Source: Synergistales bacterium (lineage in GTDB: Bacteria > Synergistota > Synergistia > Synergistales > JAFGMB01). From it: a DNA stretch of 64,000 nt. Position 1 is the first letter of the stretch. Each line of letters opens with the position of its first letter. Location of the stretch: NCBI GenBank assembly GCA_963666205.1, contig OY762654.1, positions 448,001 through 512,000 on the forward strand, read 5' to 3'. Shown in pieces: positions 1-64,000 of the stretch. The position numbers and the translations under genes were made by a program. The notes beneath the pieces are model-generated. The model did no database searches and was not told the DNA's origin. It worked only from the letters and a program-made list of their open reading frames with translations.

Positions 1-2
1 GG

Positions 3-266
3 ACCATCGTTGGATCCAAGGGCAATAAGATGTTCTGGATCGTCATTGACGGAAGGAACTCCTGGCATAGCAGCGGTCTTACTCTGGATGAAACAAGAAA
101 GTTTGCGATCACTCAGGGACTGGGGGATGCTCTTAACCTTGATGGAGGCGGCTCTTCCGAGCTCTGGTGGAAAGGCTCTATAATAAACTCCATACCCGGA
201 GGAAAAGAGAGAAAACTTCCTTATTGCATAATCTTCCGGAAAGATCAGGACTGTAAGCTTGATTAA
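3..266 (+). CDS. Phosphodiester glycosidase (NAGPA/DUF2233) family protein, C-terminal part (5' end outside window)
   Basis: VIDGR...SSGLTL and ALNLDGGGSS motifs typical of the family; the frame is open to the window edge. Confidence 0.8.
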   Translation, partial: TIVGSKGNKMFWIVIDGRNSWHSSGLTLDETRKFAITQGLGDALNLDGGGSSELWWKGSIINSIPGGKERKLPYCIIFRKDQDCKLD

Positions 267-376
267 AGAAAGATGTCATGGATCAGGGGGAAAGTCCTTT
301 CAGAATCTTACCCTTTCAAGGAAAAGCAACACAGGTGAATGAATCTTTACGGGAACAACCAGAAATTATCATCCCC

Positions 377-814
377 TTAAATAATACTGACTTCAGTCTC
401 CGGACTGATCCTGTTTATAAAACCTTCCAACTCTTCAGGGCCTATATGTGTAAATTCAGCATTGACTGCTTTTTTTCTGGTTTTAAAGGATACCTTTACA
501 GATTGAGCACAGCCCTTGGCAAATACCTTTTCAACACTTTCCCAGGGTATCATGTCCTTACCTGATGCCCCCCATGCTCTGTAAATTCTCAATACTCCCT
601 CCGGGGAAACGAATACCTGTTTCTCAAAACCTCCTATAAATAGACAGCTGATGCCGAAGAGTGCGTAAGGGAAGGTCAGCTTCATCTGATCAATATTAAC
701 AGTAAAGAAAGTCTTCATACTATAACTGAGAAGAGCAAGACCAACGACAATTGTCAGTACCCTTCCCCAGCCGGGAAAGGGATTTTCAGATCTAGCCTTG
801 AGAATATCCTTCAT
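377..814 (-). CDS. Hypothetical membrane protein (two N-terminal TM helices)
   Basis: 145-aa ORF, GGAGGTG SD upstream, two hydrophobic segments. Confidence 0.7.
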   Translation of the reverse strand: MKDILKARSENPFPGWGRVLTIVVGLALLSYSMKTFFTVNIDQMKLTFPYALFGISCLFIGGFEKQVFVSPEGVLRIYRAWGASGKDMIPWESVEKVFAKGCAQSVKVSFKTRKKAVNAEFTHIGPEELEGFINRISPETEVSII

Positions 815-854
815 AAATAAGACACCTCCGAAATTGAACTGACTTCAGACTTCA

Positions 855-1769
855 TTACCAGAACTCGGGAAAATATTTATTTTTTAATCTTATAATTTCC
901 TCTTGTACAGTTTCCATAAAAAGGTCCTCAATAACCTTGTCCCTGGCTTCATCAAATGAAAGTTGTCTCCCATGTTCTTTGGAAATCACCTGAATCAGAT
1001 GGTATCCGTATTTTGATGGATAAGGTCCATGAAAACCTCCTGGATCCAGGGAAAAGACGGCCTCTTCAAGAGAAACGGGAATATCACCGCTGGTAAACCA
1101 ACCCAGCTTCCCACCATTTGAAACTGATGAAAAATCCTTGCTGTACAAATCCACAAGGGATTCAAAATCATTGCCAACCAGCAATTCAAGTATTATTCTG
1201 AAAACCAGTTTTCTCTGATGAACAAGAATGTGCCTTAGAAAAACACGATCCTTCGTAATATACTCTGCCTTATTGGCGACATAAAATCTCCTTAATGCAA
1301 CTTCAGAAGAAGATTTTACATTATATAGATCCCTAAGATAATGATCAGCAAGAACACACGATTTTTCCCATCTCGTGGCATAGGAATCGCCTTTTGTCAC
1401 AAGATTCTTATAGCCGGATTCCCATGCCAGTAACATTACATTCAGAATAACTTCATCAGGATTTTCTGAGGGTCTGGAACAGGCTTTATCCAAATATAAG
1501 AATTCTTTTATCTGATCCATGCTTTCTGCTTCCCTGATAAGAGATAATCCTTCAGCAGAAACCACAAGACACCGTTCTTTTCCTGCGAAAACAAGTCCCA
1601 TACTACTTTCAGCCCCTTTAGGTATGAAAAAGACTGTAAGTAGAAGGGAAAAGACACATAGTCCAAACCTGAAACAGGATAGTACACTTCTGCGGCCAGG
1701 CAGAAAAGGATTCCCATATCTGGGAAAACTGTCATTCAGGCAATCGCGAGGTTCTTTATTCAATATCAT
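855..1769 (-). CDS. PpiC/parvulin-type peptidyl-prolyl isomerase (PrsA-like); start uncertain
   Basis: RHILV, GGKLGWF and GPYPSKYGYHLI rotamase motifs; overlaps the clpC stop. Confidence 0.8.
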   Translation of the reverse strand: MILNKEPRDCLNDSFPRYGNPFLPGRRSVLSCFRFGLCVFSLLLTVFFIPKGAESSMGLVFAGKERCLVVSAEGLSLIREAESMDQIKEFLYLDKACSRPSENPDEVILNVMLLAWESGYKNLVTKGDSYATRWEKSCVLADHYLRDLYNVKSSSEVALRRFYVANKAEYITKDRVFLRHILVHQRKLVFRIILELLVGNDFESLVDLYSKDFSSVSNGGKLGWFTSGDIPVSLEEAVFSLDPGGFHGPYPSKYGYHLIQVISKEHGRQLSFDEARDKVIEDLFMETVQEEIIRLKNKYFPEFW

Positions 1770-4218
1770 TTCTGATGGTTATAAAATCCAGTTCGCCATC
1801 CTGTGTTCCAATCATGACCCTGGAGTTTTCTTTGAGACTGCCATCCAGTATCATATCTGCCAGTTTATCTTCCACGAGGTGCTGGATTATTCTTCTCAAT
1901 GGTCTGGCTCCGTACTTAGGATCATATCCTTTTTCCAGAATCAGTTCCTTTGCATCTATCGAAGCTTCCAGGACTATCTGATTATCAGACAATCTGGATC
2001 TAACCTCGCCTATCATTATGTCAACAATACGAAGCATTTCCTCCCTGCAGAGACTTTTAAATATTACGATTTCATCGATCCTGTTGATAAACTCCGGCCT
2101 GAATGTTTTCTTTACAGCTTCCATAATACCGGAACTTACTTTTTGCCAATCCAGGTCCTCTTCTTTCGAATTGCTGAATCCAAGAGCTTTTGTTCGGAAG
2201 ATATCCTTTGCTCCTATATTACTAGTCATAATTACTACAGAGTTCCTGAAATCAACAAGGTGACCTTGCCCGTCCGTAAGATGTCCATCTTCCATGATCT
2301 GTAGAAGGATATTGAACACGTCTGGATGTGCCTTCTCTACTTCATCGAAAAGGATTACAGAATATGGTCTTCGCCTTATGGATTCAGTAAGTTTCCCACC
2401 TTCCTCATACCCTACGTATCCAGGAGGGGCTCCGATCAGTTTTGCAGCTTCATGCCTTTCCATGTATTCGCTCATGTCAACACGAATGATAGACTCTTCG
2501 CTTCCAAAAAGAAATTCTGCCAACGCTCTTGCCAGTTCAGTCTTGCCAACTCCGGTAGGTCCAAGAAAAAGGAAACTGCCTATTGGACGTTTCGGATCTT
2601 TCAAGCCACTCCTTGTTCTCCTTATAGCACGGGAAACAGCGCTTACTGCCTCTTCCTGACCTATAAGTCTTTTATGTATTTCATCTTCCATCCTCAGGAG
2701 ACGTTTGCTTTCCAGCTCTGTAAGCTGAAGGACCGGGATACCAGTCCACTCGGATACTATTAGAGCTATGTCTGAAGCCAGGACAACTGGCTCTTCCAGA
2801 TCTCTCTGTGTGTGCCAGTCCTTTCTCTTTCTCTCAAGTCTTTCTGCAAGTTGTCTCTCCTGATCACGGAGATCAGCAGCCTTTTCAAAAGCCTGAGAAT
2901 CCACTGCAGCTTCTTTCTCTTTACATATATCATCAAGCTGTTTTTCAAGTTCCTTCAGATCAGCTGGAACTTCCATGGTTTCCAACCTAGCCCTGGCAGC
3001 AGCTTCATCCATAAGATCAATACTTTTATCGGGAAGAAACCTGTCACTTATGTATCTCTCTGAAAGTTTTGCAGCATAAGTAAGAGCCTCATCCGTTATC
3101 TTGACCCTGTGATGAGCTTCATATCTATCTCTCAGGCCAGCCAGGATCTTTATAGTATTCTCAACAGATGGCTCTTCGACCGTAACTGGTTGGAATCTCC
3201 TTTCCAGAGCTGCATCTTTTTCAATATGTTTTCTATACTCATCAAGAGTAGTCGCCCCTACTACCTGGAATTCTCCGCGAGCTAAGGATGGCTTCAGGAT
3301 ATTTGCTGCATCTACGGCACCTTCAGCACCACCGGCACCAACAATAGTGTGTATCTCATCAATAAAGAGAATAACCTCCCTGGATTCCTTCATTTCCTTG
3401 ACAAGTTTTCTCATGCGCTCTTCAAATTCTCCCCTGTACTTGGTGCCAGCTACAAGATTGCCCATATTAAGCTGAACAACCCTTTTACCCTTAAGAGGTT
3501 CCGGTATATCTCCTGCTGATATTTTCTGGGCCAGACCTTCCACAATAGCAGTCTTACCAACTCCAGGATCTCCAATAAGAACAGGGTTATTTTTTGTTCT
3601 TCTGGAGAGGATCTGGATAAGTCGCTTAATCTCCTTATCCCGTCCAATTACAGGGTCAAGCTCCCTTTTACCAGACATCTCTGTTAGATCTATCCCTAAT
3701 TGATCCAGATTTGGCGTTTTTGATCGTCCTGCTATCCTGACGCTCGAATGCCCCTTCAGTAAGTTTTCGTTTTCCTTTTCTGAATTTGATAGAAATTTAT
3801 TCAGTTCCTGACGAACTGTTTCAAGATCAAGACCATAAGAGTTCATAACCTGGAATGCTACTCCCTCTCCTTCTGCAAGAAGTCCCAACAGAACATGTTC
3901 CGTGCCAACATAATTCACTCTCATATTTCTGGCTTCGCTGATAGCAAGATCGAGAACCCTTTTGGCCCTTGGACTCAAAGGCAAATCTACTGGTCTCAGT
4001 TTTGATGGTCTAGTCCCAACCGCCTCTTCAATTCTGAGCTTCATTTCTTCAAGACCTATTCCGAGGGACTCGAGAACCTGTACAGCTACACCTTCTCCTT
4101 CGGCAATAAGACCAAGCAATATATGTTCAGTCCCGATAATATCGTGACCCAGCCTAAGGGCTTCCCTGTGTGCCAACTGGACTACCTTCTTGCCTCTTTC
4201 TGTAAAAAACTGCCACAT
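1756..4218 (-). CDS. clpC: ATP-dependent Clp protease ATP-binding subunit ClpC
   Basis: Clp-N repeats, two AAA+ modules ([16 protein letters not shown]), UVR-type middle domain; start MWQFFTER. Confidence 0.97.
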
Positions 4219-4583
4219 ACAGCACACACCCCCTTCATAGGTAAATTAATTCGATACATGATCTTTTAAGACCTGCACCCCTTATTGTTTTCCTTATTCT
4301 GCACCTGTAATCATCCATTGCAGCAAACCCGACCTATTGGAGGTTGTCAGAAAGATCAGTAAAGCCCTTAATACTGAATAGGGATACATTACTGAAAGAC
4401 AAATAATTTCATAACAACTTTTAACTCAACATGTCAAGGAAAGATAATGTTAACTCGATTTAAATATCTGACATCTTGCTCATAAAGAGGAACTTCCAGA
4501 AAAGGTAAGTTACCACATTTTAAATTTCCAGAAATCTGTTTTTTTGAGAATAGCCATTCATTGCGCCGGAAAAAGGAGTTCCG

Positions 4584-5066
4584 TTATGAAAGAGCCAGAC
4601 TCCCAAGCATTCTTTTTAGAAGTTCCGCCTGCAGAACATTTCTTTTGTAAGGAGAGATGTTAAAAACCGAGGCTCCAGTTTCATCTGTAAACCTGAGTGC
4701 TACCTCCACAAGAAGTCTTTCGCGGGAAGTAATCAGGCCTCTTTCCTGAAAAGCGGCAAGGATACTTTTAGCCTCTTGTTCACTTATGGAATCTCCAATG
4801 ATCTCTTCTATGTGGTTGATCTTGTCCTGAGGCATTTCATAGCATATCCTCAGAATCTTGATATATCCATGTCCACCTCGCTGGCTTTCAACAAGGTAGC
4901 CTCTTTCCGGAGTAAACCGGCTTCTCAGGACATAGTTTATCTGGCTGGGAACACAACCGAAAAATTCTGCGAGTTCCTTTCTTCTTAGAGAAACATAATC
5001 TCTTTCCTCTTCTTCTGTAAATAACTCATTGATGTAAGATTCAATGATCTCGGTTAAACTTGCCAT
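4584..5066 (-). CDS. ctsR: Class III heat-shock repressor CtsR
   Basis: CVPSQINYVL..RF....GY.VESQRGGHGYIKI signature; lies upstream of clpC. Confidence 0.95.
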   Translation of the reverse strand: MASLTEIIESYINELFTEEEERDYVSLRRKELAEFFGCVPSQINYVLRSRFTPERGYLVESQRGGHGYIKILRICYEMPQDKINHIEEIIGDSISEQEAKSILAAFQERGLITSRERLLVEVALRFTDETGASVFNISPYKRNVLQAELLKRMLGSLALS

Positions 5067-5102
5067 AGAAGGACCTCCTTCGTAAAACCTGCAACAGAGC
5101 CT

Positions 5103-5132
5103 ATTTTATGCATAAGGTCAGTATTCGTCAAT
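5103..5132 (-). promoter_or_regulatory. Sigma-70-type ctsR promoter overlapped by a CtsR-box-like heptad repeat
   Basis: Minus strand TTGACG-17bp-TAAAAT; plus strand GGTCAGT-ATT-CGTCAAT (5116-5132) resembles the RGTCAAAnnnRGTCAAA consensus. Confidence 0.7.
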
Positions 5133-5165
5133 ATACTAGTGACTGTTATTATTACAGAAGTGGTC

Positions 5166-5768
5166 CTATTCCTTTTTCTGTCCAATCTTTACCTCTGTCC
5201 CTGTAAGGATACGTCGGATATTCTGCTGATGTCTGCACAGGGATAAGATTGCTAAAAGTAATGAAGTCAGACTGTATTGGAAAGGACTTCCAATGATTAA
5301 GAAAAAGAGCGGTATTGAAAAAAGTGAAATTAGAGAGGCTAAAGAAACATATTGTGTAATTTTGAGAAAACACAACCAGACTATCCCACCAAGAATACCA
5401 ACAACAAAAGACCAGGGAGGGGAGAAGAAGATAATAACCCCAAAGGTTGTTGAAACACCCTTACCACCTTTAAAACCAAGCCATAGAGGGAAATTGTGAC
5501 CACATACACTCGCAAGACCAATAAGACTGATCATTAAAGGATCTCTTGTGCCAAAGGACATCGCGAGAAGGATGGCAACACCGCCCTTGAACATGTCCAT
5601 TGAGGCAACAATAACCGCCCATTTTTTACCAAGAAAACGACCAACATTCGTAGCTCCTATATTACCTGAGCCTAATTTGCGAATATCTGCTCCCTTCATT
5701 AGTCTGAATACAACATAACCGGAGGGAAATGAACCAAAAAGATAACCAAAAAGAATCCATAACAACAT
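5166..5768 (-). CDS. plsY: Glycerol-3-phosphate acyltransferase PlsY
   Basis: GSGNIGATN, GHNFP and FKGGKGV motifs. Confidence 0.95.
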   Translation of the reverse strand: MLLWILFGYLFGSFPSGYVVFRLMKGADIRKLGSGNIGATNVGRFLGKKWAVIVASMDMFKGGVAILLAMSFGTRDPLMISLIGLASVCGHNFPLWLGFKGGKGVSTTFGVIIFFSPPWSFVVGILGGIVWLCFLKITQYVSLASLISLFSIPLFFLIIGSPFQYSLTSLLLAILSLCRHQQNIRRILTGTEVKIGQKKE

Positions 5769-5769
5769 T

Positions 5770-7848
5770 TTAATCTACACCCCTGATCATAAAGGCATCT
5801 ACTATTACAGCCTCTTTTTCTCTGGCAAAAACCGGGTTGATTATAACCTCATGGAGCCCCTGTTCTACGAAGATAATTGCAGAGACCTGACTGACTATCT
5901 TAGCGAGTGAATCGACATCGTAACCTGGCTGTCCCCAAAGTCCTTTAAGAATAGGATAACCCTTCAGTTCCCGTATCATTTCAAGAGCAGTATCGACTTC
6001 TACAGGGGCAATACGAGTTGAGCGGTCATCAAGAAATTCCACATAAATTCCCCCAAGACCTACTGAAACCACAGGTCCAAATACAGGATCTCTTCTGGCG
6101 GAAATCATACACTCAATTCCTGTTTCAAGCATTTCCTGAACTAAAACACCAATTATTTCTGCCTCCGGATTGGCAACAATAGCCCTTTGAAGGGTTCTTC
6201 CATAAGCATTTCTGACTTCTTCAGAATCCCTGAGATCAAGAGCTATAATGCGTGCCTGGGATTTCTGCACAATATTCGGAGACATCACCTTAAGGGCGAC
6301 AGGATATCCGATTGTATCTGCAGCTTCGATAGCCTCTTCAAGGTTATGGCATAAGTTCTCCTCAGTAATTGCTAACCCGTACTCTGAAAGAAGTACTTTA
6401 GCATGATATTCAGTAAGTCCGGATGGAAGTTCCTCTAAAATATTCAACCCTTCTGGAAGCTGCGGAGGAATAGGATATTGTTTAACTTCAAGATAGAGAG
6501 CTGCAAGAGTTTGTGCGCATCTTCGGAAACTTGAAAAAACGGGTATTCCTGCCTCCTCAATGGCAGAAACTAGATGCTTCAGGTGCCTGTCACCTTGCAA
6601 CCAGCAACATACAATGGGTTTTCTGTTATGCCTGAATATCTGCAGAAGGCTTTTCAGTACCTGCTGAATCACTAAAGGTCGCACCAGTGACAGGACAACA
6701 ATTATCATGTCAATATCGGTCTGATTTACCAGATATTTCATGGATTGCAGGGATTCGGGAAGTGTAACAGGGTCCTCCCATAAATGGTGAGAAGGATTAG
6801 AAGTAGACTCATTCGGGAAATGGATTGAAGCTTCATTCGCGAGACTGCTTGCATTAATAAAAGAAAGAACTTCAAGACCCTCTTCAAGACAACGGTTACA
6901 CATGAGAATTCCTGAATCACGGGAAGTTGAGAATATTCCAACCCTGTTTCCTGTCGCTTTTCTGGACATGTTGAAGATATGTCCCAGATCAATAAGATCT
7001 TCAATATCCTTTATCTCAATAACCCCATACTGTTGAAACACCGATTGCCAGACTGCATCTTCTTCTTTTGCATCCCCATTATGGGATATACCCTTTACCC
7101 TGCAGGTTCCTAGCGAACCAGGATGGATTACAGCAACAGGTACATCTTGATTTCTGGCTTTTTTGACAATGTCAAGAAATCTTCGGCCGTCGGAAAGTTC
7201 ATGAAAAGAAAATACAAGGAATCTCAGATCCGGGTCTCTCAGCAGGAATTCCCCTATGTCAAGACAATCGATTTCAACACCCACTCCGGTAGTTACAACA
7301 TATCTGAAGGTAGTTCCTTTCTCAGCAGCAGAACAATAAAAAGAAAACCCAAGAGAACTATCCTGGGCAATAAGACCTATATTGCCTCCTTTCACTGGAG
7401 GCAATCCTGAGATTGAAGAACATGTAAGGGGAATACCATCCTTAAAATTCACGAAACCTAATGAGTCCGGGCCAAGTATACTGGTTGAGGATCCCGGATA
7501 GGTTTTCCTCAGATTTTCTGGTGAAGGGGTATTGTTGCATCCAGTTGTCAGGATAAGGAAGGGTACATTCATAGCCATTATTTCAGCAATACCTTCACAA
7601 GGTACATTTTCTGAATCCAGAAACATAACAACTTCAGGGATTTCAGGAAGTGATGATAGGGAGGGGTAACATTTCAGACCATAAATATAGTTTAATTCAG
7701 GATTAACTGGGAAGATACTTCCAGAATATCCATATTCCAGAAGCAGTTTGACAGGCATAGATGACATTTCATCCTTACGATCTGTAGCTCCTATAATTGC
7801 GATGCTCTCAGGTGACAAGAGATGTTGAAGATCCTTTTTTTGCTTCAT
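5770..7848 (-). CDS. ADP-forming acyl-CoA synthetase (acetate--CoA ligase) family, fused alpha/beta, divergent
   Basis: CoA-binding N-terminus (SIAIIGA, PVNP) and C-terminal ATP-grasp (GYPVALKV, DPVFGPVV). Confidence 0.85.
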   Translation of the reverse strand: MKQKKDLQHLLSPESIAIIGATDRKDEMSSMPVKLLLEYGYSGSIFPVNPELNYIYGLKCYPSLSSLPEIPEVVMFLDSENVPCEGIAEIMAMNVPFLILTTGCNNTPSPENLRKTYPGSSTSILGPDSLGFVNFKDGIPLTCSSISGLPPVKGGNIGLIAQDSSLGFSFYCSAAEKGTTFRYVVTTGVGVEIDCLDIGEFLLRDPDLRFLVFSFHELSDGRRFLDIVKKARNQDVPVAVIHPGSLGTCRVKGISHNGDAKEEDAVWQSVFQQYGVIEIKDIEDLIDLGHIFNMSRKATGNRVGIFSTSRDSGILMCNRCLEEGLEVLSFINASSLANEASIHFPNESTSNPSHHLWEDPVTLPESLQSMKYLVNQTDIDMIIVVLSLVRPLVIQQVLKSLLQIFRHNRKPIVCCWLQGDRHLKHLVSAIEEAGIPVFSSFRRCAQTLAALYLEVKQYPIPPQLPEGLNILEELPSGLTEYHAKVLLSEYGLAITEENLCHNLEEAIEAADTIGYPVALKVMSPNIVQKSQARIIALDLRDSEEVRNAYGRTLQRAIVANPEAEIIGVLVQEMLETGIECMISARRDPVFGPVVSVGLGGIYVEFLDDRSTRIAPVEVDTALEMIRELKGYPILKGLWGQPGYDVDSLAKIVSQVSAIIFVEQGLHEVIINPVFAREKEAVIVDAFMIRGVD

Positions 7849-7952
7849 CGCTAAATACCCTCCAGATTTGGACTGTCTTAGATTGTAACAGTTGAGATCA
7901 GTATTCGTCCATTTGCCGTACATCAGAGGCAGGTTGTCCGTTTTAACAGGGT

Positions 7953-7989
7953 AAAAAAAATTGCCTCATCCGGAGAACCGGATGAGGCA
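7953..7989 (-). terminator. Rho-independent terminator after tRNA-Leu
   Basis: 12-bp stem TGCCTCATCCGG/CCGGATGAGGCA, 4-nt loop, U-run on the minus strand. Confidence 0.85.
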
Positions 7990-8000
7990 TTCTTTTCCAA

Positions 8001-8087
8001 TGGTGCGGAGGGGGAGACTCGAACTCCCACAGGCTTGCGCCCACAGGCTCCTTAGGCCTGCGCGTCTACCAGTTCCGCCACCCCCGC
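8001..8087 (-). tRNA. tRNA-Leu, anticodon AAG
   Basis: GCGGGGGTGGCGGAACTGGTAGACGCG-CAGGC-CTAAGGA-GCCTG, long variable arm, GTTCGAGTC, ends ACCA; anticodon at 8051-8053. Confidence 0.93.
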
Positions 8088-8099
8088 ACAGCGAAGGTT

Positions 8100-8128
8100 A
8101 TTATAATAGGCTTAAGCCTTCACGTCAA
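8100..8128 (-). promoter_or_regulatory. Promoter of tRNA-Leu(AAG)
   Basis: TTGACG-17bp-TATAAT immediately upstream of the tRNA. Confidence 0.8.
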
Positions 8129-8138
8129 TACTGCTAAA

Positions 8139-8489
8139 TTAAAAAAATCTTCTTTCTTTAATACGGGCAGCTTTACCGCTCAGTTTCCTGAGATAATAAA
8201 GTTTAGCTCTACGGACTCTGCCATATCTTTTTACTTCAATCTTGTCAATGGAAGGACAATGTAGTGGGAAAATTCTTTCCACACCAATTCCGCCTGAGAT
8301 CTTTCTGACGGTGAAAGTCTCGTTTATGCCGCCATTCTTACGTGCTATGACAACACCTTCAAAGACCTGAACTCTCTCCCTACTGCCTTCCTTGACCTTA
8401 ACATGCACCCTGACAGTATCTCCTGAACGGAATTCAGGAATATCACTTTTCTGGTATTTCTTTTCTACCAGGCTCATTCTGGGATCCAT
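8139..8489 (-). CDS. rplS: 50S ribosomal protein L19
   Basis: [19 protein letters not shown] and [10 protein letters not shown] motifs. Confidence 0.98.
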
Positions 8490-8526
8490 AACAAACCCTC
8501 CTTATATCAGACATTTACAAGAATAA

Positions 8527-9783
8527 TTATCTTGAACCAAAGAATCTGTCCAAAGTTACCGCAACAGCACTCCTGACCGAAAGATGGTTATAGTCCAGGT
8601 TTCCACCTTTGATAGGCTGCATAATCGCATCGCACTGTTCTATTATTTCATCATGTAGGCCCCAACCTGTTCCAAAAACAAAAAGCAAGGGTCTATCTGT
8701 TTCCAGTACCATACGTTTAAGTTCCAGCCAGTGCAGAGAACCTGTCCTTATATTTGCAGAAGTTGCTATGATATATGGTTTTCCATGTTCTTTATCCTCT
8801 ACCCACTTACAGGCCTTTTCCATATCCGGGAAAAGTCTGATGAGCTTAAGAGCCTCTCCTCTGCTGGGAATGAAGGATGCTCCATATCCATCGATCCAAT
8901 GTTTAGTGATCTTTCTTACAAACTCCCGCTGACTGGGAACTGGCGATGTAACAAGAAACCGTTTTACGCCAAACGTTCTGCACGTTCTACTGATATCATG
9001 GAGATCCAGTCCCATTATGGCAGTGCTGTTCTTCTGGCCATTACGATCATAAACAGGGGAATGGATAAGCGAAACAAAGACCCCCTTCTTTAGGTACGGA
9101 AGGATATTTGCCCTGCCTAACATATCAGGTCTTCTTTTCATAGTCCTTGTAACGGCTTCATTTCTTCTCCAGTAATCTATTTCAGCCTTGTTACCTGAAG
9201 TGAGAACTTCCGGAACGTCTAGTCCATTCCATCCCGCTGGTCTCGTAAAATGCGGATGGTCAAGCATTCCACGGAAAAACGAGTCTTCTATGACTGCTTC
9301 CTGACGACCTACCACACCGGGAATCTGTCTTAACACCGAATCAATTATCGCCATTGCTGGAATTTCGCCACCAGTTAATACATAGTCACCGATGGAAACT
9401 TCAAGATCAACATACTTCTGAACAAATCTCTCGTCAATACCTTCATAGTGTCCGCAGATAATTACAATATGCTCTCTTGATGCGAGAGATTCAACAATCT
9501 CCTGGGTTAAAACTGCCCCCTGGGGACTTGGATAGAGAACAAACTTACCCGTCCCTGAATCAGAGAGGGATTCAAGGGCTATTTTCAAGGGTTCGGCCAT
9601 AAGTACCATGCCACCGCCCCCAAAGGCATAATCGTCTACCTGTCGATAATGACCTTGTGCAAAATCCCTTAGATCAATAACATCAAATTCAATGAGACCC
9701 TTTTCTACGGCTTTACCGATAATACTAGTAGAAAAGAAATTTCTCAGAAAATCGGGAAAAGCTGTAATAACAGAAACTCTCAT
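8527..9783 (-). CDS. trmD: tRNA (guanine37-N1)-methyltransferase TrmD fused to a C-terminal TM1570-like SPOUT domain
   Basis: CGHYEGIDER and SIGDYVLTGGE in the first ~230 aa, then LDLHDISR, FGTGWGL and YNHLSVRSA. Confidence 0.95.
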   Translation of the reverse strand: MRVSVITAFPDFLRNFFSTSIIGKAVEKGLIEFDVIDLRDFAQGHYRQVDDYAFGGGGMVLMAEPLKIALESLSDSGTGKFVLYPSPQGAVLTQEIVESLASREHIVIICGHYEGIDERFVQKYVDLEVSIGDYVLTGGEIPAMAIIDSVLRQIPGVVGRQEAVIEDSFFRGMLDHPHFTRPAGWNGLDVPEVLTSGNKAEIDYWRRNEAVTRTMKRRPDMLGRANILPYLKKGVFVSLIHSPVYDRNGQKNSTAIMGLDLHDISRTCRTFGVKRFLVTSPVPSQREFVRKITKHWIDGYGASFIPSRGEALKLIRLFPDMEKACKWVEDKEHGKPYIIATSANIRTGSLHWLELKRMVLETDRPLLFVFGTGWGLHDEIIEQCDAIMQPIKGGNLDYNHLSVRSAVAVTLDRFFGSR

Positions 9784-10328
9784 TAATCGAACAATCCTTC
9801 AATAAGATCTACTTCTATCGTTTTATTGACAAGGTCGATCTTTTTAATGAACTGGCCGACTGCGGGGATATGCTTCTCTTTTCCATCCGTAGATAGCACT
9901 TCGTACACATCGTTTTCACCTATGTCAAGAACGTTTATAACATGTCCCAATTCTTCTCCGGTCTCTCTGTTTACAACTTTCAACCCGATGATATCATCAA
10001 CCCAGTATTCCCCTTCCGAAAGATCATGTTTCTCGGATTCGGGTATTTTAATCAACCCACCCCTTAGAGCTTCTGCGGCATCCCGGTCGTTGATCTCATC
10101 AGTATCAATAATAAGATAACCTTTACTTTCAAGAGTTCTCACGTTCCGCACTGAAAGAGAACAAATAAAATTCCCTTCTTTTGAGTACACATGGAGTTCA
10201 GACATCTCGTGAAATCTTTCAGGGTAATCAGTCAGGGGCTGTAACTTGATAGTACCCTTTACTCCATGGGGGCCGACAATGCGACCCACAGTTACCAGTT
10301 CATAGGAACCCATTACGGTCATCCTCAT
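9783..10328 (-). CDS. rimM: Ribosome maturation factor RimM
   Basis: GRIVGPHGVKG motif, PRC barrel, operon position. Confidence 0.95.
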   Translation of the reverse strand: MRMTVMGSYELVTVGRIVGPHGVKGTIKLQPLTDYPERFHEMSELHVYSKEGNFICSLSVRNVRTLESKGYLIIDTDEINDRDAAEALRGGLIKIPESEKHDLSEGEYWVDDIIGLKVVNRETGEELGHVINVLDIGENDVYEVLSTDGKEKHIPAVGQFIKKIDLVNKTIEVDLIEGLFD

Positions 10329-10564
10329 TCCTCGATATCTACATCCACCTTGTCATTTGCCTTTACTGCAGAAGATTTTGTAACAAGACGGATAGCGTTT
10401 ATGGTTGCACCCTTTTTGCCTATTATTCTTCCAATATCTTCAGGGGCAACTCTTATAGCTATTTTAACAATCCCGTCTTCCTCAACAGAATTTACTTCTA
10501 CTGCATCCGGCCTTGTAACAAGCCGTTCGACAATATACTGGACAAGCGCTCTGTAGTCAGGCAT
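10325..10564 (-). CDS. khpA: KH-domain RNA-binding protein KhpA
   Basis: DIGRIIGKKGATINAIR; between rpsP and rimM. Confidence 0.92.
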   Translation of the reverse strand: MPDYRALVQYIVERLVTRPDAVEVNSVEEDGIVKIAIRVAPEDIGRIIGKKGATINAIRLVTKSSAVKANDKVDVDIEE

Positions 10565-10566
10565 GA

Positions 10567-10842
10567 TTACTGAGCCTGCTTCTTATTTTCCTGAAATTTG
10601 TCCCAGACGCCAGTTCTAATAAGGAGCCCACGAGCCGTATCAGAGGGTAAAGCACCTTCCTTCAGCCAGTGCATTACCCTTTCTTCATCCACTTTTATAG
10701 AAGCTGGATCAGTCATTGGGTCGTAGGTACCAAGCATTTCAATAAAGCGTCCATCCCTCGGAGATCTGGAATCTGCAACTACGAGCCGATAGAAAGGACT
10801 TTTTTTGCGACCGTGTCTTGCAAGACGAATTCTTACTGCCAT
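10567..10842 (-). CDS. rpsP: 30S ribosomal protein S16
   Basis: MAVRIRLAR...[16 protein letters not shown]. Confidence 0.98.
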
Positions 10843-10937
10843 AAAACAACACCTCCAGTGTAAATTATTTTCTTTATTAATAGGAATCTACCCTTTCCGG
10901 TAAAAGAACGGGTAGTATAACCACATAAATATTCGGA

Positions 10938-12272
10938 CTAGAAAAGATTACCAGGAAATTTAAAACCCTTGCGGTTCTTTGCTTTACCGATTTTTTTCCA
11001 CAGCTGATTCATCTGATCATGCTGTTTTAGCAGTTGGTTCACCAGTTGAACGCTGGTCCCGGAACCCTCTGCAATCCTTTTACGGCGGCTCCCCTTGATA
11101 ATCTGCGGATTCTTTCTTTCCTGATCAGTCATTGAAAGAATTATAGCTTTTGTCTGCTTAATTCTTTTGGGATCCAGCTCCGCATTCTTGAGACCTTTCA
11201 TTTTCCCAGCTCCAGGTATCATATCCAGAACCTTATCAAGTGGGCCCATCTTCTCTATCTGATCGAATTGAAGTAAAAGATCATTCATTGTAAGTCTCTG
11301 TTTTTTAAAACTTTTAGCAAGCTTGTCAACATCGTCCTGGTTTGCAATCTGCTGGACCTTTTCTGCAAGACCCGCTACATCGCCCATTCCAAGAATTCTC
11401 TGGGACATTCTTTTAGCATCAAAAGCTTCAAGGGCATCAATACCCTCGCCAACTCCAGCAAACTTGATAGCAATCCCCGTTGAAGCTTTAATGGCAAGAG
11501 CAGCTCCACCTCTGGCATCACCATCAAGTTTCGAAATAATAACACCTGTCAGTGTAAGCCTTTCATGAAAGCTCGATGCTACTTTAACAGCTTCCTGACC
11601 TGTCATTGAATCTACTACAAGAAGGATCTCATGGGGAGAGGTAATTTCCCGTATCATCTGCAGCTCTTCCATAAGTTCATCATCTATATGCAATCTACCA
11701 GCTGTATCAAGAAGGATCACGTCTATAAGGTTCTGAGTTGCATAGTCAAGGGAAGCCCTGACTACCGAAAGCGGATCAGATATACCCTCTGAAGGTCCAT
11801 AGAAATCAACTTTTGCCTGATCCGCAAGAATCCTCAGTTGCTCGACAGCAGCAGGTCTCCTGAGATCACATGCAACAACCAACGGCTTATGACCTCTTGA
11901 AAGTTTTTTTGCAAGCTTCACAGTACTGGTTGTTTTTCCACTTCCCTGTAAACCGACCATGAGGCATATCGTCGGAGGCTTGGGTGAAATTGTAAGGGGA
12001 ACAACATGGTCACCCATAAGAGAAATGAGTTGCTCATAAACTATTGCAATTACCTGCTGTGCAGGGGTAATGGACTCCAGGACTTCCTGTCCGATAGCTC
12101 TTTCCCTTACACTGCCTACAAAAGATTTCACAATCTTGTAATCCACATCAGCTTCCAACAGCGCTCTCCTTACTTCCCTGAGCGCTGCATTCACATCATC
12201 TTCTGTAAGTTTACCCTTTCCTCTAAGACCATCAAAAATAGAATCAAGTCTTTCTCGCAATGCATCAAACAT
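10938..12272 (-). CDS. ffh: Signal recognition particle protein Ffh
   Basis: GLQGSGKTT, DTAGR, DGDARGG and M domain. Confidence 0.98.
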   Translation of the reverse strand: MFDALRERLDSIFDGLRGKGKLTEDDVNAALREVRRALLEADVDYKIVKSFVGSVRERAIGQEVLESITPAQQVIAIVYEQLISLMGDHVVPLTISPKPPTICLMVGLQGSGKTTSTVKLAKKLSRGHKPLVVACDLRRPAAVEQLRILADQAKVDFYGPSEGISDPLSVVRASLDYATQNLIDVILLDTAGRLHIDDELMEELQMIREITSPHEILLVVDSMTGQEAVKVASSFHERLTLTGVIISKLDGDARGGAALAIKASTGIAIKFAGVGEGIDALEAFDAKRMSQRILGMGDVAGLAEKVQQIANQDDVDKLAKSFKKQRLTMNDLLLQFDQIEKMGPLDKVLDMIPGAGKMKGLKNAELDPKRIKQTKAIILSMTDQERKNPQIIKGSRRKRIAEGSGTSVQLVNQLLKQHDQMNQLWKKIGKAKNRKGFKFPGNLF

Positions 12273-12639
12273 GGAGGTCTCCTAAAGAATCAATGATTTG
12301 GTCTATCTGTAAAACAAAAGATTTCGGCAATTCCTGCTGCCAGGATCTAGTAACTTCTCTTATTCTTTCAAGGTATTCTTCGTATTGTTGTACTCTTTTT
12401 GAAAAAGAAAGGTCGTGCTCCAGATTTGTTAGTCTGTCTATAGCCCTTTGAAGGAGATCATGGGCAGCCTGCCTTGATATACCAGTTTTTTCTGCTATTT
12501 CTCCTAGAGAAAGATCCATTAATTCATGAAGTTCGAATACTTCTCTCTGCTTTTTTGTCAGAATTGGCGAATAAAGATCAAAGAGAACTGTCAGGTTGAT
12601 CCTTTTTTCAAGATAAGAACTGTTATTCAAAATCATCAC
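12265..12639 (-). CDS. ylxM: YlxM family HTH protein
   Basis: LFDLY..ILTKKQ...DLSLGEIAE..GISRQA; overlaps the ffh start. Confidence 0.9.
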   Translation of the reverse strand: MMILNNSSYLEKRINLTVLFDLYSPILTKKQREVFELHELMDLSLGEIAEKTGISRQAAHDLLQRAIDRLTNLEHDLSFSKRVQQYEEYLERIREVTRSWQQELPKSFVLQIDQIIDSLGDLHV

Positions 12640-12658
12640 CCCCGAAGCAGCAGAAAAG

Positions 12659-12704
12659 ATTATAAGTTCCGCTTAAGTGTCTGTCAAGTATTAGACCTTG
12701 ACAG
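12659..12704 (-). promoter_or_regulatory. Consensus promoter of the ylxM-ffh operon with an inverted repeat over the -35
   Basis: Minus strand TTGACA-17bp-TATAAT; CTGTCAAG-N8-CTTGACAG at 12681-12704. Confidence 0.8.
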
Positions 12705-12852
12705 AATGAAATTCCCTTTTTCGATAATTTCCATTCTTAAATTCTTCTACCCCCTGGCCTAAGTCTTTTGAACTATAGACAAATCTCATCTTGTTTGCAA
12801 TCATAGTCAACGTCCGTATAAGTAGAATACGGAAAAGGGAGATGAGAAATAA

Positions 12853-13518
12853 ATGGAAGAAAAAAAACTTTCACCCTTTCAGCCCGCAATAACTGAAAAG
12901 AATCGCCTTCTGGGTGAAACTGTCGTAAAAGCCCTTTCTGAGAACGGTTTCTACGCCAAATACGTCGGGTCCAGAGAAGAAGCTCTGAGGGAAGTTCTGG
13001 AGCTTATACCTGAAGGCGTTTCTGTAGGTATTCCTGGAAGTGTTACAATCAGGGAAATAGGAGCACTGGAGAAACTTCAGGAAAGAGGCAACAAAGTATT
13101 CCATCACTGGGATCCAAACCTTACTCCTGAATCAAAGAATCAGAGACTTACAGATGAAAATAATTCAGATTACATACTCACGAGTTCCAATGCTGTAACT
13201 CATGACGGGATGCTGGTCAATATTGACGGTGTAGGCAATAGGGTAAGTGCAATGGCTTGGGGAAATAACCCGATTATATATGTGGTTGGGATCAATAAAG
13301 TCACAAAAGATCTGCAATCTGCCATACAAAGGGTCCGTGATGAAGCCACACCACCCAATGCCCTGAGGCTTAGTATTGATACACCATGCTCAAAAACCGG
13401 ACATTGCATGGATTGCAGATCCACAAGCAGGGTCTGCAGAGCCCTCCTCATCCTTGAACGGGCAACAATGGGCAGAAAATCTCATGTAGTAATTGTCGGA
13501 GAAGATCTTGGATATTGA
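12853..13518 (+). CDS. LUD-domain (lactate utilization/YkgG-like) protein
   Basis: SSNAVT.DG.LVNIDG.GNRV motif and C-terminal PC..TG.C.DC. Confidence 0.85.
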   Translation: MEEKKLSPFQPAITEKNRLLGETVVKALSENGFYAKYVGSREEALREVLELIPEGVSVGIPGSVTIREIGALEKLQERGNKVFHHWDPNLTPESKNQRLTDENNSDYILTSSNAVTHDGMLVNIDGVGNRVSAMAWGNNPIIYVVGINKVTKDLQSAIQRVRDEATPPNALRLSIDTPCSKTGHCMDCRSTSRVCRALLILERATMGRKSHVVIVGEDLGY

Positions 13519-13630
13519 TCGACAATATCCTGTTCCATAGACTGCCCTTTGACTTACGATCAAACAGAATTACTGGTAGTAATATATTTTTGCTGAAAAA
13601 CAAGAGGGAGATCATACAGGAGGGAAACCT

Positions 13631-14623
13631 ATGCCCAAAAGAAACAAGATCGCTCTTGTGATTGCAGGTGGCCAGATAGGCATGAAATTCTCGGAAAAAC
13701 TGAACGGCCATACTCCTTCATTGAGCGGAGAGGAAATAATGTACTGGCTTCCTCAGGAATTATCTGAAAACCTGGAAATAGTTGACTGGAGCCATCAACC
13801 CAGCAGTCATTACACAATGAGAATGACAAGTGACCTTGTGCATATACTGAATAAACTTGTTCAGGAAGGTATAGCAGGCATTGTTGTCTTGTGTGGAACA
13901 GACACCCTTGAGGAAATGGCATACCTGACCGATCTACTGTGGGCATATCCTCAACCTGTTATTTTTACAGGAGCAGTTCTACCCCCTGATATGATCGGCT
14001 CAGATGCATCAATCAACATTACCCAGGCGATCATGGCAGCCCGCTCTGAAGCATGTTGGGGTTTAGGGGTAATGGCTTGTTTTCAAGACCAGCTTTTCGC
14101 CGCTTCTGAGGTCACACAGATAGCGAATCACAGAGGTTCCGCATTTGTAGCTCCAGATCGTGGTCCTGTAGCTGAAATTGTCGGTGAAGAAGTAACGATT
14201 CTAAGAGTTTACAAAAGGCCCAAAGTACTGGAAGGTGATTTTTCTCCTGCTCGAAACGTTGAGTTACTTTGGATAGCCCTTGGATCAAGCAGCAAAATAG
14301 TTGAAACCATGGCTACAGAAAAAGAAAAAAGCATTGACGGTCTTGTTCTGGCTGCATTCGGTAATGGTAATATCCCTCCCTCCTGGACCCCTCACATTAA
14401 AACGCTTGTTAAGGAAGGCATTCCTGTAGTTCTTACCTCTCGTTGTCTGTCGGGCCACGTTAGAAGGATGTTCAGTTTTGAGGGAAGTGTAAACAAACTG
14501 CTTGAAATGGGGGTTATGTCGGGTGGACATTTATCTCCAATCCATGCAAGACTTAAGCTTGCTGTAGCATTAGGGGCAGGCCTTAAAGAAAAGGTGCTTC
14601 AGAATTATATTATCGATAAATAG
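13631..14623 (+). CDS. Asparaginase-fold protein with altered catalytic motifs
   Basis: GTDTLEE, PVIFTGA, G.GN and VVLTSRC present; N-terminal TGGTI motif reads AGGQI. Confidence 0.85.
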   Translation: MPKRNKIALVIAGGQIGMKFSEKLNGHTPSLSGEEIMYWLPQELSENLEIVDWSHQPSSHYTMRMTSDLVHILNKLVQEGIAGIVVLCGTDTLEEMAYLTDLLWAYPQPVIFTGAVLPPDMIGSDASINITQAIMAARSEACWGLGVMACFQDQLFAASEVTQIANHRGSAFVAPDRGPVAEIVGEEVTILRVYKRPKVLEGDFSPARNVELLWIALGSSSKIVETMATEKEKSIDGLVLAAFGNGNIPPSWTPHIKTLVKEGIPVVLTSRCLSGHVRRMFSFEGSVNKLLEMGVMSGGHLSPIHARLKLAVALGAGLKEKVLQNYIIDK

Positions 14624-14682
14624 CCCGTTTGAAAAAGTTTCGTTAAAGGAGCGGATAATTTAACAAATCGTGATCTGCTCCT

Positions 14683-15441
14683 TTATTGTCCGGACATCAC
14701 AACTCCTGTTAACATTTTTAAAGCACTGACTGTAATAACAGCTGCCAGAATCCATCTCAGCCAGGTATTGCCCTTTGCTATGCTGAATCTGGCACCGAGA
14801 TAACCTCCAGCCATATTACCGAATGCGAGGATAAGACCTACCTGAAAGTCAACCATTCCCTTCGCAGTAAAAATTATCAGGCTGATCAATGTGTAAGAGG
14901 CAATGATACTAACTTTCAATGCATTGGCACTAAGCAGATCTTTACCAGCAAGACCAACAAGTCCCCAAAGCATGAAAAAACCTACTCCAGCCTGGATGAA
15001 TCCACCATACATACCTATAAAGAAAAAAGCAGTTGCAACCAATGGCACTGGAACTTTCTGTTCACGTTCTTTTTCCCACATATCAGGCTTTGCGATCAAC
15101 AGAATCGCCATTAAAAGAATTAACACTGAAATAATACTCTTGAGTATCCTTTCATCCAGGCTTACTGCAAGAAAAGTTCCGAATATGGAACCTATTGCTG
15201 CAGGGACTGAAAAAAAAGCAGCCTCCTTAAGGGAAAGAATTCCTTCTTTACTGAATTTTTTCATTGCTACCATATTCTGACAGATAATGGCAACTCTGTT
15301 CGTCGCATTAGCGGTATACATATCCATCCCACCCAGGGCAAGAACCGGCAAGACAAGCAAACTCCCTCCCCCTGCAGTGACATTGAGGAAACCTGCTATG
15401 AGTCCAGTTAACACAATAAGAACGTAATGGGAAAGATCCAT
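14683..15441 (-). CDS. TauE/SafE family sulfite exporter
   Basis: AGFLNVTAGGGSLL, ANATN and YGGFIQAGVG; multiple TM helices. Confidence 0.9.
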   Translation of the reverse strand: MDLSHYVLIVLTGLIAGFLNVTAGGGSLLVLPVLALGGMDMYTANATNRVAIICQNMVAMKKFSKEGILSLKEAAFFSVPAAIGSIFGTFLAVSLDERILKSIISVLILLMAILLIAKPDMWEKEREQKVPVPLVATAFFFIGMYGGFIQAGVGFFMLWGLVGLAGKDLLSANALKVSIIASYTLISLIIFTAKGMVDFQVGLILAFGNMAGGYLGARFSIAKGNTWLRWILAAVITVSALKMLTGVVMSGQ

Positions 15442-15576
15442 TTTTATCCCCCGATAGTAATATTTTTATTCAAGGATTGATCAACAGAGATTTTATCATA
15501 TTCTCTCCTGTTCACTTCATTGGGTTACCGTGGTACAATGAGAACATCCTGATCAATTTTAAAAGAAGGTGATCAT

Positions 15577-16005
15577 ATGAGATACGCCGCATCAGAAGAG
15601 GTTGTAGTAATCAGGCTTACTGAGGGTGACGATATCCATGATTCTATCTCTCAGGTCTGTACGGAGAATAATATCGACTCTGCTATGGTTGTCACAGGTC
15701 TGGGTATGGTCAGCCATATTACTTTCGGCTGGTTCACCGGTAATGAATATCTTACAGAGACACATGACAACACCTTCGAACTAATAGGCTTAAACGGAAA
15801 TATCAGCTATAAGGGAAACAAGCTCTATCCTCATCTCCACGGAATCTTCAGCAGGGAAGATCACTCTGTACTTGGGGGTCATATACTCAAGGCAACCGCT
15901 CATAACAATATAGAAATCTTTATAAAACCTATACAGACCATATTCCTGAACCGGGATTTTGACGGATGGTTTGACGCCCTGGCCCCGGAAAAAAGGAGTT
16001 CCTGA
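15577..16005 (+). CDS. PPC/DUF296 domain protein
   Basis: RL..GDD, ELIGLNGNI and HLH...GGH. Confidence 0.88.
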   Translation: MRYAASEEVVVIRLTEGDDIHDSISQVCTENNIDSAMVVTGLGMVSHITFGWFTGNEYLTETHDNTFELIGLNGNISYKGNKLYPHLHGIFSREDHSVLGGHILKATAHNNIEIFIKPIQTIFLNRDFDGWFDALAPEKRSS

Positions 16006-16040
16006 AAAAGAGCTTGAGCAGAATTTTCTACATATAAAAA

Positions 16041-16076
16041 CGTCATACCCGGAAATCTTTGTTTCCGGGTATGACG
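16041..16076. terminator. Hairpin terminator between convergent genes
   Basis: 15-bp perfect stem CGTCATACCCGGAAA/TTTCCGGGTATGACG. Confidence 0.8.
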
Positions 16077-16100
16077 ATTCGTTATGCAGAGGAATTATTA

Positions 16101-16589
16101 TCAGTCCTTTTTAATATCCAACTGTTCTCCTCCTGTAATTCTTTCGAGTTCCTGCGGAGATAGTGGGAAAAAGGCATGATCTGTTCCAGCAGCAGCCCAT
16201 ACTGTTTCATACATGAACAGATCTTCGTCAAGCAGAGCCTTGAGGTTTTCCGGGTAACCGACAGGAGGGACTCCACCCACTTTAAAACCAGAAAATTTAA
16301 AAACAAAATCAGGATCAGCCATTTTCACTTTGCGCACACCAAGAAACCTTCTGATCTTTTTTATGTTGACTCTGTTAGTTCCTGAGAGGAGAGCAAGGAT
16401 TGGTTCGTCATCGGCTATCAGGACAAGGCTTTTAAGAATATGTTCAGGGGGGGCCCCTACCGCCCTGGAAGCATCCTCAACCGTAAAGATGGTATCCGAT
16501 GTGGTCAGGATCTCTCCCTGGTAGCCATTATTTTCAAGAAAGATACGAACTTTTTCGATTGGATCAGGTTCTGTACTGGGAAACGTCAA
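16101..16589 (-). CDS. YbaK/EbsC family aminoacyl-tRNA deacylase
   Basis: ILKSLV, GFKVGGVPPVG and VWAAAG; TTG start after GGAGGTG. Confidence 0.9.
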   Translation of the reverse strand: MTFPSTEPDPIEKVRIFLENNGYQGEILTTSDTIFTVEDASRAVGAPPEHILKSLVLIADDEPILALLSGTNRVNIKKIRRFLGVRKVKMADPDFVFKFSGFKVGGVPPVGYPENLKALLDEDLFMYETVWAAAGTDHAFFPLSPQELERITGGEQLDIKKD

Positions 16590-16661
16590 CTCATACACCT
16601 CCACAAGATAGAGACAGGCCAAAAGGAGATCCATAAATTGATCCTGAGGATCTATCTATAT

Positions 16662-17531
16662 TTATTCTCCCCTTTGCTGCAGAAATTTAAGAAGAACATC
16701 CATGGCACTGGTTGAAATTGTTCCATGCATAATGTAAAAAGAACGACTTAGGGGCGGGTCAAAGGGAATTGCGACTATATCAGCATTACGGGGGATAGCC
16801 AGTTTGGACACTACACCCGCTTCAGCACCGTGTTCAACGGCATTAATCACTGCCATTACATGCCCAAATTTCAGATGAAGTTCAGCAAGATTTACAGACT
16901 TATCCGCAAGCTTTGCTTCCAGAACATTTCTGGTACCGGAGCCCGAGGTTCTGCCTACCAGGTTCAACCCATCCAGATCTCTGAGAGGAACTCGTTCTTC
17001 CATAGAAAGGCGATGCCCTTTTTTGACAATAAGGAATAATTCATCATTAAAAAAAGGATGAATTTCAAAACCGGCAAGGTGTTTTTCCTGTCCTACTATG
17101 GCGATATCCGACTCATGGTTAACCAGGTTTTCCACGGCTTTTTGAGAATCCGATATCATAACCTCTATTGAAACATTGGGATATATAGAATTGAAATCTA
17201 CCAGGATTTCAGGGAGAAGAAAATCTCCGGGAATTGAACTTGCGCTGATTGTTATATGCCCCGAGACTTCATCTGACGTTTCTGCTATTTCCCGTCTTAC
17301 ATCAGAAAGTGAGTTCTGAATCCTGGTTGCATATTTATATACTATTTCCCCTTCTGGCGTAAGAACAGAACATCGATGTCCCCTTTTAAAAAGTTTTACT
17401 CCCAGATCTTCCTCGAGTTTAGCAATATGCTTGCTTACTGCCGGTTGTGAAACTCCGAGAAAAGCCGCAGCACTGGATATACTTCCCTTTTCAAGTACAG
17501 CGACGAAACTTTCCAACTGTTTGAAGATCAT
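16662..17531 (-). CDS. LysR family transcriptional regulator
   Basis: N-terminal HTH (VSQPAVS...LEEDLGVKLF) plus substrate-binding domain. Confidence 0.92.
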   Translation of the reverse strand: MIFKQLESFVAVLEKGSISSAAAFLGVSQPAVSKHIAKLEEDLGVKLFKRGHRCSVLTPEGEIVYKYATRIQNSLSDVRREIAETSDEVSGHITISASSIPGDFLLPEILVDFNSIYPNVSIEVMISDSQKAVENLVNHESDIAIVGQEKHLAGFEIHPFFNDELFLIVKKGHRLSMEERVPLRDLDGLNLVGRTSGSGTRNVLEAKLADKSVNLAELHLKFGHVMAVINAVEHGAEAGVVSKLAIPRNADIVAIPFDPPLSRSFYIMHGTISTSAMDVLLKFLQQRGE

Positions 17532-17734
17532 TCATCCAACCTCCGATGGGAATATTTTTTCTCGTCTTTATTGCAATACAGAAACGATTTTACTACAGTT
17601 TACCTGTTTTACAGATCATTTATCCCCAAATCAAAGGATTTATTCTATTTCTGGACATTATAATTCGCAAGACTGCTTGTCAACAAAAGTTTATTGATAT
17701 ATATTTTAAGATATCAATTGAAGGAGGTCAGATA

Positions 17735-18103
17735 ATGAGCTTAGGTTTAAGGATCAAGACCTTGAGAAAAACATTGGGCTATACGCAACAAGCCCTAGCC
17801 GACATAACCGATGTAAGTAGGATTTACATCCAGGCCCTGGAAAGCAACAGACGCCTCCCTTCCATGAAACTACTGGCCAGACTTGCAGATGCCCTTGAAG
17901 TGGAAGTCAAAGATCTTGTCCAGGAAATGCCTTCTGACAGTGAAGGGAAACTTCATTTAGAAGAAGTCCTTGGTAACTCTGAGGAAATCGAAGTATGGTA
18001 CAGAAGTAAAAAGCTTTCTCAGAACGAATTGCAGTTCGTCCAGAGACTTATTGACGCTGCTCTTATCAAATGGGAGGCAGAAGAAAACGAAGATGGAGCT
18101 TAG
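17735..18103 (+). CDS. XRE family HTH transcriptional regulator
   Basis: LGLRIKTLRK...TQQALA....VSRIYIQALE; ATG after AAGGAGGT. Confidence 0.9.
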   Translation: MSLGLRIKTLRKTLGYTQQALADITDVSRIYIQALESNRRLPSMKLLARLADALEVEVKDLVQEMPSDSEGKLHLEEVLGNSEEIEVWYRSKKLSQNELQFVQRLIDAALIKWEAEENEDGA

Positions 18104-18515
18104 AGATACTGATAGCCTTCAGGATTTCGACTTTCCCCTACCCCCTTCTTCGATTCCTTTATGGGCAACGGAAGAAGCGTCTCAATGGCATAGGCTGGAC
18201 CAATTCGATATTCTTATTAAAGCAGAGAATATGTGTAATAGAAGGATAGATATCGAATATGTGTGCATGAGCTCCAGATTATGGGGAATACATGTAGCAA
18301 AAGGACCGAGAGCCCTAATATATCTGAACAGCCTTCTCCCCCTTATATGGCAGCGCTTTGCCCTATTTCATGAGCTTTACCATCTGATAAAACATAAGAA
18401 AGGGGAAGCATTCTGGATGAGGACAGCCACACCCATGAACAGTTTTGAATATCAGGCTGACCTTTTTGCATGGGCAGCGATCTGGCCTGAATGGACCGAA
18501 GGTGACCTCTCTTGA
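18093..18515 (+). CDS. ImmA/IrrE family metallo-endopeptidase
   Basis: QRFALFHELYH (HExxH) and EYQADLFA. Confidence 0.85.
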   Translation: MELRDTDSLQDFDFPLPPSSIPLWATEEASQWHRLDQFDILIKAENMCNRRIDIEYVCMSSRLWGIHVAKGPRALIYLNSLLPLIWQRFALFHELYHLIKHKKGEAFWMRTATPMNSFEYQADLFAWAAIWPEWTEGDLS

Positions 18516-19447
18516 AACGAATAGCTTTTTTTCTTTCCAACAGAAGCTGCCCTCACAGGTGTATATATTGTGACCAGAAGGCAATAACAGGTGAAATGCA
18601 CATCCCATCTCCCCTGGAAGTCACAGAGGTTTTGCAGAAATTCAGTGAACCAGTTGAGCTTTGCTTTTTTGGCGGTAGTTTCACCTGTTTTAAACTTGAG
18701 GATCAACGATCCTATCTTGATACAATTAAAAATGCTCCACAGGGAAGCAAAGTCAGATTTTCGACCCATCCTCTCTGCATTAATAAGGAAGTTCTTGACC
18801 TCCTGAATTATTACCCCATCTCCATGGTCGAACTGGGAGTATCAAGCCTGAATAATGAAGTTCTCACTTTCTGCAGGCGAGGCTATGATAATGAAAAGGT
18901 AATACATGCAATGAGAATGGTCATATCCAGAGGATTTGCTCTCGGTGCCCAATTGATGATAGGCCTACCCTTCCAGAACGAAGAAAGTTCACTTGAGGAT
19001 GTAGATAAGATATCAGAAATATCCGGCGAACATATAACAACCTTGAGGATATATCCCTGTCTGGTTCTCAGGAACACTTACCTTGAAGAGCTTTACATGA
19101 AGGGACTATACCGGCCACTGGAAATCGAAGAAGCAGCCGAATGGTCAGGGAAAATATTGTTCAGAGCCCTGAATAAAGATCTGAAAGTCCAAAGAATAGG
19201 ACTACAGGAAACTGAAAGTCTGAGCACATCTGTAATAGCAGGACCTCATCACCCTGCCCTTGGTGAAATGGCAAAATCACATTCCCTTGCTATAACTCTT
19301 ACATCTAGAATCAAACAAGGTCCATGGCAGATCGCCAGAAATCAGATCTCTCTAATTAAGGGACATGACTGCTATGGGCTCAAAATATTATCTTTAATGG
19401 CAGGGCTTGGAGAAGAACAGACTCTTCAACGGATAGAGTTTGTCTAG
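18512..19447 (+). CDS. Radical SAM protein (Elp3/YhcC-like)
   Basis: CPHRCIYC, FFGGSFT, QLMIGLP and AGPHHPA. Confidence 0.88.
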   Translation: MKRIAFFLSNRSCPHRCIYCDQKAITGEMHIPSPLEVTEVLQKFSEPVELCFFGGSFTCFKLEDQRSYLDTIKNAPQGSKVRFSTHPLCINKEVLDLLNYYPISMVELGVSSLNNEVLTFCRRGYDNEKVIHAMRMVISRGFALGAQLMIGLPFQNEESSLEDVDKISEISGEHITTLRIYPCLVLRNTYLEELYMKGLYRPLEIEEAAEWSGKILFRALNKDLKVQRIGLQETESLSTSVIAGPHHPALGEMAKSHSLAITLTSRIKQGPWQIARNQISLIKGHDCYGLKILSLMAGLGEEQTLQRIEFV

Positions 19448-19579
19448 ATTTTACTGTATTTCCTCCAATCCGTTTCTTACTTTCAGAAATCAGGGAAATA
19501 GTAAATCATTGACTACTAATGATACATGTTCTAAACTTGGGTGCAGTTACTTATTGCCTTGTTCAGGAGGTGTTTGTAT

Positions 19580-20446
19580 ATGGAAGGAACTGAACTTCAG
19601 GCCCTTTTGAGGGCAAAGATAGAGGGTATGCCAAACAAGGCCAGGAGAGTTGTTGAATATCTTCTTTCACACTCCCGGGAGGCGGCCTTTCTCTCCATCG
19701 GAGAAGTTGCAGAGAACCTTAAGGTATCCAAGGCCCAGTTGGTAAGAGTTGCCAGGATGCTTGGTTTTAAAGGATATGCAGATCTGAAAGATGCACTGAA
19801 ATCTGCAGTGCTGGAGCAGGTTAATCCGGCTGCTGGCCTTGCTAAAACGATGAAAGAAAATAAAGATCTTCCCGAAACCATATATCGCATGGAACATGCG
19901 AATCTGGATGATACATGGAAACAAATAACTCCTGACAAAGTCACAAGGTTCTGCAGCATGATAAAGAAAGCAACAAATATATACTGTGTAGGATGGGGTA
20001 TTTCTGCAATGGTAGCTGAGTCTCTTTACACCAGGTTGATGGAACTTGGGCTTAAGGGGATTCTTGTAAAAAGAGGATCTGTTGCACTAATTGAACAGGC
20101 AAGGGCAATGAAACAGAATGACCTCGTTATTGTTTGCGAACTGCCCAGCTATGTAATAGAAGTGACAGAATCCATCAGCAAAGCTCACGAGAATGGCGCA
20201 TCCATAATAACATTTACGGACAGCCCCGCTGCTCCGGTATGTCAATATGCAGAGCTATCAATGTATGTAAGTGATAAGAGTCCCACCTTCGGGAGCAGTA
20301 TCCTCGGCCCATTGTTCCTTATTCACATCCTGACTTCTATTCTCGCTATTGACATGGGAGAACAGGCAAAAGCAGCACTGAAAGACCAGGCTGAGGGGCT
20401 ACATGATGAACGTGTATACTACCCCTCTTATGACCTGCGTTACTGA
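19580..20446 (+). CDS. MurR/RpiR family transcriptional regulator
   Basis: HTH (VSKAQLVR..LGFKGY) plus SIS domain. Confidence 0.92.
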   Translation: MEGTELQALLRAKIEGMPNKARRVVEYLLSHSREAAFLSIGEVAENLKVSKAQLVRVARMLGFKGYADLKDALKSAVLEQVNPAAGLAKTMKENKDLPETIYRMEHANLDDTWKQITPDKVTRFCSMIKKATNIYCVGWGISAMVAESLYTRLMELGLKGILVKRGSVALIEQARAMKQNDLVIVCELPSYVIEVTESISKAHENGASIITFTDSPAAPVCQYAELSMYVSDKSPTFGSSILGPLFLIHILTSILAIDMGEQAKAALKDQAEGLHDERVYYPSYDLRY

Positions 20447-20458
20447 CCGTATAAGAAT

Positions 20459-21142
20459 TCAGACAACTATTTTTTCCCCAGGTTTCAGTATTAGAATATC
20501 AGAGTATTCTTGTGCAAGTTTTTTGAATTCTTCTGGATCACACTTTATTATATCGAATGTATTGTAGTGCATTGGTATGACCATGGCGGGTTTTATCATT
20601 TTCACAGCCCTTATGGCATCAGCTATATCCATTGTAAAATTCCCTCCTATGGGGATAAGCGCGACATCAACTTTGTCCTCTTCCAGAAGACGCATATCAT
20701 AAGTCAGTCCCGTATCGCCAGCATGGTAGATCTTTTTGCCATCCACTTCCAGAAGGAATCCGCCCGGATTCCCGCCAGGCATAAGCTTTCCTTCAACTTC
20801 CACATCTGAACCATGAATTGCGGGCGTCATTTTGACTCGGCCAAAGGGAAAAGAAAAGGTCCCACCCAAATGCATAGGGTGACAAACAAGTCCGCTTTTC
20901 TGAAACAGATTACATAGCTCATAATTAGCAACAATTGTTGCTCCTGTCTTCTTTGCCAGATAAGGGGTATCTCCAACATGATCTCCATGACCATGAGTTA
21001 CAAAAAGGAAATCTAGAACGTTAAAATCTTCAGGACTACAACATGCTGAAGGATTTCCAGTCAGGAAGGGATCTATAAGCGCTTTAATCCCTTTTCCTTC
21101 AATGTAAAAGGCCGAGTGCCCAAGATACTTGATTTGTACCAT
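20459..21142 (-). CDS. Metallo-beta-lactamase-fold hydrolase (UPF0173)
   Basis: THGHGDH, HAGDT and PMHYNTF. Confidence 0.92.
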   Translation of the reverse strand: MVQIKYLGHSAFYIEGKGIKALIDPFLTGNPSACCSPEDFNVLDFLFVTHGHGDHVGDTPYLAKKTGATIVANYELCNLFQKSGLVCHPMHLGGTFSFPFGRVKMTPAIHGSDVEVEGKLMPGGNPGGFLLEVDGKKIYHAGDTGLTYDMRLLEEDKVDVALIPIGGNFTMDIADAIRAVKMIKPAMVIPMHYNTFDIIKCDPEEFKKLAQEYSDILILKPGEKIVV

Positions 21143-21277
21143 AGTAAACTCCCCTTTCTACTTTCTCGAATTGATATTTTCATTTTACACTATTATGTTT
21201 ATCTCTTTAATACAACAATGGGCGACCACAGGTCGCCCATTAGAATATCCTGACATTTTACTGAAAAGGGTATTTCT

Positions 21278-23080
21278 TCAGTCCTTTTCCGTGACCTCGA
21301 TATTGAGCTCTTCCAACTGGTTTTCGCTTACGGAAGAAGGTGCTGATGACATCAGACACTGAGCCTTGGCCGTTTTAGGAAAAGCTATAACATCTCTTAT
21401 AGAGGTGGAATTACTCAAAAGCATGGCAATTCGGTCAACACCCAGGGCTATACCACCATGAGGAGGAGTTCCGGATGCCAATGCCTCAATAAGAAAACCA
21501 AAACGGTTCATCGCTTCCTCCCGTGAAAAGGCAAGACATTTGAATACATTTTCCTGGACTCTGGGATCATGTATTCTGATAGAGCCTCCGCCAATCTCAT
21601 TACCATTGAGGACAAGGTCATATGCTCTTGAGCGGGCTCTGCCAGGTGCAGTTTCTAAAAGGCTAAGATCCTCTGGAAGGGGGGATGTAAATGGATGATG
21701 TACAGATGTCCATCTTCCCTCCTCTTCATCCCATTCAAAGAGAGGAAATTCTACCACCCATAGAAATTCCCAACTGTCTTTCTCAACCAAACCGTGTTCT
21801 TTTGCAAGTTCAAGTCTGAGCTGACCGAGAACATTACAAACCTTGGACCAGTCAGGGTCAGACATAACAAAAAGAGCATCACCATTATCCATACCACATT
21901 TCCGGATAAGTGCTTCTTTTCTGGAATCATCAAGAAATTTTACCAGAGGCCCTTTCAGTTCAAGCTCCTTAAGCTGAAAAGCAGTCAATCCTCCTGCTCC
22001 AAGAGCTTTAGCCCTTTCCTCTATCAGGGAAAGCCCCTTTCTGGACAAGGCAGATCCTCCTTTGAGTCGAATCCCCCTCACAAAACCACCCTTATCAAGA
22101 TTTTCCCTGAATGGGGCAAATGTGCACCCGGAAAAGATTTCTTTCAGATCCACTATTTCAAAAGGGATCCTCAGATCTGGTTTATCACTTCCATATCTAT
22201 CCATGGCTTCAGTGAATGGGATACGTTTGAAGGGACCTGGTATATTGACATCTAGAACATCTTTGAAAAGACCCTGGATGTATTCCTCCAACAGTTCAAA
22301 AATATCTTCCTCGGTTATGAAACTCATCTCCATATCGATCTGGGTAAATTCAGGCTGTCTGTCAGCTCTAAGATCTTCATCCCTGAAACATTTAACGATT
22401 TGATAATACCTGTCAAAACCGCTGATCATAAGTATCTGTTTGAATATTTGGGGAGACTGGGGAAGAGCATAGAAATTGCCCGGGTTCACCCTGCTGGGAA
22501 CGAGATAATCTCTGGCTCCTTCAGGTGTTGATTTGGTAAGGAATGGAGTTTCTATATCAATAAAACCTTTGGAATCAAGAAATTTCCTTGTAAACATGTT
22601 AAGTTGATATCTTGTCCTCAGATTTCTCTGCATCTTTTCTCGTCTGAGATCCAGATACCTATACTTCAGTCGAAGGTTTTCGTCTACCTTATCAGTAGAT
22701 CCTGACAATTCGAAAGGAAGTGGAGAAGCAGGAGACAGGAGAAGAAGATCATTGGCACAGATTTCCCATAGTCCTGTCTTCATTGATGGATTATCTGTTC
22801 CAGAAGGTCTTTTCCTCACAGTTCCCTTAACAGCAACAACAAATTCGCTTCTGAGTTCTTTGGCAATTTCATGTACACTGGGTACATCTTCCGGATTTAT
22901 TACTACCTGAACAATGGAAGTGTAATCCCAGAGTTCAAGGAATATAATCCCTCCCAGGTCCCTCCTTTTACGGATCCACCCGTTGAGGACTACTTCTTTT
23001 CCTTCTTGTTCACCTGAAACCATTCCACAATAAACACTTCTTTTCCAGGATTTATCAAAAACAGCACTTCTGGACTCCAT
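21278..23080 (-). CDS. aspS: Aspartate--tRNA ligase
   Basis: OB fold, FYALPQSPQ, FRDEDLRADRQPEF and PPHGGIA. Confidence 0.98.
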   Translation of the reverse strand: MESRSAVFDKSWKRSVYCGMVSGEQEGKEVVLNGWIRKRRDLGGIIFLELWDYTSIVQVVINPEDVPSVHEIAKELRSEFVVAVKGTVRKRPSGTDNPSMKTGLWEICANDLLLLSPASPLPFELSGSTDKVDENLRLKYRYLDLRREKMQRNLRTRYQLNMFTRKFLDSKGFIDIETPFLTKSTPEGARDYLVPSRVNPGNFYALPQSPQIFKQILMISGFDRYYQIVKCFRDEDLRADRQPEFTQIDMEMSFITEEDIFELLEEYIQGLFKDVLDVNIPGPFKRIPFTEAMDRYGSDKPDLRIPFEIVDLKEIFSGCTFAPFRENLDKGGFVRGIRLKGGSALSRKGLSLIEERAKALGAGGLTAFQLKELELKGPLVKFLDDSRKEALIRKCGMDNGDALFVMSDPDWSKVCNVLGQLRLELAKEHGLVEKDSWEFLWVVEFPLFEWDEEEGRWTSVHHPFTSPLPEDLSLLETAPGRARSRAYDLVLNGNEIGGGSIRIHDPRVQENVFKCLAFSREEAMNRFGFLIEALASGTPPHGGIALGVDRIAMLLSNSTSIRDVIAFPKTAKAQCLMSSAPSSVSENQLEELNIEVTEKD

Positions 23081-23109
23081 ATAAATAACCTCCAAAACAG
23101 TATCACAAA

Positions 23110-24372
23110 TTAAATATTTTGTTTTATAAAAGATACTACTTCAGTTCTTGCTATTTCTGCCTGTTCATTTCTGTCAAGATTCTTTACAGTAATTACACCT
23201 CGGGAAAGTTCATGCCCACCGACTATACATACATGCGAAGCCGCCTTGTTAAGGGCAGATTTGAACTGGGCTTTCATTCCCCTGCACATAAAGTCCATAT
23301 CTGCTTTTATACCAGCTGCTCTCAACTCTGAAACAAGAGACATTACTTCGATATCCACATCTTTTTCTGCAGCAACCACGTAGACATCAATATGTGGTTC
23401 TTCTCCAAAATTACAGTTCTGCTGCTCCATGATAAGTACTATTCTTTCCAGACCAGCCGCAAATCCAACACCAGGAAGATCTGGTCCGCCAATGGCTTCT
23501 GACAGGTTATCATATCGCCCTCCGCCACAAACAGCATTCTGAGCTCCAAGTTCTCCGGACAGGATTTCAAAGGCGGTTTTAGTATAATAATCAAGACCTC
23601 TTACAAGACGTTTATCCATCTGATAATGTATACCCAGAGAAGAAAGGCCTTTGAGAACCATGTCAAAATGATCCTTGCATTCTCCACAAAGACTGGAATA
23701 TATATCTGGAGCTTCTTCTGTTATCTCTCTGCAATTCTCGTTTTTGCAGTCAAGTATCCGCAATGGATTCCTATCAAGTCTACTCTGACATGTAGGACAC
23801 AGGTCATTAAACCTGTTCTGAAAATAGTTCTTTAAAGTATCACGATACTGAGGTCTGCAGGCTGGACACCCCACAGAATTGATCACGACATCAAGATTAG
23901 ACAACCCCAGGCTATTGAAAAGGTCAAGGGCTATACTGATCACCTCCACATCCACCATAGGACTGGATGTACCCAGAGCTTCAAAGTCTATTTGCCAGAA
24001 CTGCCTGTATCGACCTTTCTGGGGTCTTTCGTATCGGAACATAGGTCCTGCACACCAGAGTTTAGCTGGCTGAATTCCATTTTGCATTTTATTCTGAAGG
24101 TAGGCTCTAACCATCGATGCTGTCGCCTCAGGCCGCAGTGTAAGACTCCTTCCGCCTCTATCTGTAAATGTATACATCTCTTTTTCCACTACATCTGTGG
24201 TTTCACCTATACCTCTGGAAAACAGCTCTGTATGTTCAAAGATAGGCAAATGTATTTCGCTATATCCGAAATTACCTGCAATTTCCATGGTTTTATTGAG
24301 AACAAAAGCCCACTTCCATGACTCATCCGGAAGTATATCCCTTACTCCTCTGGGAGCTTTAATCGCTGACAT
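23110..24372 (-). CDS. hisS: Histidine--tRNA ligase
   Basis: LRPEATA, FRYERPQKGRYRQF, LVRGLDYY and GGGRYD. Confidence 0.98.
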   Translation of the reverse strand: MSAIKAPRGVRDILPDESWKWAFVLNKTMEIAGNFGYSEIHLPIFEHTELFSRGIGETTDVVEKEMYTFTDRGGRSLTLRPEATASMVRAYLQNKMQNGIQPAKLWCAGPMFRYERPQKGRYRQFWQIDFEALGTSSPMVDVEVISIALDLFNSLGLSNLDVVINSVGCPACRPQYRDTLKNYFQNRFNDLCPTCQSRLDRNPLRILDCKNENCREITEEAPDIYSSLCGECKDHFDMVLKGLSSLGIHYQMDKRLVRGLDYYTKTAFEILSGELGAQNAVCGGGRYDNLSEAIGGPDLPGVGFAAGLERIVLIMEQQNCNFGEEPHIDVYVVAAEKDVDIEVMSLVSELRAAGIKADMDFMCRGMKAQFKSALNKAASHVCIVGGHELSRGVITVKNLDRNEQAEIARTEVVSFIKQNI

Positions 24373-24519
24373 AACAAACCCTCCTGTTTGTAACTGTAAA
24401 AAATAGACCTTCTGCATAAAATATTTTATATTAAGAATGCAATTATACTCTACCATAATTACTATATCCATATAGATTTTCTTATCAGACTAACCAGGAA
24501 AAATCAGAAATGAAAAAGA

Positions 24520-24554
24520 AAGGAGCGTGACCTCAAACAAGGGTCACGCTCCTT
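24520..24554 (-). terminator. Terminator after spoVS copy
   Basis: Stem AAGGAGCGTGACC/GGTCACGCTCCTT with U-rich tail on the minus strand. Confidence 0.8.
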
Positions 24555-24575
24555 CAATCAACGGAATTACAAATA

Positions 24576-24836
24576 TTATCTTGATTCAAGCTGAAACTTG
24601 ATAGCTGTCCTTTCCTCTCCATCTATCTCGATCTTCTCAAAGGATGGAATGCAAACAAGCTCTATTCCATTCGGCGCAACATAGCCGCTTGCTACTGCGA
24701 TAGATTTGACTGACTGATTAACTGCTCCCGCTCCTACGGCCTGAACTTCAACTGCACCTTTTTCCCTGAGAACGGCAGCGATAGCCCCTGCAACAGATTT
24801 GGGTTGAGATTTTGCAGAAACCTTGAGAACTTCCAT
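24576..24836 (-). CDS. spoVS: SpoVS family protein, copy 1
   Basis: MEVLKVSAKS.PKSVAGAIA...GAGAVNQ..K...ERTAI. Confidence 0.95.
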   Translation of the reverse strand: MEVLKVSAKSQPKSVAGAIAAVLREKGAVEVQAVGAGAVNQSVKSIAVASGYVAPNGIELVCIPSFEKIEIDGEERTAIKFQLESR

Positions 24837-25113
24837 GAAATACGGCCCCCTTAGAATAATGTAAATTCAACTGTCCCAGCTTATTCTCGTCTCAAAGTAC
24901 GAGCCCCCCGACTTCATTCTACTAGTATATCTCTACAATTAAGTTTTGTGCAAGTATTCACCATATTGAGATCTAAACATCAAGAAAATATCCAGATAGA
25001 TATCTCTAATCATGGATATTCACAATGTTCTTGAATTTTTTCCGGAGAGGAACTTCAACACAATAAAGAGGGCATTTGCCCTGAAGGTTCATGCCCTCTA
25101 ATTCATATTTGGA

Positions 25114-25374
25114 TCACCTTGGTTGAAGGAGAAATCTTATTGCCGTTCTTTCTTCGCCATCGATCTCGATCTTTGCAAAAGCCGGAATACAAATAAGGTC
25201 TATTCCATTCGGTGCAACATAACCTCGGGCAACAGCTATAGCTTTGACTGTCTGATTAACTGCTCCGGCTCCTACGGCCTGAACTTCAACTGCTCCATCT
25301 TCTCGTAAAACTGCCGCCATCGCTCCTGCAACAGACTTTGGCTGAGAATCAGCAGAAACCTTAAGAACTTCCAT
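25114..25374 (-). CDS. spoVS: SpoVS family protein, copy 2
   Basis: Same motifs; clear paralogue of 24576-24836. Confidence 0.95.
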   Translation of the reverse strand: MEVLKVSADSQPKSVAGAMAAVLREDGAVEVQAVGAGAVNQTVKAIAVARGYVAPNGIDLICIPAFAKIEIDGEERTAIRFLLQPR

Positions 25375-25742
25375 TAGGACAACCTCCCCCATCTTATTAA
25401 CCACTTTGATTTACGAGGTATATCATGACAAGAGTTATTGAATTATTTTAAAGTTTACATCTTTAATTGATTATTTGCAATACGTCTACTAGGTAGCGAT
25501 TCCTTGTTGTGCCGTGCTGAAGCGGGATTGCAAATAGAACTCGTTTCATTCTTCATAATTACAATCCAAGGCAACCTATCCCCAGATTGAAACCTTTTAC
25601 ACTTGGAAGTATTAAGAAAAGGGAAGGGTCAGCGTTTTTAAGAATTGGATGCCAATATAGTGTAGAATTAGTGGCACTTCAACAGGAAACTCTTTCGGGC
25701 AACACTTGGAAATTGTTTTTTGGAATAAGCAGGAGGTCTAGC

Positions 25743-27898
25743 ATGAACTCAAAATATGCTCCAGTGATAGCAAAGATTTTAGAAATAAAAACTAATCAGG
25801 TCATCCAGACTACCAACCTTCTCTCTGAAGGATGTACAGTTCCTTTTATTGCACGCTATAGAAAAGAGGCTACAGGGACCCTTGATGAAGTTGCTATTGC
25901 TGAAATAAGGAACCTTCTCAATCAAATGACAGAACTGGATAAAAGACGTAATACTATTCTCAGTTCGCTTAAAGAAAGAGAACTTCTTACTCCTGAATTG
26001 GAAAGAATTCTTAACTCCGCCATTACCATGTCACAATTGGAGGATATTTACCTTCCCTACAGGCCTAAAAAAAGGACCAGGGCTTCTATCGCAAGAGAAA
26101 AAGGACTTGCCCCTCTTGCGGAAAAGATCTTTCTTCAACAAGCATGTGATCCGGAACAAGAAGCAAAGGCTTATCTCGAGACTGACGAGGGAATAATTAC
26201 GATTACTGAAGCTCTTTCCGGAGCATCGGATATTATTGCAGAAAAGATCAGCGAGACCAGAGAGGCCAGATCTAAAATGAGGTTACTTTTTGCAACAAGA
26301 GGTCAGGTTTCGTCAAGATCGGTTAAAGGTAAAGAAGAAGATGGGGCTAAATACCGTGATTATTTTAATTATTCCGAACCAGCCCGAAATTGTCCTTCCC
26401 ACAGAATACTGGCAATGCTACGAGGTGAAAAGGAAGGTTATCTTAATCTTTCATTCCTACCCCGTGATGAGGAAGCAATTCAAAGGCTGGAGTACCTGTT
26501 TATCCACGGAACCGGAAAAGACTCCGAATTTGTCCTGAATGCATTAAAGGATGGCTATAAGAGGCTGTTGGCCCCCTCTATGGGAACTGAGCTGAAAAGT
26601 GCATTGAAACACCTGGCAGATAAAAAGGCAATTGAGGTATTCGCGAATAACGTACGTGAGATCCTTATGGCACCGGCTCTAGGTAAAAAAAGAGTTCTTG
26701 CTTTAGATCCAGGTTTCAGGACGGGCTGTAAGATTGTATGTCTGGGAACCGAGGGCCAGCTACTACATAATGAGACTATTTATCCCCATCCACCACAACT
26801 CCAGACCAAGAAAGCAGCAGATATCGTCCGAAATCTTCTCAAGGATTTTCAGATCGAAGCAATAGCCATAGGAAATGGAACAGCAGGAAGAGAAACCAGA
26901 TCATTCATTGATTCTCTTGAACTACCTGAAGAGATAATCATTGCTATGGTAAATGAAAGCGGAGCCTCCGTTTATTCTGCCTCAAAGATAGCCAGAGAAG
27001 AATTTCCTGATGAAGATGTGACCGTAAGAGGTTCAGTATCAATAGGACGACGACTTCTTGACCCTCTTGCTGAACTTGTAAAGGTTGATCCTAAAGCAAT
27101 AGGAGTAGGTCAATACCAGCATGATGTAGATCAGAAACTTCTGAAACAGAGTCTGGACGATGTTGTAGTGGAATGTGTCAATCGGGTGGGCGTTGACATT
27201 AACACCGCAAGTAAAGAACTTTTATCATACATTTCAGGCCTTGGCCCTCAACTTGCACAAAACATAATAAACTTCAGAGAAACTCATGGAGTCTTCAAAT
27301 CACGGATGGATCTGAAAAAGGTCCCAAGACTTGGGCCCAAGGCTTTTCAACAAGCTGCAGGATTTCTGAGGATCAGGGGAGGAGAAAATCCACTTGATGC
27401 AAGTTCAGTTCATCCTGAAAACTATACTATTGTAACAAGGATCGCAGATGATACCGGTTATTCAGTTATTGAACTAGCTGGAAGACAGGATCTGAAAGAA
27501 TCCCTTGATCTTGAAAAATACATGACACCTGAAGTAGGGTTACCCACACTGCTTGACATCCTGGAAGAACTGGCCAAACCTGGGAAAGACCCCAGAAAGA
27601 ATTTCGATCTTTTTACTTATCTGAAGAAGTCAGAAAAATCGAAGACCTTAAAGCAGGAATGATCCTTCCGGGTGTTGTTTCGAATGTAACTGCTTTCGGA
27701 GCTTTTATTGATATTGGTGTACATCAGGATGGCCTGGTCCATATAAGTGAAATTAGTAGTTCCTTTGTCAAAGATCCATCCCTTGTTGTAAGACCTTCCC
27801 AGAAAGTAACTGTAAGAGTACTGGATGTAGACATGGAACGTAATAGGATCTCTCTATCAATGAAAGACATACAACGAGATAAGGAGGACCTGCAATGA
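25743..27898 (+). pseudogene. tex: Tex family RNA-binding transcriptional accessory protein, frameshifted near 27620 (ORFs 25743-27662 and 27659-27898)
   Basis: TVPFIARYRKE, DPGFRTGCK and GVGQYQHDV in frame 0; SEEVRKIEDLKAGMILPG...DIGVHQDGLVHIS (S1 domain) in the -1 frame. Confidence 0.8.
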
Positions 27899-29169
27899 CA
27901 ACCTTTGACTTTGACATAGCTGTTATAGGAGGAGGACCTGCTGGTCTTATGGCGGCCGGGCAAGCATCTGAAAATGGAGCAAAGGTAGTATTAATTGAAA
28001 AGAATGCTGAACTGGGGAAGAAACTTCTTCTCACAGGAAATGGCAGGTGCAATGTCACCAACGCTCTTTTTAACACCAACGAACTGGTTAGACATTTTGG
28101 AAAAGGTGGATCTTTTCTGTATTCCTCACTCAGCAGATTTGGACCTCAGGATATTATGAATTTTTTTGAGGAGAAAGATGTAAAACTTAAAGTAGAGAGG
28201 GGCAACAGGGTATTTCCCGTGTCTGACCGATCTACTGATATTCTTTCCTGCCTTTACGGATATTTGAAGGAGAAAAAAGTAAACATCTACAGGGATGCTC
28301 AAGTCATAAATATGATAGTCAGAGAAAACCATATAGAAAGATTGATTTTACGAAATAAAGAATTAACTGCTCGAAAATACATATTATGTACTGGAGGAAA
28401 ATCTTATCCTCAGACCGGATCCACTGGCGATGGGTACCGCTGGGCTACCATGATGGGACACTCCGTAACCCCGCTCCTGCCATCGCTAGTACCCATCAAG
28501 GTTAATAATGATTGGGTCAAATCGGTGATGGGTCTTTCTCTGAAAAATGTATCGATCTCTTCTTTTCTGGAAGGTCAGAAAAAAGAATCCCGTTTTGGCG
28601 AAATGCTCTTTACTCACTTCGGAATTAGTGGCCCCATCGTAATGGATATTAGTCAACACCTTCTTGAACTTCAAAGGAGCGGGAAAGTACAAGTATTGAT
28701 TGACCTGAAACCCGCACTCGACGAGAACAAACTTGATGCCAGAATTCGTCGAGATTTCAGAAAGTTCAGTGGAAGAAAACTGAAAAATGCTCTCCATGAA
28801 CTTCTCCCTCAGAAACTCATACCTGTAATAATAGACTTGTCATCTTTAGACCCGGATAAACAGGTAGACCATATAGAGCATGAAGAAAGACACCGGCTTG
28901 TTTCCATGTTGAAGGGACTTCCTCTGGATATAAGTGGATCCCTTGGTTTTAAATGGTCCATAGTAACAAGCGGAGGTATAGAACTCAAGGAAATAGAGCC
29001 AGGGACGCTCAAGTCGAAGATAATTGACAATTTGTATTTAGCTGGTGAGATCCTGGATATTGATGGCCCGACAGGAGGATTTAATCTCCAGGTCTGCTGG
29101 ACAACAGGTTATATTGCTGGCATTTCGGCAGCACTTTCTCTCTATCAGGAAGATATAGAGAAATCCTGA
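27895..29169 (+). CDS. HI0933/BaiN-like NAD(P)/FAD-dependent oxidoreductase
   Basis: GGGPAG, GNGRCNVTN, GSTGDGY, LFTHFGISGP and GGFNLQ. Confidence 0.93.
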   Translation: MTTFDFDIAVIGGGPAGLMAAGQASENGAKVVLIEKNAELGKKLLLTGNGRCNVTNALFNTNELVRHFGKGGSFLYSSLSRFGPQDIMNFFEEKDVKLKVERGNRVFPVSDRSTDILSCLYGYLKEKKVNIYRDAQVINMIVRENHIERLILRNKELTARKYILCTGGKSYPQTGSTGDGYRWATMMGHSVTPLLPSLVPIKVNNDWVKSVMGLSLKNVSISSFLEGQKKESRFGEMLFTHFGISGPIVMDISQHLLELQRSGKVQVLIDLKPALDENKLDARIRRDFRKFSGRKLKNALHELLPQKLIPVIIDLSSLDPDKQVDHIEHEERHRLVSMLKGLPLDISGSLGFKWSIVTSGGIELKEIEPGTLKSKIIDNLYLAGEILDIDGPTGGFNLQVCWTTGYIAGISAALSLYQEDIEKS

Positions 29170-29180
29170 GTCTTCCTTGT

Positions 29181-29209
29181 TTGACAGCTGGCCTGGCGGA
29201 TGCTATGCT
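29181..29209 (+). promoter_or_regulatory. Putative promoter upstream of the dodecin gene
   Basis: TTGACA-17bp-TATGCT. Confidence 0.55.
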
Positions 29210-29370
29210 TCATCTGAATGACATGGCGACGCGCGACCGTTATATTGGCTTATTAGGCGATTTTCAGAAATTCTTCGATTCGAGCTTTTCATAACACTGT
29301 TGAACCTTCTTTAAGATAACTTAAACAGTTTCCGGTTTTCATAAGGAGACACCTGAAGGAGGTAGATACC

Positions 29371-29580
29371 GTGAGTGTCTATAAGGTTATAGAACTCGTT
29401 GGAAGCAGTGAAAAGTCCTGGGAAGATGCTGCATGTACAGCAGTTAGTACTGCTTCAAAACATCTGAGGGATCTTAGAATTGCAGAAGTTGAGAAGATGG
29501 ATATGCACATTGGTGATGATGGGAAATGCAACTTCAGGATAAGGCTCAAAGTGTCTTTTAAATATCACACAGAAGAGTAG
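29371..29580 (+). CDS. Dodecin-domain protein
   Basis: VYKVIELVGSS..SWEDA...LKVSFK, 69 aa, AAGGAGGT SD. Confidence 0.9.
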   Translation: MSVYKVIELVGSSEKSWEDAACTAVSTASKHLRDLRIAEVEKMDMHIGDDGKCNFRIRLKVSFKYHTEE

Positions 29581-29660
29581 AAAGATTTTCTTTATCAGGA
29601 AACCATAGCATGGAAATTTATCCAAGGAGCAATATCTGAAAAATACAATCTTTTCTATCA

Positions 29661-29700
29661 GGGTATCCGTGGAGGCTTTTCCCTTCCGGATACCTTTTTT
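29661..29700 (+). terminator. Terminator after dodecin
   Basis: GGTATCCG...CGGATACC hairpin followed by a T-run. Confidence 0.6.
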
Positions 29701-29887
29701 AACATCCCTTTGTATCTACGGGAATTACTAGGACTCGTCCTCTTTTTGAAGATCAGGATATTTCATAAAAGTTTTCTCCTGTGCCACTCATGGCGAATCA
29801 GCTTTATACATTCACCATTATCCACGAATAACAAAAAAGGCCCCAAAAGATAAGGGCCTGAAAGCCAAGAAACTTACGGAAGAACGA

Positions 29888-30175
29888 TCAGTCCTTGATC
29901 CTCTCGAGAACGAGTTTATAACCATCAGCACCATAGTCGAGGCATTTTTTTACCCTGCTTATGGTTGCAGTACTTGCACCAGTTTCCTGTGCGATTTTTG
30001 GATAAGTCTCACCAAGATCCAGTTTTCTGGCGACCTCAAGCCTCTGGGCAAGAGCACGGATCTCACCTATTGTTGCTACATCTTCTAGAAAAGAATAAAC
30101 CTCTTCGACTGTTTCAAGACTCAAAAAACCTTCTGCAAGTTGTTTGGTCAATTCATCCTGCCACTTCTGGGCCAT
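29888..30175 (-). CDS. YerC/YecD family TrpR-related protein
   Basis: QRLEVA..L..G.TY..I...TGASTATISRV. Confidence 0.92.
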   Translation of the reverse strand: MAQKWQDELTKQLAEGFLSLETVEEVYSFLEDVATIGEIRALAQRLEVARKLDLGETYPKIAQETGASTATISRVKKCLDYGADGYKLVLERIKD

Positions 30176-30367
30176 TAAACTCTCCTCCTTAAATATTATG
30201 TCGACACACTGATGAATGATAGCACTGTAAAGTATGACATTCAAGAGGAAAGTTATTTTCTTCTTCATCCCTCAGAAAACGAAGGGCGTGAGTCCTCCAT
30301 TTTTTGTAGGAATTCTTTTGATTAGGATAATTCAGATTATTAGTATAAATTGTCCTATCTTTAAGCT

Positions 30368-31521
30368 TTATTCAGACTTCCATCTTCTGAACCAACTTTG
30401 CAGAGAAGCCTCAATTCCTGGAATTCTCCTTTCTTTCCAACTTTCACAGAGAGAATAGCCCTGATATGAAGTCCATTCCAGCCTCCTGAGATCATGACCC
30501 TCGGCAGACAACACAGTAGAATACCATATATCGTTAACAGGAAATACCAATCCTGGCTCATTCACTATTCCTCTGGATTTTTCCGGTATCCCCATTTCAT
30601 GGAATATTTCCTACTAAGATATGACTTTCATATCGGGATAATACTGCTTAAAAATGGAATAGAAGGACATATGGGTTACGATTATTTCATAGGCTTCAAA
30701 CGCTATTTTTATTCTATAAACGCAATGGAACTTTTCATGGGAATCATCAATAAGGCAAGGGTGTTGGTTTGATTACTGGAACATTTCAGTACAACACCTC
30801 TTCCAGGTAATTTATCCTTAATATATCCAAGAACTATATCAACTCCCTGTGGATTATGGGATGGCAGACTTCATCCAGGAAAAAACTCTTTTGATAAATC
30901 CTGACATTTTATCTGGAATAGTTCTTTTAAAGATCTTTGAATAACCGGGTTTCTGGAGTATGGGTATTGCTTTATATTTTTTAAGTAACCCTATAAAAGT
31001 GGTTCGCAAATATCCACAAAGGTTTGCGAAAACCTGAAATCCCTGGGTAAAGAAAAACTCTGTTTATACATATTTAAAACAGGCTATAGGTCTGTTGTTC
31101 CATAACGTATCCATGTGATATTTCGTTGTTCCCAAGAAAAGAAAGATCAGGCTTCAACCCATCCTCCTGAAAGATCGCACATAAGATCACCCATCAAAAA
31201 GGTAAAAATATCATCTTCTCCTTTACTAAGATGTAGAAACTCTCCTGCTACGCACTCAGCTACCGGGTTCTTCATATTCGAATTTCCCCTTCCTGTCTTG
31301 AAAGATATGTAATGCACTCGAATTGTAGTTTGCTTTTCCTTTTTTCTGCTCTCAGAAAATAAAAAATTGATCGATGGATTGTTTTATACCAGAAAACCAT
31401 TATTTAAGCAACCTTTTTCGATTATAGCCTGCCTGGATAATATATTTTACATGCCAATATCTTGTATTACGCCATACTATGCAGGTTTGACCTCCTGATC
31501 TTTAAGCAATTCAGAGGACAT
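30368..31521 (-). pseudogene. Decayed (Fe-S)-binding CCG-domain protein gene
   Basis: SD plus ATG at 31521, then fragments FFPG*SLPSHNPQGVDIVLGYIKDKLPGRGVVLKC and YEIIVTHMSFYSIFKQYYPDMKVIS**EIFHEMGIPEKSRG, with many stops and frameshifts. Confidence 0.65.
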
Positions 31522-31545
31522 TTTCCGACCCTCCCCACATATTCC

Positions 31546-32457
31546 TCAAACATAATCTCCGGCAAGATGCATTTCAATCTGCCGTATCACAATATTTTTC
31601 TTAAGTATCCAGTCTGGAGCTACTAACCAGGGATACCTGGCATCTGCAGTAAGTCTCTGAATAATTATTGAGGATGGAATTACCCCGATTGCACACGCAA
31701 CCCGTCTTGCATATTCGTCCAATTGCAGAGGGATATAACTTCCATCCAGAAAATATTGCTCCAGTCTGGTTCCCCTTAGAACATGAAGGGGATGAAATTT
31801 CAGAGCCGTGATCCCCCTTTCTACGAGCCACTTGGCTGAAAGGGAAAGTTGTTCTGGAGTTTCGTTCTTTATTCCTGAGATCAGATGTGCACACGTCGAT
31901 ATGGGTAGCGAAGAAATCCTCTCAAGGGTATCCTCGACAGAAGAGAGAGTGTGTCCCCTGTTAAGCCAGTTCAACCCTTCTTCATTTATAGTCTGAACTC
32001 CCAATTCAAGCCAGACTTCATACCCCTTATCAGACAGATCAACAAGAAAACCGAGAAATTCATCCGGGACCATATCGGGTCTGGTTCCCAAAGCAACCCC
32101 TACAACCTCTGTTCTCTTTCCGGCAATTTCTAACGCATTCTGAACTGTTTCTCTTAAAAGGGGAAGGGGTAGATTCGTTGAGGTGTAGCTCTGAAAATAG
32201 AGAATGGTCTTGTGAGCATGATAGCGGTACAATGCCACTCTAACCCCCCTGCTGATCTGTTCATCAAGAGCAAGGGATTCAAGCCAGGCACCGCTTCCAC
32301 CTCCTCTTGCATCACAAAATATACATCCGCCTTTTTCAAGCCCATCACGATGTGGACACCCGGCACCGATATCCAGGCTTATCTTTTGAACTCTTTCTCC
32401 GTACTTATCTTTAAGAACAGTTGACCATTTACAATAAAGGGGCAAGTCAGGGGACAA
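31546..32457 (-). CDS. TIGR01212/YhcC family radical SAM protein
   Basis: CPHRDG....GCIFC, YFQSYTST, GTRPD and WLELGVQT. Confidence 0.92.
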   Translation of the reverse strand: MSPDLPLYCKWSTVLKDKYGERVQKISLDIGAGCPHRDGLEKGGCIFCDARGGGSGAWLESLALDEQISRGVRVALYRYHAHKTILYFQSYTSTNLPLPLLRETVQNALEIAGKRTEVVGVALGTRPDMVPDEFLGFLVDLSDKGYEVWLELGVQTINEEGLNWLNRGHTLSSVEDTLERISSLPISTCAHLISGIKNETPEQLSLSAKWLVERGITALKFHPLHVLRGTRLEQYFLDGSYIPLQLDEYARRVACAIGVIPSSIIIQRLTADARYPWLVAPDWILKKNIVIRQIEMHLAGDYV

Positions 32458-32499
32458 GTGTTAATCCTCCATTAAGATTATTTTTCATAAATATTAAAA

Positions 32500-33414
32500 T
32501 CAGTAAAGGGCTGTTATAAGTTCTTTAAGCTTCGCTATATGAGAAGGTCTTGTACCACAGCAACCCCCCACTACTGTAGCACCTAGTCGGAGCCATTGCT
32601 CTACATGTAAGGAATATTGTTGAGGGTCAAGATCATCCCTTATTCCTATCAATGCATTGTTTTCACTATCAAGCACCCAGTCTTGAGGAATTTGCTGGAA
32701 AGTATTTGCATATCCTCCAGTGAACGCTAATCCTGTTTTCACAAGGTCTGGTAAAGCTGCCGTAATACTCTCAGGAGAACAGCAGTTAGCCAGGACTCCT
32801 GAAACAGGAACATCTTCAAGGACAGCAAAAGCCTCAGAGATCGTTTCTGAACTTCTGAGCCTTCCACTTCTATCCTCATGAAGAGTCCATGAAACCCATA
32901 CAGGTTTGCCTGTTTTAGAGGAGGCCCTTGCCGCAGCAAGTCCCTCCTCTGCACAAGACATGGTTTCACATAAAAAAAAGTCTACATAGGGTGCCATAAT
33001 AGAGGTCTGTTCATCATAGAGTGCTTCAATCTCATCACAAGATCCAACAAGATCCGGTCTATAACTCCCCTTGAGAGGTGGAATAGACCCGGCAATAAGA
33101 ATATCCTGACCCGACATCTCCTTTGCTTCGATCGCTAATTTACATGCAAGGATATTCAGCTCTTCAAAACGGTCCTGGAAACCCTCCAGTCCCAGGTTCT
33201 GCTTTATCACTCCGTAGGTATTGGTAGTTATGATGTCTGATCCTGCATTAATATAGTCAAGATGGATCTGACGCACTACTTGCGGTGCAACTATCAACGC
33301 ATTGGCAGACCAGATCGTATCCAGTATCTGTACTCCCCTGAAACGCAATTCCCTGCCCATTCCTCCGTCAAGAAGAAGAGGCTTTTCCCTCCATTGGAAC
33401 AATTTATCAGTCAC
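32500..33414 (-). CDS. Homocysteine S-methyltransferase family protein
   Basis: LLDGGMGREL, ANCC and GGCCGTRP zinc motifs. Confidence 0.92.
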   Translation of the reverse strand: MTDKLFQWREKPLLLDGGMGRELRFRGVQILDTIWSANALIVAPQVVRQIHLDYINAGSDIITTNTYGVIKQNLGLEGFQDRFEELNILACKLAIEAKEMSGQDILIAGSIPPLKGSYRPDLVGSCDEIEALYDEQTSIMAPYVDFFLCETMSCAEEGLAAARASSKTGKPVWVSWTLHEDRSGRLRSSETISEAFAVLEDVPVSGVLANCCSPESITAALPDLVKTGLAFTGGYANTFQQIPQDWVLDSENNALIGIRDDLDPQQYSLHVEQWLRLGATVVGGCCGTRPSHIAKLKELITALY

Positions 33415-33470
33415 TGGATCCTCTCCCTTCCTCTGATTGGGGTTGACAGTATCTCATTCAGACACCTTGA

Positions 33471-34157
33471 TCAGGCTGCATTTCCATTAAGCCTTGTATC
33501 CATATTTACCTCGGCTTCAGTAAATACTATGCGGATCTTTTCAGCCCCGAAAGAACGGGCGATGCCTTCCAGTGTATTACGGGCTGAAGCCCTCACATCT
33601 TCCTGATATTTTATTAGAAGATCATGGGCATTATTGCTCACCATCTTCATAGCTTCAGAAAAAAGTCTGTTCTTTTCCTCCACGCTAAAAGAACGACCAA
33701 GGGGACCATTAATAATATCAGGAAAGAATATGGGTAAGAATTTAGATTTCTGTTCATCGTAAAATGATAGATCCTTAAGCGCCACATCACAGGATGGAAC
33801 AGGCATGGTTACAGTAAAACCATGCTCAGGTTCGGAAGAAATAGAGAAACCTGGGTCCCGGAGATCGTATGTGAAGTTCATGGAAAACTCAAAGATCATT
33901 ATTATTCGTTTCCGAGTAAATATCCAATCCGGAAGGATCTTCCCCATCATACCTTCAAAAGCGTTCTCCTCCACTGTAACTATTTCCTTGGATATTATCT
34001 TGAAAACCAGAAGTTTTCCCAGAGAACGGAAACTATCCAGACAGGAATGGATCAGCGTCCTCGTTTTTTGCTTCCTTCGACACGCGATTAAAAAACCTGT
34101 AAAAAGACCCACTAATCCTATCAACAATGCGGCAAGTAAAAAAAACTGGAAACCCAT
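33471..34157 (-). CDS. DUF4230-like membrane-anchored protein
   Basis: N-terminal TM helix, FTYDL and C-terminal A...ARNTLE pattern. Confidence 0.65.
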   Translation of the reverse strand: MGFQFFLLAALLIGLVGLFTGFLIACRRKQKTRTLIHSCLDSFRSLGKLLVFKIISKEIVTVEENAFEGMMGKILPDWIFTRKRIIMIFEFSMNFTYDLRDPGFSISSEPEHGFTVTMPVPSCDVALKDLSFYDEQKSKFLPIFFPDIINGPLGRSFSVEEKNRLFSEAMKMVSNNAHDLLIKYQEDVRASARNTLEGIARSFGAEKIRIVFTEAEVNMDTRLNGNAA

Positions 34158-34248
34158 CGGAAAGATTCTCCTTTCAGATTTATGTTATCATCCCTGGATA
34201 TTCTATATCTTGCATCCTTAAAGGCTTTAAAACACATCAAACAGCAAA

Positions 34249-36963
34249 TCAGTCATGTTCACTTATTAACCCAAGCATAGGAGATAATATTAACACCGTT
34301 GTAACGAAACAAGTCGCAACTCCAATAAACATGGCCCCTCCAAAACCCGCAAATCCTCTGTATATGGAGAAGATAAGGGAACCAAAAGCAAGCATATCGG
34401 TAAGGCTGGTTAAAAGTATAGCCTTTCCTGTGCTGGAAAAAACCTGGGAAAGGCTCCCTTTTCCTTCCATAAGCCATCGATGAAGAACATACACTCCATC
34501 GTCTATACCTATCCCCAGAATAAGAGGGAGTACCATTATATTGATTACAGTAAGCTTCATTCCGAGAAGATACATAATTCCAACCATCCATACCAGGCCA
34601 GTCGCCAGGGGTATCATTGCTATCAGAGCATAACGAATTTTTCTGAAATCAGCCCAGAGTAAAATGAAAACTACAAATATGGTTAAAATAACCGCATTTC
34701 TTCCATCCTTGCCCATTATTTTCATCAGAGCCCGGAAGATGGGTGGCATTCCAGTAGCCTTCTGACTGATCCTCTCCAGGTCATCGACAAACCTGTTAAG
34801 GAACCTTGCGTCTTTCCAGATATCCCCAATTGGATAAACTGTAACGAGGAAACTATCTCTCTTTATGTTTGAGTATCGATTAAGTATGGATTCCGGCAAT
34901 TCTGTCATACCGATAGTCCCACCACTCCCCATTTTGAGAACTGAATCCCTGAAATAGGGAGAAAACTGACGTTCAAAATCCAACAGACCCTGAAATCCTT
35001 TCGTTTCATCACTTTCCAAGTCCATGAAAAAAGAAGAGAAGAGATTCTTTGTTTCTGGATCATCGGGATAACCCACTATTTCAGAACACTTTGCATCAAC
35101 TCTATCCTGGCCGCCCAGATAAGCCAGATCCTGCATCTCCATTATGTTCATTTCCAGTCTGTTTAACTCCTGAACAAGACTTTCCAGATCTTTCGGCTCC
35201 CTTAATCCATAGGGCAATGACCTTTTCATCTCCATGATTATTTCTTTTACGTAATTGATCCTCTTCTGCTGTTCTTCCTGAGGAGGAATGTACAGGGAAA
35301 TATCCTCTACCATAGCAACAGTGGGGAGAAACCTGGCCTTCTCAGCAAGGAAGGAAGATCCTTCAGGATTATCAGCAATGAACATGGAATAATCAATGCT
35401 GAAATCGAATTTATCCAGTATGGTGTCATAAAGCTCGACTGAAGTAAGTCCCTTTGGTTCAAGGTTCATGTAATTCTGATCAAAAGTTATTTTAACCCCT
35501 TCGTAAGCCAATAATGATGTAATAAGAGTTACAAGAACAAGAATTCTCTTCGGATAAAGATTCAAATAAGAAGAGAAGTTGCCCAGCGGTCTTAAAGAAA
35601 TATCCCTACTTTTCGTGATTGTAGATACTTGCTTCTGCCCTTTTCTTTCAAGCCACTTTTCCCTGAGAACAAGAAGAGAGGGAAGAAAAAGAAAAGTTAC
35701 TATCATTACGGAAATAAGACCACAACCCATTACAATTCCCATTTCCCTCATTCCCCTGGTACTGCTTATTGAAAGAGTCAGAAATGCGGCACTAGTGGTA
35801 AATCCTCCTGTAATTATTCCGTTTCCACATTTGATGAAACTATTTAAAAGGGAGCTCTCTATTGATACGCCCAGGCAACGCTCCTCCGTGAAAACCGAAA
35901 TAAGATGGATGGAAAAATCTATTCCAAGACCAAGCAACACAACTCCGGTCATGGAAGTCATAATATTAAGATTACCCACCACCAGGAATGCTGCGCCCAT
36001 AGCCCATATCACCCCAACAACAAGATTAGCAATGGCAAGAGCAGGCGCGACTGTCATTCTGAATGCAAAAGCCAGAAGTATGAAGATGGCTACAATCGCG
36101 ATTATGGAAGTATATCCAAGACTTTTAGTGGTGTAGATCATTTCGTCATGCTGTATAACAGGCATCCCTGTAAGTCCAGCTGTTATACCTGGAAAGCGGG
36201 TCAGGGTTATATCAACTGCTTTCTGGATCGCTCCTATCCCGGGAACAAGGCGGTCCATCTCAACCATGGTGAAATTAGGGACCACATCGATAATAAGGGC
36301 CTTTTTATCATAAGAAAGGATATAAGGTTCTCCCACAAGTAGCCTGTCCACAGCTTCTCTGGATCGTTTTTCTGAAATTCTCCCATCCCGTACTGCCTTC
36401 GTTAAAGCCTCCAGGAAAAAAGAAATCCCATCAAGAAAGTTAACAGCACGATCTTCTTTCTCTCGTGTTGAAAGAGATTCCTCCTTTCCTATGTATTCTT
36501 TTTCAAGACTGTTATTAAGGTTTCGAACGACCCTGGGCAGATTGGATGACTTGAAAATATCAGTGATGTTTTCCAGATATTCCGATTTGATCATCATTAG
36601 CCCGTTCCCGTGCATAAATTCAACTTCTCTTTTATAATTTACTCTCTGCACATAGGGTTTTCCTTCTTCATCCTGGAGCTCTCGAATGTTGGGAACCAGT
36701 ATTTCCGCAAATTCCTTTATATCTTGTTCCTTTCCCTGAACTACAATAATAACGCTGCTGGATGAAACAAAATTCTTTATAACCCTGTCGAATTCTAATG
36801 TTCTCGGATCATCCGAGGGAAGCAGATCTGACCAGCCCATGGATTGTTCAAGCCGTGTGGCCAGGAAGAGGGAAAATATGGTCACAATCCCGATGACACA
36901 TAACATTTTCAGAGGATGTCTTGAATGCCATTCAGAAAGCAGAATAAATATTTTCTCCCTCAT
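34249..36963 (-). CDS. MMPL/RND family transporter
   Basis: Two TM repeats with GLGIDFSIH and GIGIDDGVY. Confidence 0.92.
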   Translation of the reverse strand: MREKIFILLSEWHSRHPLKMLCVIGIVTIFSLFLATRLEQSMGWSDLLPSDDPRTLEFDRVIKNFVSSSSVIIVVQGKEQDIKEFAEILVPNIRELQDEEGKPYVQRVNYKREVEFMHGNGLMMIKSEYLENITDIFKSSNLPRVVRNLNNSLEKEYIGKEESLSTREKEDRAVNFLDGISFFLEALTKAVRDGRISEKRSREAVDRLLVGEPYILSYDKKALIIDVVPNFTMVEMDRLVPGIGAIQKAVDITLTRFPGITAGLTGMPVIQHDEMIYTTKSLGYTSIIAIVAIFILLAFAFRMTVAPALAIANLVVGVIWAMGAAFLVVGNLNIMTSMTGVVLLGLGIDFSIHLISVFTEERCLGVSIESSLLNSFIKCGNGIITGGFTTSAAFLTLSISSTRGMREMGIVMGCGLISVMIVTFLFLPSLLVLREKWLERKGQKQVSTITKSRDISLRPLGNFSSYLNLYPKRILVLVTLITSLLAYEGVKITFDQNYMNLEPKGLTSVELYDTILDKFDFSIDYSMFIADNPEGSSFLAEKARFLPTVAMVEDISLYIPPQEEQQKRINYVKEIIMEMKRSLPYGLREPKDLESLVQELNRLEMNIMEMQDLAYLGGQDRVDAKCSEIVGYPDDPETKNLFSSFFMDLESDETKGFQGLLDFERQFSPYFRDSVLKMGSGGTIGMTELPESILNRYSNIKRDSFLVTVYPIGDIWKDARFLNRFVDDLERISQKATGMPPIFRALMKIMGKDGRNAVILTIFVVFILLWADFRKIRYALIAMIPLATGLVWMVGIMYLLGMKLTVINIMVLPLILGIGIDDGVYVLHRWLMEGKGSLSQVFSSTGKAILLTSLTDMLAFGSLIFSIYRGFAGFGGAMFIGVATCFVTTVLILSPMLGLISEHD

Positions 36964-36983
36964 GAACCGCCACTTCTCCTATC

Positions 36984-38246
36984 TCAGAAATACCAGGTCA
37001 AACGCATCAGGAGGCCCTTCCCCAATTCTCCTGAATAAACCGTATCATCTTTACCGAGATTGATTCCTCCAAAGATTTCCAGATAAAGGTCGTTAGCAAG
37101 ACTGTAATCAATAACCGGGATCAGAGCTACACTCCCATCAGAAAGACTAGATATAACTGACATCCCGATATTCATAAGATCCGTCACTGGATAGTATCCA
37201 TAAAGGTAAAGATTGTCCTTTGATATAGCTTTTGTTTCTCCTGTAAAGAATCTCATCCACGAGTTCAAGTCATAATCTGACGAATTCTTATTGCCAGGGC
37301 TTGAGTGGAAATATTCCATTAGCATATAAAAACCGTTTCGCCATGTATAATCACCGCCGATAACAAATTCATAATAGTCCGCATTTCGTTCAAGCCAGTT
37401 GTAAGCTCCTTCAAACCATAGACCTATACCAAAGGCTTCTCCAGCCATATCAAAACCGATGATCTTCCTTTTTTCCCTCGTTGCGGAAAAACTTTCATAA
37501 TCTGTAAAACTCCAGTATCTACGTCCTAAAATGAGGGAATAATCGAAATGACCTAATGTGGTTTTATAGCACAATAACATACCAGGCTCATGTGTTGAAT
37601 CCTCAATATCATATAGAAACATGATCCTTTGTGAGAGGGACAGTGGGTAATCTATCCTGAGGGCTTTATGTCCTTTTTTTTCATCTGTAGGATCCACAAG
37701 ATTCTTTACATTAAAAAGATCTGTCGGATTCCAGGCATATCCACTTCCAAAACTGATCTGCTGTTTCCCGATCGTTACGTCAAATTCCGAAAATATATAT
37801 TTAATAAAAAGGTTATCCCATGTAAGATCATTCTCAAGAGAATAGTCAAAAAGGTATCTGGAAGCAGAATCTACTGATCTTTCGATACTGTCAGGCATAT
37901 TATTAAGGAAGTTCCCATAATTATCACCCTGGTAAACAAGAAGGTTCACATTTCCCCCTATAAAGAAACCGGGATACAGTAGAGATTCAAAATCAAGCCG
38001 TAGTTTATTCATGAACAGAATATCAGAGGGGTTAGAATCACTTGCGCTGAGTTCGCTTCGCAAATACCCGAAAAAATTAACTGATTCAGCACTCGCAGTA
38101 TCAATAAAAAGAAGTATAGACAAGCAACCAAGAAAAACACAGTAAAGGAACCTGGTCACTTTGTTTTTTAATATACTAGTGACTGGAATTAGAAACAAAG
38201 ATAGAGTAAGCAAGCAATGACATGGAATGACTTTATCCATGATCAT
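36984..38246 (-). CDS. Putative outer-membrane beta-barrel protein (start uncertain)
   Basis: IGKQQISFGSGYAWNPTD motif, C-terminal aromatic (..LTWYF), lies between LolA-like and MMPL genes. Confidence 0.7.
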   Translation of the reverse strand: MIMDKVIPCHCLLTLSLFLIPVTSILKNKVTRFLYCVFLGCLSILLFIDTASAESVNFFGYLRSELSASDSNPSDILFMNKLRLDFESLLYPGFFIGGNVNLLVYQGDNYGNFLNNMPDSIERSVDSASRYLFDYSLENDLTWDNLFIKYIFSEFDVTIGKQQISFGSGYAWNPTDLFNVKNLVDPTDEKKGHKALRIDYPLSLSQRIMFLYDIEDSTHEPGMLLCYKTTLGHFDYSLILGRRYWSFTDYESFSATREKRKIIGFDMAGEAFGIGLWFEGAYNWLERNADYYEFVIGGDYTWRNGFYMLMEYFHSSPGNKNSSDYDLNSWMRFFTGETKAISKDNLYLYGYYPVTDLMNIGMSVISSLSDGSVALIPVIDYSLANDLYLEIFGGINLGKDDTVYSGELGKGLLMRLTWYF

Positions 38247-39013
38247 TTGCGAAGAGCCCGCTCGGTAAACATTTCATCGCTCAGTTCAAGACCATAATCT
38301 ACCTTGATAAGTTCCATCAGGGTTTCAGTAAAGTCCAGTTCATTCTTCATGGTCATTTTAGTAGCGGTTGGAATTTCCTGGATAATTCTAATGTCTTCCA
38401 TAAGCAGTATCTTTGACGGAATATCAGGGTAATCATCTTCAAAATACTCTATAACAAGGGGGAAGAAATCGCTCTTTCGAATCCACATAACAACTTTCAG
38501 ATATGACGAATCACTGGAAGGAAGACGATCAAGACGGACCCTGTAGCAGGCTTCTTCTCCTTTAACCTGGTCTGCAAGTCTGAAAGCATCAAAATCTGTA
38601 ATAAATGTGTCTCCACTACCCATATCTTCATATGAAAAATCACTGCCCTGCATTTTCTGCCTTTTTGCATGGGTAGCAAGTTTCCTGACTCTTTTGGTTC
38701 TGGGAAAATACATCCAGATGTCATCTGCATTGTTTAGCATTAATATCGCCTGACCCCTTGCCCTGGATGGCTCAATGTATCGAATAAGATTTTTTTCTCC
38801 CCTGTCTTTTGCCCAACTTTCGAATTCGAAAGTCCGAAACTGTCCGGACGAAGTCTGGATGACCATTCTGGTTCTGGTGAATCCAGATTCCTGGTTTAAT
38901 ATTTCGTTGACTTTCCTTATTATTTCCACACCAGAAAGGTCTTGTGCGTAAACAGACGATGCTACGAGAATAAACAAGGTGATTAAAACGATCCAAAAGA
39001 GATATTTTCTCAT
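38243..39013 (-). CDS. Outer-membrane lipoprotein-sorting (LolA-like) protein
   Basis: Signal peptide, DDIWMYFP..KRVRK and GSDFSYED. Confidence 0.88.
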   Translation of the reverse strand: MRKYLFWIVLITLFILVASSVYAQDLSGVEIIRKVNEILNQESGFTRTRMVIQTSSGQFRTFEFESWAKDRGEKNLIRYIEPSRARGQAILMLNNADDIWMYFPRTKRVRKLATHAKRQKMQGSDFSYEDMGSGDTFITDFDAFRLADQVKGEEACYRVRLDRLPSSDSSYLKVVMWIRKSDFFPLVIEYFEDDYPDIPSKILLMEDIRIIQEIPTATKMTMKNELDFTETLMELIKVDYGLELSDEMFTERALRK

Positions 39014-39298
39014 TTTATCCACTCTTTCCCCATTTTCAGGATAGAAGATCATATAATGGTATCAATTCAAAAAAAACCAGGTAAAACTTGAATTATCAGA
39101 TATTTAGAATAGATAATGGGAATTAGTTTGATCTTTAAGTACCTGTCATAAAAAGAAATTAAACTTCATCTATATTTTACGACACCGCGTCACCATAGTA
39201 AACTTTATCCCCCATTTGGTTCCCTGTATTAAATCTAGGATATGAAAAGTATAATGGGAAACAGTTGTTTATAAAGAATATATTGATATGGAGCAGTC

Positions 39299-39766
39299 AT
39301 GCTGGATAACATTGAATTCAGAGTTTGTAACAGGGGGAATATCCCTGAAATAGAAAATATTGAGCAGACCTGCTTTGCTACAGATGCATGGTCACATGAT
39401 TTCATAACCTATGCTCTGGGAATTTTCCTTGTAACAGGTTTATTCTACAGGGATGAAATGATCGGTTATGGCGCTTGTCATAATAGAGGCAGATTTCTAT
39501 ATATTGATAACCTTGCGATACTCCCCTCTTACAGAAACAGGGGCTTTGGTACCCTTTTCATGCGTTATTTTTTCAGGATAGCCATGGAGAAGAACTGCAC
39601 AGGAGCTCTTCTACAGGTGAATATCAACAACAGTTCCGCCATAGCAATGTATCAGAAGATTGGGTTCAAAACTGTAAGATTGCTTAAAGGTTATTACAGA
39701 AGGAAAAAAGGCAAGAACGAAGATGCTCTATTAATGAAAGCGGAAATGATGCATGAACTGGATTAA
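39299..39766 (+). CDS. RimI-like GNAT acetyltransferase
   Basis: YRNRGFG and N..AIAMYQKIGF...YY...EDALLM. Confidence 0.85.
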   Translation: MLDNIEFRVCNRGNIPEIENIEQTCFATDAWSHDFITYALGIFLVTGLFYRDEMIGYGACHNRGRFLYIDNLAILPSYRNRGFGTLFMRYFFRIAMEKNCTGALLQVNINNSSAIAMYQKIGFKTVRLLKGYYRRKKGKNEDALLMKAEMMHELD

Positions 39767-39980
39767 CACTTCCATGAACAGCTCCTGTACGATAATATTG
39801 TTTTTACAGAATTATTCGACTTCCGCGATGTGAAATAGTCTGAAGAATTTTCCATACACTTATTCTGAAACTATGTCTGGCAAAATCCACTTTCCAACTA
39901 TCAAAAGAATACGAAGTGCATAATTGCAGGGAATGCCGAAAAATATTCCCTGCTGGAAGGACTACAGGAGAGTGATAAAG

Positions 39981-40472
39981 ATGGTAGAACAGAATGCTGT
40001 TATCCGTACTTGTAAACCTGGTGAACTGAGTTATATTTCATACCTGCATTGCCTGATCTATGAAAGGGAATACGGTTTCGACGGTACCTTTGAATATTAC
40101 CTGCTGGATGCTATGGCTAAATATCTTGAAGACCCTTCTGATAACAAAGGACAGGTATGGGTTGTTGAAGATTCCGGTAAGGTTGGGGGATCTATCGCTA
40201 TTGTAGAAACGGATCACCAGACAGCTCAACTCAGATGGTTTATCCTTACACCTGAATTGAGATCCAAAGGACTGGGTAAAGGATTAATGGAAAGATCCCT
40301 GGATTATTGTCGAGCAAAGGGATACAAAAAGGTTTTTCTGTGGACATTATCCCAGCTTGAAGCTGCACGCCATTTATATGAAAAGTATGGTTTCACGAAT
40401 ATGGAACAGGTTGAACACAGTATCTGGGGCCAGGAACTGATAGAAGAACGATGGGACCTGTATCTTCAGTAA
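39981..40472 (+). CDS. GNAT family N-acetyltransferase
   Basis: AQLRWF, RSKGLGK and ARHLYEKYGF. Confidence 0.9.
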   Translation: MVEQNAVIRTCKPGELSYISYLHCLIYEREYGFDGTFEYYLLDAMAKYLEDPSDNKGQVWVVEDSGKVGGSIAIVETDHQTAQLRWFILTPELRSKGLGKGLMERSLDYCRAKGYKKVFLWTLSQLEAARHLYEKYGFTNMEQVEHSIWGQELIEERWDLYLQ

Positions 40473-40582
40473 TTTCAATTAGCAACATTGTTTAAGCTGC
40501 GATCTTCATCCTTAAATTCTATCCATCTCCAGCAGCAAGGGTATTGAGTTTTTATTAAAAAAGCCTATACTGGATTCTGATT

Positions 40583-40724
40583 TATTCTCAGGGCGGGGTG
40601 CGATTCCCCACCGGCGGTATCCCGATAATTTCGGGGAGCCCGCGAGCGCTTCTTCATGCGGAGAAGGACAGCTGATCTGGTTTAATTCCAGAGCCGACGG
40701 TTATAGTCCGGAAGGAAGAGGATA
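40583..40724 (+). promoter_or_regulatory. FMN riboswitch (RFN element)
   Basis: TCAGGGCGGGGTGCGATTCCCCACCGGCGGT...GCCCGCGAGCG...GATCTGG..AATTCCAGAGCCGACGGTTATAGTCCGGA.GGAAGAG, upstream of ribB. Confidence 0.97.
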
Positions 40725-40807
40725 TCTGAGTATACTCCCTCTTGAAAATCTTTTCTTATCTCCCCTGCCCTGATTCTGGTAAAAAATATCTAGATGGAGG
40801 TTTTACC

Positions 40808-41446
40808 ATGAATCATTTTCAGTCGACCCACTTCCAGAAACAGGTCGAGATAGCCCTTGATGCATTACGCAAAGGGCAAGGGATCCTTGTTACCGATGAT
40901 GAAGACCGGGAAAATGAAGGAGACCTGGTATTTCCTGCCGAAACACTCACAGTGGAACAGATGGCTATGCTTATACGGGAATGTAGCGGTATAGTCTGTC
41001 TCTGTCTCCCCAAAGAGAAGATCCGATCTTTGGGTCTGGATATGATGGTTAGTCATAATACCAGTCGTTTTCAAACGGCATTTACAGTTTCCATTGAAGC
41101 AGCGGAAGGGGTAACAACCGGAGTTTCTGCTGCTGACAGGGTAAAAACGATCAAGTCTGCAATTTCCGAAAGCGCCAGTTCTTCAGATCTGAAAAGTCCA
41201 GGGCATGTTTTTCCGCTAAGTGCCCGTCCAGGAGGAGTTTTTGAGAGAAAGGGACATACTGAGGCAACTGTTGACCTTATGCGGCTGGCTGGACTTAGTC
41301 CATATGGAGTCCTCTGTGAACTTACAAATCCTGACGGTACCATGGCCAGAATGAAAGAGATCGAAGCTTTTGCGAAAAAAAATGGATTCCCTATCGTTAG
41401 CATAGATTCTCTTATTAAATACAGGACAGAATTTGACAGAAACTGA
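40808..41446 (+). CDS. ribB: 3,4-dihydroxy-2-butanone-4-phosphate synthase
   Basis: [26 protein letters not shown] and GHTEA. Confidence 0.97.
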
Positions 41447-41504
41447 CATACTTTCCTCATTTTATGATACATCGCTCTGTGTAACCTTCCTGCTTTTTCA
41501 TTAT

Positions 41505-41538
41505 CATCGCGGAGCCTTCTATAGAAGCCTCCGCGATG
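41505..41538. terminator. Hairpin between convergent ribB and HD genes
   Basis: CATCGCGGAGcCTTCT/AGAAGcCTCCGCGATG stem. Confidence 0.65.
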
Positions 41539-41568
41539 TGCTTACAGGATAACTAACCAGACCGGTCC

Positions 41569-42183
41569 CTACTCGGTTTCATATCCGTCATCTCTCAAAA
41601 AACCCTCACGGCAGGATCGATCCAGAACTTCTTCAACTTTCCCCCAGAGTGACGGTGCCCCCTGTTTTATCGGCAGCTGTCTTTCCATAACCTTGCTCTT
41701 TGGTATATCATGGAGTTTCCATGTCCCTCCTCCATTCCTGTAGTTCTGAAAGATAACCAGAAACCTGTCCATTGAATTGGCGAACCTGGATTCGGGTGTT
41801 GATGCTTCCTCAAATTCATCCCATAATTTTCGGAATTCAGAACTCTGGTCTTCCGGAAGGAGACCGAAAAGTCTTTCCGCTGCTTTTTTTTCCCTTTCAG
41901 TCTTATCCATATTACCCTCATCGTCATAACAGAATGTATCACCTGCATCTATTTCAATAACATCATGAATGAGCAGCATTTTTAAAACCTTCAGGGTATC
42001 CAGGGGCTGTGGAGCATATTCAGCAAGGAACATGGACATTACAGCAATATGCCAGGAATGCTCTGCACTGTTCTCTCTCCTGGTTCCACCAATTATTGAA
42101 TTGGCCCGGAAAATATTTTTGAGATCGTCCAAGGTTTCCAGAAATTCTATCTGTTTATCCAATCTTGCTGTATCAAGAACCAT
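41569..42183 (-). CDS. HD domain-containing hydrolase
   Basis: ENSAEHSWH, LIHD and EIDAGD. Confidence 0.9.
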   Translation of the reverse strand: MVLDTARLDKQIEFLETLDDLKNIFRANSIIGGTRRENSAEHSWHIAVMSMFLAEYAPQPLDTLKVLKMLLIHDVIEIDAGDTFCYDDEGNMDKTEREKKAAERLFGLLPEDQSSEFRKLWDEFEEASTPESRFANSMDRFLVIFQNYRNGGGTWKLHDIPKSKVMERQLPIKQGAPSLWGKVEEVLDRSCREGFLRDDGYETE

Positions 42184-42476
42184 TATTTCCCCTCCTGAAT
42201 TAAATCTAAACTTAACAATCATTCTACAATATTTGAAAAAACAACTTAACCTCAGAAATACCATATCGTATAATTTGTCGCTATAGAGAAGAATAAGATA
42301 TAATAGAGTGTAATTATTCATTAATTACCCAGTACTTTTCACGTATGCTGCTTATTCTTCGTAGATTCAACCTATTCCATTTGATCAATATAAAAATTTC
42401 ACATTATCTGAAAGGACCATCAAACGGTTTTCTGTCGGTACAGAAAATTTATTGTAATTATAAAGGGGGAATCACA

Positions 42477-43493
42477 GTGAAAAAAGTTGTGTTCTTTGCT
42501 ATTTGTACTCTATTGCTTGTATGGTGCTTTATCAATCCTTCCATGGCTGCAGAAAAACCGGTTGTGTTTCTTGACCTTAGCTGGGACAGTATTCAACTCC
42601 AAAACCGGATTGCTGGATACATTGTAGAACACGGATATGAGAAAAAAGTCGATTATCTCTTCTCTGAATCTATCCCGGGTCTGATGGGCCTGGAGAGAGG
42701 CAACGTCCATATATATATCGATGGATGGGTGGACAATCAACCTGAGTGGTGGAGAAAGGCTAAGAAGGCAGGTACTGTAGTGGATCTTGGGGTAAATTAT
42801 GACAGGGCACCCCAGGGGTGGTATGTACCTACCTATGTTATCAGGGGAGACCCCGAAAGAGGAATAGAACCTATGGCTCCAGACCTGGAGTATGCTGAAG
42901 ATCTTCCCAGATATTGGGAGCTCTTTAAGGATCCTGAAGTCACCGATAAGGGCAGACTCACAAACGCACCACTTGGCTGGAAGATCTCATCCATCATAAG
43001 AGCAAAATTCAAATCCCTGGGCCTAGACAAGAATTATGTCATCTTTGAACCTGGTTCAGGAACTGCTTTGAAAACTGAGGCTCTTGCAAGCTATAAAAAG
43101 GGTGAACCTATTCTTTTCTATTACTGGGAACCCACTGCATTGATGGGTAATTATGATTTTACACGCCTTAAAGAAAAGACTCCCTTCTCAGATGATCTCT
43201 GGACTGAGGGAAACGGTTACAACTGCGATTTTCCTGCACCAGTGGTCATTAAGGTTATGAATAAAGAGTTTGCAGATAACAATCCCTGGCTTGTGGATTT
43301 CATAAAGAAATATGAAACCACGCTGGATTTGAATAATATTATGCTCGCCGAAATGACTAATAACGAACTGAGCGCTCAAGAAGCTGCCTTATGGTTTCTT
43401 AGAAATTATAAAGAAGTATGGCATAAATGGATTCCCGATGACAGACAGGAAATTATAGGCAAAGTCGAGGATGCCTTGTCAAAGGAGAAGTAA
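42477..43493 (+). CDS. Glycine betaine/choline-type ABC substrate-binding protein
   Basis: Signal peptide, SWDS, QGWYVP and YYWEPT. Confidence 0.87.
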   Translation: MKKVVFFAICTLLLVWCFINPSMAAEKPVVFLDLSWDSIQLQNRIAGYIVEHGYEKKVDYLFSESIPGLMGLERGNVHIYIDGWVDNQPEWWRKAKKAGTVVDLGVNYDRAPQGWYVPTYVIRGDPERGIEPMAPDLEYAEDLPRYWELFKDPEVTDKGRLTNAPLGWKISSIIRAKFKSLGLDKNYVIFEPGSGTALKTEALASYKKGEPILFYYWEPTALMGNYDFTRLKEKTPFSDDLWTEGNGYNCDFPAPVVIKVMNKEFADNNPWLVDFIKKYETTLDLNNIMLAEMTNNELSAQEAALWFLRNYKEVWHKWIPDDRQEIIGKVEDALSKEK

Positions 43494-43528
43494 TATCCTT
43501 CTGATCAACCAGGTTTTGTCATTCTAGA

Positions 43529-43571
43529 AATATAAATATACCCGGGGCAGTTCCCCGGGTATATTTATATT
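43529..43571. terminator. Bidirectional terminator
   Basis: 19-bp perfect stem AATATAAATATACCCGGGG/CCCCGGGTATATTTATATT. Confidence 0.85.
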
Positions 43572-43592
43572 TACATGTCTCCCTGAGCAGAT

Positions 43593-44144
43593 TCATCTCA
43601 TAAACTTTGAAACAAACGGAGATGTTTCTCCTCTCCTCAGGAAATGGCCGGAAGGCCCTTCCCCTAGAAATTCAGAGAACCATGACTCATGTTCTACTTC
43701 TTCATTCAGAATAGCCAGTGCAAGATCATAAGTCCTATGATCCTTCCCCGCAGTCATATGACATATCTCGGTATAACCGCGGACAGCACATCTCTCCGCA
43801 TTAACAAGAACAGTCAGCATAGCTTTTACATCTGTAGGATCTTTCGGTAAAGAAGCAGGAGGACATGCAGAGATATCATGGAAAGCCTTCATATCATCAG
43901 GAAGTTTTCCTCCAAGCTCGTAGATCCTGGGCACAAGAGCTTCAAAGTGATTTCGATCCTCAATGCGAGCTGTTTCGGCTATTTCCTTGATACCCTCCCC
44001 CTCAAGTCCTATAAGGTTACAGCGAAGTATGGTGTAATAATAAAATGTAGTCAGTTCTGCAGCTGCGTTCTTAACCAGCATATCAAGAAGTTTTTCCACA
44101 TCAACTCCAGCTTTTTCAACCATTTCTTTTGCTACTTTTCCCAT
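43593..44144 (-). CDS. DPS-like (DPSL) ferritin-superfamily protein
   Basis: AELTTFYYYTILR, EDRNHFE, ISACPP...AERCA and EEVEHESWF. Confidence 0.9.
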   Translation of the reverse strand: MGKVAKEMVEKAGVDVEKLLDMLVKNAAAELTTFYYYTILRCNLIGLEGEGIKEIAETARIEDRNHFEALVPRIYELGGKLPDDMKAFHDISACPPASLPKDPTDVKAMLTVLVNAERCAVRGYTEICHMTAGKDHRTYDLALAILNEEVEHESWFSEFLGEGPSGHFLRRGETSPFVSKFMR

Positions 44145-44172
44145 GTTAATACCTCCTTTTTGGGCTAATGGA

Positions 44173-44457
44173 TCATAAAACATTCGGTGGGGAAGAAGGA
44201 TCGTAAAGGCTCATCAGGAAGATTGCCTTCGTAGGACAGGCCATCATACATGCCCCATCACTTATACAGTTTTCAGGCCTGGTAACTTTGGCAATACCAT
44301 CGACCAGATCGAAAACATCTGGTCCCAGTTTTTTACATAGTTGGACACAGTGACCGCACCCCATACATCGAACACCATTGATCTCAGGGATATTCCCTTT
44401 AACAAAATTCCTTCCGAAAGCTTCTACAATCTCGACTGTCTTTTCTTTTGAAGCCAT
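44173..44457 (-). CDS. 4Fe-4S dicluster ferredoxin
   Basis: CMGCGHCVQLC and CISDGACMMACP. Confidence 0.85.
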   Translation of the reverse strand: MASKEKTVEIVEAFGRNFVKGNIPEINGVRCMGCGHCVQLCKKLGPDVFDLVDGIAKVTRPENCISDGACMMACPTKAIFLMSLYDPSSPPNVL

Positions 44458-44718
44458 TTCTCCACCTCCCATAAATCTTTCCCTTTTTAAAATGTTCGAG
44501 AACAAATACTTTACATTTAGCAATAAAGAAAAGTTCAAAGATAGACAGAAAAAGGGGGCATGAAAGGTTTAACCAAGAGAGGACCAAATAGAAAGAGCTA
44601 AACTGAGGAAGTAAAACTGGCATCTATTCAGCGTTGTACCTAGTCATTATAACAGATGGGCGTGGTATAGCGAGGAAAAATATACTAAACTAAGTGGACT
44701 GTTATAGGAGGGGTTGCA

Positions 44719-45414
44719 ATGAAACCATTTTCAATAGGGAAAATTTACTTCAACGAAATTAATGAACGAGTTATAGATATAAATCCACTACCAGGGAAAT
44801 ACTGCACTTTTGATTGTATATTTTGTCCTCTCGGACCAACAAAGTTTAAAACTGATATACCTCATAATTTTCATGAAACAGGAGCATTTCTGAAGACTCT
44901 TGATAATTTCCTGAAACAAGAAACTATAGACGTTGTCTTTATAAATCCTGACGGTGAGCTATTAGTCCAGGAAAGAATTTTAGAGGTTGTAAGTCTGATA
45001 AAAAAACATAATATCAAAGTCAAGATCATTTCTAATGGATATTTATTCAATAGAAGTGAATATCAGATTATTCTCAATAACTGTGATGAAGTAATCGGTG
45101 AAGTTGCGGTCACAAGAGAGAAAGATTTTCAAAAGATCCACAGACCCTTACAAGGATACACTTTAAAGGATCATGTTTTTAATATGGCCAGTTTCAATCG
45201 TCAGTATCACGGTAAATTCATACTTGATATAACGATTTTAAGAAATTATTCTGACAGTCATGAAGATATTGAGAAATTTGAAGAGTTTATTAAAGGGATA
45301 AAACCAGATGAAATATACGTTCACACACCATCAAAGGAGAAATTTAAAAAAATATTTGCAGTTGATGAGACAAGACTTCAAGAGATAAAGACACAATTAA
45401 GTCTCGTTAGATAA
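44719..45414 (+). CDS. Radical SAM protein
   Basis: KYCTFDCIFC motif; AT-rich coding sequence. Confidence 0.85.
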   Translation: MKPFSIGKIYFNEINERVIDINPLPGKYCTFDCIFCPLGPTKFKTDIPHNFHETGAFLKTLDNFLKQETIDVVFINPDGELLVQERILEVVSLIKKHNIKVKIISNGYLFNRSEYQIILNNCDEVIGEVAVTREKDFQKIHRPLQGYTLKDHVFNMASFNRQYHGKFILDITILRNYSDSHEDIEKFEEFIKGIKPDEIYVHTPSKEKFKKIFAVDETRLQEIKTQLSLVR

Positions 45415-45540
45415 CCTGCCATATATTTCCTCAATTGAATAATGGGGATACCTGGTAAAACTCCGATCACAGAAGAAAACACAGCGTTGAGGTTTCAAGT
45501 AACAGTTATCCCCGGTATCTTTAAATGGAAAGGATGAAGA

Positions 45541-45909
45541 ATGATGGGTTGCATATTCTGTAATATCTCCGAGGAAATGATATTCGAAAACGAACTTGCC
45601 TATGCCATCTATGATGGTTTCCCTGTCAATAAAGGACATATGTTGGTCATCACCAGAAGACACGTGAGTTCATATTTTGATGCTACAGAAGAAGAGATAA
45701 TTGCAATCCAGCATCTACTACTGAAGTGTAAAGATCATTTAGACCGACTTTATAAACCTGATGGATATAATGTCGGGATAAACATAGGAATGCCCGCAGG
45801 ACAGTCAATAATGCACCTGCATGTTCATATAATCCCCAGGTACATAGGAGATCTGGAAAACCCAAAAGGTGGAGTCAGGGGGGTACTTCCCTTTAAAAGA
45901 CACTATTAA
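45541..45909 (+). CDS. HIT family protein
   Basis: CIFC, PVNKGH and GQSIMHLHVHIIPR. Confidence 0.93.
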   Translation: MMGCIFCNISEEMIFENELAYAIYDGFPVNKGHMLVITRRHVSSYFDATEEEIIAIQHLLLKCKDHLDRLYKPDGYNVGINIGMPAGQSIMHLHVHIIPRYIGDLENPKGGVRGVLPFKRHY

Positions 45910-45975
45910 AGCAGAACTATAAAGTTTGAAGTCTTATTTAAAGAAATCCATATCTAAGACTTATTCTGTAGTATT

Positions 45976-46095
45976 TGCAATCAGTTCCAACAGCTGTATC
46001 TGTGGAAAACCCAACTCCGGGGGATTTTAACATTTCTCGCCCAAAATACAAAATACCCCTAACACATTAAAAGTGCTGGGATCCTTTGCTATTAC
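45976..46095 (-). repeat. tRNA-downstream repeat, copy D (most degenerate)
   Basis: TGCAATC..TTCCAA...GAAAACCCAACTCCGG.GGA...CCAAAATA...AACAC...AAAAGTG.TGGGATCCTTTG.TATTAC aligns to copies A-C. Confidence 0.75.
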
Positions 46096-46142
46096 ACGAT
46101 GATTACAGACAGTTCCTTTTCCCTTCCTGGCAAATAAAAACA

Positions 46143-47129
46143 TTAACGATCAATGTTGCTGATGCTTTCGGGAAGTATATTCATATCCTTTTTAAGAAGT
46201 TGCTCAAAGTAATCCACGGTTTTTTTCAAACCATTCTCAAGATCTGTTGTTGGCTCCCAGCCAAGGGTCTTCTTTGCCATTGAAATGTCAGGCAACCTTC
46301 TCCTGGGATCGTCATTCGGGAGGGGGCAGAAAGATACTTCTGAGTTCGAAGAGGTGATCTCAATGATCTTCTCCGCCAGGTCCCTTATGGAAATCTCCTC
46401 AGGGTTACCCAAATTAACCGGTCCTGTAAAGCTGTCGGGAGAATGCATAAAGGAAAAAGCCCCCTCCACAAGGTCATCCACGTAACAGAAGGATCTCGTA
46501 TGGGATCCATCACCGTAAATGGTGATGGGTTCGTTTTTCAAAGCCTGAAGAATGAAATTGGATATCACCCTTCCATCGTTCATTGCCATACGAGGACCAT
46601 ATGTATTGAAGATCCTTGCAACTTTTATCCTAAGCTCATGCTGCCTGTGATAATCGAAGAATAGGGTTTCAGCACATCTTTTCCCTTCGTCATAGCATGA
46701 TCTTGGGCCAATGGGATTCACATTTCCCCAATACTCCTCTCTTTGGGGATGCATATCCGGGTCGCCATATACCTCGCTTGTCGATGCCTGGAATATCTTT
46801 GCTTTAAGTCGTTTTGCCAGGCCAAGCATGTTTATGGCTCCATGAACACTTGTCTTGGTAGTCTGGACAGGATCCCACTGGTAATGCTGGGGAGATGCAG
46901 GACACGCAAGATTATATATCTGGTCCACCTCAACATATAGAGGAAAGGTAATGTCATGTCGGAGTACTTCAAAATATCTATGATCCATCAAATTAGTGAT
47001 ATTAATCTTAGAGCCTGTAAAGAAATTATCTGCACAGATCACTTCATGCCCCTGATCCAGCAGTTTTTCACAAAGGTGGGAACCAATAAATCCTGCTCCT
47101 CCAGTAACCAGAATTCTTTTTCTCAACAT
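46143..47129 (-). CDS. UDP-glucuronic acid decarboxylase (UDP-xylose synthase) family
   Basis: [23 protein letters not shown] and YDEGKR. Confidence 0.93.
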
Positions 47130-47247
47130 TCGTTCAACTCCATCTTAATGTACATATCTCAAGAACCTGGAAATCCGCAACTTAAAGCAGGTTCCTGTGA
47201 AGATATTACCGGGAAGTAATAATCCACACCAATACAGGATATCACGA

Positions 47248-48171
47248 TCATGAACAGAAAGGCCTTTTAGACTTCCTGTTCATGAGATAATGGGAAATCA
47301 CCTTTCTAGCAGGCCTGAGCTTTTTCCTGAAAGGCATATTACAATCCATGATAGCCTTAAGGTATGTATTCAGATCTCCCAGGGTGAGCTCCGGTAAGGC
47401 AGCAAACTCGAATCTTAGAAGTTCCGGGACCCTGGAAACGATCATATCCCTGGCCAGAAATTTAAACAGTCTGTTCTTGGACAGCTCCCTCAGATACTCC
47501 TTATGAGGTGGTATTCTCCTTCCCTGAAGGTAGTTTTCCCCATGGATCCTGTAATTAACGAAGGGTGTTCGGATATGACACTTGTAACCACTCCTGATCG
47601 AAGCCCCCCAGATAAGACAGTCATCAGCCCTTATCATCCAGTCATCCTCATAGGGAATGGGAAGGATCTTTCCCAGAAGTTCTCTTCTCATCGATATGCA
47701 GGAGGTGGGAGAACCTATCCAGAGTTCCTCAATATATGTTATTACTGAAGTATAACCATAATGTTCCTTGGGGCGGGAGCGATAGGTATGGCTCATTTGC
47801 TTTCCATGGTTATCAACAAAACACGGTTTGCAGAAGATAAAGTCACAGATCGGATTCGCTATGTAATATTGAACCGTCTTCTCAATGTATTCTTTTTCAT
47901 AGAAGTCATCTGAATCCAGAAAGAATACCAGTTCTCCTTCAATATATGGTAGAGCCGTATTGAAACATGAAAGCTGGCCACCATTTTCTTTGGTAACCAA
48001 CACCACATTGTCTGCAAGATATCTTTCGGCAACAGCAACAGACCCGTCAGTGGAACCATCATCAACTATGATAAGCTGTATATCCCTGTAGGTCTGGCCC
48101 AATACAGATTCTATGGCTTCTGCAAGGTATCGCTCATAATTGTAATTGTTTATCACGACACTACAAAGCAA
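47248..48171 (-). CDS. Glycosyltransferase family 2
   Basis: NNYNYERYL, VDDGSTD and FLDSDD. Confidence 0.92.
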   Translation of the reverse strand: MLCSVVINNYNYERYLAEAIESVLGQTYRDIQLIIVDDGSTDGSVAVAERYLADNVVLVTKENGGQLSCFNTALPYIEGELVFFLDSDDFYEKEYIEKTVQYYIANPICDFIFCKPCFVDNHGKQMSHTYRSRPKEHYGYTSVITYIEELWIGSPTSCISMRRELLGKILPIPYEDDWMIRADDCLIWGASIRSGYKCHIRTPFVNYRIHGENYLQGRRIPPHKEYLRELSKNRLFKFLARDMIVSRVPELLRFEFAALPELTLGDLNTYLKAIMDCNMPFRKKLRPARKVISHYLMNRKSKRPFCS

Positions 48172-48412
48172 AATCTAAAAACCTCCCGAAAAGTCAGTTA
48201 AAGTTCCCGTTCTCTCAGAACAGATTTCATGGCAATTATTATGGCGCCACATCCTTCAACGAGCAATACGAGCATTCCCGCTTTCAGATCCCTTACCATT
48301 CTACAATGATATTCGGGGGATTTTTATTGCTCAAGAACAAGTATTAGTTAAGATCTTCAACCTTAAATTCGATTTTAGCTTTCTCAGGATATGTCAATTC
48401 ATTATTCGTAAC

Positions 48413-48579
48413 AATACACCCGAAAGATGAAAAAACTCTTTGTCCTAATTTCCGGTAATCCATTCCGGTTCCTTATTCCAGCAAAATCCGGCTCCTGTGG
48501 ACTTGCAAGTTTTAAGCCCAAAATAAAAAGGACCCCGAACACCCAAAAAGTATTGGGATCCTTTAGTATTACTTAATTG
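48413..48579 (-). repeat. tRNA-downstream repeat, copy C
   Basis: AATACACCCGAAAGA...AATCCATTCC...GCTCC..GGACTT...AAAATAAAAAGGACCCCGAACAC...GGATCCTTT..TATTACT. Confidence 0.88.
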
Positions 48580-48604
48580 AGTCTAAAGACTTGTATGACC
48601 AGGT

Positions 48605-50248
48605 TTATTTGATTTTTCTTGAGAGAACAATAAGTGGGGCTACCAGCAACAGCGCGATGCCCGGCAGTGCAGAGATGTTGCAGCCATCTGAATCTCTATT
48701 GACTATGTCATCATCAGTAGCACATAGCCGAAAATCTGCACTTAAAACATGGTTATCTGATACGTTATGGAAGATATAGGTGTTACTGGCTTCATCATAG
48801 GAAACAGCACTATCATCTACGTATACTACTTCGATCTCGTAACCCTCAGATGGCACCAGATAAAAGACTTCATCCTCTATTCCGGCTAATGTATGCGCTT
48901 CTGTCGGTGAAATACTTCCTCCGTCTGAACATGTGGCAATAATCTCATAAACTTGAATTCCAGATTCATAGGCACCAATATCGAAACTACCACCATTGAA
49001 AGGTTTGGATGCTCCGCGCTGGTCGGTACTCACTTCAGCAATTGTCATTCCGGCATCTATAGCAGAACTGCCTTCTCCGAGTGCACATGTCCAGATAGGT
49101 CCGCCGTTGTCGGCCAGATCCTGTAACACAGGATCTGCAGAGGTAACATATTCAGATATCGTACTTCCATCATAGTCATCGCTTTGGACGACACAATAAC
49201 TCAAGGTGGTCGTACTAGAATCGTTGTGTATCTCTCCCCCAGTATCATTCCAGAATATGCAGTTGGTCACTTCTGGACTGGAATAATTGTTGTACATTCC
49301 ACCGCCAATAATTGCAGTGTTGTAGTAAAAGGTGCAGTTGGTCATTGGGAGACTGGAACTTTGGTTTCTCATTCCACCTCCATCTTCAACTGCACTGTTT
49401 AGACCGAAGGTACAGTTCGTCACAGTGGAATCGGACTCTATATTGTCCATCCCTCCGCCGGAATTTGCGCTGTTTCCGGAGAAGGTGCAGTTTGTCACGG
49501 TGCAACTCACTTTAAAGTTGAACATCCCGCCGCCCCATCTGTCTGCGCTGTTCAAAGTGAAGGTACAATTTGACACTTCGGGGCTGCAATCTTCATTGTA
49601 CATTCCTGCGCCTATACCTGCACTATTCGAGGAAAAGGTACAGTTTGTCACGATGGGGCTCGCTTGATCGGTGAAATTCCTTAAATTGCACATCCCTCCG
49701 CCGGAATAAATTCCGCTGTTTGATGAGAAAGTGCATTTCGTCACTTCAGGACTGGAATCGGTGTTGAATATCGCGCCGCCGGAGTATGCGCTGTTTCCGG
49801 TGAAGGTACAGTTCATAATTTTAGTATCGGACTCATGGTTGTATATACCTCCACCTCCGCTTCTACTAGCATCTCCGCTCACAATGGAAATACCTGATAT
49901 GTCTAACGATGCCCTAGTATCGATATAAAAGACCCTGCATGCTCCACCTCCGCTTACAGCAAGCAAATCAGGTCCAGGTCCATTTATTTTCATACCATTA
50001 TGTATTTGCAGCTGTGAATTGAGATTAATGGTTCCTGTTACATCAAAGCTGATAACATCATCATACGAATCTGCACTGGCAATGGCTGCCCTTAAAGACC
50101 CGGGAACATCATCACTTAAAGTAGTAACAGTAAAGACTTCAGCCTTGACTGGAGTTGCCAGAAATCCAATAACTAAAGCTAATAGAAATACAATGGGTAC
50201 AAAAGAAATGAAGCGACGAAAAGAAACTGTGCTGCAACTGCTCTTCAT
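48605..50248 (-). CDS. Surface protein: parallel beta-helix repeats, choice-of-anchor Q-like region, Synergist-CTERM-like tail
   Basis: Signal peptide, GSLRAAI, seven NCTF..NSA..GGGM.N repeats, LADNGG...S.AIDAG...DQRG...DIGAYE, and GCNISALPGIALLLVAPLIVLSRKIK. Confidence 0.88.
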   Translation of the reverse strand: MKSSCSTVSFRRFISFVPIVFLLALVIGFLATPVKAEVFTVTTLSDDVPGSLRAAIASADSYDDVISFDVTGTINLNSQLQIHNGMKINGPGPDLLAVSGGGACRVFYIDTRASLDISGISIVSGDASRSGGGGIYNHESDTKIMNCTFTGNSAYSGGAIFNTDSSPEVTKCTFSSNSGIYSGGGMCNLRNFTDQASPIVTNCTFSSNSAGIGAGMYNEDCSPEVSNCTFTLNSADRWGGGMFNFKVSCTVTNCTFSGNSANSGGGMDNIESDSTVTNCTFGLNSAVEDGGGMRNQSSSLPMTNCTFYYNTAIIGGGMYNNYSSPEVTNCIFWNDTGGEIHNDSSTTTLSYCVVQSDDYDGSTISEYVTSADPVLQDLADNGGPIWTCALGEGSSAIDAGMTIAEVSTDQRGASKPFNGGSFDIGAYESGIQVYEIIATCSDGGSISPTEAHTLAGIEDEVFYLVPSEGYEIEVVYVDDSAVSYDEASNTYIFHNVSDNHVLSADFRLCATDDDIVNRDSDGCNISALPGIALLLVAPLIVLSRKIK

Positions 50249-50360
50249 GTAAAGTACCTCCTAAAGTGGAAATCAGGTTATGGAAAGAATAACAAGCGGT
50301 CTTGCAATGGAGATTAAGAAAGGACGTAAAAACATTTGTAGAGTTAATCAGAAAAGACTT

Positions 50361-50392
50361 TTTCATGTTAGCACTATGGGTCTATTGGTCAA
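50361..50392 (-). promoter_or_regulatory. Putative promoter of surface protein 48605-50248
   Basis: TTGACC-16bp-TAACAT with TG extension; same arrangement upstream of the paralogue. Confidence 0.5.
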
Positions 50393-50460
50393 GTTAATTC
50401 ACTGCATGAAAGAGTAACAGTTTTTCTGGAATACATTCTAAAAAGCTGTTTACTTCGCTC

Positions 50461-50631
50461 AATCAACCCGACAGACGCAACGGACTCCCCTTCCTCCAAT
50501 TCCTGCAATCCATTCCAAACACCGCATTCTTTCAAAACCCAGCTCCGGCGGACTTGGACTTTTTCAGTGCAAAATAAAAAGGACCCCGAACACATGAAAA
50601 GTGTTAGGATCCTTTGATATTACTATATTTG
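50461..50631 (-). repeat. tRNA-downstream repeat, copy B
   Basis: Ungapped 171-nt alignment to copy A with 17 mismatches by hand count (~90%). Confidence 0.95.
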
Positions 50632-50656
50632 ATTTAAAGAACCTGTGTTGTCGGGC

Positions 50657-52060
50657 TTACTTCATTTTTATCGACAGGAACATCAGCGGTAACGCCAGCA
50701 ACAATGCAATATCTGGTAGTGCAGAAATGCTGCATCCATCACCGGAATTTATATCATCTACAGCAGGTTTGAAATCAGCACTTATTTCGTGATTGCCAGA
50801 TACGTTATGGAAGGTATAGGTGTTACTGGCTTCATCGTAAGAAACAACACCCTCATCCACATAGACTGCCCCTATCTCGTAACCCTCAGCTGGCATAAGA
50901 TAAAAGACTTCATCTTCTATTCCGGCTAGTGTATGCGCTTCTGTTGGTGAAATGGTACCTCCATCCGAGCAGGTAGCAGTAATTTCATACACTTCAAGTC
51001 CGGATTCATAGGCACCGATGTCATAACTTTCTCCCTGAGGCCTTAGAACTCCCCGCTGGTCTGTGGCTGGTGCTTCAATAGTGTCGTCATATATTATTAT
51101 AGTGTCAATTCCTGCATCTATCGCTGAACTACCTTCACCGAGCGAGCATGTCCAGGTGTTACCTCCGTTATCAGCCAGATATAAAAGATTGGGATCGGCG
51201 TTGGTATTATTGTCTCCATAACTACCTGGTTCGTCATCGGATATTACACAGTATCTGAAATGGGCATAACTATTATATATTTCACCGCCCGTATTTCCCC
51301 AGAATATGGAATTGATTATTATGGGAATAGCTTTACCAATCCACATGCCACCACCACAATTTGCACTATTCAAGGTGAAGGTACAATTCATCACTGTACT
51401 ATAAGACGAATCGCAGTATATTCCACCACCATCATTTGCAGTGTTTGAGATGAAGGTACAGTTGGTCACCTTAAGGGTGCAAGTCCAATTGTACATCCCA
51501 CCACCATCTTCAAATGCACTATTTGAAGCGAAGGTACAGTTGGTCACGATAGGACTATGTGAATAAGTATTGCACATCCCGCCGCCACCATACGCACGGT
51601 TTCCACTGAAATGGCAGTTATCCACTGTGAGTTTATCTGACTTGTTGTATATGCCTCCACCATATTCTGTACCTGCATTCCCGCTCACTATGGAAATACC
51701 TGATATGTCCACGGACTCAACAGTGTCCTCAATATAGAACACCCTGCACACTCCTCCACCGCTTACAGAAAGCAGATCGGCGCCGGGTCCCTGGATAGTC
51801 AGTCCATGGTCAATGCTGAGCTGTTCATCCAATGTAATGATCGCCGGATAATCAAGCTCAAAGGTTATGACATCCTGGCTTGTGGCATTTTCGATAGCAT
51901 GTCTCAATGATCCTGCACCAGTATCGTTGGTATTGGTAACTGTAGAAACCGCGGCATAACCCGCTGTATCCGCAAAACTAATAAATATAACTAGTAGAAA
52001 TGTAAAAAAGACGAGTATTAAAGAATATCGAAAAGAAAACCTGCTATAACTGTTCTTCAT
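50657..52060 (-). CDS. Surface protein paralogue: beta-helix repeats, choice-of-anchor Q-like region, Synergist-CTERM-like tail
   Basis: GSLRHAI, four NCxF..N.A..GGG repeats, DQRG...DIGAYE, and GCSISALPDIALLLALPLMFLSIKMK. Confidence 0.88.
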   Translation of the reverse strand: MKNSYSRFSFRYSLILVFFTFLLVIFISFADTAGYAAVSTVTNTNDTGAGSLRHAIENATSQDVITFELDYPAIITLDEQLSIDHGLTIQGPGADLLSVSGGGVCRVFYIEDTVESVDISGISIVSGNAGTEYGGGIYNKSDKLTVDNCHFSGNRAYGGGGMCNTYSHSPIVTNCTFASNSAFEDGGGMYNWTCTLKVTNCTFISNTANDGGGIYCDSSYSTVMNCTFTLNSANCGGGMWIGKAIPIIINSIFWGNTGGEIYNSYAHFRYCVISDDEPGSYGDNNTNADPNLLYLADNGGNTWTCSLGEGSSAIDAGIDTIIIYDDTIEAPATDQRGVLRPQGESYDIGAYESGLEVYEITATCSDGGTISPTEAHTLAGIEDEVFYLMPAEGYEIGAVYVDEGVVSYDEASNTYTFHNVSGNHEISADFKPAVDDINSGDGCSISALPDIALLLALPLMFLSIKMK

Positions 52061-52277
52061 GTAAAAGACCTCCCCAAATGGAAATCAGGTTATGGAAAAG
52101 ATAACAGGTGATCTTGATGTGATAACAAATAAGAAAGGAATAAAAATGTATACAGGTTTGATGGCTCAAGACTTTTACATATTAACACCATAAATGTATG
52201 GGTCAAGCCTATTCATCGGAGGAAACAGTAACTCTTTTCCCATTTTACTTTACACCAATATTCCTTGTTTTATACTA

Positions 52278-52448
52278 AATCCACCCGACAGACGCAACGG
52301 ACTCCCCTTCCTCCAATTCCTGCAATCCATTCCAGACACCACATTCCTTGAAAACCCAGCTCCGGCGGACTCGTACATTTTCAAGGGAAAATAAAAAGGA
52401 TCCCGAACACAGAAAAAGTGTTGGAATCCTTTGGTATTACTATATTTG
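52278..52448 (-). repeat. tRNA-downstream repeat, copy A (abuts the tRNA CCA; includes the tRNA terminator hairpin)
   Basis: Begins at the tRNA 3' end; minus strand GGATTCCAACAC-loop-GTGTTCGGGATCC-TTTTTATTTT, then ~110 further conserved nt. Confidence 0.95.
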
Positions 52449-52533
52449 GTGCCGAGAGGGAGACTCGAACTCCCACAGGGTCGCCCCCGGCGGATTTTGA
52501 ATCCGCTGCGTCTACCGATTCCGCCATCCCGGC
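52447..52533 (-). tRNA. tRNA-Leu, anticodon CAA
   Basis: GCCGGGATGGCGGAATCGGTAGACGCA-GCGGA-TTCAAAA-TCCGC, long variable arm, GTTCGAGTC, ends ACCA; TTGATT-17bp-TAGACT promoter upstream. Confidence 0.97.
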
Positions 52534-52637
52534 ATGGCACCTGCTCTTCAAGCAAGAAATAGTCTACTGGTTATCTGCGAAAAAATCAACTGTTTTAATC
52601 AGCAACAGGTAAGTGTTTTGATTATTGATTTTACGCC

Positions 52638-53075
52638 TCAGGAACCGGCTTTCATAATCTGGAGCTTGACCTGGAAATATTCATCCCGTTCAAGTTCTCC
52701 TTCTCTAAGGAGATATTCTGAAAGATCTGCTCTGACTATAACCTTGAATCCATTCTCACTCAGAGGAAGCTTGGATGCTTTTTTTATTGAACGGGCAAAA
52801 GCACCATACATCTTCGCGTAATCAACATCATTTGTCTTCAGGGTTTTTAAATCAAGGCTTATCCTCACTTGATCTCCTCCGACAAGACCATCCAGAATAG
52901 CGGTCCGATGAACCACTTTGTCTTCCTGGAGATAGGCAAGACTATCTGTTTCTATGGGCCCTCTGTAGACAAGCAGAACAAAAAGAACTGCCCATATGGA
53001 AACAAGTCCCGCAAAATAGTATTTCCTTTTCTCCGAAATACGTAATATGTCACAACATTCCCTGATGGTCTTCAT
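52638..53075 (-). CDS. Hypothetical protein with one N-terminal TM helix
   Basis: 145-aa ORF with GGAGG SD; no motif recognised. Confidence 0.65.
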   Translation of the reverse strand: MKTIRECCDILRISEKRKYYFAGLVSIWAVLFVLLVYRGPIETDSLAYLQEDKVVHRTAILDGLVGGDQVRISLDLKTLKTNDVDYAKMYGAFARSIKKASKLPLSENGFKVIVRADLSEYLLREGELERDEYFQVKLQIMKAGS

Positions 53076-53441
53076 CTTCTACATCCTCCAGTTTGATTTT
53101 CGGATTGTTAAAAGGATAATTATTTCCTGGTAAGGAATCTCATCCATAAATCTTTATCCGGTAAACCATATTTTACTGTGAAACGGCTGTCAAATCATAG
53201 TAGCATATTTATTTTCTTTCAAAGAGTTGAAGATGTCGTTTATGCACGTATTTCACTACCTGAATCTATCATGGCTTCATAATAACAGGGGCAAATAATA
53301 TTTTAAGGGCAATAACGGTTTTGTGAGGAAGGCATTTAAAATTACATATTCTTTTATAATAATGATAAAGTTTTATGAGGATTGACTTTAGATAATGCAG
53401 TTGTAAAACCTGTTAAATCAAAAAGCAACGGAGGGATTTTC

Positions 53442-53855
53442 TTGGAAAGAATACCTGGTACTGATGGATGTTTTGTCTGTGGAAAACCAGAAGGGAAAAA
53501 CAGCAGAGCCCTTGGAATCGAATTCTTCTGGGATAACGTGGATCATAAAATAATAACTTCCCTTAAACCTGATAAAACATGGTGTGGTTATGATGGGATC
53601 GTCCATGGTGGAATTATTGCGGCCATAATGGATGATGCAATGGAACAGGCCATCTTCAGGAGTGCCGGAAAAATGGGTTTTACTGCAACACTTTCCATAA
53701 AATATCGGAAACACCTTCCAGTAGGCAACCACTATGACCTTAATGCCTTCGCTACAGAAATTAAAGGGAAAAGAGTCAAGGCCAGAGCTACTATTAAAGA
53801 CCAGAATGGAAACCTTTATTCAGAGGCAGAAGCTTTGTTCATTTTAATGTCATAA
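53442..53855 (+). CDS. PaaI family thioesterase
   Basis: CFVCG..N..LG and GIVHGGIIAAIMDD. Confidence 0.9.
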   Translation: MERIPGTDGCFVCGKPEGKNSRALGIEFFWDNVDHKIITSLKPDKTWCGYDGIVHGGIIAAIMDDAMEQAIFRSAGKMGFTATLSIKYRKHLPVGNHYDLNAFATEIKGKRVKARATIKDQNGNLYSEAEALFILMS

Positions 53856-53880
53856 AATCAAGACCTTGGGAGGTTAATTT

Positions 53881-54408
53881 ATGCAGGATAATTGGATAAC
53901 TACAAAAGGCGGTGACAGGGGAGAAACCAGCCTGGGTAACGGTACAAGAGTCCCCAAAGATTCTCCACGGGTTGAATTATATGGAACCCTTGATGAATGC
54001 CAGGCCCATATAGGAATGGCAAGAGCCACCTGCTCCTATAATGAGATCTGCCAGGAAATATGCTTCCTGGAACAGGTTCTTTCTCCCCTGATGGGTTACA
54101 TAGCCCTGTTTCCGAGTCTTGACCTTCCTGACATCAGAATGCTGGAACAAGAGATAGAGAAGGTAAGGGAAATTACGGGCAATACCTTCCGTTTTGTCAG
54201 ACCTGGAGACTCAGTACCCGGAGCCGCCCTTCATGCCGCAAGGACAGTTGCGAGAAGGGCGGAAAGAATAGCAACAGGTCTATATCGTGATGGACAACTT
54301 GACGATAAATGCTATGCATATATTAACAGACTGTCTGATGCCATATATGCTATTTCTCTATGGATAGACTATCATGAACGAAAAGGCGAAGAATCTTCAT
54401 GTGAATAG
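53881..54408 (+). CDS. ATP:cob(I)alamin adenosyltransferase (PduO type)
   Basis: TKGGDRGETSL, YGTLDE, ARTVARRAER and NRLSD. Confidence 0.93.
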   Translation: MQDNWITTKGGDRGETSLGNGTRVPKDSPRVELYGTLDECQAHIGMARATCSYNEICQEICFLEQVLSPLMGYIALFPSLDLPDIRMLEQEIEKVREITGNTFRFVRPGDSVPGAALHAARTVARRAERIATGLYRDGQLDDKCYAYINRLSDAIYAISLWIDYHERKGEESSCE

Positions 54409-54486
54409 ATATCATGGGGATGGATAATTTTTTCTTATATTGTATAATGAGTACAGGTTGTTTTTTTGATTTAAGGAGGACTTACA

Positions 54487-55182
54487 TTGAAAAATAATCC
54501 CTTATCCCCTGCCAAAAATCCTGATCTTCGTCAGATTGTTTATGAGAAGCTCAAGGAAGCTATAGTAGAGGGTATTATCAGGCCTGGTTCGAAACTTTCG
54601 GAAATTGAGCTGGCTGACAAACTAGCGGTATCCAGAACACCGGTACGTGAGGCAATAAGGCAACTGGCTCAGACAGGTCTCGTTACCCTTACCCCCAGAA
54701 GAGGCGCATATGTAACCCTTCCGACAACCAAGGATGCAGAAGATCTCTATGAGCTTCGTAAAGAGCTGGAAAAACTGGCAGTTTCTTACATATGCAACCA
54801 GCCTCCTACAAAAGAACTCGAGTATTACAAGAGCATATTTACGGAAATGGACAGCACCACATCTCATAGCGAATACATTAAGGAAGACCAGAAATTCCAT
54901 GTATTTCTTTATGAGTCATGTAATAACAGATTCCTGAGTAGGATGCTCTTCAATATTATGGACCTTATCAACCTGTGCAGAACCTATTCGGTTGAAGGGA
55001 ATGTAGACCTTTCTGTGTTCACCCAGGGACATGTAAAGGTTATTGATGCCCTGCTCGATAAAGATTGCGATAAAGCGATTAAAGAAATGGATGATCATAT
55101 AATTGATACAAAACAAAGTTTTCTTAAATTCCTTGAAGATCATCCTGAAGGTGTTATTTACGAAAATTCCGGCGGGAAATAA
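54487..55182 (+). CDS. GntR/FadR family regulator (FCD domain)
   Basis: VSRTPVREA and D..FH motifs. Confidence 0.92.
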   Translation: MKNNPLSPAKNPDLRQIVYEKLKEAIVEGIIRPGSKLSEIELADKLAVSRTPVREAIRQLAQTGLVTLTPRRGAYVTLPTTKDAEDLYELRKELEKLAVSYICNQPPTKELEYYKSIFTEMDSTTSHSEYIKEDQKFHVFLYESCNNRFLSRMLFNIMDLINLCRTYSVEGNVDLSVFTQGHVKVIDALLDKDCDKAIKEMDDHIIDTKQSFLKFLEDHPEGVIYENSGGK

Positions 55183-55272
55183 CCCTTTCCCCCTCTCTTT
55201 TTTGTATTAAATATAAAAATGCAGGATAACCTTCAAGGAGATCCTGCATTTTTTGAAAAGCCAGGGTATATT

Positions 55273-56592
55273 CTACTCTTCCCTGAATCTCCGCCAGAAA
55301 CTTTTAAGCCTTTCTTTTATTTGCCTCTCATTTCCTTTTTCTCCCGGAAAATAAAACCTGACCGTTTCCTGAACATACTTCTGGGGCAACCAGTGACGAG
55401 GATCATCATGAGGATACTGATAACCCTGTCCTCCCTGTTTAAGATGATCAGGAACTTCCTGGATCTCTCCTGCTTTTATCGCTTTTTCTGCTTCTTTCAC
55501 CGCCAGGTACGCACTGTTGCTCTTGATGGCAGATGCAAGATATATTACTGCTTCTGAAAGAATGATCCTCGCTTCTGGGTAACCTACCATGTCAACAGCA
55601 TGTGCTGCTGACACAGCTAGCGTCAGGGCATATGGGTCCGCAAGCCCCACATCCTCAGAGGCAAAAATGATCAGCCGCCTTGTTATGAACCTCAGATTCT
55701 CTCCGCTGAGCATCAATCTGGACAACCAGTATAAAGCAGCATCCGGGTCAGATCCTCTCATGCTTTTTATCAGGGCAGAGATTACATCGTAATGATCGTC
55801 AGAAGCCTTATCGAAACGAAGATTGGATGTGGGGAGTATCTCCCGGACACTCTCTGGAGTAATAGTCCGCCCTCCCGAAAGGGCTACTGTGTGAGCTACT
55901 ATCTGAAGTCTGTTCAATGCCTGACGAGCATCTCCTCCTGACATTGCAGCCAGCATTAGAATAGCATCTTCCTCTGCGTGTAGTGCCAGTTCGCCAAGCC
56001 CCCTCCCGGCAGTAACTGCCCTTGAAAGAAGTGTCGCCAGATCTTCCTTCTGTAGAGGTTTCAATTCAAATATAACAAGTCGGGAAAGAAGGGTTTTATT
56101 TATCTCAAAATAGGGGTTCTCCGTAGTGGTACCCACCAGGATCACATCGCCCTTTTCTACAGAAGGCAGAAGGGCATTCTGCTGGTTTCTGTTAAAGTGA
56201 TAGATCTCGTCAACAAATGCTATTACAGAACGGCCACCGGGAATATTTTTCCGGGATGTAGCAATATCGACAAGTTCTCTCAATTGAGATACTTTAGCTG
56301 ATACAGCATTTATCTCCATGATATGACGTCCTGTAGTTGAGGCCATAAGCCTTACCAGGGTGGTTTTACCAACTCCAGGAGGACCGTAAAGAACACAGCA
56401 TGGAACTTGCCCTGATTCCAGTACTTTGCGGAGGGGAGCATTTCTACCGATAAGATGTTCCTGACCAGCAAACTCTTCAAGACTCTGCGGCCTCATTCTC
56501 TCAGCAAGGGGAATATCCCACTTGTTAGACCGTTGGTCGGGTTCCAGACTTTTCCCCTCTTCATCGGCAAAAAGGAAACCTTCCTCTTTCAA
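55273..56592 (-). CDS. rarA: Replication-associated recombination protein A
   Basis: PLAERMRP, GPPGVGKTT, TTENPYF and KSMRGSDPDAA. Confidence 0.96.
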   Translation of the reverse strand: MKEEGFLFADEEGKSLEPDQRSNKWDIPLAERMRPQSLEEFAGQEHLIGRNAPLRKVLESGQVPCCVLYGPPGVGKTTLVRLMASTTGRHIMEINAVSAKVSQLRELVDIATSRKNIPGGRSVIAFVDEIYHFNRNQQNALLPSVEKGDVILVGTTTENPYFEINKTLLSRLVIFELKPLQKEDLATLLSRAVTAGRGLGELALHAEEDAILMLAAMSGGDARQALNRLQIVAHTVALSGGRTITPESVREILPTSNLRFDKASDDHYDVISALIKSMRGSDPDAALYWLSRLMLSGENLRFITRRLIIFASEDVGLADPYALTLAVSAAHAVDMVGYPEARIILSEAVIYLASAIKSNSAYLAVKEAEKAIKAGEIQEVPDHLKQGGQGYQYPHDDPRHWLPQKYVQETVRFYFPGEKGNERQIKERLKSFWRRFREE

Positions 56593-57566
56593 TTGATAAG
56601 TTCCTCCATTAAGGATTCTATTGAAGTTCCATACTCAACGAGATGGCCATCGGCAGCATCTTCTACAACCTTAACCATTGGATAATGACCATCGAGAAAA
56701 CTCTCTAAAGCAGTTGAAAGTTCCATACCCATAAATCCGGTTTTAGCTCCTGGCCATCTCCTCCATTGTTCTATGCTCACAGTGCTTCCTGAAGGGACTG
56801 ATAGTTTGCCCGAACCAAGAGATGCAGCCCTGAATGCTCTTAGTGCTATTTCTCTATCGTCCGGACGAAATGATATTACTCTTTTCCACGATGCGCGCAA
56901 CCAATCGACACTCTTTTCTTTTACCAGATCATGGTATTCCCAGGGCACAATTGGTTCAGGGTTGGATAAAGAAGACACCAGTTTTTCAAGGGTTTCAAAA
57001 CAGGCATCAGCCCAGACATTCCAATCCTCTCCCGTCCTTTCCACAAGAACTCCCCTTATACCAGATCTCCTGGCTCCTATCATATCGTAGAGAAAATCGC
57101 CTATCATGGCACATTTTCTGTAAGGGATTTCAATTTTATCGGAGGCAAGCCATAGTGCCTCCGGATCAGGTTTGACAGGCCCATTATCTCTGCTCAAGGT
57201 AACCTCGGGAAGGGGAAACCCTATTCTCAAAGCAGCAAGTCTGATCGATTCCATGGAATTCCGGGAAACAACACACCAGGGGATAGAGTTTTTTCCAAAC
57301 CACTCGATAAGCTCAAATGCTCCATTTACTGGTACGGCGTTTTCAGCTCCTTCCATCTCAAGAACACATATATCCTGCCACAACTCGACCTGACGAGCCT
57401 CTGAGAGCCATTTCCCCGCTTCGATAAGAGGAACCCTCTTACCCCCAAAATACTTATTTCTTATGCCCGAAAAATCAAGATCTGTATCGGCAATAACCCC
57501 ATCCCAATCAAGAATGAAACCTTGTGCAAGGACGGGATGCCAGAATGGTGAAATGATATTGGCCAT
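56589..57566 (-). CDS. HAD family hydrolase
   Basis: DWDGVIADT, KPDPE and IGDFLYD. Confidence 0.88.
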   Translation of the reverse strand: MANIISPFWHPVLAQGFILDWDGVIADTDLDFSGIRNKYFGGKRVPLIEAGKWLSEARQVELWQDICVLEMEGAENAVPVNGAFELIEWFGKNSIPWCVVSRNSMESIRLAALRIGFPLPEVTLSRDNGPVKPDPEALWLASDKIEIPYRKCAMIGDFLYDMIGARRSGIRGVLVERTGEDWNVWADACFETLEKLVSSLSNPEPIVPWEYHDLVKEKSVDWLRASWKRVISFRPDDREIALRAFRAASLGSGKLSVPSGSTVSIEQWRRWPGAKTGFMGMELSTALESFLDGHYPMVKVVEDAADGHLVEYGTSIESLMEELIN

Positions 57567-57621
57567 AGTTTATCCTCCAGAAGATCCCAAGGATCTCAGA
57601 TATGAATCATTACTAACAGAG

Positions 57622-57651
57622 AGGGGTGCAAAGAACATCTTTGCACCCCTT
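57622..57651 (-). terminator. Hairpin downstream of 6S RNA
   Basis: AGGGGTGCAAAGA/TCTTTGCACCCCT stem. Confidence 0.75.
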
Positions 57652-57658
57652 TAAAATT

Positions 57659-57832
57659 CTCCCCGCAATGCCGTGCCATGGGCGTCTTGACCCGATCCTA
57701 ATATATTTAGACCTGTCAAACCTTAGCTTTGGTGATGTCCTGCATCTCCTCTACCGGCATGAACATCTGGTCTTTTTCTAATCGAGTGTTGGCTCAAGAC
57801 AACTATCATGAACACGAACACCGCAGGGTTAC
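57659..57832 (-). ncRNA. ssrS: 6S RNA
   Basis: Minus strand CCCTGCGGTGTTCG... closes with ...CGGCATTGCGGGG; inner GTCTTGAGCC/GGGTCAAGAC helix; ~175 nt; extended -10 TGaTATAAT just upstream; located near rarA. Confidence 0.85.
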
Positions 57833-58027
57833 TACCTGCTAATATTATATCATACTGGAGGGAAAGGAGTAGGCGAACACCCTTGGGAACAAGACTTTCA
57901 AGACCTGCATTATCCTCAATCACCTTTAATAAAAAAAGGCGTTGTACAATGAATATCTGTTTAAGAAAATGGTCTGAACTGGATAGATATTTCCCATCAT
58001 CGGAGTATTCTATTTATCGCAGAGCTC

Positions 58028-58582
58028 TCAGGATCTCCTGGTAAGTTGTTCGAGGTTCTCCCTTATGTAATCCTTTATCCATAATGCAACCTGAGGTTCC
58101 CTGAGTTTACCAGGGTCTTCAAGTATCTCCAGAATGGTCAGACTATCCATTTCAAAATCACGTTCTCCACTGGAATGTATATATACCCACCGTATTTCGG
58201 GATGCGACACAAGAAGGGACATTATGGTGGCTGGAATATCCCCTGCTGGAGGAAGATCTATCGAATTCATCCTGAAAGTTGCCTTGACCCTGGTACCTAT
58301 GTCGGGTTCTGATGAAATTGAAAAATCCCCCTCGCAGAGCTCTGCTAATTGTTTAAGGAAAGGTAATCCCAATCCTACTCGTCTGGCTGTACGGGAAGTA
58401 CAGAATGGATCTGTTACCCTTGAAAGCATATGCTGATCCATGCCCTTCCCGTTGTCATCTATCTGAAAAACCATTAATCCCGGAGGTCTGTCTTCAGAGA
58501 TAGAAATCCTTATCTCCGAAGCTCCTGCCTTTATACTATTTTCTGCAACATCCAGAATGTGTTGGGAAAAGTCCTCAAGCAT
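58028..58582 (-). CDS. Histidine-kinase-like ATPase (HATPase_c) protein
   Basis: ENSIKAGA, DDNGKGM, DPF.TSR..R.VGLGLP and G.F.I.S....GT. Confidence 0.9.
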   Translation of the reverse strand: MLEDFSQHILDVAENSIKAGASEIRISISEDRPPGLMVFQIDDNGKGMDQHMLSRVTDPFCTSRTARRVGLGLPFLKQLAELCEGDFSISSEPDIGTRVKATFRMNSIDLPPAGDIPATIMSLLVSHPEIRWVYIHSSGERDFEMDSLTILEILEDPGKLREPQVALWIKDYIRENLEQLTRRS

Positions 58583-58676
58583 AAGGTTCTTCCTCCTGAT
58601 AAGGTCGCGCTAAAATACACACGTTAAGTCGAAGATGGATATGCTCTTCCCGAGATTCAAGTGACTATTGAGCCAC

Positions 58677-59609
58677 CTAGAATAGTCTGTTTTTCGCAAG
58701 AATATTGATTAATGACATATCTCTTTCGTAGAGGTCTTTAGATTTATCCGTAGATTCCGCATTCTGGACCTGTTTTGCAACCTTGTTAAAGACTCCTCCA
58801 AGATTGAGATTCTCAAGAAGAATATCAAGATTTTCCAGAGTATTTTCATTAAGCCGGTGAGTAAAATATCCAAAAAGAACTGTTGCCTTTGCAAGCCAAT
58901 CCAGCATTTCTTCGCTTCTGGACCATGCTTCTTCGAAGAGAAGAGAGAAATTGAAATCTTCCTCCTCTCTTTCATCTTCCATAACAGGCTCAGGCCAATA
59001 ACCGAGAACATAGAAGGGGATATCAGGTCCGACTCTGAATACATCCCACAGGGCAGAATAGGATTCATCTGACTGACCATTGAGAGTTAAAAGAGCCAGT
59101 GCTTTTGCATGTTGTCTTGCAGGAGTTATATTGTCATCCTCAATGCACTTTTCAAGAACATCTCTATATCTCTCCATCTCCAGAAGGCACCGGTAATAAA
59201 GTGTCTTACCCAGGGTTCGGTCCTCAGGATCATAATGCATAAGATCCTGTGCTATCGAAAGGATCCTTTCAAGATCGCCATCCGGAAAAAGGGCAAAACC
59301 AAGTCTTTGCAGAAGACCAATATATAGAAGCCATGGATCGGAATCGAGGAGATCCTCTTCAGCCTCTCCGAGGGAATCTTCAAAAGTTTTCTTTGCATTC
59401 GGCAGGGCTTTTTCGAGAAGTCGGATCTGTTGATCTATATCTTGTGTAGTATCTGCCAGTAATAGAAGGCCTTCCGGGTGATCCGGAATAATTTCAAGAA
59501 CCTTCATTGCCAGAGCTTTGATCTCTTCATTGTCTTCACTTCCATAAGCCTGATCCAACAGACTGTTTACTTCTTCTCTTTTTAGATCTTTCATCATTTT
59601 CTCTCCCAA
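58677..59609 (-). CDS. Hypothetical all-helical (TPR-like) protein
   Basis: 310-aa acidic helical ORF; function not recognised. Confidence 0.7.
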   Translation of the reverse strand: MGEKMMKDLKREEVNSLLDQAYGSEDNEEIKALAMKVLEIIPDHPEGLLLLADTTQDIDQQIRLLEKALPNAKKTFEDSLGEAEEDLLDSDPWLLYIGLLQRLGFALFPDGDLERILSIAQDLMHYDPEDRTLGKTLYYRCLLEMERYRDVLEKCIEDDNITPARQHAKALALLTLNGQSDESYSALWDVFRVGPDIPFYVLGYWPEPVMEDEREEEDFNFSLLFEEAWSRSEEMLDWLAKATVLFGYFTHRLNENTLENLDILLENLNLGGVFNKVAKQVQNAESTDKSKDLYERDMSLINILAKNRLF

Positions 59610-59810
59610 AACAGAATATTTTTCTAACCCTGGTTAAATATCAAGATAATGGTACAGGAAAGTTTAGTTGATTGCGAACCTTGAGTCAAATATTTCATGA
59701 AGACCTCTAATATGGAAGATCTACGTCTGACCCTTGCGACAGTTCTCTGGTTGATGTATTCTGAATCATGCTCTTAAAAAAAGTAATTTGTTTGACCTGG
59801 AGGTTAAAAA

Positions 59811-60515
59811 ATGAAGAATAAGTCTGTTGTAAATATATCCCTTTTCCTTGTAATGTGTATCGTAACTGTTTTATCCCTGAACGGTGTGGGACAAGCAAAA
59901 ACACCTGGAGAAAGGATATCCGGATCTGTTAAGATCATAAGAGAAATGTCTGAACAGGAAGATGCAGAATCCATGGCAAACGTTCTGAAAAGGGCAAAAG
60001 GTGTGGCCATATTCCCTTCTGTAGTAAAAGCTGGATTTGTCCTGGGAGGTAAATACGGAGAAGGTCTGGTACTCAGACGTAATCCCTCCACAGGTAAGTG
60101 GTACGGCCCCAGTTTTGTCAATATAGTTGGAGCTTCCTGGGGACTTCAGATAGGAGCACAATCAATAGCACTTGTCCTGGTAGTGAACAATGAACGTGGT
60201 ATGGAAGCGTTTACAAGTGGCAGCGACATCAAGCTGGGTGGAGATGTTGCCGTAGTAGCTGGACCAGTAGGTAGAAGGGGCGAAGCTGCAACTGATATTC
60301 ATTTAAAAGCCTCGATGTACAGTTACTCAATGAGCAAAGGTCTGTTTGCCGGTATGTCCCTCGAAGGAGCCGGACTTAATGTTGATGAAAGTGCAAACCA
60401 GGTTTACTGGGGAGCAGTCATGTCTCCAAAAGCCGCTTTGGATAAGAGTGCAGCTGATAAAAAAATCAAATCTCTAATCCGGGAAATTAACAACCTGATA
60501 GCAAAAGCTGATTAA
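59811..60515 (+). CDS. Lipid-binding SYLF (Ysc84) domain protein
   Basis: Signal peptide, IFPSVVKAGF..GG.YG.G, GLQIG and SKGLFAG. Confidence 0.92.
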   Translation: MKNKSVVNISLFLVMCIVTVLSLNGVGQAKTPGERISGSVKIIREMSEQEDAESMANVLKRAKGVAIFPSVVKAGFVLGGKYGEGLVLRRNPSTGKWYGPSFVNIVGASWGLQIGAQSIALVLVVNNERGMEAFTSGSDIKLGGDVAVVAGPVGRRGEAATDIHLKASMYSYSMSKGLFAGMSLEGAGLNVDESANQVYWGAVMSPKAALDKSAADKKIKSLIREINNLIAKAD

Positions 60516-60548
60516 GAAAGCCGCCCCAACGGGCGGCTTTCTTAATCA
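60509..60548. terminator. Bidirectional terminator
   Basis: 18-bp perfect stem TGATTAAGAAAGCCGCCC/GGGCGGCTTTCTTAATCA. Confidence 0.85.
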
Positions 60549-60578
60549 ATAGTAAGGTAGTTCATCTCTAAGACAGGG

Positions 60579-61022
60579 CTAGAGGATTATTTTTCCTCCG
60601 CCCTTCTGGGGATTAGCCCCCATCCTGTTCAGCTGTTCAAGGACTGCAGGGGATGCTACGTCTATTCTGGGCTTTTGAGCCTGCTGGTTTTGCATTTCTC
60701 TGATCTTGTCCTCGTATTCCTTAAGGCTTTTCTTGATTGCATCAACGTCTCCCTTGATCCATTCAAGGATACTGTCTGCGATGGAGTGGAGGACGTCTTC
60801 CGGGGGAAGATCTTCTATCATACCAAGTTCCTTTAGAATCCTGTGCTCTTCCTTTATGGAATCCAGGATATCTTCATCATTGATCAGACCTTTCTTGTAA
60901 AGAACCCTACCCATGATGTTGAATTTGCTTTTCATATTTTCCTGGTTGACTGCGACTCCATCAAGCCTCGCCATAACCATTGAAAGTAGTTCATCTAGAC
61001 TTATCTGCATAGGCATTGCCAT
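60579..61022 (-). CDS. Hypothetical protein
   Basis: 147-aa ORF with AAGGGGG SD, ending in a KIIL tail. Confidence 0.75.
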   Translation of the reverse strand: MAMPMQISLDELLSMVMARLDGVAVNQENMKSKFNIMGRVLYKKGLINDEDILDSIKEEHRILKELGMIEDLPPEDVLHSIADSILEWIKGDVDAIKKSLKEYEDKIREMQNQQAQKPRIDVASPAVLEQLNRMGANPQKGGGKIIL

Positions 61023-61109
61023 TATTTTAGCCCCTTTCTTAAATTAGTGGAAAAACGCGGATATTTTATCACGTAGGTTCAAATAAAGATAATTCAAGAG
61101 GTACGGTTT

Positions 61110-62201
61110 TTAAACATTAAACCGTATCTCGATCATATCCCCATCCTGAACAATGTAATCCTTCCCTTCCAGACGAAGGGTCCCTGACTCACGGCACTTT
61201 GCAAAAGAATTCTCATGTTCCCAAAAATCCCTGTAATGAACGACCTGAGCTCGTATGAACCCCCTCGCAAGGTCGGAATGTATAGTACCAGCTGCATCCA
61301 CTGCAGTTTCTCCCTGACTCAGAGTCCATGCTTTTACCTCATCTTTTCCGGTAGTAAAGAATGAGATCAACCCAAGAAGACTGTAAGCCTGAGATATAAG
61401 CCTTTCCCTTCCTGCTTCATCAATTCCCAGATCTGCCATGAATTCCTTCTGTTCTTCCGGATCAAGTTCTGCCATTTCCATTTCCATACTTCCAAAGACC
61501 TTTATCATTTTAAGGTTTTTTTCTTCACTAAGCCTTATCATTCCATCCAGACCAGGAATTTTATCCCCTGTCTGGGTCTCATCGAGGTTCAGAACAATTA
61601 ACTCAGGTTTAAGCGTTACAAAGGCAAAGCCGCTCAATATCCTCAATGCATCTTGAGACAACCCCAGATCTCTTAAAGGAGATTCTTCCATCAAATGAGC
61701 CTGACATTTTTCGAGGAGATCTTTTTCCTGTGACTCCTGGGGAAGAAGACGTTTTTTCTCATCCAGCTTTGTAAGCCTGTTCTCTATGACTCCAAGGTCT
61801 CTGTATATCAATTCGAGTTCAACTATATTCCAGTCTCTGAGTGGATCAAGGCTATCTTCCGGATGGGGCACGTCAGGATTGTTAAAACATCTCACCACAT
61901 GGATCAGAGCATCAGATTCGCTGACAAATGACAAAAAAGAATTACCAAGCCCAGCTCCCTTACTGGCATCTCGGGAAATTCCGGCAAGATCAACAAACTC
62001 AACTGTTGCCGGTGTGACTTTTTTAGGCTGGAAAAACTCGACCAGTCTATCAAACCTGATATCTGGAACTGATACTATAGCCTTATTCGGGTCTGTCTTT
62101 CCACTAGCATAAGGCTTGACTTCCGCTCCTGCACGGGTAATTACATTGAAGATTGTGGACTTTCCACATAAGGGAAGTCCTATGATCCCACAGCTAAGCA
62201 A
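61110..62201 (-). CDS. ychF: Redox-regulated ATPase YchF
   Basis: GIIGLP..GKST, VDLAG, GLGNSFL, IHSDLARGFIRA and EGKDYIVQDGD. Confidence 0.95.
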   Translation of the reverse strand: MLSCGIIGLPLCGKSTIFNVITRAGAEVKPYASGKTDPNKAIVSVPDIRFDRLVEFFQPKKVTPATVEFVDLAGISRDASKGAGLGNSFLSFVSESDALIHVVRCFNNPDVPHPEDSLDPLRDWNIVELELIYRDLGVIENRLTKLDEKKRLLPQESQEKDLLEKCQAHLMEESPLRDLGLSQDALRILSGFAFVTLKPELIVLNLDETQTGDKIPGLDGMIRLSEEKNLKMIKVFGSMEMEMAELDPEEQKEFMADLGIDEAGRERLISQAYSLLGLISFFTTGKDEVKAWTLSQGETAVDAAGTIHSDLARGFIRAQVVHYRDFWEHENSFAKCRESGTLRLEGKDYIVQDGDMIEIRFNV

Positions 62202-62394
62202 ACTTATCACTCCCTGTAAAATGACCTTCTCAACCTGTCCGGTTTCCTCAGAAAATAATAGCACAACTGTCGTCAGGCTATTTATGGAACTTCTTTATGT
62301 TTATTGTTGTATCATAACTATAGGTATATTCACAAGTTTCCTGCCAGGAAAGAATACATTAAAAGATGTTCCTAAAATAAAAGGAGGAAGTTAA

Positions 62395-63894
62395 ATGAAA
62401 AAAATACTTTTCTCAGTTTTCAGCGCTATCCTTTTTATTATCTCTCCTGCATTCTCAGCAGATCACAACCCGGAAGTATACGAAGTCGACATATACCCTT
62501 CCGGCGCAAAAGTTTTTATGCATTTTCAGGTAGAGGAAGATTTTATCATAGAATTGCCAGGAACGATGGACAGGGATTCCATATCCCTTATCAGGGACAA
62601 AAGTGTCCCTGTGGATGAATTTATGGTTATCGAAGAAATCAGGACCGGATGGATTCCTCCTTCTCTTTCTGAGATGGATGCCCACATCAAAGAACTTGAA
62701 TCTCGGAAATCAACCAGAGAATCTGAACTGGCTGGACTGATACAGACAAAGGTCTATCTGGAAAAACTAAACCTTGAATCTATAGATAACGATAATTTCC
62801 TCGATTTTATACAGGAGCTCCAGAACAAGAGGATGTCGATAGAACTTTTGATAGGTCAAACAGAGCTTTCCCTTGAAAAACTGAAGAGGGAAATAAAGCT
62901 GAGGGTTGATGAATTCAACAGTAAAATGCCTAAAGATCAGAACAGGCTTATTGTCATAAAAGGACATTGTGCTGGAAAGGGCAACATGGGGATTTCGGGA
63001 TGGACAAACCAATCAGGATGGTCCCCCCTCTATGAAATGGATCTTGATACATCAGAAAAGGTTGTCCATTCCATTCTTGAAGGACGTGTAAGCCAAAAAA
63101 GCGGAATAGACTGGAGCGGCACTCTCAGATTCCACACTGTACAACCCAGGAGATCTATTTCGACTCCTGATGCAAGCCCCCTTATAGTGGATTACAGAAA
63201 CGATGCCAGGAAACTTGACATGGTTTTGTCTGAAAGCATGGAAAGAGCTGCTAAAGCAGTCTCTATTCCCCAGGCAATTAATTTTGCCGAGACAATGACA
63301 GACCTTGTTATAACCACAGAAGGGAAAGTGTCAGGCACAGGAGAGATTGCCCAGGTCATGATGGGCAGAATTGATATCCCCTCTAATGTTGAGATAGTAG
63401 CTCTACCCTACCTATCCGATGAAACATGGGTTATATCAAAGGTACCGGACCTTTCTTCTCCTATAATACCCGGAAGGGTTAAGCTGTTTCTAGATGGTGA
63501 ATCTTCCGGAATAACAACAATTGGAGAATTCGCCAGAGGAGAAGAGTTTATCATGGCTTTCGGGCTCTCTCCAATGATAAAGGCTAAACGGGAAAAAATA
63601 GTCCCCAAAAAGGGTGCAAACTGGATAGGAAAAGGCACTCTTGAAGAGGGATATGTCATAACTGTTGTCAATGGAATGAAAACAGATACCGAAGTTACCG
63701 TGATCGATCGATTCCCCCTTTCTATTCAGGAAAAGATCGAGGTTGTACTTACCGAGATCAGACCAGAAGCTACCGAACGTTCAGATGAAAATCTTCTGAC
63801 CTGGAAGATCTCTCTCGCTCCAGGGGAAACAAAAGAGATCAGAGTACTCTACAGAATAAAATATCCATCAGATAAGGAGATCATCTTTCGCTAG
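62395..63894 (+). CDS. DUF4139/DUF4140 domain secreted protein
   Basis: Signal peptide, coiled coil, W.P.Y...V.QKSGIDW, and C-terminal LTWKISLAPGE...YP. Confidence 0.85.
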   Translation: MKKILFSVFSAILFIISPAFSADHNPEVYEVDIYPSGAKVFMHFQVEEDFIIELPGTMDRDSISLIRDKSVPVDEFMVIEEIRTGWIPPSLSEMDAHIKELESRKSTRESELAGLIQTKVYLEKLNLESIDNDNFLDFIQELQNKRMSIELLIGQTELSLEKLKREIKLRVDEFNSKMPKDQNRLIVIKGHCAGKGNMGISGWTNQSGWSPLYEMDLDTSEKVVHSILEGRVSQKSGIDWSGTLRFHTVQPRRSISTPDASPLIVDYRNDARKLDMVLSESMERAAKAVSIPQAINFAETMTDLVITTEGKVSGTGEIAQVMMGRIDIPSNVEIVALPYLSDETWVISKVPDLSSPIIPGRVKLFLDGESSGITTIGEFARGEEFIMAFGLSPMIKAKREKIVPKKGANWIGKGTLEEGYVITVVNGMKTDTEVTVIDRFPLSIQEKIEVVLTEIRPEATERSDENLLTWKISLAPGETKEIRVLYRIKYPSDKEIIFR

Positions 63895-64000
63895 AATATG
63901 ATACATTCTTTAGGTTATGGTTTGACTAAAACTTTTATTGGTTGTTGATGACATCATCAATTGTTGGATTACAAGGAAAACCTGACTTGAAGAAGCCCTT

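Follow-up and report, generated by a model that had tools for sequence, protein, structure and literature searches.

Array anatomy

The 64,000-nt stretch of DNA analysed here (the window) carries what is probably a species-variable tandem array of Synerg-CTERM-like surface-protein genes, whose content changes through unequal crossing-over, gene conversion and illegitimate replacement. The locus is best read as a series of genes, each with its own promoter, whose products are PMP-like beta-helix surface proteins ending in a Synerg-CTERM-like sorting tail; tRNA-Leu(CAA) lies on one side of the series and a conserved sugar operon, GT2-UXS, on the other. Its features, in the direction of the tRNA, are as follows.

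52447..52533, minus strand: tRNA-Leu(CAA), proximal flank of the array (ARAGORN; Rfam tRNA, 55.8 bits; 100% identical in the sister species, G001)
52275..52448, minus: repeat copy A (repeat finder, MAFFT, nhmmer, half-profiles)
52395-52432, minus: copy A hairpin, -18.7 kcal/mol, z -5.96; the T-run is next, then the ~120-nt conserved half
52179..52206, minus: sigma-70-like promoter of surface protein 2, TTGACC-16-TAATAT with TG extension (consensus scan only)
50657..52060, minus: surface protein 2, 467 aa; signal peptide, PMP-type beta-helix repeats, choice-of-anchor Q domain, Cys-containing C-terminal sorting tail
50458..50631, minus: repeat copy B, 90% identical to A (repeat finder, MAFFT, nhmmer, half-profiles)
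50578-50615, minus: copy B hairpin (fold and shuffle test)
50365..50392, minus: sigma-70-like promoter of surface protein 1, TTGACC-16-TAACAT with TG extension (consensus scan)
48605..50248, minus: surface protein 1, 547 aa, paralogue of surface protein 2
48407..48580, minus: repeat copy C, second half degenerate (repeat finder, MAFFT, nhmmer)
48527-48564, minus: copy C hairpin (fold and shuffle test)
48306-48334, minus: promoter-like TTGAGC-17-TATCAT ahead of the GT2/UXS module (consensus match only)
47248..48171, minus: family-2 glycosyltransferase (GT2), conserved distal member; 88% amino acid identity to G001
46143..47129, minus: UDP-glucuronate decarboxylase (UDP-xylose synthase, UXS); 4gll, E 9e-126; 88% amino acid identity to G001
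45976..46095, minus: repeat copy D, between the convergent UXS and HIT genes (repeat finder, MAFFT, nhmmer)
46048-46089, minus: copy D hairpin (fold and shuffle test)
45541..45909, plus: HIT-family gene, conserved distal flank (synteny with G001)

The original observation of four non-coding copies in one orientation was borne out: the repeat finder recovered four copies of the ~170-nt element in the window, all on the minus strand, and MAFFT aligned all four. Overall they are 61-90% identical. Copy C, at 62%, belongs to the same family as A and B, and copy D, whose membership was to be checked by alignment, is a fourth copy, 63-74% identical to the other three. The proposed order of divergence (A and B closest, then C, then D) is correct by comparison of copy identities. 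Across this 2.95-Mb genome (G000), an nhmmer profile built from the same four copies, whose own matches are given by construction, found exactly four places (E 7e-58 to 2e-43). The next best match (E 0.009) covers the hairpin part only, and separate profiles of the first and second halves returned the same four places, so the repeat is locus-specific rather than dispersed. Copy A begins at the CCA end of the tRNA, as claimed, and a search of the window with the 24-nt tRNA end gave two matches, both real tRNA-Leu genes, in agreement with the absence of further tRNA sequence from the copies.

The gene calls also hold. Surface proteins 1 and 2 are PMP-like paralogues (TIGR01376 and PF02415 PMP-type repeat matches), 51% identical and with unequal beta-helix repeat numbers. 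All three hexamer pairs originally quoted were located as consensus matches, in a region with 12 promoter-like matches versus 15.8 +/- 3.6 in shuffles, which is no excess. A promoter homologous to that of surface protein 2 precedes paralogues elsewhere in G000, and the promoter region of surface protein 1 is near-identical to that upstream of the paralogue at G000:1984355; as judged from sequence, these predicted promoters may be used in the array. The GC content of the array (0.40-0.47) is similar to that of its flanks.

Synerg-CTERM (TIGR04564) is described as a Gly/Ser cluster ending in Cys, a Leu-rich hydrophobic stretch with Pro, and basic residues, and the tails of surface proteins 1 and 2 show that order of features (10.1101/2023.06.07.544157). 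They differ in scoring 19.5 and 12.3, below the curated cut-off of 22.5 bits, and Acetomicrobium, to which this bacterium belongs, is absent from the genera named in the passages of that paper that mention the signal (10.1101/2023.06.07.544157).

A predicted terminator followed by a conserved spacer

The first ~50 nt of each copy, about one third of its length, is by folding an intrinsic terminator hairpin with a T-run. All four copies form a 15-bp bulged hairpin followed by the T-run (-16.9 to -19.6 kcal/mol), and for each copy 0 of 200 shuffles folded as well. An alignment of 25 copies, drawn from five genomes and six further contigs (five metagenome contigs and one genome-collection contig), has this hairpin (13 pairs) as its only consensus structure. 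Over the other ~120 nt the sequence is conserved, with no conserved RNA structure among the 25 copies. Every one of the 25 lies downstream of a gene in the orientation in which a terminator would function; the upstream neighbour is a PMP-like gene for 14 copies, and 3 copies each follow the tRNA, UXS (or what remains of it) and some other gene, with 2 unassigned. The hairpin is thus predicted to terminate transcription, and the repeat would be an inter-unit module copied together with each unit: an intrinsic terminator ending the upstream transcript (or the tRNA), then a ~120-nt conserved spacer before the next promoter.

A reading of the whole repeat or of its second half as a small RNA gene, or as a cis-acting RNA with structure (a leader, riboswitch or 3'-UTR element, for instance), is very unlikely. 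A second stem-loop, suggested when four copies were aligned, was gone with 25, which gave 0 compensatory pairs. A plus-strand promoter-like site (10/12) abuts copy A and is directed into it, but is absent from the other copies, and Rfam gave no match at E<=1 except the tRNA. Because the T-run is on the minus strand, the second half would come after the terminator and before the next promoter, which also counts against an RNA.

A shared frame with variable content

The sister species G001 shares the frame of the locus, with tRNA-Leu(CAA) and a repeat at one end and GT2, UXS, repeat and HIT at the other. The tRNA with copy A is 91% identical between the two species, GT2-UXS-D-HIT is 85.6% identical over 3377 nt, and copy D is the positional orthologue of the last G001 copy (copy 8, 89%). 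What lies between these conserved flanks differs: two PMP genes in G000, and five plus a DctM-like gene and an integrase islet in G001, which carries eight repeats in one locus and one hairpin-only match.

Window positions 52447-51575 align with G001 at 72% over 910 nt, unbroken from the repeat into the CDS, and 50743-49050 at 67% over 1769 nt; in these alignments inter-unit homology spans the repeat, promoter and 5'UTR and continues into the CDS. Copy 6 of G001 is preceded by a duplicate of the UXS 3' end (84% over 237 nt; tblastn, aa 264-328, E 4e-13) with an imprecise junction, and the DctM-like gene by a decayed PMP-type promoter, which together indicate a duplicated GT2-UXS unit that was partly overwritten. 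The closest relatives among copies are adjacent ones (G001 copies 3 and 4; copies a and b of contig L048). Copy divergence in G001 shows no steady fall with distance from the tRNA, which speaks against the proposal that units were added sequentially next to it. A 1-nt insertion and a patch next to it are common to A and B and missing from the tRNA-proximal copy of an 88%-identical relative (L038), whose hairpin loop is of the B type, not the A type; this pattern would fit concerted evolution.

Anchoring at a tRNA does not stand as a rule. The repeat of another genus lies around a single PMP gene in a 16-kb locus that contains no tRNA. In genomes of other families, tRNA-Leu(CAA) was located in 10, and in all 10 its flanks, examined over at most 1.5 kb a side, had neither such a gene nor the repeat. 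A parallel array in G000 also has no tRNA in or beside it, the nearest on the genome-wide ARAGORN list being at 1731549 and 2512621:

G000:1980870-1988019: second PMP-like array, three PMP paralogues; same promoter, different terminator-plus-spacer repeat

The repeat of this second array (154 nt at 99%, 164-172 nt at 76%) gave no match to the profile of the repeat studied here; its terminator and spacer are unrelated in sequence. The two arrays share the gene family, the promoter region and the layout of terminator and conserved spacer between units, and differ in repeat sequence, in the tRNA and in GT2-UXS, which was not detected in the second.

A probable mechanism of array remodelling

The sequence comparisons suggest that general recombination grows, shrinks and swaps the array content. 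Unequal crossing-over and gene conversion would act between repeats and other conserved parts of the units, and occasional illegitimate replacement would alter the content between two repeats. A dedicated recombinase would not be involved, and the tRNA neighbourhood would be incidental. Homologous recombination had been one of the two options originally offered, and it fits the array evidence. The array may have a role in surface variation.

Three observations count against this explanation. Some genes next to the repeat have no relation to the PMP family, as had been claimed: GT2-UXS in G000 and G001, and a LysE transporter closely flanked by two copies in contig L046. In L047 a copy follows an MFS transporter gene, and in L044 a lone full-length copy follows a 2-hydroxyacid dehydrogenase gene, between unrelated convergent genes. 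Single-gene duplication is therefore insufficient and replacement events are needed, of which one, the UXS remnant of G001, is documented. The repeat is also ~81% identical between genera, while housekeeping genes of the same contig are mostly 67-72% identical (one 84%). This points to selection on the sequence or recent transfer, neither of which passive hitch-hiking explains. Finally, the G001 integrase islet lies exactly at the 3' edge of the tRNA-proximal repeat copy.

That islet is one point in favour of a site-specific system, in which circular promoter-gene-terminator-repeat units would be moved at a core at the repeat's 3' edge by a tyrosine recombinase acting in trans, as an integron-like array of surface genes. 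It contains two tyrosine recombinase genes and is bracketed by an exact 12-nt direct repeat that has no further occurrence in the 30-kb region and none in G000, so the edge can serve such a recombinase as a site at least once. The 188-aa recombinase has a 76%-identical orthologue elsewhere in G000. Co-oriented units with n+1 repeats for n units, mixed cargo (PMP-like, GT2-UXS, DctM-like, LysE) and a drop in inter-unit similarity for about 45 nt immediately past the repeat 3' edge would also agree with it. Homology returns after this short gap, however, and runs on into the CDS, and the islet has no repeat copy of its own, only the 12-nt core. The recombinase belongs to a patchily distributed mobile-element family: of 61 Synergistales genomes searched, 20 have it; G002-G004, three of the five genomes that carry the repeat, gave no match, and it is present in 18 other-family genomes in which no repeat was detected. 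Elsewhere in G001 it has three copies in different islands, two of them only a few kb from tRNA-Ser genes. The window has no recombinase between its positions 41.5 and 56.6 kb, and the islet's recombinase does not co-occur with the repeat. With copies 61-90% identical, none is a fresh insertion. The proposed dedicated cassette system is improbable in view of unit-wide homology, imprecise boundaries, a plain predicted terminator in the repeat, and a parallel array that is laid out alike around an unrelated repeat and away from any tRNA.

A self-spreading MITE/REP-like intergenic repeat is less probable still. The element is short, non-coding and hairpin-containing, and the lone L044 copy would suit such spread, but G000 has only four copies, in one locus and one orientation, and the eight G001 copies lie in one locus, apart from the hairpin-only match. 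The 13 inverted-repeat pairs of the window scan included no terminal inverted repeats, and plasmid and phage collections gave no match. Copy number and distribution bring this reading close to refutation.

The second half of the repeat

Compatible with an array built by general recombination is a tentative further reading, in which the ~120-nt half would act at the DNA level, in cis-regulation or architecture; it might, for instance, carry sites for a regulator co-ordinating surface-protein and glycosylation genes. Such a role and passive hitch-hiking, with similarity maintained through gene conversion, are about equally likely. The half lies about 70-190 nt upstream of the next unit's -35, keeps its sequence without RNA covariation, and contains a short palindrome and a hexamer direct repeat about 72 nt apart. 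Its cross-genus identity, above that of most housekeeping genes, points the same way, and a G002 copy upstream of a lone PMP gene retains this half alone. It is best kept ahead of PMP genes (A, B and G001 copies 1-6; 65-89% mutual identity) and has decayed where GT2 follows or where the array ends (C, D and G001 copies 7 and 8; 47-65% to the others). Against this, PMP paralogues elsewhere in G000 share the promoter without the second half (0 further profile matches in 2.95 Mb), and second halves are well kept with no PMP gene downstream in L044 and in L046 copy a, before LysE. The regulator itself is hypothetical.

Likeness to known systems

Chromosomal integrons combine IntI, attI and arrays of attC-bounded cassettes, as in the VCR arrays of Vibrio. 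Like them, the present array is co-oriented, has a similar repeat with a one-unpaired-base hairpin at the 3' end of each unit, and carries mixed cargo that varies by species. In contrast, IntI was not found, the only nearby recombinases (in G001) scoring 31-53 bits against the 265-bit integron-integrase cut-off. Here one third of the repeat is hairpin, then T-run, and the units are 1.8-2.7 kb long with their own promoters and imprecise junctions. As in tRNA-targeted islands, the array abuts a tRNA gene, and the G001 islet lies 170 nt downstream of that tRNA; unlike in those islands, the tRNA 3' end is not duplicated, the window locus has no integrase, and the islet's direct repeat is in the repeat element, not the tRNA.

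Tandem clusters of polymorphic membrane protein (pmp) genes and similar arrays of paralogous surface-protein genes diversify by duplication, unequal crossing-over and gene conversion. The proteins here differ from those of pmp clusters in their choice-of-anchor Q domain and Cys-containing C-terminal sorting tail, and no scan reported an autotransporter barrel. The units differ in having their own promoter and a terminator-plus-spacer module kept across genera, and the repeat frame also encloses the GT2-UXS operon and other genes. Common to both are co-oriented paralogues with PMP-type repeats, copy and repeat numbers that vary among relatives, and mosaic divergence.

Repeat copies and their distribution

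The four co-oriented copies of a ~170-nt repeat, A (tRNA-proximal) to D (distal), reported in the original prediction are real: they were recovered by a repeat finder, by MAFFT alignment and by a genome-wide profile search. The repeat finder placed all four in the same orientation, and they are listed here with the adjacent tRNA gene:

52447-52533, minus strand: tRNA-Leu(CAA), at whose CCA end copy A begins
52275-52448, minus strand: repeat copy A, in one family with B and C
50458-50631, minus strand: repeat copy B
48407-48580, minus strand: repeat copy C
45976-46095, minus strand: repeat copy D, a shorter fourth member of the family

Mean column identity across copies A-D is 74% in the MAFFT alignment. 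A four-copy profile matched exactly four places in the complete 2,948,783-bp genome (G000; E 7e-58 to 2e-43), copies A-D doing so by construction, being its source sequences; the next-best match (E 0.009) covered only a hairpin. Separate profiles of the two repeat halves, built from 25 copies, returned the same four places. Copy D, on whose alignment the prediction had depended, aligns with the other copies in MAFFT. Since the profiles match only these four places, all at one locus of a completely searched genome, the repeat is not a dispersed REP/MITE-type element, an outcome that had been named as contrary to a cassette system. The repeat is present in all five genomes of the family, G000 included, and was found in none of 56 genomes from nine other Synergistales families. 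Plasmid and phage collections gave no match, and related sequences are present in sediment and sludge metagenome runs.

A predicted terminator followed by a conserved spacer

Read on the gene (minus) strand, the repeat begins ~20 nt past the tRNA or 26-50 nt past a stop codon. The first ~50 nt of each copy comprise a 15-bp hairpin, interrupted by a single bulged base, with a T-run behind it. The hairpins of copies A-D have folding energies of -16.9 to -19.6 kcal/mol (z-scores -3.5 to -6.0), and for each of them none of 200 shuffled sequences was as stable. A GC-rich stem-loop that closely follows a gene and leads into a U-run has the form of an intrinsic (Rho-independent) terminator, predicted here by folding; a simple terminator scan missed it, presumably owing to the one-base bulge.

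In all, 25 copies, taken from five genomes, five metagenome contigs and one contig of a genome collection, were aligned. The terminator hairpin is the sole consensus structure of this alignment (13 pairs of a 37-nt hairpin), with no compensatory pairs. In the other ~120 nt, the second half of the repeat, the sequence is kept across the 25 copies without a consensus structure. The Rfam search gave no match besides the tRNA and none of tRNA-like type inside the repeat, so that neither a curated family nor covariation across the 25 copies marks the repeat as a structured non-coding RNA. Lacking consensus RNA structure, covariation and Rfam match, the second half would act, if at all, at the DNA level.

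Other candidate identities were rejected. A second stem-loop suggested by the four-copy alignment was lost with 25 copies. An origin as a tRNA relic was considered for a segment resembling a T-arm and acceptor end; the best shared run seen among the 52 tRNA genes of G000 was 10 nt, with tRNA-Thr(cgt). A 45-codon frame that opens in copy A meets an early stop in B and has no ATG in the first copy of the sister species, and the GG/GC spacing of a possible sigma-54 promoter in the second half is two bases short. A search for phase-variable simple repeats yielded just three trivial 2-copy tandem repeats.

Surface-protein units of the array

The two surface-protein genes SP1 (547 aa) and SP2 (467 aa) are adjacent, co-oriented paralogues, 51% identical over their full length and differing in the number of beta-helix repeats. 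Both products carry a signal peptide, PMP-type repeats and a choice-of-anchor Q domain (NF041518, E 1e-21 and 1e-20). Their tails run from a Gly/Ser cluster with a terminal Cys through a Leu-rich, Pro-containing helix to basic residues, a layout that agrees with the Synerg-CTERM description in a preprint (10.1101/2023.06.07.544157). The Synerg-CTERM model TIGR04564 is the sole family matched by the 40-aa tails, at 19.5 and 12.3 bits, both below its cut-off of 22.5. Judged by sequence, the tails resemble Synerg-CTERM, membership being unproven.

The distal module comprises a GT2 glycosyltransferase and a UDP-glucuronate decarboxylase (UXS; match to 4gll, E 9e-126). Each unit has a predicted sigma-70-like site with a TG extension, and a predicted terminator separates the units. 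The GC content of the array is similar to that of its flanks. Near the tRNA, a 101-codon ORF spanning the tRNA gene and copy A (52250-52555, minus strand) is almost certainly spurious, and an ORF of 145 aa lying a short way upstream of the tRNA gene (52638-53075, minus strand) has no Pfam match and falls within a stretch that is 91% identical in the sister species. A narrow literature search, on Synerg-CTERM and Acetomicrobium surface proteins, found no title on this locus.

Variable content between conserved flanks

In the sister species (G001), the array is framed by the same flanks. The proximal frame, tRNA-Leu(CAA) with the first repeat copy, is 91% identical to the window; the distal frame, consisting of GT2, UXS, the last repeat copy and a HIT-family gene, is 85.6% identical over 3377 nt. 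Between these frames lie five genes for PMP-like proteins of 478-907 aa, one for a DctM-like membrane protein, and an islet of 4.1 kb. G001 therefore has eight repeats against four in G000 and five PMP-like genes against two, between flanks that are 86-91% identical. As the two genomes differ between shared flanks, the content of the array is variable, which bears out the expectation that the modules downstream of tRNA-Leu(CAA) would differ among relatives.

The last G001 copy pairs by position with D (89%). The proposed polarity of the array is not borne out in G001, where identity to the tRNA-proximal copy runs 83, 80, 78, 83, 71, 64 and 70% along the array, without a steady trend. A tree of the repeat copies gave three informative pairs, and 16 of its 20 inner branches stayed open.

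Homology is not limited to the repeat. Alignments of 800-1770 nt between the window and G001 run continuously from the repeat through the promoter and 5'UTR into the coding sequence, and the dissimilarity between units after the repeat is limited to ~45 nt. Copy 6 of G001 is preceded by a copy of the last ~65 UXS codons and their 3' flank (84% over 237 nt; tblastn E 4e-13), and a decayed PMP-type promoter precedes the DctM-like gene, itself upstream of the UXS fragment. The simplest history suggested by these sequences would be a duplicated GT2-UXS unit that was partly overwritten. The UXS C-terminus remnant (aa 264-328) is at L034:10236-10424 (G001:C6:120236-120424). It has copy 6 on one side and the DctM-like gene on the other, and the end of that gene's ORF overlaps it.

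Copies A and B share an insertion and a patch that are missing from the contig L038, itself 88% identical and with a hairpin loop like that of B; such small shared patches point to gene conversion. L038 (1844 nt) is 88% identical to window 50656-52501, comprising tRNA-Leu, the repeat and an SP2 orthologue. It is labelled as a Methanosarcinales bin and is probably mis-binned Acetomicrobium DNA.

Other settings of the repeat

A second array in the same genome (G000:1980870-1988019) holds three PMP paralogues with the same promoter region as the window array. It has its own terminator and spacer repeat, unrelated to that of the window and 99% identical over 154 nt between two units. Duplication of such units thus generally leaves a repeated module between them as a by-product.

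In G002, a repeat-bearing genome of another genus, a single PMP gene is preceded by the second half of the repeat and followed by a full copy, and the 16-kb locus holds no tRNA. The flanks of this unit lie far apart in G000 (0.82 Mb and 2.73 Mb); because they are not adjacent there, no insertion boundary can be defined for it. In all ten other-family genomes in which tRNA-Leu(CAA) was found, its flanks (up to 1.5 kb per side) hold neither a PMP gene nor the repeat. Together with the G002 unit, this confines the supposed tRNA anchoring to the present genus.

The repeat also borders genes of other kinds: GT2-UXS in the window, and a dehydrogenase gene and an MFS gene that it follows in contigs L044 and L047, respectively. 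Of the cases seen, a LysE-family transporter gene at L046:1107-2290 comes closest to a cassette: it carries its own promoter-like site and lies between two repeats, separated by 137 nt from the one before it and by 10 nt from the one after it.

Recombinase genes of the sister species

The G001 islet (L035:7818-11928; G001:C6:131817-135927) encodes an HhH-GPD glycosylase-like protein, a DUF6765 protein and two tyrosine recombinases of 317 and 188 aa. Its insertion point coincides exactly with the 3' edge of the tRNA-proximal repeat. The islet is flanked on both sides by an exact 12-nt direct repeat, absent from the rest of the region, whose right-hand copy overlaps with the stop codon of the gene for the 188-aa recombinase.

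The 188-aa family occurs in 20 of 61 Synergistales genomes. It was not found in the repeat-bearing genomes G002-G004, and 18 of the 20 belong to other families, in which the repeat was not found; the islet's 188-aa recombinase family does not co-occur with the repeat, a point that the original prediction had proposed to check. Its G000 orthologue lies in an island beside tRNA-Arg(acg). Outside the window, the stretch G000:C1:2751055-2799141 contains three tRNA-Arg(acg) genes, each followed within ~300 nt by an integrase paralogue 44-46% identical to the G001 317-aa protein, and looks like stacked integrative elements; the first of these also holds DUF927, DUF499 and the 188-aa recombinase orthologue.

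Origin of the array

The locus is probably a tandem array of surface-protein genes that recombines and whose units share a terminator-spacer module: it combines adjacent paralogues, unit-wide homology, copy-number variation and imprecise junctions. Between fixed flanks, units would be copied, lost and overwritten as complete transcription units that include their own promoter and the shared terminator and spacer. Of the original prediction, the observation and the variable content stand; a dedicated cassette machine is unlikely, as unit-wide homology, the imprecise UXS junction, the second array, the restriction of the tRNA link to one genus, the absence of steady polarity in G001, the recombinase distribution and the patches suggestive of gene conversion count against it. 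Unlike an integron, which has an IntI-type recombinase beside the array, the window revealed no recombinase gene between 41.5 and 56.6 kb and no Phage_integrase match in the 18 ORFs scanned; the two recombinases of G001 reach 31.3 and 52.9 bits with the integron integrase model TIGR02249, whose cut-off is 265. An attC site is an imperfect palindrome over the whole repeat, whereas here 13 conserved pairs in a 37-nt hairpin precede ~120 nt that lack a consensus structure. Integron cassettes are mostly promoterless and expressed from a common promoter; each unit here has a predicted promoter, with a predicted terminator between units, which may set the array apart. A tRNA-integrated island would repeat the tRNA 3' end at its far border. 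The window array has no such copy: when up to 3 mismatches are allowed, the window contains just two matches to the 24-nt tRNA end, both of them real tRNA-Leu genes, in agreement with the earlier statement that the other copies carry no further tRNA sequence. Such an island would also carry an integrase at its tRNA-proximal end; none was found in the scanned part of the window, and G001 has one only in the separate islet.

Two further roles of the repeat keep some weight because of its non-PMP neighbours, its ~81% identity between genera (most housekeeping genes sharing a contig with it reach 67-72%) and the islet at its edge. A regulatory or architectural role of the second half is conceivable, if doubtful, and the conserved 120-nt spacer offers a small, defined target for regulatory or DNA-binding study. 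It is very improbable that the repeat's 3' edge is a recombination core at which Synergistales mobile elements act through small tyrosine recombinases of FimB size, the repeat being a portable landing pad that captures promoter-bearing genes; that genes for surface proteins, sugar enzymes and transporters were captured in this way is just as improbable. The idea is kept alive by the 12-nt direct repeat at the islet and the repeat-bounded LysE and GT2-UXS units and, if true, would make the array integron-like, with cassettes that are self-expressed and without an integrase of its own. With a tandem array as the favored origin, the locus shows how an integron-like picture can result from ordinary tandem duplication. 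For the Synergistota genus Acetomicrobium, the array represents a cell-surface locus that changes fast, and it illustrates a route by which a Synerg-CTERM-like PMP family expands.

Public-run data

The public runs were available as assembled contigs (Logan) only. Joints between repeat copies in run X4 that seemed to skip forward or go back are explained by paralogous placement at 90% likeness, and so say nothing either way about circles or deletions; the 25 intervening letters at one of them, the joint 48495/50573, align with the diverged stretch of a normal repeat copy. RNA contigs of run X8 cover parts of the coding regions, with little or no depth in the repeat bins, a pattern of no use as evidence because repeats break contigs. 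In X4, GT2 shows 1 difference in 580 nt, and 44 of 928 positions differ in the middle of SP1, which hints that the array changes faster than the flanking GT2, strain mixtures being possible.
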